The notes under the pieces were generated by a model that was given only the letters and a program-made list of their open reading frames with translations, had not been told where the DNA came from and did not search any database. Below, piece after piece: positions 1-64,000 of a stretch of DNA of 64,000 nt (positions are counted from its first letter, which is position 1; each line of letters starts with the position of its first letter). A program made the position numbers and the translations under genes. This DNA comes from an uncultured Solirubrobacteraceae bacterium (lineage in GTDB: Bacteria > Actinomycetota > Thermoleophilia > Solirubrobacterales > Solirubrobacteraceae). Location: positions 236,561 to 300,560 of the forward strand of contig CAVWJU010000003.1 in assembly GCA_963755275.1 (NCBI GenBank). Reading direction: 5' to 3'.

Positions 1-189
1 GCGCTCTACGACCGCGCGATCGCGGCCGGCGCGACCGAGCTCAACCGCCCCGCCGACCAGTTCCACGGCGACCGCGCCGGCTCGCTCAAGGACCCGTACG
101 GCCACCGCTGGGCGCTCGCCACGCACACCGAGGACATGTCCGAGGAGGAGATGCAGCGGCGCACCGAAGAGGCGATGGCCTCTACGTGA
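1..189 (+). CDS. VOC/glyoxalase (PhnB-like) family protein, C-terminal part (5' truncated by window)
   Basis: Frame 1 reads ALYDRAIAAGATEL...DQFHGDRAGSLKDPYGHRWALATH...TGA at 187-189; the DPYGHRW motif is typical of VOC proteins. Confidence 0.8.
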   Translation, partial: ALYDRAIAAGATELNRPADQFHGDRAGSLKDPYGHRWALATHTEDMSEEEMQRRTEEAMAST

Positions 190-1399
190 CGCGCGACGCG
201 GGCCTGGTCGACCTCGCGCTGCTCGCCGCGCTCGACCAGGCCGCGCAGCCGGTCGAGCGCGTCCCAGACGTCGACGAAGCGCGTGTAGAGCGGCGCGACG
301 CCGAGCCGCACGCTGTCCGGGCCGCGGAAGTCGGGGACGACGTCCGCGCGCTCGATCAGCGCGCGGCAGATCGGCCACGCCTCGGGGTGGTTGAGCGAGA
401 CGTGCGAGCCGCGCCGCGCCGGATCGCGCGGCGTCCCGAGCGTGAAGCCGAGCGGCGCCAGCCACTCGTCGTGGAGCGCGATCAGCAGCTCGGTCTGGGC
501 GATCGACTTCTCGCGCAGCGCCGCGATCCCGGCCTCGGCCGTGACCCGCACGCGCCTCCTCGACCGCGGCGAGCACGAGGATCGGCGGCGTGCCGGCCAG
601 GAAGCGGCCGATCCCCGGCGCGGGCGAGTACGGCCGCTCCATCGCGAACTGGTCGTCCTGGCCGAACCAGCCCTGGATCGGCGTGTGCAGCGCGTCGGGC
701 TCGCGCACGTACAGGTAGCCGGCCGCGCCCGGGCCGGCGTTGAGGTACTTGTAGGTGCAGCCGACGGCGTAGCGGATGCCGCGCGCGGCGAGCTCGACCG
801 GCACCGCTCCGGCCGAGTGGCTGAGGTCCCAGATGACCGTGCCGCGCGCGTCGATCGCCTCCATGTCGGCGAGTGCGCCGCTGCGGTAGGCGACGTGCGA
901 GAGCACGACCAGGCCCTCCGGGATCTCGTCGGCCTGCGGGCCGTGCAGCGGATCGGCCGGGTCGAAGATGTGCAGCCGCAGCCCGCGCGCGCGGGCGATC
1001 CCCTCGAGCACGTAGCGGTCGGTCGGGAAGTTCTCGCGGTCGGTGACCAGCGTGCGCAGCGACGGGTCGGCGTCGAGCAGCGCGTTGACGAGCTTGAAGA
1101 GGTTGACCGTGGTGCTGTCGGTGACCAGGACCTGTCCGGGATCCGCGCCGAGGACCTGGGCGAGCGCGTCGCCCGTGCGCGTCGGCGCCTCGATCCAGTC
1201 CGGCCAGCCGCTCGACGAGCTCCTCGCCCCACTGGTCGATCACGCGGTGCAGCCGCTCGCGTACGCCCTTCGGCAGGCGGCCCAGCGAGTTGCCGTCCAG
1301 GTAGAGCCGGTGCTCGTCGGTGATGACGAAGCGCTCGCGGAACTCCGCCAGCGGATCATCGCGGTCCAGCTGCGCCGCTTCGTCGCGGGTCAGAGCCAT
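182..1399 (-). CDS. kynU: Kynureninase (PLP-dependent), frameshifted in this read
   Basis: N-terminus MALTRDEAAQLDRDDPLAEFRERF...YLDGNSLGRLP; C-terminal RGSHVSL..PDFRGPDSVRLGVAPLY; pieces are spread over several frames. Confidence 0.9.
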
Positions 1400-2054
1400 G
1401 CGGTGACCGCCTTCCACAGCGGGTTGGCCGGGTCGAGGTGACCGAAGTGGTCCTCGTCGGGCTCGACGACGCAGCGTCGCGCCGGAGGCCGCCGCGAAGC
1501 GCTCTGAGATCTCGAGCGGGACGTTGTCGTCGCGGCCGCCGTGCGTGAGCAGCGCCGGGACGCCGAGCGGCAGGCGCTCGATCGGCGAGGCGACCGCGGT
1601 GTCCGCGCCGCCGAGGAACTGGTCGACGACGCCGTCCGAGAGCCGCAGCTCGCGCGCCCGTTGCAGGTCCAGCACACCCGCCTGCGAGACCACCCCGGTG
1701 ACCGCCACGCGCGGATTCTCGCGGGTCGCCGCCCAGGCCGCGAGATGCCCGCCCGCCGAGTGGCCGATCGTCACCACGCGCGAGCGGTCGACGTCGAGGT
1801 CGGCCAGCGCGTCGATCGCCGCCGACGACGTCATCGAGCGTCTCCGGCACGCCGCCGCCGTTGCCCAGCCGCCGGTACTCGATGTTCCACGCCGCCCAGC
1901 CGCGTTGCACGAGGTCCGCGCACAGCGCGTCCATCAGCGTGAGGTCGTAGCGCGCGCGCCAGAAGCCGCCGTGGATGACGACCGCGACCGGCCCCTCGCC
2001 GTACAGCACGCCGTACTGCGAGGGGTCGTCGCCGTAGTTATGCCGCTGGGACAC
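1390..2054 (-). CDS. Alpha/beta hydrolase (HGGxW/GHSAG type; candidate kynurenine formamidase), frameshifted
   Basis: VIHGGFW oxyanion motif, GHSAGGHLA nucleophile elbow, HGGRDDNVP and EDHFGHLDP; overlaps the kynU start. Confidence 0.75.
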
Positions 2055-3132
2055 CCAGGCTCTTGACGGCCTCGGCGAGCTTCGTGATGCCCTCGTCGAT
2101 CTGCTCGGGCGTCACGCCGGAGTAGGCGAGCCGCAGCGTGTTCTCGCCGCCCTCGAGCAGGAAGTCCGTGCCCTTGACGAACAGCACCTCGCGCTGGGCG
2201 GCGGCCTTCTCGAGCTCGGCCACGTCGATCGCCTCGGGCAGCTCGACCCACATGAAGTAGCCGCCCTGCGGCGCGGCGAACTTGGCCTCGGGCAGCTCGC
2301 GCTCGAGCGCGCCCACCACGGCGTCGCGGCGGTCGCGCAGCGCGTTCTTGACCGTCTCGATCGCCCCGTCCATGCGCCCGGAGCGCGCGAACTGGTTGAC
2401 GATCGACTGGGCCACCATGTTCGGCGAGATGTAGGTGTTGGTGGCGATCGTCTGGACCTGCTTGATCAGCGCCTGCGGGCCGACCAGGTAGCCGACCCGG
2501 ATGCCCGGGCAGACGGTCTTCGAGAACGAGGAGGCGTAGACCACGCGGCCCGCGTCGTCGGCCGAGAACATCGAGTCGATGTGCTCGCCCTCGAAGCGGA
2601 TCGAGACGTACGGGTCGTCCTCGAAGATCGTGAAGTCGTGCTCGACGGCGAGCTCCAGCAGCCGCTTGCGCTTGGCCGCCGAGAGCGTGTAGCCGGCCGG
2701 GTTCTGGAAGTTGGGGATGATGTGCGCGAGCTTCGGGTGCACGGCCTCGGAGAGCACGGTCTCCAGGCCCTCGATGCTGATCCCGTCGGTCTCGAGCTCG
2801 ACCATCCGCACGTCGGCGCCGCGGTTGCGCAGGTTCAGCAGCGTGCGGTCGTAGGTCGGCGACTCGACGATCACGGCGTCGCCGGCCTGCACCAGCAGCT
2901 CGAACAGGAACGCGTCGGCCTGCATCGACCCGTTGGTCACCAGCACCTGCTCGACGGCCACGCCGTGCTGTTCGGCGATCCACTCGCGCAGCGGCACGTA
3001 GCCGACCGACGTGCCGTAGGCGGTCGTCCCCGCCGGGTCGGAGTCGAAGGCGAGCTGCGCGGCCTCGCGCAGGCCCTCCACGTCGACGATGTCGAGCGAC
3101 GGCGCCCCGCGGGCGAAGGAGATCGTGGCCAT
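2038..3132 (-). CDS. PLP-dependent class I aminotransferase (2-aminoadipate/kynurenine aminotransferase-like)
   Basis: MATISFARGAP..., IPNFQNPAG, FEDDPY, SFSKTVCPGIRVG. Confidence 0.85.
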   Translation of the reverse strand: MATISFARGAPSLDIVDVEGLREAAQLAFDSDPAGTTAYGTSVGYVPLREWIAEQHGVAVEQVLVTNGSMQADAFLFELLVQAGDAVIVESPTYDRTLLNLRNRGADVRMVELETDGISIEGLETVLSEAVHPKLAHIIPNFQNPAGYTLSAAKRKRLLELAVEHDFTIFEDDPYVSIRFEGEHIDSMFSADDAGRVVYASSFSKTVCPGIRVGYLVGPQALIKQVQTIATNTYISPNMVAQSIVNQFARSGRMDGAIETVKNALRDRRDAVVGALERELPEAKFAAPQGGYFMWVELPEAIDVAELEKAAAQREVLFVKGTDFLLEGGENTLRLAYSGVTPEQIDEGITKLAEAVKSLGVPAA

Positions 3133-3143
3133 GGCTCGTGAGC

Positions 3144-4416
3144 CTAGCGCCGCTTGCAGAGCGTCCCGATCCTGACCAGCACCGGCGCTGGGAGGTTGCG
3201 CGCGGCGGCATAGCGGATCGTGACCGTGCGGCGGCCGGTGTCGCGCTCGAGCAGGTCCATGTCGCGATAGGCGTACTGGTACACGCGCAGCGCGCCGTGC
3301 TCCTCCTTGCCGTCGGCCGTGCGCGGCACCGCCAGGCCCGCTCCGCGCATCCCGGCCGGGCAGCTCACGCGCACCAGCCGCTTGATCAGGCGCGGCTCGC
3401 CGGCGTTCAGGCGCACTTGCACCGTCGAGATCGCCGCGCTCTTCGGCAGCTTCGTGCCGGCGCGGATCGGCTTGCCGATCAAGGTCTTGCCGCCGGCCTC
3501 GGTGCCGCGCGCCTGCTTGCGCTCGACGTGCTCGGAGCCCGCGACCTTGCCCGAGCGCTGCGCCACGATCAGCGTCGTCGCCGCCCCGCCGGCCAGCAGC
3601 ACGCAGCAGCCGGTGACCGCGGCCTTGGCGCCGAGGCCGGCAACCGCGCCGCCGCCGCCCAGCAGCTGCAGGACGCCGGCCAGCGGGCCCATCCCGACCG
3701 GCGGGACGAGCGCGCGCAGCCGCCCGCGGGTGGCCTTCAGCCCGTCGCGGAAGTCGCTGCAGGCGCCGCAGGTGCGCAGGTGCCGGATCGCGTGCTCGGA
3801 CGGCCGCCGGCGCTCGTCGTGGGCGACCAGCAGGACCTCGCGGATCGCCGCGCAGTCGGCGTCGCGCGCCTCCGCGGCGGCGACGAGCCCGCTGCGGGCG
3901 CGCTTGACGAGCTGGCGCGAGGCGGCGGGAGAGATCTCGAGCGCGCTCGCGACCTCGATCGTGGCTGAGCCCGTCGAGCTCGCGCATCAGCAGCGCCGCG
4001 CGCTGCTGCTCGGGCAGGTCGGCGAGGTCCTCGATCAGCCGCCGCAGCTCGTGGCGGCGGCTGAGCGTCGAGTAGATGTCCTCGCCCGCGCCGGCGCGGT
4101 CGCCGTCGGCGAGCTCGGTGGTGGGAACGCGGTTGCGCCGCAGCTCGTCGATGCAGAGGTTGCGCACGACGCGGTGCAGCCACGGTTTGAGCTCGACCGG
4201 GCGGTGGTCGTCGCGCAGCGAGCGGTGCGCGCGCAGGAACGCCTCCTGCACGATCCCCTCGGCATCGCCGCCGTGGCCGCGCAGCGCCCGCGCCGCGGTC
4301 GCGTGCAAGCGCCGGCGGTGGCGCTCGTGGAGGATCTCGAAGGCGTCCTCCCGCCCGGCCCGGAACAGCTCGACGAGATGCTCGTCCGAACGCAGTCTGA
4401 GGTGGGCGGGAGGCAC
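3144..4416 (-). CDS. ECF RNA polymerase sigma factor with C-terminal extension (ZAS-like motif, TM helix, extracytoplasmic tail), frameshifted
   Basis: Sigma2 (DAEGIVQEAF, KPWLHRVVRNLCIDELRR) and sigma4 (LPEQQRAALLMRELDGLS); after a frameshift near 3960 come HLRTCGAC and the hydrophobic AAVTGCCVLLAGGAATTLIV. Confidence 0.75.
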
Positions 4417-4441
4417 GGGCTTCGAGCCTAGTTCGCGTGGC

Positions 4442-4717
4442 TCACTTGCACAGGTCGGCTGCCTTCACCCAGCCGGTGCGGTTGACGTGCCCACGGGCGA
4501 AGCCGTAGGCGTACTTGCCGGACGGGCTGTAGCGGGTGACGCGGATCGTCTGGTGCTTGAACAGCGTGCCGCTGAAGATCTTGCCCGGCTGCAGCGTCAG
4601 GTAGGTCGACTTGGCACAGACCTCGCGGACGCCGGTCGGCTCGGCGGCAACCGCCGGGGCGACGGCCGTGGTCGCGAGCGTGGTGGTGAGGAGGATCATG
4701 GGGAGGAATCGCTTCAT
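4442..4717 (-). CDS. Small secreted protein (SH3b-like)
   Basis: 91 aa with signal peptide ending AVAA; C-terminal YAYGFARGHVNRTGWV resembles SH3-like domains. Confidence 0.6.
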   Translation of the reverse strand: MKRFLPMILLTTTLATTAVAPAVAAEPTGVREVCAKSTYLTLQPGKIFSGTLFKHQTIRVTRYSPSGKYAYGFARGHVNRTGWVKAADLCK

Positions 4718-4776
4718 GCCGGGGTGAACGAGAGCTGCCGCCGCGGTGTGACGGACCTTCTGCTATTTCGCGTCCG

Positions 4777-6068
4777 ATGGATTACGTCTCGCGCGCACTC
4801 GACTTCGTCGCGGGCTGGCGGGACGCCGCCGGGCCGATGCCGTCGCACCCGGCGCTGGCGCCCGATCCGGCGCGCTTCGAGGCCGCCTGGACGGAGTTCG
4901 GCGAGCGGATGGCGGGCAGCTATCCGTTCCACCATCCCGCGCTACGCCGGGCAGATGCTCAAGCCGCCGCACCCGGTGGCGATCGCCGCCTACACCGCGG
5001 CGCTGCACGTCAACGCCAACAACCACGCGCTCGACGGCGGGCCGGTGACGAGCGAGCTCGAGGTCGAGGTCGATGCGGGACCTGGCCGCGATGTTCGGCT
5101 GCCCTCCGAATGCGCTGGGCCACCTGACCTCGTCGGGCACGATCGCCAACCTCGAGGCGCTGTGGGTGGCGCGCGAGCTGCACCCGGACAAGGCGATCGC
5201 GTTCACGCCGACGCGCACTACACGCACGCGCGCATGTGCGCGCTGCTGGGCGTCGAGGGCATCGCCACCGACGACCTCGAGGCGGCGGCGCGCAGCGGCA
5301 AGGTGGGGACGATCGTGGTCACGGCCGGCACGACCGGCCTCGGGACCGTCGACGACATCGAGCACGCGGTCGCGCTGCGCGAGCGCTACGGGGTCCGCGT
5401 GCACGTCGACGCCGCCTACGGCGGGTTCTTCACGCTGCTCGATTCGCTCGTCCCGGTCGCCTCCTTCCGCGCGATCGCCGGCTGCGACAGCGTCGTCGTC
5501 GACCCGCACAAGCACGGCCTGCAGCCCTACGGCTGCGGCGCGGTGCTGTTCCGCGACCCCACGGTCGGGCGCCTCTACAAGCACGACTCGCCGTACACGT
5601 ACTTCACGTCGGGCGACCTGCACCTGGGCGAGATCTCGCTCGAGTGCTCGCGCGCGGGCGCCGCCGCGGCCGCGCTGTGGCTGACGCTGCGCGCGCTCGA
5701 CCTCGCCCCGATCCTGGCCGCGGGCGTGCGCGCCGCGCGCGCCTGGGCCGAGCTGCTGCGCTCCTCCGACGTGCTGCGCCTGCACGTCGAGCCCGAGCTC
5801 GACATCGTCACCTACTTCCCGGCGCGGCTCACGTGCGTCGGAGATCGACGCCGCGAGCGCGCGGGTGCTCGACGCCGCGATGACCGACGCGGACCCGGTC
5901 TACCTGAGCACGCTGCGGATCGACGGCCCGGCGTTCGCCGCCGCCCATCCGGACGTCGAGCTCGACACGGACGGCGTGCGCGTGCTGCGCAGCGTGCTGA
6001 TGAAGCCCGAGCACGAACCGCACGTGCCGTGGCTGCACGAGCGCGTCAGCGAAGTCGCGAGACGGTGA
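4777..6068 (+). CDS. Group II PLP-dependent decarboxylase, frameshifted
   Basis: [43 protein letters not shown] (PLP lysine). Confidence 0.85.
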
Positions 6069-7325
6069 GCGCGAAGCGGCCGCTGTAGGACGTGCCGTTG
6101 AGCTCGCGGCGCAACGTCCCCGGGCCCGCCGCCGAGCCCGCGATCACCGCACGCGAGCCGGCGGCGTCGATCGCGTCGAACGTGGTGTAGATCGGCTCCC
6201 CGCCCGGCGGGCGACCGAGCCGCGGGAACGTCAGACCGCCGTTGCCGAAGCTGGAATCGCGCGCGCCGCTCGCGCGCAGGCGGACGACGAGCGCGTTCGG
6301 CGGCCGGCCCGAGCCCGAGAGCAGGATCCGGCCCTTACGGTCGCGCACCATCGCGGTGATCCGGATCTCGTCGCCGGCGCGCGAGATCCACGTCACGCCG
6401 GAGCGGCCGAAGCGCGTGTCGAGGGTCCCGTCCGGCCGGATCCGGATCACGGCGCCGCGCGGCGTGCCGGCCGCCGTCAGGTCGGTCCCGGCCACGAGCG
6501 TCGAGCCGCTCGGGCCGCTGCGGATGGCCTGCGCGCCGACGCCGGCGGCGCCGCCCGTGCCGAGCGCGATGTTCGCCACGCCGGTGCCGGCGAACGTCAG
6601 GTCGGGCGCGCCGGTCGCTCCCAGCCGTACCACCGAAAAGGTGCCGCGTCGCCCGCGACGCTGAACAGGATCGGGCCCTCGGGGCGCACGAGCAGGCTCG
6701 TGACGCGGCCGGCCAGCCCGAGGTCGGAGGCGTCGAAGGTGCCGAAGCTGGTGTCGACGCTGCCGTCCGCGAGCAGCCGCAGCACGATCGGCGCTTGCCC
6801 CCGGGAGCCGCCGAGGATCACGTTGCCCGCCCGGTCCATGACCATCGCCCCGAGCACGGCGTTGGCCGGCCCGGCCAGGACATAGCCGAGCCCGCCCCCG
6901 AAGCTCGGGTCGATCTCGCCGGTCGGGAACAGCCGGACGGCCGCGAAGCGCGTCGTGCCGTCCGTCAGCCGCAGCGTCCCGGCGGCGACGATCCGCCCGT
7001 CGCGGAACGTCGCCAGCGCGCGCACGCCGTCGAGCGACGTGCCCGGCAGCGCGGGAATGACCTGCCCGGCGGTGCCGAACTGGCGGTCCAGCGCGCCGGT
7101 CCGGCGCAGCCGCACGACGACGAACTGGCCGCCGGCGCTGCCGCCGGCGAGCACGCGGTTGCCCGCGATGACCTTGACCGCCCCGCCCACGGCGTCCGTG
7201 CCCTTGGCCTTCAGCGAGAGCGTGCCGCGGCGGCCGAAGCCGCGGTCGGGGTCGCCCGGCCGCGCCTGGGCGGCGACGGGCGCGACCAGCAGCAGGACGA
7301 GGGCGGCGGCGAGCATGCGCGTCAT
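6046..7325 (-). CDS. Secreted delta-60-repeat (beta-propeller) protein, frameshifted
   Basis: Signal peptide [21 protein letters not shown]; repeated RL..xG.LD.xFG units. Confidence 0.75.
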
Positions 7326-7396
7326 CGGATGACTCCAACCCGCGACCGGGGCAAACGGTGCGGGAGCATGCCGGACCGGCATGCTCCCGCCGCTGC

Positions 7397-8285
7397 TCAC
7401 GCGGTGCGCAGGGCCCCGGCGATCTCGGCCGCGATCTCGGCGACCTCGGTCGGCGTGCGCCCGACGCGCACGCCCTTGCCCTCGAGCGCCTCCTGCTTGG
7501 CGATCGCCGTGCCGGCGGTGCCGGAGACGATCGCGCCGGCGTGGCCCATCGTCTTGCCGGGCGGGGCGGTGAAGCCCGCGATGTAGGCCACGACCGGCTT
7601 GGAGACGTGCTCGGCGATGTAGTCCGCGGCCTCCTCCTCGGCCGAGCCGCCGATCTCGCCCGCCATCACGATCAGCTCGGTCTCGGGGTCGGCCTCGAAG
7701 GAGGCGATGATGTCGATGAAGCTCGAGCCCGGGACCGGGATCGCCGCCGATGCCGACGATGCTCGAGTTGCCGAAGCCGCGCTGGGCCAGCTCGTTGCCG
7801 ATCTGGTAGGTCAGCGTGCCGGAGCGCGACACGACGCCGACGTTGCCCTCGCTGAAGAAGCTCGCGGGGATGATGCCGACGTTGGCCTTGCCCGGCGACA
7901 GGATGCCCGGGCAGTTGGGGCCGACCAGGCGCACGTCGTCGTTGCGCGCGAGGTGGTTGTAGACGCGCAGCTCGTCGTGGGCCGGGATGCCCTCGGTGAT
8001 GCAGACGACGAGCCGGATGCCGGCGTCCTCGGCCTCGAGGATCGAGTCGGCGGCGAAGCGCGGCGGGACGAAGATCATCGCCGTGTTGGCGCCCGTCTCG
8101 GCGACCGCGTCGTGGAACGTGTTGAAGACCGGGATCCCCTCGACGTCCTGCCCGCCCTTGCCGGGCGTGACGCCGGAGACCACGTTCGTCCCGTAGTTCT
8201 TGTTGTTGAGCGTGTGGAACGTGCCCTCGCGGCCGGTGATGCCGGAGACGCAGAGGCGCGTGTCGTTGTCGACCAGGATTGCCAT
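7397..8285 (-). CDS. sucD: Succinyl-CoA synthetase alpha subunit, frameshifted
   Basis: [46 protein letters not shown] (phospho-His). Confidence 0.95.
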
Positions 8286-9425
8286 CAGCCGGCGAGCTCC
8301 ACGACTTTCTTGGCCGCGCCGAGCATCGTGGACTCGGCGTGGACATTGGGCAGGTTCGCGTCGGCCAGCAGCTGCCGGCCCTCCTTGTCGTTGGTGCCGT
8401 CGAGGCGGACCACGAACGGCACCTGCGGATTGATCTGGTCGAAGGCCTCGATCAGGCCCTTCGCGACCTCGTCGCAGCGCGTGATCCCGCCGAAGATGTT
8501 GAACAGCACGGCGGTCACGTTCTCGTTGGAGAGGATCACCTCGACCGCCTGGGTGATCGCCTCCGCGCGGCTTCCCCCGCCCGCGTCGAGGAAGTTCGCC
8601 GGCTGCCCGCCGGCCTGCGCGACCACGTCGAGCGTGGACATCACCAGCCCGGCGCCGTTGCCGAGGATGCCGACGTTGCCGTCGAGCTTGACGAACGTCA
8701 GCCCGCGCTCGCGCGCCATCCGCTCCTGCTCGTCCTCGGCGGCGACGTTGCGCAGCGCCGCGTTGTCGGGATGGCGGAAGAGGCTGTTGTCGTCGAGCGT
8801 GACCTTGGCGTCGAGCGCCGCGACGTCGCGGTCTGACGTCACGATCAGCGGGTTGACCTCGACGAGCATGGCCTCCTCGGCCACGAACGCGTCGTAGAGC
8901 TTGTTCAGCAGCGCGCCGATCGGGCGCACGACGTCGGCGTCGACGCCGGCCTCGAACGCCAGCCGGCGCGCGTGGAAGTCCTGGAAGCCGAGCAGCGGGT
9001 CGACGTGCAGGCGCGCGATCGCGTTCGGGTCCTTTTCCGCCACTTCCTCGATGTCCATCCCGCCCTGGGTGCGAGAGCATCACCAGCGGCCGCTTGGCCG
9101 AGCGGTCGAAGACGATCGACGCGTAGTACTCGGCCGCGATGTCCGACGCCGCCTCGACCCACACTTCGTGGACCGTGTGCCCGCGGATGTCCATGCCGAG
9201 GATGTTCTTGGCGTGCTCCTCGGCCTCGGTCCGGTCCTTCGCGACCTTGATCCCGCCGGCCTTTCCGCGGCCGCCGATCTGCACCTGCGCCTTGACGACG
9301 CAGGGATAGCCGATCTCGTCGGCCGCCGCGACGGCCTCCTCGACGGTGGTGGCGGGGGCGCCTGAGGGCACCGGCACCCCGTGGCGGGCGAACAGCTGCT
9401 TGCCCTGATATTCGAGTAGATCCAT
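8285..9425 (-). CDS. sucC: Succinyl-CoA synthetase beta subunit, frameshifted
   Basis: [48 protein letters not shown]. Confidence 0.95.
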
Positions 9426-9441
9426 TGCGAGGCGGCCGAGC

Positions 9442-10294
9442 TTATCGCTGCGGCTCGCCTCGCGATTCCTCTCGCGTGCCGATCAGCGGCGTCGTCCCGT
9501 TGCCCTTGCGGCAGCGCCGCCTGCGCCGGCGTCGCCGACGAGGCCGTGGCCGCGTCCAGCAGGGGCTTCACGAGGTCCAGCGGGAACACGATCGTGGAGT
9601 TCTGGTTGACGCCGATCTCGCTCAGCGTCTGCAGGTAGCGCAGCTGGAGCGTCGTCGGGTTCTCCGAGATCACGTCGGCGGCCTGGCTCAGCCGCGCCGC
9701 GGCCTGGAACTCGCCCTCGGCGTTGATGACCTTCGCCCGCCGCTCGCGCTCGGCCTGCGCCTGGCGGGCCATCGCGTGCTGCATCGTCTGCGGGATGCCG
9801 ACGTCCTTGATCTCGACCGTCGTGACCTTGATGCCCCAGGGCTCGGTCTGCTCGTCGATGATCTTCTGCAGCTCCTCGTTGAGCTCCTCGCGCTCGGCCA
9901 ACAGCGTGTCGAGGTCCGCCTTGCCGAGCACGGAGCGCAGCGTCGTCTGGGCGATCTGCGAGGTCGCCTTGAGGTAGCTCTCGACCTGGACGACGGCGCA
10001 GTTGGGATCGACGACGCGGAAGTAGATGACGGCGTCGACGCGTGCCGTGACGTTGTCGCGGGTGATCACGTCCTGCGGCGGCACGTTGAGCGTCACCGTC
10101 CGCAGCGAGACGCGGACCATGCGGTCGATCGCGGGCACGAGCAGCACGAGCCCCGGGCCCTTGGTGTCGATCATGCGGCCGAGCCGGAAGACCACCGCGC
10201 GCTCGTACTCGCGCAGCACCCGGACCGATGCGGCGGCCAGGGCGAAGCCCACGGCCAGGATCACGATGATCGCGACGGCTACGGCCTCGATCAT
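9442..10294 (-). CDS. SPFH/band 7 (stomatin-like, slipin) protein
   Basis: [45 protein letters not shown]; C-terminus reconstructed across one indel. Confidence 0.9.
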
Positions 10295-10740
10295 GGCGCC
10301 ACCTCCCATTTCTCCGCGGGGCGGACGGTCAATGTCAGCCCGTTGACGTACTCGACCACGACGGGATCGCCGCGGCTGAGCGGGGCCTCGTCCTCGAGGT
10401 CCCAAAGACGGGCGCGCCACAGCGCCCCGTCGACGAAGACGCAATCTGGCGCGCGCGCGATGCCGACGCGGCCGACCAGCGTGTTGGTTGCTTTCAGGCG
10501 GCGCGTCGCCAGGCCCTTGCGCAGGAGCACGAAGAGGAAGACGCCGCCCACAAGCGCCGCGGCGAGCGCGCCGAAGACGGCCACCAGCGCGGCGCTGCCG
10601 GAGGCCGACAGCAGCAGCGCGACCCCGGCGGCGAACGAAATGATCGCGCCGGTGCCGAGCGCTCCGAAGCTCGGCACGTGCGCTTCGGCCGCCATCAATG
10701 CGGCCCCAAGTACCACCAGCAGCAGGCCGAGCGCGAACAT
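10291..10740 (-). CDS. NfeD-family membrane protein
   Basis: TM helices followed by an OB-fold ([11 protein letters not shown]...[13 protein letters not shown]); overlaps the stomatin gene as in the canonical pair. Confidence 0.85.
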
Positions 10741-10806
10741 GTTTGTCTCTGCCTCCGATGGTACTCCGGGTCCGCGCGCGCGGAAATGTCATCATGCACG
10801 GCCGCA

Positions 10807-11487
10807 ATGCCGCTCCCGAAAGAAGTCACCTTCGTCACCTTCGACGTGTACGGCACCCTGATCGACTGGGAGACCGGCGCGTACCAGGCCTTCGCCAAAG
10901 AGGCCGAGAAGGACGGCTACACGCTGTCCAAGGAGGAGCTCGTGCCGCTCTTCCTCGAGACCCAGCAGGAGATCAAGGGCGGGTCCTACGAGCTCTACGC
11001 CGAGGTCCTGCGCCGCACCGCCGTCCAGATCTCGCGCCAGCTCGGCTGGCCGCTCGAGCCGTCGCGCTCCGGCTTTCTCCCGAACTCGATCGTCCGCTGG
11101 CCGCCGTTCAAGGAGACCAACACGCAGCTCGACCGCTTGGGCAAGAAGTTCGAGCTCGGGCTGATCTCGAACATCGACGACAAGCTGCTCGGGGAGACGC
11201 GCCGCCACTTCAAGGCTGACTTCGACCTCGTCGTCACGGCCCAGCAGGTCCGCTCCTACAAGCCGGACCTCGCGCACTTCAAGGAGGCCGAGCGCCGCAT
11301 CGGCACCAGGAAGGGCTGGGTCCACGTCGCGTCGAGCTACTACTACGACGTCGAGCCGTGCATCAAGGCCAAGATCCCCGTGATCTGGGTCAACCGCAAC
11401 AAGGAGACGCTCGACGCCTCGCAGAAGAAGCCGACGGCCGAGGTGAAGACGCTGCTCGAAGCGGCGAAGCTTCTCGGCGCAGCTTGA
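10807..11487 (+). CDS. HAD-superfamily hydrolase (haloacid dehalogenase type II-like)
   Basis: [32 protein letters not shown]. Confidence 0.85.
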
Positions 11488-11490
11488 ATT

Positions 11491-11513
11491 GGGGCGGACA
11501 TCCCCTCCGCCCC
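11491..11513. terminator. GC hairpin after the HAD gene
   Basis: GGGGCGGA-catcccc-TCCGCCCC inverted repeat immediately after the stop codon; no U-tract. Confidence 0.45.
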
Positions 11514-11533
11514 ACCCCGATCATCCGACCTTA

Positions 11534-12305
11534 ATCGCGGGCGGTAGGACTCCATGAAGACGTCATCGCCGTCACCTCGCGCGCGTATGCGACGGGGTGC
11601 GTGCTGGTGCGCAGCGGCGGCGAGGCGTTCTGCATCGACTCGCCGGTCTTCCCGGACGAGCTCGAGATCCTGCCCGCGATCGCCGAGCAGGCCGGCTTCG
11701 GCATCGTCGGCGTGCTCGCCACCCATGCCGACTGGGATCACCTGCTGGGCGGCCTCGCGTTTGGGTCGGCGCCTTTGGGCGCGGCCGAGAGCACGGCGGC
11801 GCGGCTGATCAACGAGCCGGGGGCGGCGCAGCGGGAGCTGCGCTCGTTCGACGACGAGTTCTACGTGACGCGGCCGAAGCCGCTGTCGTTAGCGGGCGCG
11901 CAGACGCTCGACGTGCCGGGGTTCGTCGACATCGGGTCGGAGTCGCTGGAGCTGCACCCGGCCGACGGGCACACCGCGGACGGGATGGCGGTGTGGGTGC
12001 CGTGGGCGCGCGTGCTGGTCGCCGGCGACTACCTCTCGCCGGTCGAGATCCCGATGCTCTCGCCCGGGGGCTCGCTGCCGGCGTATCTCGCGACGCTCGA
12101 CCGGCTCGAGCCGCTGGTCGAGCAGGCCGACCACGTCGTGCCCGGGCACGGCGGGCCGATCGACGGGGTGCGGGCGTTGGCGATCCTGCGTGAGGACCGG
12201 GCCTACGTCGACGCATTGCGGCGCGGCGACGATGCTCCGCTGCCGCTCGCGCGCCGGACGAAGGCCCAGCGCACGATCCACGAGCAGAACCTCACGCGGC
12301 GATGA
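11534..12305 (+). CDS. Metallo-beta-lactamase-fold hydrolase (start approximate)
   Basis: THADWDH, GHTAD, AGDYL, PGHG. Confidence 0.85.
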
Positions 12306-12669
12306 GCTCGACGGGCTCCGTGGCCGTTTCGACGATCTCCACGTAGCGCAGCTCGGAGACCCCGAGCGCGAACGAGTCGCCGTCGCGCAGGGCGACGCGG
12401 TCGACGCGCAGGCCGTTGTGCCAGGTGCCGTTGCGCGAGCCGTCGTCGAGCAGGAAGGTCTTTCCGTCCTGGCGCACGATCAGCGCGTGGCGGCGGGAGA
12501 CGCTCGGATCGTCGATCTCGACGTCCGCGTTGAGGCTGCGGCCGAGCCGGGTGATCGTGCCCATGATCGGCACGAGCTTCGATCCGGCGGCGAGGTAGCG
12601 GCCGGCGGCGGGCGCTCCGCCGTCGATCGCGTGGCGTGTTGTGCGTGGGCTCAATCTCATGGCGTTCAT
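12292..12669 (-). CDS. FHA domain protein
   Basis: LGRS...DPSVSRRHA...DDGSRNGT FHA signature. Confidence 0.85.
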   Translation of the reverse strand: MNAMRLSPRTTRHAIDGGAPAAGRYLAAGSKLVPIMGTITRLGRSLNADVEIDDPSVSRRHALIVRQDGKTFLLDDGSRNGTWHNGLRVDRVALRDGDSFALGVSELRYVEIVETATEPVELIAA

Positions 12670-12724
12670 GGTCTCGCCAGCGTCTGAACGCCGGCTGCGG
12701 GTGGCCTGAGAGATGGCTGTGAAC

Positions 12725-13544
12725 TCAGGTGCTGATCAGCGGGATGCCCGCGAGCGCGAGCAGCACGCCCACGCGCTGCTCGGCCGCGAGGCGCTCGTGC
12801 AGCACGAAGTACGCGAGCGCGACGGTGACCACGGGGAAGAGCCCGCCGAGCACCGCGGCGAGGCTCAGCAGGCCGCTCGTGGTGGCGACCGCGAACGCGA
12901 GGTTGGCGCCGGTGTCGAGCACCCCGATCGTGGCCAGGCCCGGCAGCGAGCGCCACGGCACGCGGGTGGCGACCCGGAGCGCGAGCAGCGCCAGGATCGG
13001 CACGGCGACGGCCCGCGCGACGGCGACGCCGGTCAGCGCGTCGTGCTCGGCCGCGGCGTCGAGGAACACCAGCGACAGCCCGATCGCGACCGCGGCGAAC
13101 ATCGCCAGCTGCAGCGCTTTGCGCGAGTCGATGGCGTCGTGGGCGCCGTGCTCGCGCGAGGCCAGCGCGACGCCGGTCAGCGCGGCGACGATCCCGACCC
13201 ACTGCAGGGCGCCCGGCCGCTCGCCGTCCAGCAGCGACGCCGGCGAGCACCGGGACGATCGCGCTCGTGGCCACGATCGGGGCGACGATGCTCATCGTCC
13301 CGAGCGCGAGCGCGCGGTAGAAGGAGAGGATGGCCAGCGCGCCGAGCAGCGCCGACGACAGACGCCTGGCAGCACTGCGGCCGCTGTCGGCGCCGCGGAT
13401 CAGCAGGATCGCGGCCAGCACGACGAGGCTGACCGCCTGGCCGACGAGCGCGACCATCGCCGCCGGGTGCACGCGGCTGGCGCGACCGCCGAGGAAGTCC
13501 GCGACGCCCCACATCAGCGACGCCAGCAGCGCCGCGGCGATCAC
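12725..13544 (-). CDS. EamA/DMT family transporter, frameshifted
   Basis: WGVADFLGG, FYRALALGTMSIVAP, LFPVVTVALAYFVLHERL. Confidence 0.85.
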
Positions 13545-14507
13545 GTGTCGGCGGCCGCCGCGGCGGCGCGGTAGGCGTCCTGCTCGCGGCGGATCAGATC
13601 GGGGTTCGTGCCGGCGGCGAGCGCGAGCTCGTAGGTCAGCAGCTGCAGCGCGATCGCGCCGGCGAGCAGCGGGTGGCCGGCCGGCAGGTCGTCGATCGTC
13701 ACCGTGGGCATGTCGAGCTCTCGCGCCGCCGCTTGGACGTCGCCCGCGCGCTTGTCGCGCTGGGCCTGCGCGTGCGGGTCGATCCGGATGATCGACGAGG
13801 CCCGTGCGCGCGTCCGCCGCGGGCAGGTGCCCGTGCAGGACCTTCTCGATCCCGAGCGGCGTGACCGGCACGTGGACGCCTTCCTCGATCTTCAGCGCCA
13901 GCTCGCGCGCGGTGATCTCGTCGACGCCGCTGCCGCTGACGATCAGCCGCTCGCAGCCGTGCAGCGTGCGCGCCATTTCCGCGAACCTGTGTCGCTGATC
14001 GAGCGTGCCGTCGATGACGCGGGTCGCGGTCGTCTCGTCGGCGGCGCCGGCGATCGCGGTCAGCGCGAGCAGCGGCGAGACGTAGCCGACGGTGTGGCAC
14101 CAGCTCGTGTCGACGAGCGGCGTCGCGATCGTCAGCTCGGCGCCGGTCGGTTCGTCCGGCTTGGCGGTGATCAGGATCGTGCGCGCGGAGGTCGCCTTGA
14201 TCGCGGCGAGCGTGGCCGCGGTGCCGGCTTCGTGCGAGATCGCGATCAGGACGCCTTCGTCTTGTGGGTCGAGCGAGGCCTCGAAGGCGTCGCGCGCGCG
14301 GGCGTTGAGCAGTGCCGCACCGGCCATCGCGGCGTGCTCGCTGGTGCCGCAGCCGGTGACGACGACGGTCTCGGTCTCACGGATCCACTCGGCGGCCTCG
14401 AGCGCCTCGGGGCTCGAGAAGATCGGCGCGACCAGCCCCGGCTCGGCCTGGATCATCTCCTCCATGGCCCACGGCGGACCGTCACGCAGCTCGGGCATCT
14501 CGCTCAT
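13541..14507 (-). CDS. Double SIS-domain sugar isomerase (GlmS/FrlB-like), frameshifted
   Basis: GCGTSEHAA, ISHEAGT, ARELALKIEE. Confidence 0.8.
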
Positions 14508-14622
14508 CGGCCACCTCCGGGATGCCTGAAACCCGCGGTCGGTCCTTCGGCATTCGCTGGCCAGGCTCGCTCATGGCGTCGCACGGTACCGTCTCGGTGG
14601 CACTTCCGACAGAGCCACTTCG

Positions 14623-16218
14623 ATGCCGATGAACCGAGCCACTTTGGAGCTCTTCGCCCCGCTGGACCGCAGCTCGCCGACCCCGCTGCGCAACCAGCTC
14701 GAGGACGCGATCTGCGCCGCGATCACCGGCGGCGGCGCGCCGCCGGGCACCAAGCTGCCCGCCTCGCGCGTGCTCGCCGAGGCACTGCAGGTCTCGCGCG
14801 GCGTGGTCAGCGAGGCCTACGCGCAGATCGAGGCCGAAGGCTGGATCGAGATCCGCCGCGGGTCCGCACCGGTCGTCCGCACCGTCCCGGCAGCGCCGGC
14901 CGCGCATCTCGCGCTGGGCGTGCCCGCGGCCCCGGCCGGGTCTGCCAGTCCCGGGTCTCACCGCGGCGCCGGGCGTCTCCCCAGCGACGAGTGTCCTCGC
15001 CGTGACGGGCCGCCTCGCCGACCCGGGCCTCGCTGCGGCTCCGGCCGGGCTGGCCGGCCCGGGCGTCGCGGTGGCGCCTGGCGGCCTCGTCTTGCCGGGC
15101 GTTCCCGCGTCGGCGGGCGGCCGCTCCGTTCCGGGCGGCCCGCGCCGTGCCAGGCGAGCTCGCCGCGCCCCGCCTCGACCTCACCGCGACCGCGCCCGAC
15201 CTCTCGCTCTTCCCGCGCCGCGTGTGGTCGGCGGCGCTGCGGCGGACGCTCGCGGAGATGCCCGATGCGGCGCTCGACTACGGCGACCCGGCCGGCGACG
15301 GCGAGCTGCGTGCCGAGCTCGCGGCCTACCTCGTGCGCGTCCGCGGACTCGCCGCCACCGATCTCGTCCTCACGAGCGGTTACACGCAAGGGCTGTGGCT
15401 GACGTGCCGGGTGCTCGCCGCCCGCGGCGCGCGCACGGTCGCCGTCGAGGACCCGTCGCTCGATGACGCGTGGGCGACGATCCGCTCGGCGGGCCTCGAG
15501 GTCGTCGGCCTGCCCGTCGACGAGCACGGCGTCGTGCCCGACGCGCTCGACGCCGACGCGATTCTCGTCACGCCCGCGCACCAGTTCCCGACCGGCGCCG
15601 TGCTCGCCCCCGAACGGCGGCGGGCGCTGCTGGCCTGGGGAGGCGTGGTGATCGAGGACGACTACGACTCCGAGTACCGCTACGATCGCGCGCCGGTCGG
15701 GACGCTGCAGCGGCTCGCGCCCGGACCGCGTCGTCTACCTCGGCACGGCGTCCAAGACGCTGGCGCCGGCGCTGCGGCTCGGCTGGCTCGTCGCGCCGCC
15801 CGACATCGCCCGCGCGGTCGCGCAGGAGCGCTGGGCGGTCGACTCCGGCGGGCCCTCGATCGCCGCGCGCGCCTACGCTCGGCTGCTCGCGACGGGCGAG
15901 GTCGACCGGCACCTGCGACGCACGCGCCGGGAGTACCGCGAGCGGCGCGACCGGCTGGTGGCCGCGCTCGCGCGCCTCGACGGGTGCGAGGTGGCCGGCG
16001 TCGCCGCGGGCCTGCACCTCCTGCTCCGCCTGCCGCCGGGGACCGACGAGGCCGCGGTGGTGACGCGGCTGGCCGAGCGGCGGATCCGGATCCGCGGGCT
16101 GGCGGGGTATCGGCTGGCGCCGCGTGACGACGAGCCCGCGCTCGTGCTCGGCTACGGCCGGCTTCCGCTGGCGGCGATCGACGCCGCCGTCGAGCACCTC
16201 GCGGCGAGCTTGCGATGA
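14623..16218 (+). CDS. MocR/GabR-family transcriptional regulator (GntR HTH plus PLP aminotransferase domain), frameshifted
   Basis: KLPASRVLAEALQVSRGVVSEAY HTH; TPAHQFPTG, EDDYDSEYRY, SKTLAPALRLG. Confidence 0.9.
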
Positions 16219-16585
16219 GCCGCGTGAGACGGTCGGTTGCGGCGGTGCGCTGCGATCGACGCGGCCGTCGAGTACTTCGCGGCGAGCCTGCGAGGAGCCG
16301 CGTGAGACCGTCGGTTGCGGCGGTGCGCCCGGTTGCGATCGACGCCGCCGTCGAGCACTTCGCGGCGAGCCTGCGAGGAGCCGCGTAAGACGGTCGGTTG
16401 CGGCGGTGCGTCCGGTTGCGTCGACGCCGCCGTCGAGCACTTCGCGGCGAGCCTGCGATGAGCCGCGTGAGACGTCGGTTGCAGCGGTGCACCCGGTTGC
16501 GGTCGACGCCGCCGTCGAGCACTTCGCGGCGAGGCTGCGTTGCCGCGTGCGTCGTCCGTTGCGGCGGTGCGCCCGGTTGCGGTTC
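16178..16585 (+). repeat. Tandem array, 5 copies of a ~78-83 bp unit that contains the MocR 3' end
   Basis: Units begin TCGACGCCGCCGTCGAGCACTTCGCGGCGAG (with small variants) at 16178, 16256, 16339, 16421 and 16503. Confidence 0.9.
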
Positions 16586-16734
16586 GTGGCGCGCTGCGTG
16601 CCACGAACTGCAGGCACCGATGGGGAGGGAGCCGTCCGCGCGCGGCGTCCGTCTGGCGCGTGGTTGGTCATGGTCGGCACCGCGCTGCGTTGTCCGTGAA
16701 TCGACCAGGCTGACGCCGAAGCGGTCAAGGACCC

Positions 16735-16788
16735 GAGGGGTGTGTTTCTCTGGTTTCCCCTGGCGATACCAGAGAAACACACCCCCTC
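16735..16788. repeat. REP-like long palindrome (~20 bp stem)
   Basis: GAGGGGTGTGTTTCTCTGGT ... ACCAGAGAAACACACCCCCTC. Confidence 0.8.
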
Positions 16789-16884
16789 TGATGCGACGAT
16801 CGCTGACCGCCTGTCGTCGATCGTCCCGCCCATCACGGGCGAATCCGCGACCGCGCGCGGCGTCCCGACCCGCGCGAGCCTACG

Positions 16885-17902
16885 ATGCGGCGCGTGCCCC
16901 GCGTGACGCTGGCCACGGTCGCCGAGGCGCTCGGCGTCTCGACCATGACGGTGTCGAACGCGTACAACCGGCCCGAGAAGCTGTCGCCGGAGCTGCGCGA
17001 GCGGATCTTGGCCAAGGCCGACGAGCTCGGCTACGCGGGACCGAACGCGCTCGCCCGCTCGCTGCGGCGCGGGCGCACGGGCGTGCTCGGGGTCGTGCTC
17101 GGCGAGGCGCTCGCGCAGTCCTTCGAGGACCCGGCGACGATCGAGTTCCTGCGCGGGCTCGGGGACGCCGGCATCCCGCTGCACCTCGTCCCCGCGAGCG
17201 GCGGTGCGGGCGACGCGGGGCTGGTGCTCGACGCCGCCGTCGACGCGTTCGTGCTCTTCACGCTGCCCGACGGGCACCCGCTCGTCGACGCCGTCCTGCG
17301 GCGGCGGCTGCCCGTCGTCGTGCAGAGCGGGCCACGGCTCGAGGGTCATCCGTTCGTCGCCATCGACGAGCACGCGGCGGCCGCCGCGGCGGCGCGAGCA
17401 CCTGCGCGCGCTGGGCCACACGCGACTGGCCGTGCTGAGCCTGCCGTTCTCGCTCGCCGATCGCGGCGACCGGCCGCTGGCGGGCGAGCCGGCGCACCGG
17501 GTCACGCGCCGGCGGCTCGAGGGCTACGGCGTGTCCGCGGGCCGCGAGGTGGCCAACAACGACCGCGAGCACGGCGAGGCCGCCGCGGGCGCGCTGCTCG
17601 ACGGTCCCGAGCCGCCGACGGGGCTGCTGTGCATGAGCGACGAGCTGGCGATCGGCGCGCTGCAGGCCGCCGCGGCGCGCGGCATCGACGTCCCGGCGCA
17701 GCTGTCGGTGGTCGGCTGGGACGACACCGTCGAGGCCCGCCGCGCCGACCCGCCGCTGACCACGATCCGCCAGTCGCTGCGCGACCAGGGGCGGCGCTGC
17801 GCCGAGCTGGCGGCGGCCGGAGCCGGCGGTGACGTCGAACTGCAGCCCTGGGAGCTGATCGTCAGGAAATCGACCGCAAGGTTCCCGCCCGTGCTGCGTT
17901 GA
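16885..17902 (+). CDS. LacI-family transcriptional regulator, frameshifted
   Basis: TLATVAEALGVSTMTVSNAYN HTH; SDELAIG, SVVGWDD, PLTTIRQ. Confidence 0.9.
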
Positions 17903-17909
17903 AGCGTGC

Positions 17910-18137
17910 ATGAGCAGTCCGGTGACGACCGGCCTCGAACTCGGCGCGCGCGTGGCCGCGACCCAAGCCCTGCCCGAAGGCGTCGAGCCCGGCACGCTCG
18001 GCACCGTCGTCGGCGAGGCCGGCTGGGTCCAGCGGCGCTGGCGCGTGCGCTTCGACGACGGGCCGTGCATCGACGTGCCGGAGTACGCGCTCGACCGCCG
18101 GCCGGGCTGCGGCCGGTTCCGGCGCCGGCCGCGCTGA
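17910..18137 (+). CDS. Small hypothetical protein (SH3/KOW-like beta barrel)
   Basis: 75 aa: LGARVAATQALPEGVEPGTLGTVVG...WRVRFDDG. Confidence 0.5.
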   Translation: MSSPVTTGLELGARVAATQALPEGVEPGTLGTVVGEAGWVQRRWRVRFDDGPCIDVPEYALDRRPGCGRFRRRPR

Positions 18138-18173
18138 CGCCGCGTCGCGCTCCGGACGCCGGATCGCTCGTGG

Positions 18174-18489
18174 AACCAGCGAACTGCGCCGGGTGGGGAG
18201 GTGGTCGACCGACGGCGGGATCGAGCCGCCAAAGCCGCCCGTGCAACCAGCGAACTGCGCCGGGTGGGGAGATGGTCGACCCGCCGGGTGAATCGATCAT
18301 CCGCGGGAGGGGGTGCGGCAACCAACCTGCGCTGAGCGAGGGTAGATTGCCGCACCCCCCTGGTTGCGCGGTCGGAACTGGGCGATCGTGCGCGATCACC
18401 GGCTCGGATGAGGCGATCCTGTTCGCGGCGCCGTCTCGCGACTCTCCGCACGAATGACCCACCACTCCCTTACCGGCGCAGTTCGCCGG
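18174..18489. repeat. Composite intergenic repeat element: two 37-bp direct repeats, a hairpin and an inverted partial copy
   Basis: AACCAGCGAACTGCGCCGGGTGGGGAGRTGGTCGACC at 18174 and 18245; hairpin 18308-18361; inverted copy 18461-18489. Confidence 0.8.
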
Positions 18490-18582
18490 CAGGACGCATC
18501 GGCAGCGAGTTGCCGCGCCGAACGAGAACGCGAAGCCGGCGCGACCCTTGAAGTCCGCCCAGTTGATCGTTACACGTAACGG

Positions 18583-19730
18583 GTGGAGTTCCGTCGCGAT
18601 CGACTGACCTGGGTGGCGTACGGGCTGCTCGCGTGGTTCGCGTTCCTGCAGGCGGCGCCCGGGCTGATCGTCCCGCACCTGCGCGACGAGCTCGACCTCA
18701 GCTACTCGATCGGCGGGCTGCACGTCGCGTCCTTCGCCGCCGGCAGCGTGATCGCCGGGCTGGTCGCCGGCCGCGTCGAACGCAGGCTCGGTCGCAGGCG
18801 GCTGTTCTGGTTCTCGGCCGCGCTGATGGCGCTCGGGACGGTCGCGCTGACGCTCGGGCGCGCGCCCGTGGCGACGATCGGCGCCCTGTTCGTGATGGGC
18901 GTCGGCGGCGCGCTGCTGCTGATCACGATCCAGGCCGCGCTCGCCGACCATCACGGCGAGCGCCGCGCGATCGCGCTGACCGAGGCCAACGTCGCCGCCG
19001 CCGTCTCCTACGTCGTGCTGATCGGCGTGCTCTCGCTCGCCGCGGCCCTGAGCGCCGGCTGGCGCGCCGCGCTGCTGGCCTCGCTCGTCGCTGCCCGCGG
19101 CGCTCTTCTGGCGCAATCGCCGCCTGGCCGATCGACGCGCCGCCGCCGGAGGCCGTCGACGCCGCCCGCCTGCCCGGCCGTGTTCTGGATCGCCACCGCG
19201 ATGCTGTTCTGCACGACCGCCGCCGAGTGGTGCATCACGGCCTGGGGCGCGAGTTTCGTCGAGGACGCCGCCGACGTCTCGGTCGACACCGCGGTGGCGC
19301 TGATGGTCGGCTTCTACACCGGGTTCGTCGCGGGCCGCGTGCTCGGCAGCCGGCTGACCCGTGCCCACGCCCCGCACCGGCTGCTCGCGCTCGCCTTGGC
19401 CGTCACCGCCGCCGGCTTCGCGATCCTGTGGCCCGCCGCGAGCCCGCTCCAGGCCGTGCTCGGCCTGCTCGTCGTCGGCATCGGCCTCGGCAACCTGTTC
19501 CCGCTCGGGCTCGCGGTCACCGTCGACCTCGATCGCCGACCGCGCCCAGCTCGCCTCGAGCCGGGCGATGCTGGCCGCGTCGCTCGCCGTCCTGCTCGCG
19601 CCGCTGACCGTCGGCACGCTGGCCGACGCCACCTCGCTCACCGCCGCCCTGGCCGTGGTCCCGGTCGCGCTGACGATCGCGGCCCTGGCCCTGACCGTCG
19701 TGTCCATGAAGCGGACGGTCCCCGTCGTAG
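18583..19730 (+). CDS. MFS transporter, frameshifted (end approximate)
   Basis: Many TM helices; GRVERRLGRRR MFS loop motif. Confidence 0.85.
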
Positions 19731-19733
19731 GAC

Positions 19734-22700
19734 TCATTCGACGAGGTCGAACCCGCCGGCCAGGACGAGGTCGAGACGCCCGGTGCGCCACCCGCGCACC
19801 GCGTCGCGGACGAGCGGGGTCGGGCGCTCGCGGTAGCGGCGGACGATCGTCGGGCGCTCAACCTCGCCCGGCGTGACGGTGACGCGGACGCGGCGGCGGT
19901 CGTAGCCGCCGCGGCCGTCGGGGATCTCGAGCACGTGCAGGCCGGACTCCGGGCGCAGCGTGCGCAGCGCGGCGAAGCCGGTGACGGACGCCGACCAGCG
20001 GTAGCGGCGGCCGGCCTGCTCGGCGACGTCCTCCAGGCGCATCCCGCGCTCGCGGGCCCAGGCGCGGTACATGGCCACGATCCGCGGCGCCGAACTCCGG
20101 GTCGCCGTCGACGCGCAGGCCGGCGTCGGCGGGCTCGCCCGCCTCGAGCGCGTCGAGCGCCTCGCCGAGCAGCAGCACGCGCTGGGCGGCGCGGCGCACG
20201 AGCTCGGAGGGCTGGCGGCGGGCGGAGCGGATCCGGCCCATCAGCGAGCTCGCGCTGCGCAGGCCGGCCTCCATGCGGTCGCGCAGCTCGATGCCCGCCG
20301 AGCACCGCGAAGCGGCCCTCGTCCTCCCAGAAGCCCGGGCTCGCCCAGGCGCGCCAGCAGCGACGGCCTTCTCCGCTTGCCAACCCTCATCGGAAATCGC
20401 GCGCCGCGACCTCGGCGAACGCCTCCTCGAGCAGCGCGAGCGAGCCGTTGCCCTCGCGCGCGAGCGTCCGCAGCGACACCGGCGCGGCGCTCGCCGGCAG
20501 GCTCGGGCGTCGGCGTCCGGGTCCACGAACGTGACCTTCAGGCCCGCTGCCGCCGGCGCGCACGAACAGGAACTGGTCGCCGCCCGGCACCGAGTGGCCG
20601 GCGATCGCCAGCGCCAGCGGCGTCAGGAAGTGCCGCTCGACCGCGCGCTTCAACGGCCGCGCGCCGAGGTCCGGCGTGAAGCCCTCGGCGAGCAGGAACT
20701 CGAGCGCGGAGTCGTCGAACTCGACCGCCCACTGGCGCCCGCGCAGCCCGCGCCGCGCCAGCACCGACTCGAGCTCGCCGAGCCAGGATCTCGCGCATCA
20801 TCGGCCGCGACAGCGGCCGGAAGACGACCGTGCGGTCGATCCGGTTGAGGAACTCGGGCCGGAACGCGCGCGCCACCGCCTGCTCGACGCTGCCCGCCGC
20901 GAACCCGGACGCGGGCGAGAACCCGATCCCGCCCGCGATCCGGGCGCCGAGGTTCGAGGTCATGATGATCACGGCGTGGCGGAAGTCGGCGGGCTCGCCG
21001 CGCGGGTCGCTCAGCCGGCCGTCGTCGAAGACCTGCAGGAACAGGTCCCAGACGCTCGGGTCGGCCTTCTCGAACTCGTCCAGCAGCACGACCGAGAACG
21101 GCTGGCGCCGGATCCGCGCCACCAGCGAGGCGTCGTCGGGCTCGCCGTCGCCGAGCATCCGCCGCGCCGAGCCCGGGTTCTGGTACTCGCTCATGTCGAT
21201 CCGGATCATGCGGTCGCCGGAGCCGAACAGGTGCTCGGCCAGCGCCTTGGCGATCTCGGTCTTGCCCGTGCCGGTCGGCCCGACGAACAGCAGCACGGCC
21301 TGCGGCCGCGTCGGATCGGTGAGCCCGGCCTTCAGCAGCGCGACGCGCTCGACCATGCACTCGACGGCCTCCGGCTGGCCGATCACGCGCGAGCCGAAGA
21401 AGACCCGCAGCGCGTCGACGTCGAGCCGCTCGCGCTCGTCGAGCAGCGAGGCCGGCAGGCCGGAGCGCTCGGTGATCGTGGCCAGCACGTCCTCCATCGT
21501 CAGCGCGTCGTCGCCCGGCCGGCGCCGCCGCATCGTCTCCAGCAGCGACAGCAGCGAGCCCGGCAGCGCGGCGTCGCCGAGGAAGTGGCGGCCGAGCGCG
21601 AGCGCCTCGCGCAGCACCTCGCGCGAGCGTCGCCGGCGCGAGCCGCGCGGCGAGCGCGAGCGTGCGCGGCTCGTCCATCGGCGCCACGCGCACGACGTCG
21701 AACGCGTCGCGCACCTGCCGGCCGCGCGCGCACGAGCCGCTCGTAGGCGCCCGGGTCGACGATCCCGACGACGTGGACGCGCGCGTCGGCCAGCCCGGCC
21801 AGCAGCAGGTCGAGCGCGCCGCGCGGGTTCTGGCGGTACGTGCCGGCGTAGAGCATCTGCTCGAGCGCCGGGACGATCCAGAGCGCCTCGCTGCCCGCCA
21901 GCGTGCGCGACGAGGTGGCGCATCCGGCCCTCGAGCTCGCCGACGTAGGTCATCCCCGCGTTGACCTCGGCCGCGCCGGCCTCGAACGTCATCCAGCCGT
22001 CGCGGGCGAGCTCGCCCGCGGCCGCGCGCAGCCGGCTCAGCCGCCCGCTGCCGCGCTCGCCGACGACGAGCAGCGGCTTGCCCGCGCGCACGGCGGCGAC
22101 CAGCGCGGCGATGTCGCGCTCCAACGCGTCGTCGGTCAGCGTCCGGCGCCGCGCTTCGGCCGCCTCGCGCGCGCGCCGCACGCGGCCGATCGCCCGCAGG
22201 TTCTCGGCGACGTCGCGGTTGGCGGCCATCCGCTCCAGCGCGCGCCAGCACGGAGGCCGGGATCGCGTCGCCCAGCGCGACGCGCGAGGGCGAGCGCGTC
22301 GTCGAGCTGGACGTCGGCGATGGCGTCCGACGTCGACCGGCTCGTCGCGCCGGCGCGCGACCGCCCGCAGGTCCTCGAGCGCCGCCTTCGTGCCAGCCGC
22401 CCGGCTCGGCCGCGGGCGAGCACCTGCGGTGATCAGCCCGTCGCTCGACGTGCCGGTCGAGCGCGCGCAGCAGGAACACCGTCGCGCTGGCCGCGGACCG
22501 ACGCCGATCAGCGTCGAGCAGCGCGCGCGCCAGCTCGTCCGAGTCGCGGCCGCCGCGCGAGCGCCTCGAGCGCGACCGCGCCGGCGATCGCGTCCTGCGC
22601 GCCGGCGAGCGCCAGCAGCGCCGCGTCGTCGAGCTCCGACGCCAGCTCGACGGCGCGCTCGAAGCGCTCGTTCTCGCGCAGCGCCGCCGCCCGCCGCTCG

Positions 22701-22751
22701 CTTCCGGGGGAGCGCCCGCAGGGCTTCGAGCGCCTCCTCGAGCTCGGTCAC
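19734..22751 (-). CDS. ClpA/C-like double-AAA+ ATPase fused to a C-terminal release factor 2-like (PCRF) module lacking GGQ, frameshifted
   Basis: D1: GERGSGR, AGMTYVGELEGRM. D2: VGPTGTGKTE, RIDMSEY, VLLDEFEKA, FRPEFLNRID, GARPLKR. C-terminus: PGFWEDEGR, AMYRAWARERG, LRPESGLH, VRRY..PLVRDAVRGWRTGRLDLVLAGGFD. Confidence 0.8.
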
Positions 22752-24065
22752 CGCAACCCGGCCAGCTCCTCGTAGAGCGCCCGCGCGGCGCGCTCGCCCT
22801 GCTCGAGCGCGACCAGCCGGTAGGACTCGTTCGGGGCGTGCAGCGCGTCGTCGGGGAGCGAGAAGCCGGAGACGATCGCCGGGATGCCGCGCTCGGCGAA
22901 CGCGGCCAGGATCGGCAGCGTGCCGCCGGTGCCGCACCAGCGACGGCGCGCGGCCGGTGGCGCGCTCCAGCGCGCGCCGCGCGGCCTGCAGCGCGGGCGT
23001 CTCGGGGTCGAAGGCCGACGGCTCGGCGCGGTCGGCGCTGAAGATCAGCTCGGCGCCGTCGGGCAGCGCGTCGCGCAGCAGCGCCTCGAGGTTGCGGGCG
23101 ATCTCGTCCGAGCGCTGGCCGCCGACGATCCGCACCGACAGGTCGGCGCGAGGCCACCGGCACGACGATCGTGCGCGCCTGGCCGCCCTCGACGCGGTGG
23201 ACGTCCAGCGACGGCTCGGCCGTCGTGCGCACGTAGAACTCGGTCGCGGCCGCGGGGTCGGACGGGCCGCGCGCCGACCTGCGCGAGCTCGGACTCGCCG
23301 CTCGGGCAGCGTCGCCCAGCCCGCGATCTCGAGCTCGGACGGCGGCTCGACGCCGGCGCGCAGCGGCTCGGGCAGGCGCCCGTCGGGCCCGGGCAGGACC
23401 GCGGCCAGCGCGCGGTGCAGCGCGTGGAAGGCGTTCAGCGCGGCGCCGCCGTACATGCCGGAGTGCGCGGGCTGCGTGCCCGTGCGGACCTCGACGTGCG
23501 CGAACACCATCCCGCGCGTGGCGAGCGTCAGCGCGGGCGTCTCGGCGTCGATCATGCCGCTGTCGAAGACGATCACCGCGTCCGCGCCGCGCGCGTCCTG
23601 GCAGCACCCACTCGCCGACGTCGTCGGAGCCCGTCTCCTCGGCGCCCTCGATCAGCACGCGCACGTGCACCGGCAGCTCGCCCGCCGCGGCCAGCGCGCA
23701 GGCGACGTGCAGCAGCGGGAGGAAGTTGCCCTTGTCGTCGGTCGCGCCGCGGGCGTAGAGCGCGGCCGTCGCGGACCGTGGGCTCGAACGGCGGCGACGT
23801 CCAGTCCGCCGAGGTCGCCCGGGTCCTGCACGTCGTAGTGGCCGTAGATCATCACCACGCGGCGCGTCGTCACGGGCCGAGCGCAGCTCGCCGACGACCA
23901 GCGGCGCGCCGCCGGGCGTGTCCACGAGCTCGCACGTCCCGCCGGCGGCCCGCACGCGCACGGCCGCCCACTCGGCGGCGTGCGCGCAGCGCGGCCTCGT
24001 CGCGCTCGCCGGCCGAGATCGACGGGATCCGCAGCCAGTCGATCGCCTCGTCGAAGCAGGCTCAG
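22748..24065 (-). CDS. M20/M25/M40 metallopeptidase (dipeptidase-like), frameshifted; start approximate
   Basis: DWLRIPSIS, YGHYDVQ, YARGATDDKG, EGAEETGS, HSGMYGG, HAPNE. Confidence 0.85.
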
Positions 24066-25839
24066 CTCAGCCGCTTGATCACCGCCAGCGTGTCGCCGGC
24101 GGTGACGGCGTCGCCTTCGGAGATCGGCAGCTCGGCGATCTTGCCCGCCTTGTGGGCGGTGATCTCGTTCTCCATCTTCATCGCCTCGATGATGCAGACG
24201 AGCGCGCCCTCTTCGACGGTCGGCGCCCTTCTCGACGAGCACCTTGAAGACGTTGCCCTGCATCGGCGAGGCGAGCGTCGTCGCCGCCGCCGGCTCCGCC
24301 GCCGCCGGCCTTGCGGTCGCGCTTGGGCGCGGCCTTCGGCGGGCGCGACGCCGTTCGGACGACGGCGCGCCGGCCTCGCCGTGCACGGTGACGCTGAAGC
24401 GCTTGCCGGAGACCTCGACGACGTAGTCGCGGGCGACGATCTCGGACTCGTCCTCGTCGGCCGGCTGCGGCCTTCGGGAACGCAAGCGCCTTCAGCCACT
24501 CGCTTGTCCTCGATCAGGTCGCGGCAGGTCTCGCCCTTGGCCCACTGCTCGGAGGCCATGATCGCCTTGTGGAACGGGATCAGGGTCTTGACGCCCTCGA
24601 TCTCGAACTCCTTCAGCGCGCGCGCCATCCGCCGCGTCGCGCGTCTCGCGGTCGGCGTCCCAGACGATCAGCTTGGCCACCATCGGGTCATACAGCGGCG
24701 TGATCTCCGAGCCCGCCGAGCACGCCCGAGTCCACCCGCACGCCCGGGCCCCGACGGCTCGCGGTAGTGCGCGACCGTGCCCGGCGCGGGGGCGAAGTTC
24801 TTCGACGCGTCCTCGGCGTTGATCCGGCACTCGATCGCGTGCCCGTGCCAGCGGATGTCGTCCTGGCCGAAGGCAGATCGGCTCGCCCGCGGCGATCAGG
24901 ACCTGCTCGCGCACGATGTCGACGCCGGTGACCGCCTCGGTCACGCAGTGCTCGACCTGCACGCGCGTGTTCATCTCCAGGAAGAAGTACTCGCCGTCCT
25001 CGCTCAGCAGGCCCTCGATCGTGCCCGCGCCGCGGTAGTCGACGGCGCGCGCGGCGTCGACGGCGATCTTGCCGATCCGCTCGCGCAGCTCGGCGTCGAC
25101 CAGCGGCGCCGGCGACTCCTCGATCAGCTTCTGATGGCGGCGCTGGATCGAGCAGTCGCGCTCGCCCAGGTGCACGACGTTGCCGTGCGCCGTCGGCCAG
25201 CACCTGGACCTCGACGTGGCGCGGGTCGGGCAGGTAGCGCTCCAGGTAGACCGTCGCGTCGGAGAAGAACTTCTCGCCCTCGCGCGCCGCGCCCTCGAAG
25301 GCGTCCTTGAGCTTGTCCGGCTCCAGCGCGACGCGGAAGCCCTTGCCGCCGCCGCCGCCCGCGGCCTTGACCGCGACCGGGTAGCCGATCTCCTCGGCGA
25401 TCCGCTCGGCGTCCTCGAGCGACTCCACCGGCTCGGTCGTGCCCGGCACGATCGGCACGCCCGCGTCCTGCATCAGCTCGCGCGCCTTGGTCTTCGAGCC
25501 CATCGCGTCGATCGCCGACGCCGGCGGCCCGATGAACGTCACGCCGGCCTCCTCCAGCCGCCGCGCGAAGGCGGCGTTCTCGGCCAGGAAGCCGTAGCCG
25601 GGGTGCACGGCCTCGGCGCCGGAGCGCTCGATCACCTCGAGCAGCTTGTCGACGTTGAGGTAGGACTCGGCGGCCGGGCCCGGACCGAGCAGATAGGCCT
25701 CGGTGGCGCGCTTGACATGCTGCGCGTCACGGTCGGCCTCGGAGTACACGGCGACCGACTCGATCCCGAGCTCGTCGAGCGCTCGAATGACACGGACCGC
25801 GATCTCGCCGCGGTTGGCGACCAGGACCCTTGTAAACAT
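24062..25839 (-). CDS. Acyl-CoA carboxylase alpha subunit (biotin carboxylase plus biotin carrier; AccA3/BccA-type), frameshifted
   Basis: [42 protein letters not shown], biotinylation motif EAMKM. Confidence 0.92.
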
Positions 25840-25851
25840 GAGGGGCGCGCC

Positions 25852-26440
25852 ATGCTATCCGCACGCCTCATCCTGGTCCGCCACGGCCAGTCCACCTACA
25901 ACGCCCAGGCCCGTCTGCAGGGTCAGTCCGACCCGCAGCTCTCGGAGACCGGCCGCGCCGAGGCGCAGCTGCTGCGCTCGCTCTTCGACGGCTTCGCGCC
26001 CGAGCGGGTGATCACCAGCGACCTGCGGCGCGCGAGCGAGACCGCGGCCATCATCGGCTTCCCGGACGCGCGGCGCGACGCGCGCTTCCGCGAGATCGAC
26101 GTCGGCTCGTGGGCCGGCCGGCCGCTGTCGGACTTCCCGGACGAGTCCGAGACGGCCTGGCGCGGCGGTCAGCTGCACGCGCCCGACGGCGAGTCGCTGG
26201 GCCGACCTGCAGGCGCGCGTCGGCGGCGCGGTCGACGAGCTGCTCGCCGCCGGCGGACCATGGGTCGTCGTGTGTCACGGAGGCGTCGTGCGCGCGGCGC
26301 TCTCGCACGTCACCGGCGCCGACCCGCGCCGCGTCGCCGGGCCCGGCGAACGCCAGCGTCACGATCGTCCAAGCGGCGCGCGGCCTCGCCTGGAGGCCTA
26401 CGCCTGGACGCCGACGGCGTCACATTGTCAGGGACGATAA
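25852..26440 (+). CDS. Histidine phosphatase (phosphoglycerate mutase family), frameshifted
   Basis: LVRHGQS, SDLRRASETA, REIDVGSW, VCHGGVV. Confidence 0.85.
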
Positions 26441-26559
26441 CCGCAAGTTCTCCGCAGGGCGGCGTTTGAGCCCGTAACGCCGCTCGCATCCTGGGGCCTT
26501 TGTCGAGCGGCGCAAGTGGGAACCGGCCGGCCGGCCAATGGGGCCGTCGTGCCGGCCGG

Positions 26560-26758
26560 TTACCCCCAGCCCCAGCGCTCGGGCTCGCGATCGACGCCTT
26601 CCGCCAACGCGGTCCTGACCCACGGGCTCGGCGTCGGGCCCGGGCGCGACGGGCGGCGCCGTGTCGCGCAGGAACTGCTCGATCGCGGCGATCACCGCCG
26701 CCGCCTCCTCGGGCGCGGCGCTGCTGCCGTGGAGCTCGAGACGCGGGCGGCGGTTCAC
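26560..26758 (-). CDS. Acyl-CoA carboxylase epsilon-subunit-like small protein
   Basis: AAPEEAAAVIAAIEQFLRDTAP...SPWVRTA resembles actinobacterial AccE (PEExAA...SxW); lies close to the carboxylase gene. Confidence 0.6.
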
Positions 26759-26798
26759 CGGCGCCGCCGTACCGTACTTGGCATCAGCATCGCGCGCC

Positions 26799-28621
26799 AT
26801 GTCCGCCCGCTCCGCCGTCCTCGGGGCCCTGGCCCTGCTCGCGCTCACCGCTCCCGTCGCGCTCGCCGATCCCGCCGGGAGATCGACGACCGAGCGAGAC
26901 GATCCGGCCGCACCGGCAGCGGCGGCTTCCCGACGCTGCGCACGCGGGCGGGCGAGGACCACGGGATCCGCCGCCACCCGTCGGCGCGGCCGTCGTCGGA
27001 CCGCGCGTCCGAGCGGCGCTCGCTGGCGTTCTTCGGCCAGCTCACCGACCCGCAGATCGCCGACGAGATGTCGCCGGCGCGGGTCGACTTCGTCGACCCG
27101 GCGGGCAACGCGAGTCTGCTCCTCGTGGCGGCCGCAGGAGGCGCTCGAGCTGCAGGTCTTCGACCAGACCGTCCGCAACATGAACGCCAACCGGACGAGC
27201 GAGCTGCGCGGGCGTGGCGGCAAGCGGGCGAAGCTCGGCTTCGCGATCACGACCGGCGACCTGGCCGACAACCAGCAGCTCAACGAGACGCGCTGGTTCG
27301 AGCGCGTGCTCGACGGCGGGACGGTCGACCCGTTCTCCGGCAAGCCGGTCAGCGCGTCGAACCCGTGCCCGGGCGCGACGCCGGAGACGGTCAACGGCGC
27401 TGAACGCCGCGGTCGCCGCGCGCCGCTACACCGGCGTCGCCGACTACGACGACTACCCCGGCGTGCCGACCGACCGCTACGGCGGCTTCTGGGACCCGGA
27501 CGCGGCGCCGCCGGGCGGCCCGTACGCCGCCTTCCCGCGCTATCCCGGGGCTGCTCGAGCGCGCGCAGCAGCCGTTCAGCGCCGAGGGCCTGAAGGTGCG
27601 CTGGTACATCGCCCGCGGCAACCACGACGGGCTCGATCCAGGGCAACGCGCCCGCCAGCACGGACCTCTTCCGCGCGATCGCCACGGGCTGCCTGAAGGT
27701 CTTCCCGTCGGCCGCGCTCGACCCGGCGCAGTTCGCGAACGCCGACGAGAGCGAGGTCTTCCGCCGCATCGGCGACCCGTCCTACATCTCGACGCTGCTG
27801 GCCGGCGGGCGCAACGTGCCGCCCGATCCGGACCGCCGGATCCTCTCCACGGTCGAGTACAAGCGCGAGCTCGGCCGCGCCTACCGCCACGTCGAGGCCG
27901 CCGAGCGGCGCGCCTCCGACGACGTCGCCACCTACTACGCGTTCCGCCCGCGCCCCGGCCTCGAGCTGATCTCGCTCGACACCGTCGCCGAGGGCGGCGG
28001 CTCGAACGGCAACCTCGACGACCCGCAGTACCGCTGGCTCGAGGGCAAGCTCAAGCAGGCCGAGCGCGCGGACCGGCTCGTGATCGCCTACGGCCACCAC
28101 ACGCTCGGCACGCTCGACAACACCCGCACGGACGAGCAGGCCGGCGCCTGCACGCCGCCGAAGCCGGGCTGCGACGCCGACCCGCGCAAGCTCGACGCCG
28201 CTCCACCGCGGCCTGAAGGGCAAGAAGACCGTGCGCGACCTGTTCCTGCGCTACCCGAACGTGATCGCCTACGTCGCCGGCCACACGCACGAGAACCGCA
28301 TCGACCTCTACCGCAAGGGCAGCTCGGGCTTCTGGCAGATCAACACCGCCTCGCACGTCGACTGGCCGCAGCAGAGCCGGCTGATCGAGCTGATGGACAA
28401 CGACGACGGCACGCTGTCGCTGTTCGCGACGGTGCTCGACCAGGCCGCCCCGATCGCCGCGCCCGCGCCCGGCACGGCGGCCGCGTCGCTGACCGACGCC
28501 CAGCTCGGGAGCCTCGGCGCGCGTGCTGGCGTTCAACGACCCGCAGCGCGCCCGGCCCGACGCGCTCGGCCGCACGCTGGACCGCAACATGGAGCTCGTG
28601 CTGCGCGACCCGCGGGAGTAG
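26799..28621 (+). CDS. Secreted calcineurin-like metallophosphoesterase (TIGR03767-like), frameshifted
   Basis: Signal peptide; LTDPQIADEMSPAR, TGDLADN, RGNHD, GHH, AGHTH, SHVDWPQQSR. Confidence 0.8.
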
Positions 28622-28658
28622 CGCCGAACGGCGGGCCGGGCCACCTACGAGGTGGAGG

Positions 28659-28683
28659 TCGGCTCCACCCTTGGTGGAGCCGA
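28659..28683. terminator. Intergenic hairpin
   Basis: TCGGCTCCACC-ctt-GGTGGAGCCGA, 11-bp stem downstream of the phosphoesterase gene. Confidence 0.45.
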
Positions 28684-28714
28684 AGCTTCCCGCGCGCGAC
28701 CCAGGCTGGAGGCA

Positions 28715-29114
28715 ATGTCCAGATTGCTCTGTGCCGCGATTCTGATCGCGATCTTGGTGGCGTCGCCCGCTTCGGCGGCGTGGACGCCGCCCACCACGTT
28801 GTCCAACGCCGACGAGGCCAACCCGCGCGCCCAGGCCGCGTTCGGCGGCAGCGTCCTGACGGGCTGGCTGAAGCCGACCGCCGCCCTGTCCAAGCGCCTC
28901 GGCGCCCCGTCGCCGATCACCACCGCCGACCCGTTCGAGCAGGTCTGGGCCGGCGGGCTCGACGCCGAGGGCAACGCGGTCGTCCTCACCGTGCGCCGGC
29001 ACCAGCCGCGGCGGCGCGTGCGGGCGATCATCGACGGCACCCGCCGCACGATCTCCGACGGCTCCCACACGGCCAACGCGCCGGTGCTCGCGGTCGCGCC
29101 CGACGGCACCGCCG
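28715..29114 (+). CDS. Secreted hypothetical protein, truncated at the compositional junction
   Basis: Signal peptide MSRLLCAAILIAILVASPASAAWTPP; high-GC3 codon usage stops abruptly after VAPDGTA. Confidence 0.6.
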
Positions 29115-29140
29115 CATGCGCGCCATCATCGCACCACCCT
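29100..29140. other. Probable chimeric/concatenation junction between an actinobacterial and an acidobacterial sequence
   Basis: Abrupt fall in GC and change in codon style, a truncated ORF, and actinobacterial genes on the left versus lpxC, TonB receptor and ADOP on the right. Confidence 0.8.
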
Positions 29141-29215
29141 CGTCACAAACTGCGGCTGTCTCAAATTGTCACAATCGACTCGCATCGGGGTTCCTATACT
29201 CCACCGTCCGTCCAA

Positions 29216-29227
29216 ATAATCGATAAT
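29216..29227. promoter_or_regulatory. Candidate operator ATAATCGATAAT (1 mismatch to ATAATCGATTAT)
   Basis: About 25 bp upstream of the ATG at 29251; related sites at 33659 and 39021. Confidence 0.5.
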
Positions 29228-29250
29228 CGAGCCGATTAAGGATACTCGCC

Positions 29251-31207
29251 ATGTCTCGATCGATCCTCATCATCCTTTGCGTCGCGGCGATGGAAAGCGT
29301 GTCGCACGCGAACAAGAATTTCATTCCTGACTGGACGTTCACGGGGTCGTCGCTCGCCGATGCCGACGAGCTCGGTGCCGCCAAGTGGACCGCGCAGAAC
29401 GGCGAGGTGATCGGAACGCCGTCGTCACCGGATGGTGGCTGGCTGCTGTTCACGAATCCCCGTGCAGGACGTGCAGATGGCAACGTCCTTCCAGTGTGCC
29501 GCCGGCTGTCAGGCCGGTGTGTTGCTGCGGTTCGAGAAGACCGCGGATGGATTCAAGGGCGTGTTCGTGTCGATCTCCGAAACGCCCGGCGCGTTCGCGG
29601 TGACGCTCGACGCGCAAGGGCGCGTCCGGACGAAGGAGCCGCTCGAGCGTGGCGGCGGCACGGTCCGCGCGCTCGCACCTCCACAGCCCCAGGAGGCGCC
29701 CCGACGCGGCGCGCGCGGGCGGTCCCGGGCGCGGTGGTCCTGGACGTGGCGCCGGCGGTGCCGGACGCGGCGGCGCGCCTGAGCGATCGCCGTACACGCG
29801 ACCCGACTATGTATTCCGGCCGGGCGAATGGAACACGCTGGAATCCATTCTCGACACGAACATTCTTCGCTCGTGGCTCAACGATGGACCGGAAGCCGGC
29901 GTGGCGAGTGGACGCGTCGACGACCAGATTGCACGGTACGGCCGCGTGGGACTGTACGTCGGCGGAACGACGGAAGTGCGATACCGCTCGATTGAAACGA
30001 AGGATCTCGCGCGCCGTGTCCGTTCGGACGAGCAAGTCGGCGCCGCGTTCCGGCTGCAGCGCCTGAACGACTTCTACTACGCGTGGTCGGCGACCGCCGC
30101 CGACGTGAACCGCGACGGCGTGCTCGATGTTGTCGCCGGCCCGCACTATTTCCTCGGTCCCGACTATCGCGTCTCGCGACGAGATCTACGTGAGCCGGAT
30201 CTACAACCCGGGCGCCGAGTACGCCGCTGCCGCAATGAACATCGCACACGACTACACCGGCGACGGATTTCCCGACGTCGTCGTATCCGAAGGTCGCAGC
30301 TTCGTGATGTACGTGAATCCCGGCAAAGAACTGCGGCGGTGGGATCGTTATCCCGCGTTCGCCAACACCGCCGAGGTCGTGGCATTCAGCGACGTCACAG
30401 GCGACGGTGCACCAGACGTGGTCGTGCTCAACAGCGGCATGGTGTCGGTCGCGACCGTGAATACGGCCGCTCCGACATCGCCGTGGACTGTTCATCCCGT
30501 GTCAGGTCCCGGGTACACGGTCGCCGCGCAGCACGGACTCGGCGCCGGCGACATCAACGGCGATCGCCGTGTCGACGTCGTGACTCCGTATGGATGGTGG
30601 GAGCATCCGGCCAGTGGTTTCGGCGGTGCGTGGCCATATCATCCGGTGGCATTCGGCCGCTGGCCTCGCGCGGGTGCGAGCCCGGGCGGCGGCGAGCTGC
30701 GCGTGGCCGATTTCAACGGCGACGGATTGAGTGACGTCGCCGCCAGTCTTGAAGCGCATGGCTGGGGCCTCGCGTGGTTCGAGCAAAAACGGTCGGCGGC
30801 GGGCGAGACCTCCTGGGTGCAGCACATGATCATCGACGACCTGGCCTCGAAGAATGCGGGCGGCGTGGCCGTCTCAGAAATACACGCGATCACGACTGCG
30901 GATGTCGACGGCGACGGGGTTCCGGACGTCATTGCCGGCAAACGGCTGTTCTCGCATCTCGACAGCTACACGGATCCGGATCCGCACGGTGAGGCGGCGC
31001 TCTACGTGTTCCGCACTGTCCGGGACACACGCGCGCCTGGGGGGCGCGACGTTCGTCCCGCAGTTGGTCCACAATCGATCCGGTGTCGGCTCGATGGTGC
31101 AAACCGGCGACTTGAACAAGGACGGCGCGGTCGAGATCCTCACTGCGACGAACCGGGGGACGTTCATTTTCTGGGGATCGGCGAAGAAGGGTGTTCGCGC
31201 GAAATGA
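29251..31207 (+). CDS. Secreted DUF1080 (3-keto-disaccharide hydrolase-like) plus FG-GAP/VCBS repeat protein, frameshifted
   Basis: WTAQNGEVIG, GEWNTLE, EVRYRSI in the N-domain; repeated DxNxDGxxD motifs (DVNRDGVLD, DINGDRRVD, DFNGDGLSD, DLNKDGAVE). Confidence 0.75.
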
Positions 31208-31451
31208 AGATGAAGCCCTGATCGTCGGTGTGGTCGTCTTGCTCGGCATGCGCGTGACGCACGCACAGCTTGCCGACACGTACTCGTTGCCGCGTTCGGC
31301 GAACTGCTGTCTGCTGAACACGGCGACCCTGCTCGCCGAGCGCCTCGACGAAGCCTTTCCCGGCAAGCCGTATGTCAACCCCAACGCACAGGGCTACACG
31401 CTCATGACACCCGTCGCGAGCGCGGCCATCGCCGACGCTCTCAGAAGGTAG
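31204..31451 (+). pseudogene. Short remnant: signal peptide plus SGNH-hydrolase-like C-terminus
   Basis: Hydrophobic leader, then NPNAQGYTLMTPVASAAIADAL resembling the SGNH block V helix (HPNxxGY) with the core missing. Confidence 0.4.
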
Positions 31452-31457
31452 GTATCT

Positions 31458-32546
31458 ATGTCACAGAGTGAAATTACTCGTCGCACGTTCGCGCAGACCG
31501 CCGCGATGGCGCTCGGGGCGTATGCGCTTCCGTCGCTGCCTGCGTGGGCGCAGGGACCGGCCAAGAAACGCAACGTCGTCATTGGCCACACGGGAATAAC
31601 GTGGCCGGCTCGCCCGTTCACTGGACGGCGCGGCGGCGGTCCAATGCCGCCGCGGACGGACCGCCTGCCGGCGGCGCAGGTGCGCCTGCGGCTCCTCCGG
31701 CCGCAACCAGCGGACAGCAGGCTGCACCGCCGCCTGCAGAAGGCCGGCGCAGCGGAGGTCCTCCGCCGCCGCCCGATCCGGCGATGAACGAGACGATCTT
31801 CAAGGACGTCTCCGAGCTTGGCTTTGCAGGACTCGAGCTGTTCGACTGGCAGATCGCCGGACTCGAGAGCCAGGGTCTGCTCGGCCAGATTCGTCGAGAG
31901 GTACAAGCTGCCGCTCATCTCGAGCTATACGAGCATCCAGCTGACCGATCCCGCCCGGCGCACTGAGACGATCGCGGCCGCGGTCAACATCGGGAAGATC
32001 ATGAAGAAGTACGGCGGCAAGACGATTGTCATCGGTCCGAGCGGTCGTGTCGGTGGCCCCAGCTACAACTTCAGCGAGCACAAACAGAACATCGTCACGA
32101 CACTGAACGAGCTCGGCAAGGCCATCACCGACATCGGTCTCATCGCCGCGCTGCATCAGCACACCGGGACGGCTGTCGAGACGCGCGACGAAACGTACGC
32201 GACGATGGAGGCCGTCGACACGCGCTATGTGAAGTTCGGTCCCGACATCGGCCAGCTTCAGAAGGGCGGCGTCGATCCGGTCGCAGTCGTCAAGCACTTC
32301 CTCCCGGTCGTCCAACACATGCACTTCAAGGATTGGGTCGGCGGACCGTCCATGGCCGGCTACTGCGCTCTTGGTCTCGGCAAGGTCGATCTCGTCGGCG
32401 TCCTCGATCTGATGGAAGGACGCAAGCTCGAGGGCATGATCATGGTCGAGCTGGACAGCGGCGGGCAGATGCCGTACACGCCGCGCGAGGCCGCGCAGAC
32501 CGCACACGACTGGCTCGTCAAACACGGCGTGCCGATGAGGGCGTAG
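31458..32546 (+). CDS. Tat-exported xylose-isomerase-like TIM-barrel protein (sugar phosphate isomerase/IolE family), frameshifted
   Basis: ITRRTFAQ Tat motif; LHQHTGT, GPDIGQL, HMHFKDW, MVELD. Confidence 0.8.
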
Positions 32547-32550
32547 CGAG

Positions 32551-33619
32551 ATGCGAGCTCTGCGAGCCATCGCACTGGGCGTTGGCCGGCGTGATCGCGC
32601 TGTGGCGTCCGGTCATCGGCCAGGTGAGCACGAACGCGCCGGAGGTCGTGCCTGGCGCACGCCCGGTGACCGTGGAACGGATCAAGATCCACGGCAAGGC
32701 CCTCGAAGGAAATCTCGAAGGCAACGTGGTCGATCGCGAGGCCATCGTCGTGCTGCCGCCCGGCTACCAGGCCGAACGAACGCGCCGCTACCCTGTCGTG
32801 TATGCGCTGCACGGCTATTCGATCGGCGCTGAACAATGGATTCGCGAGCTTCACGTACCGCAGACCATCGAAGGCGCCTTCGCGAAGGGCGCACGGCCGA
32901 TGATCGTCGTCTTTCCCGATTCGAAGACCGTGCACAACGGGTCGATGTACTCGAATTCGATCACGACCGGTCATTTCGAGGACTACATCTGGCGCGATGT
33001 CGTGAACTACATCGACGAACGCTACCGGACGATACCGGATCGCAACAACCGGGGTCTCGTCGGCCATTCGATGGGCGGGTACGGCGCGAGCCGGATCGGC
33101 ATGAAGCACCCGGACGTGTTTGGCAGTCTCTACATCATGAGCCCGTGCTGCATGTCACCACGCGGCGCCGGGCCGTCGAACCCGGCCAGCGAGGAGGCGC
33201 TGGCCGCGGTCAAGACGCCGGGCGACTCGGCGAAACTGCCGTTTGGCCTGCGCACACAACTGGCGGTGGCGGCAGCCTGGTCGCCGAATCCGAATAATCC
33301 GCCGCTCTACTTCGATCTGCCGGTCGGTCCGAACCAGCAGGCAGTCCTGGCAAAGTGGGCCGCAAACGCGCCGCTCGCCTTCATCGATCAGTACATCGAG
33401 AACCTGCGTCGATACCGGGCCCTTGCGATCGATGTGGGCGACAAAGACAACTTGAAGACCGACACGAACAGGCTGCACGAGATTCTGGATACCTACAAAG
33501 TGATGCACGCGTTCGAAATCTACCCGGGCACTCACACGAGCCATGTGGCCTTCCGCTTCCAGGATCACGTCATGCCGTTCTTCAGCACGTCGCTCTCATT
33601 CGCTTCGCCGCGCCGCTGA
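32551..33619 (+). CDS. Secreted alpha/beta-hydrolase esterase (putative carbohydrate esterase); N-terminus frameshifted
   Basis: LPPGY...YPVVYALHG, GHSMGGYG, DVGDKD, PGTH. Confidence 0.85.
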
Positions 33620-33658
33620 AGAGCGCGGCATGGAAAAGGATTTGTGCCCGTGAACGCG

Positions 33659-33670
33659 AATCGATTATCC
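33659..33670. promoter_or_regulatory. Candidate operator AATCGATTATCC upstream of the TonB receptor
   Basis: Exact reverse complement of GGATAATCGATT at 39019-39030. Confidence 0.55.
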
Positions 33671-33729
33671 ATCTAGTTTCACAACCCGCAATGCGCGAAG
33701 CCACGATGCTTCAGCGTTAGGAGGTTTCC

Positions 33730-36700
33730 ATGTTGACGGCATGGCGTCTCACTGCCTTGGTTCCGGTCATTGTCGTACTGATCTCCGCGCCGGCCGCGAC
33801 GCAGAGCTTTTACGGATCGCTCATCAGCGTCACGCAGGACGCGCAGGGCGGTCGTGATTCCCGGCGCGACCGTGGTGCTCACCAACACCGCGACGAACGA
33901 CCGCCGTGAAGGCGTGAGCGGCGAAGACGGCACGTATCGCTTCGTCAACCTCGTGCCGGGCACGTACCGTCTCGAGGTGGAGCTGGCTGGATTTCAGCGC
34001 TAGGTGCGCGATCAAATCGAAGTGAACGTGCAGTCGACACCGCGCGTCGAAGCGACGCTGCAGCTCGGCAGCCTGCAGGAAACGGTATCGGTCACCGGCG
34101 AAGCGCCGCTGCTGCAGACCGAAAACGCGTCGGTCGGCACCGTCGTCGGCGTCCCGAGCGGTGCAGGAACTGCCGCTCAACGGACGGAACGTGCTCAATC
34201 TGATCGCGGTCGCCCCCACGGTCGTTCCGCAGGGCTCCAGCGATGGCAGCTTGACCGGCAAAAACGTGTTTGCCGCCGGCAACTACCAGATCGGCGGCGG
34301 CGTCGCCAACCAGAGCGCGTCGTTTTATGACGGCGTCCCTCTGCAGGACATGTCGTACGGCAACATCGTGGCGCTGACGCCGAGCCCCGAGGCGGTCGAA
34401 GAGTTTCGCGTGCAGACCAACAACAGCAGCGCCGAGTTCGGCCGCTTCACCGGCGGCGTGGTCAACATGGTGTCGCGGTCCGGGAGCAACAGCTTCCGCG
34501 GCACCGTGTTCGAATATCACCGCAACAAGGCGCTGAACTCGAACACGTTCTTCGGCAAGCGCGCCGGCCTGGACAAGCCGCCGTTTGTGCAGAACAACTT
34601 CGGCGGCGTGCTGGGCGGTCCGGTGCTGAGAAACAAGCTGTTCTTCTTCTCGAGCTACGAAGGCTACCGCAATCGCGAAGGCGTGCTGTTCCGCCGCACG
34701 GTGCCGACCGCGGCCATGAAAGCAGGAGATTTCTCCGACTACCGCAACCTGACCACTGGCGCCGTGGTGCCTATCTACGACCCGTGGACGCAGTGCGGCA
34801 TCACCAATCCGGGTACTGGCCGTTACAATGGCGACTGCGGCACGGTGCCGAATCGTCTGCAGTTCCCCGGCAACATCATTCCAGCCAATCGGATCAGCCC
34901 CATCGCGCGAAGATATCTCGACTTCCCGGTCTACGCCGAGCCGACCGTGCCGGGCCGGTGGCGGACCGAGAACTGGGAAAAAAATGCCTCGGTCGGCGGC
35001 GACAACGATCAGATCAGCTTCCGCGGCGACTACAACCTGAGCCAGAAACAGCGTCTCATCGGACGCTACACACGATTCGAGTCCAACAACCTGCCGCTCG
35101 ACCTCTTCGGCAACGGCCAGCGGACTGGCGCTGCCGGAGCACTTCGTCACGACGCAGGTGATGGCCGCTAATACTTACACCATCAACTCGAGCACGGTTC
35201 TCGACATGCGTTTCGGCTACCTGCATTGGGATTACGACCGTACACCCGGGAACCTCGGCATCAACCTCGTGCAATCGTTCGGGCTGCCGACAGACGCCGT
35301 ACGGCGAAATTTCAGAGCGCAGCGGCATTCCTGGCATGGAAACGATCCCGACGATCGCCGCCGGTTCGAACAGCTTCATGAGCACTGGTCTGATTTACGC
35401 CGACAACAGGTCTGTACTCGGTGACGCCGACGCTGACGAAGATTGCCGGCGATCACACGCTCAAGCTCGGCGCCAACATCTTGTGGGCCACGGAAGATTA
35501 CTTCCAGAACAACGCGACCGGAGGCACCTTCGACTTCAGCAATGCGCCGACGGCGCTCGACGGAACCAACCCGGGGGCCACCGGTGATCCGTTCGCATCG
35601 TTCCTCCTCGGAATCCCGACCGGCGGCACTTACCAGTCGTCGGGGTGGACGTACGCCCGCACCAGCTATCAGGCGTACTTCCTCGACGATTCCTGGCAGG
35701 TCAATCCGAAGCTGACGTTGAATCTCGGCGTCCGGTGGGAGATTCCGGGGGTCTTCAGTGAAAAGGACGATCGCATCGTGACCTTCAACGCGGACGTGGT
35801 CAATCCGGTCCTGGCCGGGCGCACGAACCCCGTCACCGGGCAGCCGTATCGTGGCGCGTTCGAGCTGGTCAACAGCGACGAGCAGCCGGAGCGCGGCGTC
35901 AGGAAAGAGGTGTTCAACCGCGTCGTCCCGCGAGTTGGCTTCGCTTATCAAATCACCGACAGCACGGTGGTGCGCGGCGGCGCCGGCACGTTCATTACCC
36001 CGTCAACCGTGAGATTCCAGGACGGCGTCAACGGGCCCGTCATCCAGCGCACGAATACCATCGTGACCAGCGTCGACAACAACCGCACGTTCTTCACCGA
36101 TATGAGCAACCCGTTCCCGACGGGCGTCGAAAATTTCCCCGGCCGCGACCCGAACTTCCAGCGGGTGCTTCTGGGCGGCACGGCTCGGCAGTTCTATAGG
36201 GATGAAGAGGGATACCCGGGTTACTCCCACCAGTGGAACGTCGCGCTGCAGCATCAGTTCCGAAACAACCTGTCGGTGGAACTCACGTATACCGGTCTGG
36301 ACGGGAACCATCTACCGAACTCGATCACCGTCAACCAGTTGGGGAGAGAGCATATCGACCGGGCCGCGGGCGATCCGACCATCTGCAGTCTGACGAACAA
36401 CCAAGTCATCCCGCAGGATCAGCCGGGCTTCGTGTCTGCCCAGCGGGACACCTGCTACGGCGCGTATCTGCGGCAGCAGGTGGCGAATCCGTTTGTCGGG
36501 GTGATCCGTGAAGGCGCGTTGTCCACGCCGACCGTTCAGCGACAGCTGCTGCTCGCGCCGTTCCCCCACTATGTGTCCGCATCCCACCCGGGTTACTCGG
36601 GCTCGAGCCGCTACCACGCGCTGGCGTTCCGGGCCGAGAAGCGCATCGGTGCCGGCGGCGTCGTGAGCGGCCATTACACGTACTCGAAGAACATGACCGA

Positions 36701-37395
36701 CGTGGAGACGCTGACGGATTGGCTCGAGGGTGGGTCGAGTGCGCCGGTCGCCGGCTACCAGACCAACAACCTCGAGGAAGAGTGGGCGCTGAGCAGCTTC
36801 GATGTTCGGCACCGCGTGGTCGTCAACTTCGTTGTCGATCTCCCGTTCGGCGAGGGACGCAGGTTCGGTGCCGGCGCGACGGGGATCGCTGGCAAGCTGA
36901 TCAGCGGGTGGAGCCTGAATGGCGTGACGACGATCCAGAGCGGATTTCCGCTCTCCTTCACCGCCACGCCGAACCTGATTGGGTCGGGCTATGGCTTGCG
37001 GCCGAATGTAGATCCGAACTGCGATAAGAGTGTCGACGGGTCTGCGCTCAGACCGGCTCGACCGATGGTTCAACACCGCGTGCTTCAGCGTGCCGAATGC
37101 CGCAGTGTCCACGAATCCACAGGCGCGATGGCAGCTGGGCAACGCGCCGCGTGTGGACCCCGATCTGCGGGGACACTACATGCACAACTGGAACTTCGCC
37201 GTGACCAAGACGACGCCAATCCAGGGCCGCGTCAATCTGACGCTCCGCGCCGAGGCGTTCAACTTGTTCAACCGAACCCAGTTCGGAATGCCCAACACGC
37301 AGGTCACCACGGCCGCGCAGTCCAATCTGGGTCGCATAACCACCCAGTCGAACCAGCCGCGATTGATACAGCTCGCGTTTCGCCTCACGTTCTGA
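33730..37395 (+). CDS. TonB-dependent receptor, Oar/acidobacterial type with carboxypeptidase-regulatory-like N-domain; frameshifts and one in-frame TAG (34001)
   Basis: ELPLNGRN, EEFRVQTNNSSAEFGRFTGG, DDSWQVNPKLTLNLGVRWE, RAEAFNLFN, terminal PRLIQLAFRLTF. Confidence 0.9.
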
Positions 37396-37408
37396 GTACG
37401 TGTATGCA

Positions 37409-37438
37409 GGCGGGTCTCGCTTAACCGCGAGACCCGCC
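37409..37438. terminator. Hairpin between convergent genes
   Basis: GGCGGGTCTCGC-ttaacc-GCGAGACCCGCC, 12-bp stem. Confidence 0.7.
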
Positions 37439-37482
37439 ACATCGACCGCAACCTTGAGCTCGGAGGAATCGAGCGACGACGA

Positions 37483-38891
37483 TTACCAGTGCGTGAGCGA
37501 CCCGTCGGGACGCCGATGGGTCACGCCCGGGAAGCCTTCCGTCATTTCTTCGACGAAGGTGAGCGCCTTCTCATCGACGGTCACGCCGAGGCCTGGCCGG
37601 TCGTTCGGCCACACCTTGCCGTTCCTCAATTCAAGGAGTTCAGGCAGGTACGGTAGCGGCTGGGTCCCCCGGTTGTACTCCATGAGCACCTGACCGGGGA
37701 ACGCCATCAGCGTGTGCATGTGGCCCGCCGTTCCGATCGGGGCCGTGAAGTGCGGCATCAGGCCGACCTTGTGCGTGTCGCACATCGCCATGACCTTCAG
37801 CATCTCGGTGATCCCGCCGACGTTGGGCAACGAGACGCGTACAAAGTCGAGGTCGCGCTGCTCGACGAGCGGGCTGAAGTCGGCGCGCATGCCCCACTCC
37901 TCGCCGGCCGAGATCGGCACGGTCGTGAGCAGCCGCAACTTCGGAAGCTGTGTGCGGAACTGCTCTTCGCGCAAGGGGTCCTCGACCGCGTAGGGCCGAA
38001 GCGGCTCCGTGAGCCGGCACGCCTCGATGGCCTCATGAAGGTCGAACTTCTGATGCAGGTCGATCATGAAGTCGCCGTCGGGTCCAACGCCCTCGCGGAT
38101 CTGCTCCAGCGCTTTGATCATTTGTGGAATGCGCGCACGCGTATTGAACAGGGATCCGCCCCGCCCGCCGCCCGGGCCGCCGGCTCGACCGCCCGCAGCG
38201 CCAGGACCCGCTCCAGGGCCCGCGCCCGGTCCACCGGTTCGAGCGCCACCCGTGCTCGGCAGGATGCCGCTGTCGACGCGGTACACGCGCCAGCCGGCTG
38301 CCATCGTCGCCGCGGCGCGCTCCTTCAGGCCCATCCGCTGCGCCTCGTCGGGCGCTACGACCCCGTGCGGGAGACCGCTCGTCGCGTAGAGCTCGATGTG
38401 CTCACGCGCCTTGCCGCCGAAGAGCTGGTAGAGCGGCACCTGGAGCGCCTTGCCCTTGATGTCCCACAACGCCAGATCGATGGCGCCGAGCGCATGCAGC
38501 CTTTCATCGCCCGGCGAATAGTGCGCGTCCATGAACGCGCCTGCCAGATCATCTCGGTGTCGAAGGCGTTTTTCCCGATGACGCTCCGCGACACGTTGCG
38601 GACGGTGTCCGGCGACCCGCCCTGTCCGACGCCGGTGATGCCGGCTTCGGTGTCGACCAGCACGACCATGTTGCTCTGCGGGAACGCCTGCGCACCGTTA
38701 CGGTCCCAGTTGGGCGGGAAGAAGACACGGATCTTCGTGACCCTTGTCGGCGACAGGCGGCTGGCAGCCTGTGCGAGCGCGACTGGCATACGACTCCAAG
38801 CCGGCCTGTTCCGCAGGACCCATGAACCGGCGACAAGCGATCCTGCCGCTCCCACAAGCGACTTCGTGAAGGTTCTGCGATCGATGTTCAT
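37483..38891 (-). CDS. Tat-exported mandelate racemase/muconate lactonizing enzyme family (sugar-acid dehydratase-like), frameshifted
   Basis: IDRRTF Tat motif; IDLALWDIKGKALQVPLYQLFGG, MIDLHQ, VEDP, AGEE, NVGGITE, RPGLG. Confidence 0.85.
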
Positions 38892-39018
38892 AACTGTGCT
38901 CCTTTAGGCATCGCACGAAGCTGATCAGAACTCCTTTGGCGGCGGAAGTTCATCGCGCCCGGCGCGGCCACGAGACACAGGATCAGGGTGGTCAAAAGCG
39001 TTCGCATGTGCGCCCCCC

Positions 39019-39032
39019 GGATAATCGATTAT
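39019..39032. promoter_or_regulatory. Perfect palindrome ATAATCGATTAT, candidate LacI-type operator
   Basis: AT-rich 12-bp palindrome with central CG in the divergent intergenic region. Confidence 0.6.
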
Positions 39033-39226
39033 TGATTGTTTGTGGGCATTCTAGCGGCGCATTCCCGGCGAGTTGGGACAAGTTGTGACACGCCGCGGCG
39101 ACGGGTTCTCGCGCGAGGGATTCGCGGTAATCTCGCGTGCCACGGCCGTTCGCGTCACGACATCCCGGACCCGCAACTCGTGGGAGACGCGGCGTTCGCA
39201 AACATCGCCGCCCCGACTCAGACCTT

Positions 39227-40801
39227 ATGAAACCCAATCTTCGTGTGTGTGCATCTCTCATCGTCACCGGTGTCGCGGCAGCGCTGAGCGCACAGGTGCC
39301 TCAAACCCCGCCTCCCGCCCAAGGCGGCGGCGCGGGAGGCCGGGGCGGTGGCCCTGGCGCGGTGGCTGCGGCTCTCTTCGTCGAGAAGTGCGCCGGTTGT
39401 CACGGCACGGACGTGTCAGGTGGGCGTGCCGCCAGCCTGTTCGATCAGAAAGTGCTCGCGCGCCTCGACGACGAACGCCTTGCGCGCATCATCAGAGCCG
39501 GACTCCCCGCTGCGGGAATGCCGGCGTTCAATGACCTGACCGAAGAACAGGTCGGCCAGCTGATTCATCACATTCGCGCTGAGACCGGCAATCTCGCACC
39601 CAAACCCGCATTCGTCGCAAATCCCGCGGGACACATTCTGAAGACCGAGAAGCACACCGTGAAGGCGGAGCTCATCGCCGACGGTCTCGAAACACCGTGG
39701 GCGTTGGCATTTCTGCCTGATGGACGTCTGCTGGTCACCGAGCGCACCGGCAATCTTCGGATTATCGAGAAGGGGCAGCTCTCGGAACCCGTGAAGGGCA
39801 CGCCCAAAGTGCATGTCCAGCAGGACGGCGGCATGATGGACATCGAGCTGCATCCGAACTACTCGAGGAACGGCTGGATTTATCTCGCCTACTCGGAAGT
39901 TCGTCCCGGCTTCACCCCACCGCCGCCATCGGCGGCGCCGCCGACGCCTGCCGTGCAGCCCGGGCGCGGACGCGGGCCGGAGATACCATCGATGACGGTG
40001 ATCGTCCGCGGGAAGCTCGACAAGAACAACCAGTGGCGCGACGAGCAGCTGATCTTCCGCGCGCCGCCGGACGTCTACACTGCAAATGGAACGCACTTCG
40101 GGCTGCGGTTCCTGTTCGATCGCGAAGGGCACCTCTTTTACTCCATCGGCGAGCGCGGCGTCCCGCAGAACTCTCAAGATCTCTCGAACCCGCTCGGGAA
40201 GATCCATCGCATCGATGAAGACGGCTCGGTGCCCAGGGACAATCCGTTCGTGAACACGCCGGGCGCGCTGCCGACGATCTGGAGCTACGGGCACCGCAAT
40301 CCTCAAGGCCTCGCGTGGGATCCCGTCACCGGCCGGTTGTGGTCGTCGGAGCACGGTCCGAGCGGCGGCGACGAGATCAACATCATCGAGCGCGGAAAAA
40401 ACTACGGATGGGGCGTCGTCTCGAAAGGGTTGGCGAACGGCATCACCAGGAGGTCTCAATCGGGTATGGAAGAACCGCTGACCTACTACACGCCGTCGAT
40501 TGGGCCGTCACAGGTCGCGTTCTATACCGGCAACCGTTTCCCGGGATGGAAGAACAACAGCCTGTTGGTGGCAGGGATGGCAGGGCACCAACTGCGCCGG
40601 CTCCAGATTGCCGACAACACGATCACCGCCGAAGAAGTGATCTTCGGCCAGTTCGGCCGCGTGCGCGACGTGGTTCAGGGCCCAGACGGTTACTTGTACC
40701 TCGCGCTGCAGAATCCTACCGGCTCGGGTACGGGATTGCCCCTCTCCGCGTCAACGCCAGGCCGTGTCATTCGTCTGGTACCGGCTACGGCCGGGACATA
40801 A
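39227..40801 (+). CDS. Cytochrome c plus PQQ-dependent soluble sugar dehydrogenase (GSDH) fusion
   Basis: CAGCH heme motif; PWALAFLPDG, SYGHRNPQG, EHGPSGGDEIN, NYGW, RVRDV. Confidence 0.9.
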   Translation: MKPNLRVCASLIVTGVAAALSAQVPQTPPPAQGGGAGGRGGGPGAVAAALFVEKCAGCHGTDVSGGRAASLFDQKVLARLDDERLARIIRAGLPAAGMPAFNDLTEEQVGQLIHHIRAETGNLAPKPAFVANPAGHILKTEKHTVKAELIADGLETPWALAFLPDGRLLVTERTGNLRIIEKGQLSEPVKGTPKVHVQQDGGMMDIELHPNYSRNGWIYLAYSEVRPGFTPPPPSAAPPTPAVQPGRGRGPEIPSMTVIVRGKLDKNNQWRDEQLIFRAPPDVYTANGTHFGLRFLFDREGHLFYSIGERGVPQNSQDLSNPLGKIHRIDEDGSVPRDNPFVNTPGALPTIWSYGHRNPQGLAWDPVTGRLWSSEHGPSGGDEINIIERGKNYGWGVVSKGLANGITRRSQSGMEEPLTYYTPSIGPSQVAFYTGNRFPGWKNNSLLVAGMAGHQLRRLQIADNTITAEEVIFGQFGRVRDVVQGPDGYLYLALQNPTGSGTGLPLSASTPGRVIRLVPATAGT

Positions 40802-40842
40802 TGCCGTTGTGTTCAACGCCGACCCGATGACCTGGACGATCG

Positions 40843-41758
40843 CTAATTCGCCAGGCGGGGGGCGCTCTTGACCGCGATCGTCACCGACGCGCCGGCGCGC
40901 GACGGATCGAATTCCCCTTCGACCAGACGCCAGGCGTCGGTCTCTTCGAGGAGCTTGGAAGCAAACGCCGTGTGCAGCGCATGGCCGCCGCGGTGCGCGA
41001 CGAGATGGCCGACAATCGGGTAGCCGACGAGCGCCATGTCGCCGATGACGTCGAGAATCTTGTGGCGGACGAACTCGTCCTCGAACCGCAGCGCGTTGAG
41101 CGCGCCGGTTTCGCCGAGCACGATCGCGTTTTCGAGCGAGCCGCCCAGGGCGAGCCCGTTCTGCCGCAACATCTCGACTTCCTTGAGGAAGCCGAACGTG
41201 CGTGCCGGCGCAATCTCCTCGATGAACGACTCCTCGGTGATCTGCATCGTCCGCGTCTGATGCCGCAGCATCGGATGGTCGAAGCTGATGCTGTAGGTCA
41301 CTTTGAAATGATCGGACGGATACAGCGCGATGCGCTTGTCGCCGCGCGACAACGAGATCGGCCGCACGATTTTGAGGAATCGTTTCGGAGCGGCGAGCCG
41401 CTTGAGCCCCGCTTCGTGGATCAGATAGATAAAGGGCGCCGCGCTGCCATCCATGATCGGCACTTCGGGATGGCTCAACTCGACAACCACGTTGTCCACA
41501 CCCAGACTGACGAGCGCCGCAAGCAGGTGCTCGACGGTTTCGACGGACCCGTCCTTGAGCAGGAGTCCGGTAGCGTAACGGTTGCCGCCCAGATGCGAAA
41601 CTGTCGCTGGAATCTCGAGCCCTCCCAGGTCCGATCGACGGAAACGTATTCCGTGGTCGGCGGGGGCAGGCTTGCAGGGACAACGTCACCTTCTTACCTG
41701 AATGCAGTCCGATTCCTGCGCAGGATACCGCTCGCTTGAGAGTGCGTTGGCTGTCCAT
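40843..41758 (-). CDS. lpxC: UDP-3-O-acyl-N-acetylglucosamine deacetylase, frameshifted
   Basis: QRTLKR..GIGLHSGK, TVEHLLAAL, EVPIMDGSA, ARTFGF, RHKILD..GD. Confidence 0.95.
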
Positions 41759-41977
41759 TAGTCGTTGTGGGTCAGGCTGTTAGAACGGCTTGGCCGCGGG
41801 TTCTAGAGCAATTCCGGTGCCCGGCGACAGGGCAAGCGTCGTATCGGCAGTAAGTTGTTACATCGGCAGGTACTTACTGTAAAACCTGACTTTTGCTCAG
41901 CTGGGGGGCTGATCGGGTCTTGTGGTACGCGGACCACACAAGTCCACCGAACCGCTGTTGCAATCCTACCACAGGCG

Positions 41978-44792
41978 TCATGAAAATGACGCCTTCAGAA
42001 GCGGCTTGAGGAACTCTCCGGTCGCCGACTCGGTCACATTTGCGACCTGGGCCGGCGTACCCTCCGCGATGATGCGGCCGCCGCCCGCACCCCCTTCGGG
42101 ACCCAGATCGATGATGTGATCCGCCGACTTGACGATGTCCAGGTTGTGCTCGATCACCACCACCGTATTGCCCTGATCGACGAGCTTGTTCAGTACGTCG
42201 AGCAGCTTGTGGGTATCGTCGAAGTGCAAGCCTGTCGTCGGTTCGTCTAAGATGTACAACGTTCGTCCCGTGCCACGGCGCGACAGCTCCTTCGAGAGCT
42301 TCACCCGCTGGGCCTCTCCCCCGCTCAGCGTCGTCGCCGACTGTCCCAGCTCGATGTAGCCGAGGCCGACACTCTGTAGTGTTCTGAGCTTGTTGCCAAT
42401 CGCCGGGAAAGTTCTCGAGCAGCGGCAGACTCTGATCGACAGTCAGCTCGAGCACGTCGGCAATCGACTTGCCCCGGTACTGGATCTCGAGCGTCTCGCG
42501 GTTGTACCGCCGTCCCTTGCACTGCTCGCACGTCACGTACACGTCGGGCAGGAAATGCATCTCGATCGCAATCACGCCGTCTCCCTGGCAGCCCTCGCAA
42601 CGCCCCCCCTTGACGTTGAACGAAAACCGCCCCGGCCTGAACCCGCGGGCCTTCGCCTCGGGGAGCATCGCGAACAGCTCGCGAATGAAGGTGAACAGCC
42701 CGGTGTAGGTTGCAGGATTCGAACGCGGCGTGCGTCCGATCGGCGACTGATCGATCTCGATGACCTTGTCGACGTGCTGGATGCCCTCGATGCGATCGTG
42801 CGCGCCCGGTTCGTCGCCGGCGCGATACAGCCCGCGCGCGAGCGACTTGTAGAGAATGTCGTTGACGAGCGTGGACTTGCCCGAGCCGCTGACGCCGGTG
42901 ACCGCGACGAGGGTTCCGAGCGGAATGCGCACGTCGATGTTCTTCAGATTGTTCTCGCGCGCGCCGCGGATGACCAGCTCGCCTTTCGCCTGACGCGGCG
43001 GCCGCCCCTCGTCGTGCGGGCTGATCACCTTTTCGCCGCGCAGATATTGTCCGGTCAGCGACTCGTGACCGTTTACCCCTTGCCCCTCACCCCTTACCCC
43101 TGCTCAGCAACTCAGCGGGCGTCCCTTGAAAGATCACCCTGCCGCCGTGTTCGCCGGCGCCCGGGCCCAGGTCGACCAGGTAGTCGGCGACCCGAATCGT
43201 CTCCTCGTCGTGTTCGACGACGATGATCGTGTTGCCGAGATCGCGCAGATGATGCAGCGTGCCGAGAAGCGCGCGATTGTCGCGCTGATGCAATCCGATG
43301 GACGGTTCGTCGAGCACGTACAGGACACCGGTGAGGTTGGCGCCAATCTGCGTCGCCAGACGTATGCGCTGCCCTTCCCCTCCGGACAACGTCGTCGCGC
43401 CGCGGCCGAGCGTGAGATAGCCCACGCCGACGTCGTAGAGGAACCGCAGCCTGTCCTGAATCTCCTTGAGCACGCGGCTCGCGATGAGGCTTTCACGCTC
43501 GCTCAGATCGAGCGAATGGAAAACCTGATAGGCCTCGCTGATCGGCAGGTTGACGTCCTCCGAGACAGTCCGCCCCTTGACCTTCACCGACAGGCTCTGC
43601 GGCTTCAACCGCTCGCCGTGGCAGGCGGGGCACGAACGGAGAGACCGGGACCGTCTCGAGATCTTCCTGCTCGGTCCACGACGCTGCTTCGAAGCGGCGC
43701 CGGAGGTTCGGGATGATCCCTTCGAATCCTTTGCCGTTGCCGCCGTAGAGGATCTGATCGCGCACCTTCTTCGGGAGGCTCGCGAACGGCGTTGCCGGAT
43801 CGAATCCGAGGTTTTTCCCGAGGCCCGGAAATGGCCTCGCGGACGAGCTTCCTGTCGCCTTTGGTCCACGGCACAATCGCGCCGTCGACGAGCGACTTCG
43901 TCTGATCGGGGACGATGCGGTTGGGGTCGAAGTCGTACATCGCGCCGAGCCCCTGGCATTCGGGGCACGCGCCGTGGGGCGAGTTGAACGAAAACGCGCG
44001 AGGCGTCATCTCCGGCATGCTGATGCCGCACTCGATGCAGGCGAGACGCCGCGAAAATAGGCGATCTCCGCCGTCGAGCGTGTTGATGACGACGATATCC
44101 TCGGCGAGGTTCAGCGCAATCTCAATCGACTCTGCCAGCCGCCGCTCGATGCCCGACTTGACGATGAGGCGATCGACGACGATGTCGATCGAGTGGTTGC
44201 GACGGCGATCGAGCTTGATGTCTTCGTCGAGCGAGCGGAACGCGCCGTCGATGCGGGCCTTGGAGAACCCCTTCTTCTTGAGCTCGGCGAGCTCCTTCTT
44301 GAACTCTCCCTTGCGGCCGCGCACCACCGGCGCCAGCACGTTGATGCGCGCATCCTGCGGATACAGCATCACCATGTCCATGATGCGGTCGAGCGACTGC
44401 GCGGAGATCTCCTGGCCGCATTGATGGCAATGGGGGATCCCGATGTTGGCGAACAGCAGGCGCAGGTAGTCGTAAATCTCGGTAACGGTCCCGACCGTGG
44501 ACCGCGGGTTGGAGGCGGTCGTTTTCTGCTCGATGGAGATGGCCGGAGACAGCCCGTCGATCAGATCGACGTCGGGCTTCTCCATCTGCTCGAGAAACTG
44601 GCGGGCGTAGGCCGACAGCGATTCGACGTACCTCCGCTGCCCCTCGGCATAGATCGTGTCGAAGGCGAGCGACGACTTGCCCGAGCCCGACAGCCCGGTG
44701 ATGACCGTCAGCTTGTCCCGCGGGATGTCGACGTCGATGTCGCGAAGGTCGTGCACGCGGGCGCCGCGTACGGATATCCAGCCCTGACCCAT
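41978..44792 (-). CDS. uvrA: Excinuclease ABC subunit A, frameshifted
   Basis: [71 protein letters not shown]. Confidence 0.97.
43074..43101 (-). repeat. Heptamer (AGGGGYR)x4 insert inside uvrA; G-quadruplex-forming motif
   Basis: Coding strand reads AGGGGTA AGGGGTG AGGGGCA AGGGGTA. Confidence 0.75.
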
Positions 44793-44838
44793 CTGTGTGC
44801 TTTCTTTGGGAAACCCGAACTAGTAATTGTAGCACTAG

Positions 44839-46236
44839 TTATTTTGCGTTTTTCAGCGCGGCGGCGGCATTGTGCGCGGACTGCGCCTTCAGCGCCTCGG
44901 CTTCCTGAATTTCGGCGCGCTTCCCGGCGATGAGGCTGTTGGACAAGCCTGTGATGTCTTTTTCGTACTCCGCAAGCTCGACCTTCATTCGACCGATCAC
45001 GTCCTCGTAACATCGCGCCGCGGTGGAGAAGCGGCCAGATGCCGGCTTCCAGTTCCGCTCGGCCGAGTCGAGCAGGCCGAGATACCGCTCGGCGTCGCAA
45101 TCGGAGCGGTTCATCTGCAGCGCGCCCTCGAAAAACGTCCGCGACTCCGCCAGGCGATTGAGGTTGAAGGCCGCCATCCCGGCCAATCTGTAGATGGCGT
45201 CGTTTCTCATCGCGTTCAACCCGGTGGTGGCATCGTCGAACGCAAGCTGCGACGCTCCGGTGTGCAGCCGGTTCCACGCGCGCCAGTAATATTTCTCTCC
45301 CGGGTTGTTGGCAGCATCGTTCAGCAGCAGATCGTCGAGCAGCGCGATGGCCTCGTCGTGCCGTTTGAGGTAGCTCAGCGACTTCGCGCGGCCGAGGCGC
45401 GCCTGATTTTCGAACCCGGCGATGTTGATAACCGAGTCATACAACGCGAGAGCGTCCGCATAACGGGCATAGGAAAAGGTCACGTTGGCCAGCGCGAACG
45501 TGATTGCCGCGCTGTCGGGCAGGAGCTGGCGAGCCCGCGTGAGCTCGCGAAACGCTCCGGCGATATTCCCTCCCATCAACGCCCGCTGACCGAGCAGCAG
45601 GTGCACCTCGCCAAATCCTGTTTCCATGCCGATGAGCTCTCGCGCCGTGTCGGACGAGAAGGTCGGCTGAAACGTCAGCATGCGGTACTTCACCGAGAGA
45701 TCTGCGGGGTGGGCAGCGACAACCGCGGCTACCTGCGGCTGAATGTCTTTGTATTGCAGGGTCTGCAAGACGAGCGAGAGGTAGACGTACGCGGTCAGCG
45801 CACTGGCATGCGCCTCTTTCTCCAGCTCGGCAATAATTTTCAGCCGCTCGTCTCGAGGCGGGATGTTGTTCAACCCATCCGCATGCGCGAAATACGCCGC
45901 GTAGCTTTTCGCAACCTGCGCCTGCCGCTGCACGGCCGACTCGAGCGCACCGGAATCGGGCATGCGCAGCTCGCGCTCGCGAAACACGATCATCAGATCG
46001 TTCTCGAGCGCTCTCGCCGCCACCGCCGCATCGCCCGACTCGCCGACGAGCGCCGCATACGCAGAGGCGGCCTCTTTGAGGCAGAGATAGCAACCCCGGG
46101 AGGCCAGGCGATCGGCTTCAGCCAGCCGCGCCGCCAGCACTTCTGGAGGAATGTCCGGAGACACCCTGGTCGGCCGAACCGTCCCGCAAGCGAACGCAAA
46201 AGCTAATCCCACGCATGCAGCCAGAACCAATTTCAA
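44839..46236 (-). CDS. TPR-repeat lipoprotein
   Basis: Lipobox-like AFAFAC; helical repeats such as ARYADALALYD and KRHDEAIALLD. Confidence 0.7.
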   Translation of the reverse strand: MKLVLAACVGLAFAFACGTVRPTRVSPDIPPEVLAARLAEADRLASRGCYLCLKEAASAYAALVGESGDAAVAARALENDLMIVFRERELRMPDSGALESAVQRQAQVAKSYAAYFAHADGLNNIPPRDERLKIIAELEKEAHASALTAYVYLSLVLQTLQYKDIQPQVAAVVAAHPADLSVKYRMLTFQPTFSSDTARELIGMETGFGEVHLLLGQRALMGGNIAGAFRELTRARQLLPDSAAITFALANVTFSYARYADALALYDSVINIAGFENQARLGRAKSLSYLKRHDEAIALLDDLLLNDAANNPGEKYYWRAWNRLHTGASQLAFDDATTGLNAMRNDAIYRLAGMAAFNLNRLAESRTFFEGALQMNRSDCDAERYLGLLDSAERNWKPASGRFSTAARCYEDVIGRMKVELAEYEKDITGLSNSLIAGKRAEIQEAEALKAQSAHNAAAALKNAK

Positions 46237-46439
46237 AACTCCGATCGCGGGTCCTGTCGCCGGTCTGCCCCACCCGTCCTCGGCGCCAACGCCACGTGTA
46301 CGTGGGGTGGCGCCTGCGCGACGGGCGGGGCCGCCCCGACCGGCGCCACCCGCTCGGGTGACGTTTTGAAACTGCCTCTCCTCTCACGGAAACCGTTACC
46401 TCGTGTTTTTGGAACGCCCGTCAGCAGTTTGTTATGGCG

Positions 46440-46769
46440 TCAGTCGGGTGTGAGTCGACCTATTGAATCGACGATGATGAACTCCACCGGTGCAGTATGC
46501 GATTCCAATCTCAAGCCAAGCTCCTCCAGCGCCGTAACGAGCGACGGGAGCTGCGAGTCCGGTCTGTCGCCACGATTGAAGCTCCTCAGGGCGCCATGGC
46601 TGGACCGGCAAAAGCAATATGACGAGCAGCGAAAGCTGGAGGGCTCCCCAGCCTGAACCGTGGATGGACGGCACAGGCGAGCCGCAGGGCGCCGAGTCCA
46701 CCAGCAGCGAGCCAGGCCCGCTTGAATCCAGTGGGCCGCGATGTTTGCCGCGAGACGCTCAGCACTCAT
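46440..46769 (-). pseudogene. Remnant of a BlaR1/M56-TIGR03435-type gene (N-terminal TM segment joined to the C-terminal tail)
   Basis: MSAERLAANIAAHWIQAGL... then PSLVTALEELGLRLESHTAPVEFIIVDSIGRLTPD, resembling the C-terminus of the acidobacterial soil-associated TIGR03435 family. Confidence 0.55.
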
Positions 46770-46779
46770 CGTTACCGCC

Positions 46780-47150
46780 GCACTGCGCGACGTCAGATGC
46801 CCGGCAATCTCGCGCAGGTCGTCCTCCGTGAGATGTTGATGGCGGACCGAATGCTGGACGGCTCGGCGGCGCCGCCGAACGCGGAAATCAGCGAACTCGC
46901 ACGCCGTCTCGCCGGCGCCCAGTTGGCGCACGCACGCCGGCTAACGTACAGCTGAATCGGCGCGGCTCACGTTCAGGTGCCCCTTCCGTTCAAGGGATAC
47001 CGCATCGTCATGACCATCATGTTGCCCGCCAATCTGGCGGTCGGGCGCGAAGCATTCGTACACGTCCCGAACGGTAGCGCTGTCGCGGTCCCAGACCACT
47101 TTCATGATTTCGAGCTCTTGCTCCGTCAAGACTGGCAATCGCTTGGGCAT
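46780..47150 (-). pseudogene. BlaI/MecI/CopY-family repressor, multiply disrupted
   Basis: LTEQELEIMKVVWDRDSATVRDVYE, LERKGHL, HLTEDDLREI. Confidence 0.7.
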
Positions 47151-47153
47151 GTC

Positions 47154-47191
47154 TACTAACGAGTTAGTACTAACCACTGTGTGGATGTCAA
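47154..47191 (-). promoter_or_regulatory. Promoter/operator of the blaI-like gene
   Basis: Overlapping palindromes TACTAACGAGTTAGTA (47154-47169) and GTTAGTACTAAC (47163-47174); TTGACA on the minus strand at 47186-47191. Confidence 0.55.
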
Positions 47192-47239
47192 GTATTGAGA
47201 ACAAACTGCTCATAAAGGTGGAGTCGGACCGGTTGCGGG

Positions 47240-47268
47240 TTGACAGCATCTGATGCGTGATGCATGAT
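47240..47268 (+). promoter_or_regulatory. vapBC promoter with autoregulatory palindrome
   Basis: TTGACA-17bp-CATGAT with GCATC-T-GATGC inside the spacer. Confidence 0.55.
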
Positions 47269-47275
47269 GACCCGC

Positions 47276-47506
47276 ATGCGAACCACGCTCGATCTCGACG
47301 ATGACATTCTGCAAGCGGCGAAGGAGCTGGCGGCGCTCAGAAAGACGACCGCGGGAAAGGTACTGTCCGAGCTCGCGCGCAAGGGACTCGCGCCCCCAGA
47401 TGTGCCAACGCTGAAGGTCCGAAACGGCGTACCGCTGCTTCACCCACGTCCGGGATCGCCGGTGATGACGATGAAGCTGGTCAACGAGCTTCGCGACGAC
47501 GAATGA
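47276..47506 (+). CDS. vapB: VapB-type RHH antitoxin
   Basis: MRTTLDLDDDILQAAKELA...GKVLSELAR; ATGA overlap with the toxin gene. Confidence 0.85.
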   Translation: MRTTLDLDDDILQAAKELAALRKTTAGKVLSELARKGLAPPDVPTLKVRNGVPLLHPRPGSPVMTMKLVNELRDDE

Positions 47507-47957
47507 AAGAGAGCGGAGCCGCACTGCTCGACGTAAATGTATTGTTGGCGCTCTTCAATCCGCGTCACATTCATCACGACGTGGCGCACGACTGGTTTTT
47601 CGATCGCGCAGACCGGGCGCTTGGGCGACCTGCGCCATTACCGAAAATGGGCTGATCCGTCTGGCGACGAATCCGGCCTCGCACCTGGAACCGTATCGTG
47701 CCGTCGAGGTCCTCGATCACCTCCGCCACTTCTGCTCCTCGCCCCACCACGTCTTCTGGACCGAGTCGGTTTCCCTCACGGACACGGCGCTCTTCAATCT
47801 TGCCCACATCGGCGGCCACCGGCAGATCACCGACGTTTATCTGCTCGGCCTGGCGAAGAGGCGCGGCGGAACGTTGGTGACACTGGACGACTCGATCCCG
47901 TTGAAGGCCGTCATCGGCGCCACGCGGCGGCATCTCAGCATCCTCGCCGAAGCCTGA
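47503..47957 (+). CDS. vapC: VapC PIN-domain toxin, frameshifted
   Basis: LLDVNVLLALF..HIHH, ITENGLIRL, QITDVYLLGLA, TLD. Confidence 0.85.
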
Positions 47958-48083
47958 CGCACACCGGCGGGATGCCACGTCCCACAAACGGACGCGCGGG
48001 CGCCCTGGAGGTGCGGCTAAAGCCGGACATCAGTTACTCTTGCGACTCGGTTCGCGGGCACGCGGTTTGATAAGCAGGCTTCC

Positions 48084-50616
48084 ATGCTGAGAGATCTTCG
48101 CCACGGACTGCGCGTGCTGATGCAGGCGAAAGCCTGGACGGCCGTCGTGGTGTTGTCGCTCGCGGTCGGCATCGGCGCCAACGCCGTGATCTTCTCCGCC
48201 GCGCACGGCATGTTGATGCGCAAGCTCGCGGTGCACGATCCCGACTCGCTCGTGCGCTTGAGATACGCCGGCGACAACGACATGGTGACCGACTCGAGCG
48301 ACTACGGCTTCTCCGCCGACAGCCCCTACGGCCGGATGCGCACGACGTTTTCGTATCCGATGTATCAGCACTTCCGGGTCGCCAACCAGACCATGGTGGA
48401 CGTGATCGCGTCGGTGCCGTTCGGACGGCTCACCGTCCTCGTGGACGGACGCGCTGAAACCGCCACCGGCGTCCTGGTGAGCGGCAATTTCCACTCGCTG
48501 CTTGGTGTCGAGCCGCGCATCGGCCGCGCGATCACTCCGCAAGACGACAATCCCTCGGCGCCCCCAGTCGCGATGCTCGGCGAGCGTTATTGGAGGACCC
48601 GCTTCTCTGCGGACCCTTCAGTCCTCGGCCGGGTCGTCACCGTTGCCGGCATTCCGGCAACGATTATCGGCGTCACACCCGCGGAATTTTCGGGGGTGAA
48701 TCGCCCGCTCGCGGAGCCCCGCGCATCACCCTGCCGATTGCGCTCGATACCAGGGTGCGGGGCGAGACGCGGCTCGACAGACCGACCAACTGGTTCGTCC
48801 AGGTCATGGGCCGGCTCAAGCCGGGCTTCACCGCCGCTCAGGCGCAGGGCAATCTCGAAGGCGTGTTCCGGCAACAGGCCAAAGCCGGCATGGACGCGTA
48901 CCTGTCGGGACTGACGAACAGGATCGGCAAACAGCGGAAAACGTCAGCCGCACGGACGTTCCGCGGCTCGTCGTCGACAGCGGGAGCCAGGGCGTGTACG
49001 ACGCCAACACGAACGATGCACGAGCCCTTCAGCTCATCGGCGTCGTCGTCGGACTCGTCCTGTTGCTGGTGTGCGCGAACGTCGCGAACCTGCTGCTCTC
49101 GCGCGCCACCGTCAGGCAGCGGGAGCTGTCGGTACGCCTGTCGATGGGCGCCACCCGCGGCCGCCTTGTCCGCCAGCTGCTCACCGAAAGCCTGCTGCTC
49201 GCCGGCCTTGGCGGCGCCGCCGGAATCCTGATCGCCTATTGGGCGCAGACCCTGTTGCCCGCCCCCATAGGTCCCGTGACGCTCGCTCGACCTCCCGGTG
49301 CTCGGCGTCATGATTGGTATCACCGCGATCGTCGGCGGATCTTCGGCATCGCACCAGCCATTCGCGCGACACGCATCGACGCGGGCACCTCTCTGAAGGA
49401 GAAGCAGCCGCAGCGTCGCGCATGGCAGCACGATGCTCAGCCGCGGACTTCTGGTCGCCCAGGTGGCGATCTCTCTGGTGCTTCTCGTCGGCGCCGGCCT
49501 CTTTTTGCGCACGCTCGACAACCTGCGCCATGTCGATTTGGGGTACGACCCCAACAACCTGGTGTTCGTCCGGACGTTCCCGTCGACGGAATACGATGCG
49601 GAGTACCGGACCCGGTTCTTCGAGCAGGGGGTGGAACGTCTGCGCACCGTTCCCGGGGTGCGTGCGGCGACCCTGTCGTTCCGACGCTGCTGTCGGGCGG
49701 CACGAACTACGACCGGCATGTTCGTCCAGGGCCGCGTTCCGCCGTCGCGCAGCGACCGCAATTTCGGCAGCCTGATCGGCATCCACCGCGTCGTCGTCGC
49801 GCCGAACTTCTTCGACGTGATGGGCATTCCGCTCGTTGCCGGCCGCCAGTTCTCAGACAGCGACCACGCGCAAGGCGCCGAAGGTGGCGATCATCAACCA
49901 GGCGGCGATGCGCAAGTTCTTCCCGAACGAAAACCCGATCGGGCAGCGGTTCGGACACGTCGCCTGAAACCTCGGGCGACATCGAGGTCGTCGGCGTGCT
50001 GCGCGACGCGCGGTACAACAGCCTGCGCGAGCCGCCGCCCCCGACGCTGTACGTTCCGTATCAGCAGCGCGGGCCGGACGGCCTGGTCTTCAGCGTGAGG
50101 ACGGCCGGCGAACCGGAGGCCGTCATGGCCGGAATCCGACAGGCGGTCAGCGACATCAACCCGGAGATTCCAATCGTCACCGTGGAAACGCAGATGTCGC
50201 AGATCGAGCGGCGGTTCGCCCAGGAAAAGGTTCTCGCGCAGGCGTATCTGCTCTTCGGAGCCGTCGCGGTGTTCGTCGCAGCCATCGGCCTGTTCGGGCT
50301 GATGTCGTACAACGTCTCGCGCCGCACGCGCGAGATCGGTATTCGCATGGCGATGGGCGCCCAACGGAAAGAAGTTCTCCGCCTCGTCGCCCGTGAGTCG
50401 GTGGTCCTCGTCATCGCCGGCGTCCTCATCGGGCTGGCGGTCGCGGCCGGCACGGGCCATTACGTCGCATCTCAGCTTTTCGGCGTGCAGCCGACCGACG
50501 TGGCGACGATCGCCGGGGCAATGGCCGTGATGTTCGCGGTCGCCGCGACCGCCGGATATCTACCCGCTCGCCGGGCCACTCGCGTCGATCCGATGATTGC
50601 TTTGAGATACGAGTAA
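48084..50616 (+). CDS. ADOP (acidobacterial duplicated orphan permease; MacB/FtsX-like), frameshifted
   Basis: DLRHGLRVL, LAVGIGANAVIFS, CANVANLLLSRA..RELSVR, RTREIGIRMAMGA, terminal RVDPMIALRYE. Confidence 0.92.
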
Positions 50617-50680
50617 TTCCACGTAAGATTGCGCGTCTTTCATCACGGCCCTCGGCGCCGGCCGTTTTCCTGGAGGCCCG

Positions 50681-51966
50681 ATGCGCACCAGAATCATTCT
50701 TCGTCACCGGTCTCGTCGCAATCGTTGCCGCGTTCGTGTCGGCGATCCCGACAAGAGCCCAGCAGGCCGCTGCCGACGCGCCGACATTCAATAAAGACGT
50801 CGCGCCGGTTCTTTTCAAGAACTGCGTCACGTGTCATCGGCCGGGCGAAGCCGCGCCGATGTCCCTGCTGACCTACGAACAGGCGCGGCCCTATGCGAAG
50901 GCGATCGCCAACGCGGTGGTGAACCGCACGATGCCTCCGTGGCACGCAGACGCTCCCGCCGGCACGTTCCATAACGAGCGGCAGCTCACCGAGTCGGAGC
51001 GGCAGACACTTGTCGATTGGTCAAGAGCCGGAGCGCCAAAAGGCGACCACGATCTACCGCCGGCGCCAACCTTCGTTGACGGCTGGACCATTGGCAAACC
51101 CGATCTCGTGCTGCAGATGCTGGAAGAGCGGGCGATTCCCGCCCGCGGCACCATCGAGTACGAACACTTCTACGTTCCGACGAACCTGACCGAGACGAAG
51201 TGGGTGAAGGCGATCGAAGTGCGTCCGGGAAACCGCGCCGTCGTCCATCATGTCCTCCTCCGCACGGAGCAGGCCACACCCAACGCCTCGCGGCTGATTC
51301 GCGCCAACCCGAAAAATGCGGTGGTGACGCAGCGCGAGGGAGTCGGTGAGCGCCCGCGGCGCGCGCCGGCCCCCGGAATGGCGCGTTCGCTGATTGCCAC
51401 GTATGCGCCCGGCACCAACCCCCAGGTTGCGCCGGCGGGAACAGCGTTCCGGCTCGAGCCCGGCAGCGTGCTCGAAATTCAGATGCACTACACCACGAAC
51501 GGCCAGGCGACGACCGACCGCACGAGCGTGGGGTTCGTGTTTTCCGATGAACCATCGCCCCGTGAATTGCGCGCGGGCGATTTTTTCAATGCAGTGTTTA
51601 CGCTGCCGGCCGGCAGTGCCGACGTCTCCGTCGGAACCGACGTCGAATTCCTCGAGGATGCCGTCGTCTTCGGCATCTTCCCGCACACGCACGTTCGCGG
51701 GAAGCGCTGGGACTATAAGCTGGTGATGCCCGGCGGCGAGCAGAAGCCGATTCTCGCGGTGCCTCGCTACGACTTCAACTGGCAGACGTATTACATGTTC
51801 AAGGAGCCGCTGCAGGTGCCGAAAGGCGCCGACGATCGTCTCAACCGCGTGGTACGACAATTCCGCGGCCAACAAGAACAATCCCGATCCGAAAGTCGAC
51901 GTCAAGTGGGGCGACCAGACCTGGGAAGAAATGCAGTACTCGGGAATACTGCTAAGCCAGAATTGA
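50681..51966 (+). CDS. Secreted cytochrome c plus type II copper monooxygenase (PHM/DBH-like) domain protein, frameshifted at both ends
   Basis: CVTCH, MPPW, VVHH, QMHY, PHTH, YDFNWQ, WGDQTWEEM. Confidence 0.75.
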
Positions 51967-51996
51967 GAGATGGGCTCAATCTGCTAATTCAGCGAG

Positions 51997-53004
51997 CTAT
52001 CCCAACGGGCGAATAGGTACCGCGAGCCTGTAGGCGGTGTCGTTCGACGACGACGACCAGCCCGCCATTCGGATCGATAGCGACGCCGACCAGTGATTGC
52101 CCCGCGACGACCAGCTCTGTCGAGCCGTCGGCTCGCACGCGATACAGGCCGTTCGAGCCTGCCAGGGCTTCGATGACATACAGCGCACCCTGGGAATCGA
52201 ACGCGATTCCCTGCGGACGGCCGAAACCCGAATACACGCGATCGAGCTCGCCGGAGTCGGGATTCAGTTTGTAGACGTGATCGTAGGGACCGAGCGTCGG
52301 CGCCGACACGTAAATTGAACCCTCGGGCCCGACCGCAAGATGAAACGCGGCGATGCTCGGCGGCAGCGTCGCAATGGTGGTGACCGTCCGATCCGGCTGC
52401 ACCGTGAAGATCGTCCCAGAGCGATCGCCGACGTAGAGGACTCCGTCGCGAGTCGAACACAAGGCCGCACGCGATGCCGAGATCGCTTGCGTAGGTCTCG
52501 TGCGTCCCGTCGGGGAACACCTTGTAGACCGAGCCCTCGAACCGGCTCGACACGTAGAGCTGCCCCGACGCGTCGAACGTCATCGACGTCGGGTTGACGA
52601 TTCCCGAGACGTACGACTCGCGGCGGCCGGTCGGGCTGACGCGGAAGATCGAGACAGGCACCTCCTGCCCGCGCGTTCCGCTATAGGTGACGTATAGATT
52701 GCCCTCGCGATCGAACACCGGGTTGTCCACCTGATGCAGCCCGGTCGCAAGCTCCCGTGCCCACCTCGAGCAGCGCGGTTTCGCCCGGCACGCCTTCCAC
52801 ACGGACGGCCGTCTGCCCTCCGTCGAGGCCCTGGGGGACGAGGACGGAAATCGTCGAGGGTGACGCGAAAACGGCGCGCGCCGGCGTTTCGCCGAACGTG
52901 ACGTCTGGCAGGTGCGGACGATCGATGGGGAAACCGGAGCCGTGGATGGTGACGCGGCCACCTTCCACCGCCCAATGGGGTTGTATTGATGTCAGCCGCG
53001 TCAG
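51997..53004 (-). CDS. IPT/TIG plus SMP-30/NHL beta-propeller protein, frameshifted; boundaries approximate
   Basis: [15 protein letters not shown] start; repeats [35 protein letters not shown]. Confidence 0.7.
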
Positions 53005-53535
53005 GACTCGTCCAGTTCAGCGTTCCAGTACAGGAAGTCGCGCCAGCTATCCGGCGCGTTGCGCAATCCGATCGTAATACGGATGGCGGGCACCGACTCC
53101 GGCCGTTTCGGATATTTGACCAGGTGCATGCCGGCTTCGACCGGCGTGCGCCCCCCTTTCCGGCGGTTGCACGAGACGCAGCAGGTGACGATGTTCTCCC
53201 AGTCCTTCCGGCCGCCTTGCGCGACGGGCACGACGTGGTCGAACGTCAACTCGCTCGTGGGATACAGCGTCGCCGCAGTACTGGCACGAGTGGTTGTCGC
53301 GCGCGTAGATGTTCGCCCGGGAAAACGGAACGTAATCGAACCGGCGTTTGATTTTGATGTAGCGAAGGAGGCGGATGACGGAGGGCAGCTTGATGCTGAA
53401 GGACACTGCCCTGATTTCCCGGTCGTAGACCGAGATCACCTCTACCTTCCCCTGGCAAAGCAGCGTGATGGCCTTTTGCCAGTTGACGACCTTCAGAGGC
53501 TCATACGTCGCGTTGAGGAGTAATGTCTGTTCCAT
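53001..53535 (-). CDS. HNH endonuclease (McrA-like), frameshifted
   Basis: [44 protein letters not shown]. Confidence 0.9.
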
Positions 53536-53649
53536 ACCGGACGTGCAAAGATTTTCGCGTGAAGGTTTGCGCCTGTCAAGTTACTGTAAGGACTGTACTT
53601 CGCCGCCTCAAGGTGCCGATAATGCTTCAGATGGGACGCGCTATTAATA

Positions 53650-54234
53650 ATGACGCTCGCGCTGGCCGTGTCCTCTGCCGCCTGCGCCTCGTCTGGCGCC
53701 GTCCCGCGGCCGTTTCCGGGCGCCACGGTGGCAAACGCACGCCTCCGCTCCGAGGCGCAGAGCTACGGCGCGACACCGTCGCACCCGACGCACCTGGCGC
53801 AGCCTGTCGCACCTGGCGCACCTCAACGCACCTGGCGTCACTTCGGCGGCGAAGCGATCGTTCAGTTCGCGATGGGATTCCGCGGGGTGCCCTACCGTCT
53901 GGGGGGCGCCGATCCGGCGGGTTTCGATTGCAGCGGTCTCGTCCAGTATGTGTTCGCGCAGTACGGCGTCTTCGTTCCGCGCGTGGTCGAGCAGCAGTAC
54001 GAAGCCGGCAACAAGGTGAAGCCGTCCGACATCAAGCCGGGCGACCTGATCTTCTTCAATACGAAGAAGCGCGGCGACGGCGTGTCGCACGTCGCCATCG
54101 CCATCGACGAGACGACCTTCGTCCACGCGCCCAATTCGACGGGCGTCGTCCGCATCGAAACGCTGGGATCCTCCTATTGGGGCTCGCGCTACGTCGGCGC
54201 GCGCAGAATCAAGCCCGCCTCTCCTGCCAGCTAG
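53650..54234 (+). CDS. NlpC/P60 (C40) peptidase, probable lipoprotein
   Basis: GVPYRLGG..GFDCSGLV, PGDLIFF, SHVAI, FVHA. Confidence 0.9.
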   Translation: MTLALAVSSAACASSGAVPRPFPGATVANARLRSEAQSYGATPSHPTHLAQPVAPGAPQRTWRHFGGEAIVQFAMGFRGVPYRLGGADPAGFDCSGLVQYVFAQYGVFVPRVVEQQYEAGNKVKPSDIKPGDLIFFNTKKRGDGVSHVAIAIDETTFVHAPNSTGVVRIETLGSSYWGSRYVGARRIKPASPAS

Positions 54235-54334
54235 CCCCACACAGATACCAGGCCTCGATAAACCTGCCAGCGAAAGCGTGCGGGTTGGCGGCCGCGTGGT
54301 GCGTATAATCCAGCCGATCACGTACCGTCGAAAG

Positions 54335-57234
54335 ATGACACCTGAGCGATGGCGGCAGGTCGAGGAAATCGTTCACGCAGCGCTTTCGCGCGGCGAGAGC
54401 GAGCGACCGGCCTTTCTCGCTCAGAAGTGTGCAGGCGACGAGGCGCTGAGAGGCGAGGTCGAGTCGCTGCTGGCACAACAGGCCTCGGCGACGGGATTTC
54501 TGGAGGATCCGCTGGTGGCCGGAGCGCTGCTGGCCGGCGAGACTGGCGCATCGATCACTCACCGGCCGGCGCCTTGGCGGCTACGAGGTTCACGCGCGCA
54601 TCGGCGTCGGCGGTATGGGCGAGGTCTACCGCGCGCGCGACACGAAGTTGGGCCGCGACGTCGCAATCAAGATTCTTCCGAGCGCCGTCAGCAGCGATCC
54701 CGATCGGCTGGCGCGGTTCGAACGCGAAGCCCGCGTCCTCGCGTCCCTCAATCATCCCCACATCGGCGCCATCTACGGGTTGGAAGACGCTGATGGATTA
54801 CGAGCGCTGGTGCTCGAGCTGGTCGAGCGGTGAGACCCTGGCTGACCGCATCGCGCGTGGTCCCATACGTCTGAATGAAACTCTGCACCATTGCGCGGCA
54901 GATAGCGGATGCGCTCGAAGCCGCTCACGAGAAGGGGATCGTCCACCGCGACCTGAAACCGGCGAATATCAAGATCACGTCCGACGGCGTCGTCAAAGTG
55001 CTCGACTTTGGCTTAGCGAGAGTCGGCGACCGGCGACGTTGGCACGACCGACTTGACGCAGTCCCCGACGATAACGGTCGGCGGCACGCGGGAAGGGTCA
55101 TCCTCGGCACGGCGTCGTACATGAGCCCCGAACAGGCGAGGGGCCGGCCGGCTGACAAGCGTGCGGACGTGTGGGCGTTCGGGATCGTGCTCTACGAGAT
55201 GCTGACCGGCCGCGCCGCCTTCGAGGGTGACACGATTTCAGACGTGATCGCGAAAGTGATCGAGCGCGAGCCGGATTGGTCGGCGCTTCCAGCCTCGACG
55301 CCTCCCCGCCTCCGTGAGCTGTTGCACCGATGCGCGAGGAAGGATCCGAAGGCGCGGCTCCAGGCGATCGGAGACGCGCGCGTTCAGATCGACGAGCTGA
55401 TCGGCGGCGCGACCGGAGGAAACCGCCACGGCCGTCGCCACGCAGCCGCGCGTACAGCGACAGTGCGCGCTTCGCATGGATCGTCGCGACGCTGTCGCTC
55501 GCGATCGCTGCGGCGCTGTCAGTCCCCGCCACGCTGTACTTCCGTCGCGTGGTTCCCGAGCCAGTCCTTACGCGCTTCGAGATTGCCACGCCGCCGACGA
55601 GCGACCCGGTATCGTTCGCGCTGTCGGCCGACGGCCGCCAGTTGGCGTTCGTCGCAACGGCCGAGGGCACGCCGCGGCTCTGGGTGCGGCCGCTCGACCA
55701 GGTGACGGCGCGGCCGCTCGCGGGCACCGAGGGAGCCCGCTATCCGTTCTGGAAGCCGGATGGCCGCGCGATTGGGTTTTTTGCCGACGGCAAGCTGAAG
55801 ACGATCGATTTGGGAAGCGTCGAATCGCACGTGGTGGCGGACGCGCCGGCTGGCCGCGGTGGCACGTGGAACCACGACGGCGTCATCGTGTTCGCCCCAG
55901 CGGGCTTCGGGGTCCTGCTGCGCGTGATGGCCACGGGAGGGACGCCGGTGCCCGTGACGCAGCTTCCGTGCCGGCGTCGGGAGCCATCGCTTCCCGCAGT
56001 TTCTCCCGGATGGGCGCCATTTCCTCTTTTTGGGTGGGACCGGACAGCGGAGCAGGGCAGGACATGTACGTTGGGTCGCTCGACGGCGGCGAGTCGAAAC
56101 GCCTACGCGCAGCACGATCGGTAGCCGTGTATGCGCCGCCCGCCTCGCTGCTGTGGGTGGAGGAGGGGGTGCTCGTCGCGCAGCGCTTCGACCCGGCGCG
56201 CGCGGTGGTCAGCGGCGAGCCGATCCCCGTGGTCCAGGACGTCGGATTGGACGAGGCCGTGTACCGCGGGCGCGTTTGCGGTGTCGGCGACCGGCGTGCT
56301 CGCGCATCGGACCGGCGTGGGAGAACGGCGTCAACTCACCTGGGTCGATCGCGCAGGCGTCGCGCGGGGCACCGTCGGGCCGCCCGATGAGACCGGGCTC
56401 AGCGGTCCTGAATTGGCGCCCGATGGCCAGCGCGTTGCGGTGATGCGCACCGTGCGAGGGAATACGGACGTGTGGCTGATCGACACTGGCCGTGACGTGT
56501 CAAGCCGCTTTACGTTCGACCCGGGCCTCGACGGCGCTTCCTCTGTGGTCTTCGGATGGGACCCGCGTCGTGTTTCAGTTCACGCGCGCAACGGCCGTCA
56601 GACCTGTTCGAGAAAGCGGCAAGTGGCGCTGGCGACGAGCGACCCCTGCTGACGTCGGAGGAACCCAAGACGGCGCTGGACTGGTCGCGTGACGGGCAGT
56701 GGCTGCTCTACAATACTCGCCATCCGAAGACAGGGTTGGACCTCTGGGCCGCGCCGATGGCCGGCGACCGCAAGCCGGTCCCGGTCGTGCAGACGCCCTT
56801 CGACGAGACGGCGGGGCAATTCTCCCCCGACGGGCGGTGGGTGGCGTATCAGTCGAACGAATCCAGGCCAGTGCAGATTTACATCCGACCGTTTCCGGGG
56901 CCCGGCGGCCCGAGGCAGGTGACGACGGCGGGCGGGAGCCAGCCGCGATGGCGGCCCGACGGGAAGGAATTGTTCTATGTCGGGCTCGACGGCCGCTTGA
57001 TGGCAGTGCCGATCGCGGTTGGAGCGGACCGACAGCTGGAGACCGGCACGGCGGTGGCGCTCTTTCGGACGCAACTCGCCACCGGCGCGAACATCAACTC
57101 CGGCGGTGACAGGGTCGAAGGCGCAGTACGCAGTTGCCCGCGACGGCCGCTTTCTGATGAACGTGACCGTCGAGGCGGCGACCGCGACACCCATCACGGT
57201 CGTCCTCAACTGGGACGCGGCGTTGAAGAAGTAA
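54335..57234 (+). CDS. Ser/Thr protein kinase with TM helix and TolB/WD40-like propeller, frameshifted
   Basis: [54 protein letters not shown], terminal VVLNW. Confidence 0.92.
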
Positions 57235-57235
57235 C

Positions 57236-57891
57236 TCACCATGAGCACCGATTCTCCTTACCGCTGGCGACGAGCGCCGTCGGTTCCATCAACATCGTAC
57301 GGATGCTGCGGGCCTGCGTCTTGTCAAAGCTCGAGAGCTGCATGGCGTGCACGTCCACGTTGCAGCGCGCATGATGCCGCTGCGGGAATGGCTATTCGTC
57401 CGCAGCACGAGATGGCCGACTTCGTGCGCGATGACCGTCACCGAGCGGGATCGCGAAGATCTGGGGGCGCCGGGCATCGCCGCGATGCGGTCGCAGAAGA
57501 TGTAGCGCGCGCCCGCTGGGGAGGTGCGCCTGGCCGAGCACGTTGTCCGCGATGCCCTCTGCTGAGATTTTCTTCTCGGTCATCTCGCGCGAGAGCAGCA
57601 GCACCGTGAGATGGAGCCGGCCGTCCTGATGCGTTCTCGACGGCTGCCCTGCGCTATCGACCCATACGATGCGGACGCCGATGACCGTCGTAGATCCTCG
57701 CGACGCGAGCCATGGCTTCGTCCAGGACGTCGCGCGACACGGCCGCGTAGTTGACGACGTGCAGCACGATCGTCGCTTCACGCTGGTCAGTCGCGGCGAC
57801 TTGCCCGGTCTGGGCGCGTTGCCCGCCCCGCCACCAACATGGCGAGAACCCCCATCAGAACCACGGTCGCCTTTCGTCCTGTCTTCGTCAT
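57236..57891 (-). CDS. Secreted hypothetical protein with HExxH zincin-like motif, frameshifted
   Basis: Signal-like N-terminus; VIAHEVGHLVLRTNSHSRSGIMRA. Confidence 0.6.
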
Positions 57892-57977
57892 CGCCCTTCC
57901 TCCTCGGGCTATGGAGGCGGGAAAACCGATCGGAAAGGGCCACGGGGCGTAAAATGCCTGCCGGACTGCGGTTTCCG

Positions 57978-58557
57978 ATGCGCTGTTCCGTCAACGTGCT
58001 CAGGTGACCAACCTGCTCCTCGCGTGGGGCAACGGCGACGAAGTAGCTTTCGAGCAGCTCGTCCCGCTGGTCCACGCGGAGCTGCGCCGTATCGCCCGGC
58101 GGCAGATGGGCCACGAGCGCGTCGGACATACGCTGCAGCCCACTGCGCTCGTCAACGAGGCCTACCTCAAGCTCATCGATATCCGGCAGGTGCAGGCTGG
58201 CAGGACCGCGCGCACTTCTTCGCCATGTCCTCGCGCGTGATGCGGCGAGTCCTGGTGGACTGCGCACGCGCGCGCGGTTACCAGAAGCGTGGAGCCGGGG
58301 CGCAGAAGGTCACGCTCGACGAAGGACGTGTGGGCAGTGCGGAACCCGCCGCTGACGTGCTCGCCCTCGATGACGCGCTCGAAGCCCTGGCAGCGATCGA
58401 TCCGCGCAAAGAGCAGGTCGTGGAAATGCGTTATTTCGGAGGATTGAGCATCGAGGAAACGGCCGAGGCACTCGGCGTTTCAGTGCGCACGGTAAAACGC
58501 GACTGGACGATGGCGAAACTGTGGCTGCGCAGGGAGCTGAAGAAATCCGGGGATTAG
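57978..58557 (+). CDS. ECF sigma factor, kinase-associated type (TIGR02999-like), frameshifted; start approximate
   Basis: VTNLLLAWGNGD, HTLQPTALVNEAYLKL, VVEMRYFGGLSIEETAEALGVSVRTVKRDW. Confidence 0.9.
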
Positions 58558-58569
58558 TTTTCGAGTACC

Positions 58570-59256
58570 ATGCGCGTCATCATGCGCATGTTCAGCCTCA
58601 CCATCACGCTCGCCACACTCGCCGCCTTGCCCGCAGTCGCGCAGGTCAAGGATCCGGTCGCGCCGGCGATGACCGCCGAACAGATCAAGGCAAGCGAATC
58701 GCTCGCGCCGAAGTTCGACGAGTCCGCGGCCAGAGAAAAAGCCCGGCTGGAAACGTTCGCCAATCGCCCGCTCGGCGGCGTGATTCAGCGGTCGTTCAAC
58801 GTGTTCGCGAATTATCTGGTGATGGCCGCGGAGATGATGCCGGAGGCGAGCTACGGCTTCCGCCCGACGCCCGACGTGCGCACGTTCGGCGAGCAGATCA
58901 ATCACGCCGCCGGCGCGCACTATTCGTTCTGTAATCAGGCAGGGCTGCCTCCCGGAGTGCAGAAGCAGGCGGCGCCGAATCTGAGGACGGTCACGGCAAA
59001 GCCGGCGATTATCGCCGCGTTGAAAGAATCGATCGCCTATTGCGATCGCGTCCTCGCCGCGGCGACGGAATCGTGGCTGATGGAAACCGCGCCTGGCCTC
59101 GGCGGCTCATCGAGCGGCCTCGTCACCGGCATACGCGCGCACAGCTTTATTTACGGCACGGTCCACAGCGCGGAAGACTACGGAACCATCACCACCTATC
59201 TGCGCATGCAGGGGGTCGTTCCGCCGTCCACCGCGCTCCACCCACCTAGTCGGTAG
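58570..59256 (+). CDS. Secreted DinB-family protein
   Basis: AAEMMPEASYGFRPTPDVRTFGEQINH, HSAEDYG..TYLRMQGVVPPS. Confidence 0.8.
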   Translation: MRVIMRMFSLTITLATLAALPAVAQVKDPVAPAMTAEQIKASESLAPKFDESAAREKARLETFANRPLGGVIQRSFNVFANYLVMAAEMMPEASYGFRPTPDVRTFGEQINHAAGAHYSFCNQAGLPPGVQKQAAPNLRTVTAKPAIIAALKESIAYCDRVLAAATESWLMETAPGLGGSSSGLVTGIRAHSFIYGTVHSAEDYGTITTYLRMQGVVPPSTALHPPSR

Positions 59257-59310
59257 CCGGTAGCCAGTAGCCGGTAGCTGCTGGTAGCCGAGAGCCAGTA
59301 GCCGCTAGCT
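59247..59310 (+). repeat. Heptamer tandem array (TAGCCRG)n
   Basis: tagtcgg tagccgg tagccag tagccgg tagctg...tagccga gagccag tagccgc tagc. Confidence 0.8.
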
Positions 59311-59317
59311 ACTGTCT

Positions 59318-60661
59318 CTATCGCTCGGCGTCGTCGTCGTCCTGCCCCACAGCTTCGGGCGCGGTGAAATCGTCGTCTTCGTATTCGCCGGCGAGCAGTA
59401 TCGGACCTTCGCCAGTGTCCGAGCGCAGGAAATATTTGAATACCCATCTCGCGACGCGCATGCCGCATTCCCGCCCGGCTTCGTCTGCAAACCGGAAATG
59501 GATCCCCTCGTAGACGCGCGCATCCACGACGTCGTCGGCCGCCTCTGAGAAAGCGAGATAGTCGCGAACGTTACCCGTCCCCGCGCCGATCATCGAAAAC
59601 GGCACCCGGTCGGTTCCGAAGAACATCCTCAACATTTCGGTGGCGGCGCCGGAGAGGCTGTTCGCGCCTGACGTGTAGTCAGGGTAGTTGGGTGTCGCGA
59701 TGAAGGGCTGCCAGGACGGGTCGCCCTCGGTCTCGCCGTTGCCGTCGCTGTTACCAAGCTGAATCGCGGTAATCGGCCGCCACAAATTGTATTGCGTCTT
59801 CGCCAGCCAGGACGTCATCACCGCGTCGGCCATGGCCATATTGACGAGGGCAAACATCCGCGCGCTGTCGCCGATGTCGCGAAGGTTTCTGTCCGTGATT
59901 CCTCGCAGCGTGCGGTTCCAATAGAGCACAGCGTTGTCGGAATAGAACACCGCAATGGCCGTCTGCTCCGGCGTGCGTGTGGAACTGGTGTTCCGGCCGA
60001 GCTCTTTTACCTCGTTGTAGTCGGCGGTGTACCGGCTGCTCGTTATGCGCGGCGGCTGCGATGCGAACATATGCGACTGGTGGCGCACCGCAAACGTTCG
60101 CATGGTTCCCATCCATGGCGTCGTCATGGAGATCGGCTCCGGCGGCGTCGTCGTCGTGAACGACGTGGGCCGCCACTCGCCTACGCCCATCCCTCCCATG
60201 AACACGGGCGCGGGCACCGGGTAGCTGCCGTCGTTCCGGCAAATCTCGATGATCGCCGCCGCAGCCTGCGCGCCGGCGGCGATGCCGGGATCGTTGCCGG
60301 CGATCTGATGCGCCGTGAGATATGCCTGATAGCGGGCGTCGAGCGCCGCCGTCTGAGGTGGAAAACGATTGACCAGCACGTCGCGCGCGGCCTTCGCGGC
60401 CGCGCCGATTTCGGAGCCCGACGTCCGCGCTATTCCACTCGCATAGGTTTCGTACCGATGCTGAATAGCCTGAACCGCGTCGTGCATCGCGATGTGCACC
60501 ATCGCGAAATCAATGACGCGCGCCGGAGCCGCCGGACCTGCGGCAAGGATGGTGTCGTTCGTAATCAGATTCCAGTCGGTAACGACGTCAGCACGGGCCG
60601 GGACCGCAGAGGCCAGGAAAAAACATACGAAGACGCCGACGAGCCGCAGGACGACAGTCAT
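59318..60661 (-). CDS. Secreted vanadium-dependent haloperoxidase/PAP2-family protein
   Basis: DVVTDWN, AMVHIAMHDAV, KTQYNLWRP, PNYPDYTSG, ARVYEGIHF. Confidence 0.85.
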   Translation of the reverse strand: MTVVLRLVGVFVCFFLASAVPARADVVTDWNLITNDTILAAGPAAPARVIDFAMVHIAMHDAVQAIQHRYETYASGIARTSGSEIGAAAKAARDVLVNRFPPQTAALDARYQAYLTAHQIAGNDPGIAAGAQAAAAIIEICRNDGSYPVPAPVFMGGMGVGEWRPTSFTTTTPPEPISMTTPWMGTMRTFAVRHQSHMFASQPPRITSSRYTADYNEVKELGRNTSSTRTPEQTAIAVFYSDNAVLYWNRTLRGITDRNLRDIGDSARMFALVNMAMADAVMTSWLAKTQYNLWRPITAIQLGNSDGNGETEGDPSWQPFIATPNYPDYTSGANSLSGAATEMLRMFFGTDRVPFSMIGAGTGNVRDYLAFSEAADDVVDARVYEGIHFRFADEAGRECGMRVARWVFKYFLRSDTGEGPILLAGEYEDDDFTAPEAVGQDDDDAER

Positions 60662-60750
60662 GTCTGTGCTCCTTTTAGCGCCGAGCCAACGATTGTGAGG
60701 AAAAAGAGAGGGCACGATACGCCCTAACGTGGGGCAAAAACAAGCGCAAA

Positions 60751-60802
60751 CTACTGGCTAACTAGCCGGTAGCCAGTAGCCAGTAGCCGGTAGCTGGTAG
60801 TC
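60751..60802 (+). repeat. Heptamer tandem array (TAGCCRG)n with an inverted unit
   Basis: ctactggcta ac tagccgg tagccag tagccag tagccgg tagctgg tagtc. Confidence 0.8.
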
Positions 60803-60805
60803 AGA

Positions 60806-62900
60806 TTACGGAAGGCGAAAGGCGATCAGCTCTCCGCTGTGCCCGGCGCCGCTGATCGCCACGACGAGATATTGCCGTCCGTTGACAATGTAGGTCATCG
60901 GCGATCCCGTTTGCGGCGCGGGCATGTAGACGGCGCCCACTTCCGCTCCGGTCGCCTTGTTGTACGCTCGCAACATCGAGCCGCGCGCACCGGTCGGCGT
61001 CGGTCCGAAGCCGGCTTCTCCCGAAATCACCAGCGTCTTCGTCGTCAGGGAGCCGACAACGCCGGGACGTCCCGTGCGCGGGATGTTGAGCCCTTTGAGC
61101 GCGGCGTGATTCTTAATCGCGTCCGGCGTTTCACCGTGAGCCACCTGCCACAGGATTTCTCCCTTCGCGAGATCGATCGCGGTGATCTGCCCGTATGGCG
61201 GTTTCATGATTGGCAGCCCCTGCACGTTGAGGCCCGGCGCACCGCCGCCCCCCTCACCCGCCGGCGCTGCCGCTGCTGCCGCCGCCGGAGTGCCAGGCGC
61301 GACGGCTCTGTCTCCACCTGCCGCCGATCCCGTGCCGCCAGTCGTCCGTGCGCCTGTCAGTGCGTTGCCCACCACGTACGCGAGATCGTTGCGCGACGGA
61401 TCGCGAGGCGGAACGAGGCCGAGCTGGCTCACCGACTTCTGCGAGTTGACGTAGAGAATGCTGGTCTCCGGGTCGTAGGAACCGCCCGGCCAGTTGGTGC
61501 CGCCGCCCGCGGCTGCGAGCGTCAGCGTCGCCAGCGGACCTTCCGCCTTGCTGACGACCGGCGGTGTGAAGATGGGACCGTATTTTGTAGCGCGAAATGA
61601 TCTTGCGGCCTTCGGCACGCAGCTCGGGCGTGAAGTCGATGAGATCGTTCTCGACGAACCCCTGGGAGTCGTAGTTGAACGGCTGGCCGCGTCCGTTCAA
61701 CGGAAACGGCTGCGTCGCCGCATACCATTCTCCCGGCACGTCCCCCTTTGGCACCGGCCGCTCTTCGATCGGCCACAGCGGCTGACCCGTGACGCGATCG
61801 AACACATACATGAACGCCTGCTTCGTCGGCTGCGCGACAGCTTTGATGATCTTGCCGTCGCGGCGAATGTCCACGAGGATGGGCGCGCACGGGATGTCGT
61901 GGTCCCAGATGCCATGATGCACGAGCTGGTAGTGCCACTTCCGCTTGCCGGTCTGCAGATCGACAGCCACGAGGCTTTCAGCGAAGAGATTGTTCCCCGG
62001 GCGATCGGCGCCGAAATAATCTCCGGTGGCGCTCTCGACCGGCAGGTAGGCGATGCCCAGCTCGGGATCGATGCTGATCTGACCCCACGCGCCGGTGTTT
62101 CCCGTATACGACCACGAGTCTTTGAGCCACGTGTCGTTCCCGAACTCGCCGGGCGACGGAATGGTGTGGAAGATCCACAACCGCTTGCCGGTGCGCACGT
62201 CGAACCCGCGGATGTACCCCTTCACGTTGGTCTTGCCCGTCGGCACACCTCCCGAGCGATGGGCGGCGCCGACCACCACGACGTTGCCGGCGACCATCGG
62301 AGTGGCGTGCAACCCGATCTCGGTCGACATCGGATCGATCACCTGATCGTTGTTCTGCTTCAGATCGACGATGCCGTCATCGCCGAAGCCTGGCACGCGC
62401 CTGCCGGTCTTGGCGTCGAGCGCGATGAGCCGGTAGCCAGGCGTCACGTAGAAGATCCGTTCTTCTTTGCCGTCGGTCCAATACGAGAGACCCCGGCCCG
62501 ACAACTGCCGCGGCCCCGCGGCCCCTCTCGGGCCTTCGCGCTCGCTGTGCATCCACAGCTGCTCTCCGGTCTCCGGATCCAGCGCCGCGACGGCGCGGCG
62601 GCTGCCGGCCGTCGTGAACAGCACGCCGTTGGCCATGACCGGCGTCGATTCGAACATGAACTCGGGGCGCGGGCCGAGGTGATCGGTCTTGAATCGCCAC
62701 GCAACCGTCAACTTGCCGAAGTTTTCGCCGTTGATCTGATCGAGCGGCGAGTACCGCGTATGCCCCGGATCGCCGCCATACGCGCGCCACTCCCCCGCCG
62801 GGTTGCTGGCACTGCTTTGTCCCCGCAGCGTGATTCCACTCGACGCGCACACGAGCGCCGCCGCCAGGACTGCGGCTCGGCTCCAAATCGATCGGGTCAT
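60806..62900 (-). CDS. PQQ-dependent quinoprotein (glucose dehydrogenase family), frameshifted
   Basis: RYSPLDQIN, RGLSYW, RGFDVRTGK, HHGIWDHD, GGTNWPG, KPPYG, PMTY..GRQY. Confidence 0.9.
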
Positions 62901-63868
62901 TTTTTATCTCCCGTTTCTGGTGGTGCGAAGATGACGTTGACCGTGATGTTCTGGCGCGTGACGCGCACGTCCGGCGCCGACGACCTCTTTTTTTGATCCG
63001 GGGGCCCCTTCCCCCCGGTCCCCTTGATCGGCGCGCTTGCATACTCGATCCGATAGCTCATCGCCGATTCCGCCTGCACTTCGTCGATGATCCCCGCCAG
63101 CCGCTGCAGGGCTTCGCGAAGACCGCTCGTCGAGTTGAAAGCGTGCGCGCCCCCCGTGTCGCGCGCTATCAGGAGGCTCACCGGAAGCTCGGTGAGATTG
63201 CCCTGCTTGAAAGCCTGGCCGGTGAGCGGCACATTGAGCCTGATCGCGTGCTGCACGCCGCCGCGCGAGGCGAAATGATCGACGATGTGCTTCACTTCCT
63301 GCGGATTGATCTCGCCGGTCGATTCGAAGCCCTCTGCCGTAATCACGACGAAGATCGGACGATGATCCGTCGTCTGCGCGAACCGGTGGAAGGCGTCGTC
63401 GATGTGTTTGTGCATGCGGTTGGCGCCTGAGAGACCAAACATGTTGCCCAGCGCGTCGCGCACGGCCTTGCGATCGAGCGTCGGCCGCACCCGTATCTGC
63501 ATGGTGCCCGCGACCGTCAGCAGCATGATCTCGTGTTCGGGATCGAGCGCGTCGACGAAATCGGTGAGCGCGGTCCGCACCTGTCCGATCTGCTGGCGCA
63601 GGTATTCGGTGTTGTCGACGATGAGAATCACGCGCGCGGGGCGGCGGGTCAGTTCAACCTTGGTTATCTCGCGCCGCTCGCCTCCCTCGAGAAGCTCGAA
63701 CTCCTCTGGTTTGAGATCGAACACGGCGTTGCCGGTGGCCGCCGTGGCGTCGACGAACACCCGGTGCGGCGATGTCTGGCCGTAGGCGGAAGCCGGAAGC
63801 GAAGACGCCGTGAACACGAGCACGGTCAACGCGGAAACGCCGAGACGCAGGCCTGGCGCGAGAGACAT
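62897..63868 (-). CDS. VWA-domain protein (acidobacterial VWFA-related)
   Basis: DLKPEEFELLEGG, VILIVDNT, FVVITAEG, ARDTGG, VRVTRQNITV. Confidence 0.7.
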   Translation of the reverse strand: MSLAPGLRLGVSALTVLVFTASSLPASAYGQTSPHRVFVDATAATGNAVFDLKPEEFELLEGGERREITKVELTRRPARVILIVDNTEYLRQQIGQVRTALTDFVDALDPEHEIMLLTVAGTMQIRVRPTLDRKAVRDALGNMFGLSGANRMHKHIDDAFHRFAQTTDHRPIFVVITAEGFESTGEINPQEVKHIVDHFASRGGVQHAIRLNVPLTGQAFKQGNLTELPVSLLIARDTGGAHAFNSTSGLREALQRLAGIIDEVQAESAMSYRIEYASAPIKGTGGKGPPDQKKRSSAPDVRVTRQNITVNVIFAPPETGDKK

Positions 63869-63967
63869 CGATTGTATGGAACTCGACGCGGATTATAAGG
63901 TGGCCGGCACGAGCCGACCCCGAGGATTCTGCCTGACTCCCAAGGACTCCTCAACAAACCCCAGTCC

Positions 63968-63976
63968 TGCTATAAT
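63968..63976 (+). promoter_or_regulatory. Extended -10 promoter element for a gene beyond the window
   Basis: TGCTATAAT (TGnTATAAT) at the end of the window. Confidence 0.45.
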
Positions 63977-64000
63977 TTGCGACTCTCAAATCCCAGACGG

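What the first reader, a model, noticed from the sequence alone, without database searches (positions are those of the whole stretch)
19734..22751. Clp-type AAA+ unfoldase fused to a release factor 2 mimic lacking the GGQ domain
Seen: after the second AAA+ domain the reconstructed frame continues for ~230 aa that align by eye, block by block, with RF2 as I recall it from E. coli. The pairs are PGFWEDEGRFAVL / PDVWNEPERAQAL, RDRMEAGLRSASSL / LDQMKQGLEDVSGL, ADAGLRV..AMYRAWARERGM / ADCYLDI..RMYLRWAESRGF, TGFAALRTLRPESGLH / SGDYAYGWLRTETGVH and IVRRY..LVRDAVRGWRTGRLDLVLAGGFD / IRSY..[22 protein letters not shown]. The whole peptidyl-tRNA-hydrolysis domain 3 (GGQ) is replaced by about 7 residues (GEVERPT), and the SPF stop-codon motif is replaced by EIPDGRG. 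Established: RF2 domains 2/4 bind the 30S decoding site and domain 1 contacts the L11 stalk; ClpA/C unfold substrates for ClpP. Inference: this protein cannot release peptides but could dock in the A site of stalled ribosomes and bring an unfoldase/protease to them (a rescue, quality-control or hibernation role). It could instead be a decoy for RF-binding proteins or toxins. I know of no characterised protein with this architecture.
Basis: partly seen in the sequence, partly recalled or inferred. Interest (0 to 1): 0.92.

Follow-up and report, generated by a model that had tools for sequence, protein, structure and literature searches.

The report
Clp-type ATPase with dead RF2 tail
This gene encodes a Clp/Hsp100-type ATP-driven machine whose last ~240 residues are a copy of translation release factor 2 with its peptide-releasing domain and stop-codon readers removed; I found no paper on this widespread fusion, which may aim the machine at ribosomes, though nothing yet shows that.

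Summary
The gene lies on the minus strand at 22751-19737 (stop at 19734-19736) and reads as a 997-residue protein once 23 frame breaks are skipped. These breaks are assembly errors. Both upstream genes carry the same kind of single extra base, and a 94%-identical contig lacks 22 of the 23.

The architecture is:
- a HEAT-like N-domain;
- a catalytically degenerate AAA+ D1;
- an active ClpC-like D2 plus D2-small;
- an acidic linker;
- an RF2-derived module (domain 1 and the domain 2/4 superdomain).

A profile of the tail matches RF2 at E = 3.8e-17. The AF2 model (pLDDT 94) matches RF2 at Z 18.5. Domain 3 (GGQ) is reduced to about 7 residues, and the SPF loop and the helix α5 tip motif are gone. 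The genome keeps normal RF1 and RF2.

- The D2 GYVG pore loop is deleted in the whole family.
- An invariant hGF loop aligns on the ClpP-docking loops of ClpC and ClpA.
- Most relatives carry an N-terminal membrane helix. This clade lacks it and also has lost the D1 P-loop lysine.

The function is inferred, not shown. This scan has already noted the same family in at least 27 other genomes, and I found no paper on it.

The parts
19734..22751 (-). Whole gene. GTG start at 22751, stop at 19734-19736. It reads as 997 aa after skipping 23 assembly-derived extra-base sites.
   Evidence: Frameshift-aware alignment to P0007. DNA comparison with L020.
22134..22751 (-). N-terminal, about 200-aa helical HEAT-like repeat domain. 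It has no membrane helix, unlike most relatives. It holds 12 of the 23 frame breaks.
   Evidence: Atlas structure matches to HEAT-repeat clusters at TM about 0.5. Weak HEAT_2 hit in P0081. Full-length alignment and hydropathy.
21414..22133 (-). AAA+ D1, catalytically degenerate. Walker A reads GERGSGRL (22038-22061). The Walker B position reads LWIVP (21869-21883). The pore-loop Tyr is kept in GMTYVGE (21936-21956).
20781..21413 (-). AAA+ D2 large domain, unbroken in the window from 21626 to 20781. Features: Walker A GPTGTGKT (21258-21281); Walker B LLDEFE (21069-21086); acidic loop GDGEPDD in place of GYVG (21132-21152); hGF loop GGIGFSP (20913-20933).
   Evidence: Pfam AAA_2 E = 8.7e-39. Translation P0121. 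Alignments to ClpB and ClpC. G and F of the loop are invariant in A2.
20546..20780 (-). ClpB_D2-small domain with sensor-2 GARPLKR (20645-20665).
   Evidence: Pfam PF10431 E = 5.7e-13. Coordinates.
20477..20545 (-). Conserved junction (V.FVDPDA, with FVDPDA at 20512-20529) followed by an acidic Pro/Ala-rich linker. The model has low confidence here.
   Evidence: Alignment A1. pLDDT about 70 for model residues 1-20. Net charge about -4.
20146..20476 (-). RF2 domain-1-like helical bundle, including the RF2-type PGFW motif (20318-20338).
   Evidence: Profile alignment to RF2 residues 11-201. Model helices 24-132. VIA alignment to 1gqe from RF2 residue 7.
19737..20145 (-). RF2 domain 2/4 superdomain. 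Features: AMYRAWA (helix α5, 20055-20075); GLHVLEIPDGRGG in place of the SPF loop (19905-19943); TPGEVERPT bridge where domain 3/GGQ was (19848-19874); the most conserved stretch IVRRYRERP...RGWRTGRLD (19770-19847).
   Evidence: VIA rmsd 2.5-2.9 Å over 126-134 residues against ribosome-bound RF1 and RF2, skipping domain 3. Conservation profile. Comparison with the genome's own RF2.

Best explanation
Shown: the gene encodes a two-tier Clp/Hsp100-class AAA+ ATPase. Its parts are a HEAT-like N-domain, a non-hydrolysing D1, and an active ClpC-like D2 with an hGF loop. The C-terminus is a release-factor-2 descendant that keeps RF2 domain 1 and the decoding superdomain (domains 2/4). It has lost domain 3 (GGQ), the SPF tripeptide and the helix α5 tip motif, so it can neither read stop codons nor hydrolyse peptidyl-tRNA.

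Inferred: the tail is a targeting or sensing arm on a flexible acidic linker. It docks where RF2 docks, at the 30S decoding site and the L11 stalk region of a ribosome with a free A site. This brings the ATP-driven ring to ribosome-bound substrates. The ring probably pairs with ClpP through the hGF loops. The substrates could be a nascent chain, a bound factor or ribosomal proteins.

In most phyla the machine hangs from the inner membrane by one N-terminal helix. The clade in this window is a soluble, pared-down form.
For: Architecture:
- Pfam AAA_2 and ClpB_D2-small are found on the window's own frames.
- Intact homologues are 980-1290 aa with the tail always C-terminal. There are 425 clusters at 50% identity with E <= 1e-30.

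RF2 descent:
- The A1 profile matches RF2 at E = 3.8e-17 and RF1 at 5.8e-10.
- PCRF scores above the cut-off in four of five distant members tested; P0069 falls just under it.
- The AF2 model has pLDDT 94.4. All 50 top Foldseek hits are RF1 or RF2.
- VIA gives Z = 18.5 over 235 residues to RF2 1gqe. The domain 2/4 part fits ribosome-bound factors at 2.5-2.9 Å.

Loss of catalysis and decoding:
- No RF-1 hit appears.
- Compared with the genome's own RF2, about 125 residues including GGQ are replaced by GEVERPT, and SPFDSANRRQTS is replaced by IPDGRGGYDRRR.

The tail is a working part:
- Its most conserved stretch, IVRRYRE.P.PLVRD.VRGWRTGR, has column identity 0.81-0.90.
- Its dN/dS is 0.29-0.43, against 0.21-0.31 for D2 and 0.60-0.70 for N+D1.
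- It is much less acidic than the genome's own RF2. Domain 1 has net charge -1 against -18.

ClpP link:
- The best PDB profile match of D2 is ClpC, at E = 1.4e-82. The family's LGF aligns on ClpC VGF and on the ClpA IGL of a ClpB/ClpA chimera.
- G and F of the loop are invariant in 33 sequences, and 127 of 137 members have hGF.
- The genome's own ClpX has GVGF.
- The genome has at least 4 clpP loci.
- A co-fold with 3 ClpP copies scored 0.44 against a best control of 0.05. The tool's verdict was weak support. At this score only 7 of 80 solved complexes and both passing mismatches lie at 0.60 or under. The runs agree in at least 64% of contacts, and the partner's pLDDT is at least 72. The pass may also come from memory of solved Clp-ClpP complexes.

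From established knowledge: RF2 domains 2/4 occupy the decoding centre. ArfA shows that RF2 can be placed there without a codon.
Against: - No experiment or genomic context links the family to ribosomes. Neighbours differ in every phylum looked at.
- All the RF2 elements that touch the codon, and the switch loop, are gone. A-site affinity therefore cannot be assumed.
- The D2 GYVG pore loop is deleted and replaced by a variable acidic loop. D1 lacks the Walker B acidic residues. Classical threading into ClpP is therefore questionable.
- The ClpP co-fold is only a weak pass.
- Plant PrfB3 shows that an RF2 relative without SPF and GGQ can take an RNA-binding job away from the A site (PMC5897788).
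- Later checks recorded for sister findings in this scan priced the ribosome reading at only 20-57 in 100.
Confidence: 0.4

Rival explanations
1. The RF2-derived tail is an RNA-binding module that recognises free RNA (mRNA ends, rRNA precursors or fragments), not the ribosomal A site. This is what plant PrfB3 does. The ATPase then remodels or clears RNA-protein complexes.
For: PrfB3 is an RF2 relative that lost SPF and GGQ and binds the petB 3' UTR (PMC5897788). The tail is Arg-rich in its most conserved stretch and far less acidic than the genome's own RF2. All codon-reading elements are lost.
Against: Domain 1 has no known role off the ribosome, yet it is retained with its RF2-type PGFW motif invariant. 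The domain 2/4 fold superposes on ribosome-bound factors at 2.5-2.9 Å. No RNA-metabolism genes are nearby.
Confidence: 0.2
2. The tail does not bind nucleic acid. It is a protein-protein module. It could be a decoy or receptor for RF2 partners (RF3, PrmC, ArfA-like adaptors, RF-targeting toxins), or an internal regulatory or assembly domain of the hexamer.
For: The module keeps the overall RF2 shape in its closed form, with the best match to the closed crystal form 1gqe. Hsp100 proteins often carry accessory domains that dock adaptors. There is no context evidence for ribosomes.
Against: PrmC acts on the GGQ domain, which is absent. The most conserved surface is the Arg-rich domain-4 hairpin rather than domain 1, where RF3 acts. 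No partner gene is conserved next to it.
Confidence: 0.2
3. The copy in this window is a decayed pseudogene, so the 'fusion' has no function in this organism.
For: There are 23 frame breaks in 3 kb. One break near 20780 is shared with the related contig L020.
Against: Nearly every break is one extra base (one is two). None is a lost base, and there is no in-frame stop. Neighbouring housekeeping genes carry the same defect at the same density. L020 lacks 22 of the 23 extra bases and has others of its own. dN/dS of the tail is 0.29-0.43. The genome is 71% 'complete', and its clpP genes are also split.
Confidence: 0.04

Closest known systems
Class-I release factor RF2 (PrfB; Pfam PCRF PF03462 + RF-1 PF00472)
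   Same: Domain 1 and the domain 2/4 superdomain are homologous in sequence (E = 3.8e-17) and in fold (Z = 18.5). Shared motifs are the RF2-type P.FW, MY.RWA..RG, E.G.H and the C-terminal VL.G.(F/L)D.
   Different: There is no domain 3/GGQ, no SPF, no helix α5 tip GG(T/D)E motif and no switch loop. It is fused behind a roughly 735-aa AAA+ body and is far less acidic. The genome keeps separate normal RF1 and RF2.
ClpC / ClpA (ClpP-partner class-I Hsp100 ATPases)
   Same: Two stacked AAA+ modules. D2 has AAA_2 and D2-small with intact Walker A/B, sensor-2 and Arg finger. The hGF loop aligns on ClpC VGF and ClpA IGL. There is no long ClpB-type M-domain.
   Different: There is no Clp_N domain; the N-domain is HEAT-like instead. 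D1 lacks the Walker B acidic residues and, in this clade, the P-loop Lys. The D2 GYVG pore loop is deleted. A C-terminal RF2-like module is present. Most relatives carry an N-terminal membrane helix.
Cdc48-Vms1 (eukaryotic ribosome quality control). This is an analogy drawn from Burroughs and Aravind 2019, PMC6514570, and from general knowledge.
   Same: It pairs a release-factor-fold protein with a two-ring AAA+ machine.
   Different: Vms1 has the unrelated eRF1 fold, is catalytically active and binds Cdc48 non-covalently. Here a bacterial RF2 fold without catalysis is covalently fused. The analogy is functional speculation only.
Plant PrfB3 (RF2 relative without SPF and GGQ motifs)
   Same: It is an RF2 descendant that has lost both termination functions and was recruited to another job (PMC5897788).
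   Different: PrfB3 is a stand-alone chloroplast protein that stabilises petB mRNA. It has no ATPase fusion. I did not compare the sequences here.
PrfH (RF-H) and ArfA-RF2 rescue
   Same: These are release-factor-fold proteins that enter the A site without reading a stop codon. PrfH appears among the structural matches at Z about 9-10.
   Different: Both keep a working GGQ domain and release the peptide. PrfH lacks domain 1, whereas this module keeps domain 1 and lacks GGQ.

Membership tests
Class-I release factor RF2/RF1 | PCRF region (domain 1 plus the first half of the decoding superdomain) homologous in sequence | tested here: met
   The A1 profile matches PDB RF2 at E = 3.8e-17 over RF2 residues 11-201. 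Pfam PCRF scores 27.2-33.1 bits in P0060, P0081, P0087 and P0088 against a cut-off of 24; P0069 scores 23.5. The window's own fragment scores only 15.3 bits.
Class-I release factor RF2/RF1 | RF-1 domain with the GGQ motif (peptidyl-tRNA hydrolysis, domain 3) | tested here: not met
   No PF00472 hit appears in the window pieces or in 8 homologues. The structural alignment jumps from RF residue about 210 to about 320. TPGEVERPT bridges the gap.
Class-I release factor RF2/RF1 | Stop-codon readers: the SPF (or PxT) tripeptide, the following R(H/Q)TS, and the helix α5 tip GG(T/D)E | tested here: not met
   The genome's own RF2 has LSPFDSANRRQTSF and AGAGGTDAQ. The tail has EIPDGRGGYDRRRV, about 3 residues shorter, and GD-PEFGP.
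Class-I release factor RF2/RF1 | Domain 2/4 beta-sheet superdomain fold | tested here: met
   VIA Z = 14.5-17.7 and rmsd 2.5-3.0 Å over 126-134 residues against ribosome-bound RF1 and RF2.
Clp/Hsp100 class-I AAA+ (ClpA/B/C) | D2: AAA_2 module with Walker A/B, sensor-2 and Arg finger, plus ClpB_D2-small | tested here: met
   PF07724 E = 8.7e-39 and PF10431 E = 5.7e-13 on window frames. The motifs GPTGTGKT, LLDEFE, GARPLKR and FRPEFLNRID are present.
Clp/Hsp100 class-I AAA+ (ClpA/B/C) | D1: a catalytically competent first AAA+ ring (Walker A Lys, Walker B Asp-Glu) | tested here: not met
   Here D1 reads GERGSGRL. LWIVP sits where ClpB has ILFIDE. Walker B is absent in all 24 aligned members.
Clp/Hsp100 class-I AAA+ (ClpA/B/C) | D2 pore-1 loop GYVG | tested here: not met
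   HMMER alignments to ClpB and ClpC open a 3-5 residue gap at GYVG. The family has a variable acidic loop there.
Clp/Hsp100 class-I AAA+ (ClpA/B/C) | Clp_N N-terminal domain | tested here: not met
   No Clp_N hit appears in Pfam scans. The N-domain matches HEAT-repeat models.
ClpP-partner unfoldases (ClpA, ClpC, ClpE, ClpX) | Hydrophobic-Gly-Phe/Leu tripeptide on a flexible loop of the last AAA+ module | tested here: met
   GGIGFSP lies at 20913-20933. G and F are invariant in A2. The loop aligns on ClpC VGF and ClpA IGL. 127 of 137 members have hGF.
ClpP-partner unfoldases (ClpA, ClpC, ClpE, ClpX) | Physical binding to ClpP and delivery of substrate | tested here: inconclusive
   The co-fold with 3 copies of the genome's ClpP scored 0.44 against a best control of 0.05. 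The tool called this weak support, and it may reflect likeness to solved complexes.
Known anti-phage defence systems (PADLOC) | Full-length match to a defence-system protein model | tested here: not met
   Only partial AAA-core matches appear (DolB, PDC-M37B, about 150 residues). The tail has no match.

The most novel reading that the evidence does not exclude
This is an undescribed bacterial ribosome-directed AAA+ machine. The RF2-derived arm plugs into a vacant A site. The D2 channel is lined by acidic loops instead of GYVG tyrosines. The ring therefore pulls on basic ribosomal proteins or on the stalled complex itself, handing material to ClpP through its hGF loops. It would be an ATP-driven ribosome dismantling or quality-control device. 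It is membrane-anchored in most phyla and soluble in this Solirubrobacter-like clade.
Probability: 0.15. Interest if true: 0.92.

Novelty: new variant of a known kind. Interest (0 to 1): 0.7.

Why it matters
Bacterial ribosome rescue and quality control are known to use tmRNA-SmpB, ArfA/ArfB, RqcH and PrfH. None of these is an AAA+ motor physically joined to an A-site factor. This family shows that evolution kept the ribosome-shaped body of RF2 under purifying selection while removing everything that reads codons or cuts the peptide, and then bolted it onto a Clp-type ATPase. There are 425 clusters at 50% identity across several phyla.

If the arm still docks on ribosomes, this would be a new class of ribosome-associated machine and a bacterial parallel to Cdc48-Vms1. 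If it does not, it is a clear case of a translation factor body reused as a targeting or regulatory domain. Either outcome can be tested with a cultured organism, Solirubrobacter soli.

The unusual ring is also of interest to the AAA+ field. D1 is dead but keeps its pore tyrosine. D2 is live but lacks GYVG and keeps a ClpP-type loop.

Tried and rejected
- Gene-neighbourhood analysis of seven loci found no conserved partner. The loci were S. soli, two related soil MAG contigs and four from other lineages. Only local synteny with an M20 peptidase and a biotin carboxylase appears in the Solirubrobacter-like clade.
- Six literature searches and a reading of the release-factor evolution paper found no description of the fusion.
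- NCBIfam has no model for the family. All Clp and Prf hits lie far below their cut-offs.
- PADLOC gave only generic AAA-core matches.
- A sample of 151 genomes of the same class gave 3 matches. Only 15 first-look candidates per genome were scored, so this is a weak estimate of prevalence.
- MAFFT placed the post-loop strand of the tail against the GGQ domain of RF2. I rejected that placement in favour of the structural alignment.
- The pseudogene reading was rejected on the evidence.
- Atlas feature search of the N-domain gave no usable hit.
Full report
**1. What is in the sequence**

The window is about 75% G+C up to roughly 29 kb, so mechanical ORF lists are uninformative. A GC3 frame plot shows the coding frame hopping every few hundred bases.

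A protein-to-DNA alignment that allows frame skips, run against the intact homologue P0007, threads the whole region from a GTG at 22751 to the last codon at 19737-19739. It needs 23 skips: 22 of one base and one of two. It meets no in-frame stop and gives 997 residues. The stated coordinates are therefore exact.

**2. The breaks are assembly errors, not decay**

- The two genes upstream were aligned to their S. soli orthologues. The M20 peptidase gene (22751-24067) needs 9 one-base skips. The biotin carboxylase gene (24074-25839) needs 10 skips, nine of one base and one of two.
- A 94.4%-identical metagenomic contig (L020) lacks 22 of the 23 extra bases and has five of its own within the gene. 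One site near 20780 is shared. Given the error densities, that coincidence is not improbable.
- The genome is 29 contigs at 71% estimated completeness, and two of its clpP loci are also split.
- Codon comparison with two intact orthologues gives dN/dS of 0.21-0.31 for D2, 0.29-0.43 for the RF-like tail and 0.60-0.70 for the N-domain plus D1. The tail is therefore under purifying selection.
- Raw reads could not be consulted.

**3. The fusion is real and widespread**

A search with the last 118 residues found 422 proteins. Full-length ones are 950-1175 aa and carry AAA_2, ClpB_D2-small and often PCRF. A profile of 48 tails run against 1.84 billion representatives found 425 clusters at E <= 1e-30. 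Every long hit (860-1290 aa) has the module at its extreme C-terminus.

Named sources include Solirubrobacter, Planctomycetota, Thermoanaerobaculia, Longimicrobiales, Hyphomicrobiales and Eisenbacteria.

**4. The tail is an RF2 descendant**

- The window's own C-terminal piece gives only a sub-threshold PCRF hit (15.3 bits). Distant members P0060, P0081, P0087 and P0088 pass the 24-bit cut-off at 27.2-33.1 bits, P0069 falls just short at 23.5, and none has an RF-1/GGQ hit.
- The family profile matches solved RF2 at E = 3.8e-17 over RF2 residues 11-201, and RF1 at 5.8e-10.
- An AlphaFold2 model of the closest intact tail (P0001:74-340, 97% identical to the window in the query region) has mean pLDDT 94.4.
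- All 50 best Foldseek matches are RF1 or RF2.
- VIA-align gives Z = 18.5 over 235 residues to E. coli RF2 (1gqe). For model residues 133-267 alone it gives rmsd 2.5-2.9 Å over about 130 residues against ribosome-bound RF1 and RF2. The chain ranges (for example 104-343) jump over domain 3.

**5. What the tail has lost**

The genome has ordinary RF1 (PET, GGQ) and RF2 (SPF, GGQ) on another contig. Compared with its own RF2:

- About 125 residues, from just after the recognition-loop strand to the switch loop and including GGQ, are replaced by GEVERPT.
- LSPFDSANRRQTSF is replaced by the shorter EIPDGRGGYDRRRV.
- The helix α5 tip AGAGGTDAQ is deleted (read together).

Retained and highly conserved are the RF2-type PGFW motif, MYR.WA..RGM, PE.GLHVLE and, above all, IVRRYRE.P.PLVRD.VRGWRTGRLD.VL.G.FDL. 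That last stretch has column identity 0.81-0.90. The module is much less acidic than the genome's RF2. Domain 1 has net charge about -1 against -18.

**6. The ATPase body**

D2 is a canonical AAA_2 module with Walker A and B, an Arg finger, sensor-2 and D2-small. Its best solved relative by profile is B. subtilis ClpC, at E = 1.4e-82.

Three features qualify the word 'unfoldase':

- D1 is degenerate. The Walker B position reads LWIVP where ClpB has ILFIDE, in all 24 members aligned. In this clade the P-loop is GERGSGRL. The D1 pore-loop tyrosine is kept.
- The D2 GYVG pore loop is deleted. HMMER opens a 5-residue gap against ClpB and a 3-residue gap against ClpC. A variable acidic loop takes its place in every member examined.
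- There is no ClpB-type M-domain. ClpB residues 396-531 have no counterpart. There is also no Clp_N domain. The N-terminal 200 residues resemble HEAT repeats.

**7. A ClpP-type loop**

After TSNLG lies a Gly-rich loop with an invariant Gly-Phe, and 127 of 137 members read hGF. The profile alignment lays it on ClpC's VGF and on the ClpA IGL of a ClpB/ClpA chimera. The genome's own ClpX reads GVGF. The genome has at least four clpP loci.

I co-folded the window's unbroken D2 segment with three copies of the ClpP from the tig-clpP-clpX operon. The score was 0.44 against a best control of 0.05, and the tool's verdict was weak support. At this score, only 7 of 80 solved complexes and both passing mismatches lie at 0.60 or under. 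The runs agree in at least 64% of contacts, and the partner's pLDDT is at least 72. The pass may come from memory of solved Clp-ClpP complexes. I take ClpP coupling as plausible, at about even odds, and not shown.

**8. How this clade differs from the rest of the family**

Of 137 near-full-length members, 92 begin with a hydrophobic helix followed by a run of arginines. This suggests an inner-membrane anchor with the bulk of the protein in the cytoplasm. The Solirubrobacter-like clade starts directly with the HEAT-like domain. It has Arg instead of Lys in the D1 P-loop, the shortest domain-3 bridge (7 residues against about 25-35) and no insert at the α5 tip. It is a soluble, pared-down form.

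In the own genome only this one copy was found. Neighbouring genes are not conserved across phyla.

**9. Interpretation**

Shown: this is a Clp/Hsp100-class ATPase covalently joined to an RF2 body that cannot read stops or release peptides.

Inferred: the tail is a targeting arm for the ribosomal A site and L11 stalk region, and the ring acts on ribosome-bound material, possibly with ClpP. I put this at about 0.4.

Rivals:
- An RNA-binding role away from the A site, as in plant PrfB3 (PMC5897788), at 0.2.
- A protein-docking or regulatory role, at 0.2.
- A pseudogene, at 0.04.

**10. Prior knowledge**

I found no paper on the architecture. The survey of release-factor evolution (PMC6514570) mentions AAA+ only in the Cdc48-Vms1 context. 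NCBIfam and PADLOC have no model for it.

This scan has noted the same family before on other DNA: 32 notes in at least 27 genomes. Those were mostly the membrane-anchored form or three-gene clusters. Later checks priced the ribosome reading at 20-57 in 100. I re-derived the core claims independently. I add the D2 pore-loop deletion, the alignment of hGF on the ClpC and ClpA loops, the soluble clade, the selection estimates and the proof that the frame breaks are technical.

Noticed in passing
window 1-29000 versus 30000-64000: There is a sharp composition break near 29-31 kb, from about 72-78% to about 62-67% G+C. The high-GC part is riddled with single extra bases, while the lower-GC part carries long unbroken ORFs of up to 667 aa. 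This could be a chimeric contig, an acquired island or uneven polishing.
   Followed up: partly
window 22751-24067 and 24074-25839 (minus strand): The M20 peptidase gene carries 9 extra-base frame breaks and the biotin carboxylase gene 10. Their products are 84% and 91% identical to the Solirubrobacter soli proteins, in the same gene order as in S. soli. This places the organism close to that genus.
   Followed up: yes
window ~20780; L020 ~3980: One frame break is shared between the window and the 94%-identical contig L020, although the local sequences differ. It could be a coincidence of two error-prone assemblies or a context-specific systematic error.
   Followed up: partly
G000 contigs C12 and C25 (L009-L013): Two of the genome's four clpP loci are split by frame breaks or stops. 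This fits genome-wide indel errors. The intact ones are on C5 and on C11, the latter in a tig-clpP-clpX operon.
   Followed up: partly
ESM Atlas cluster matched by model m141c3b2e94b3: A cluster of 235-aa proteins with PCRF only (54 members) matches the tail model at TM 0.66/0.74. These could be stand-alone GGQ-less RF-like proteins or fragments of the fusion.
   Followed up: no
ESM Atlas cluster matched by P0029 residues 1-182: An 814-aa AAA/AAA_2 cluster, mostly from Pseudomonadota, shares the HEAT-like N-domain at TM 0.69. It may represent tail-less relatives of the ATPase body.
   Followed up: no
window 20913-20933 and 21132-21152: The D2 ring combines a ClpP-type hGF loop with an acidic loop in place of GYVG. 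I know of no characterised Hsp100 with this pairing.
   Followed up: partly
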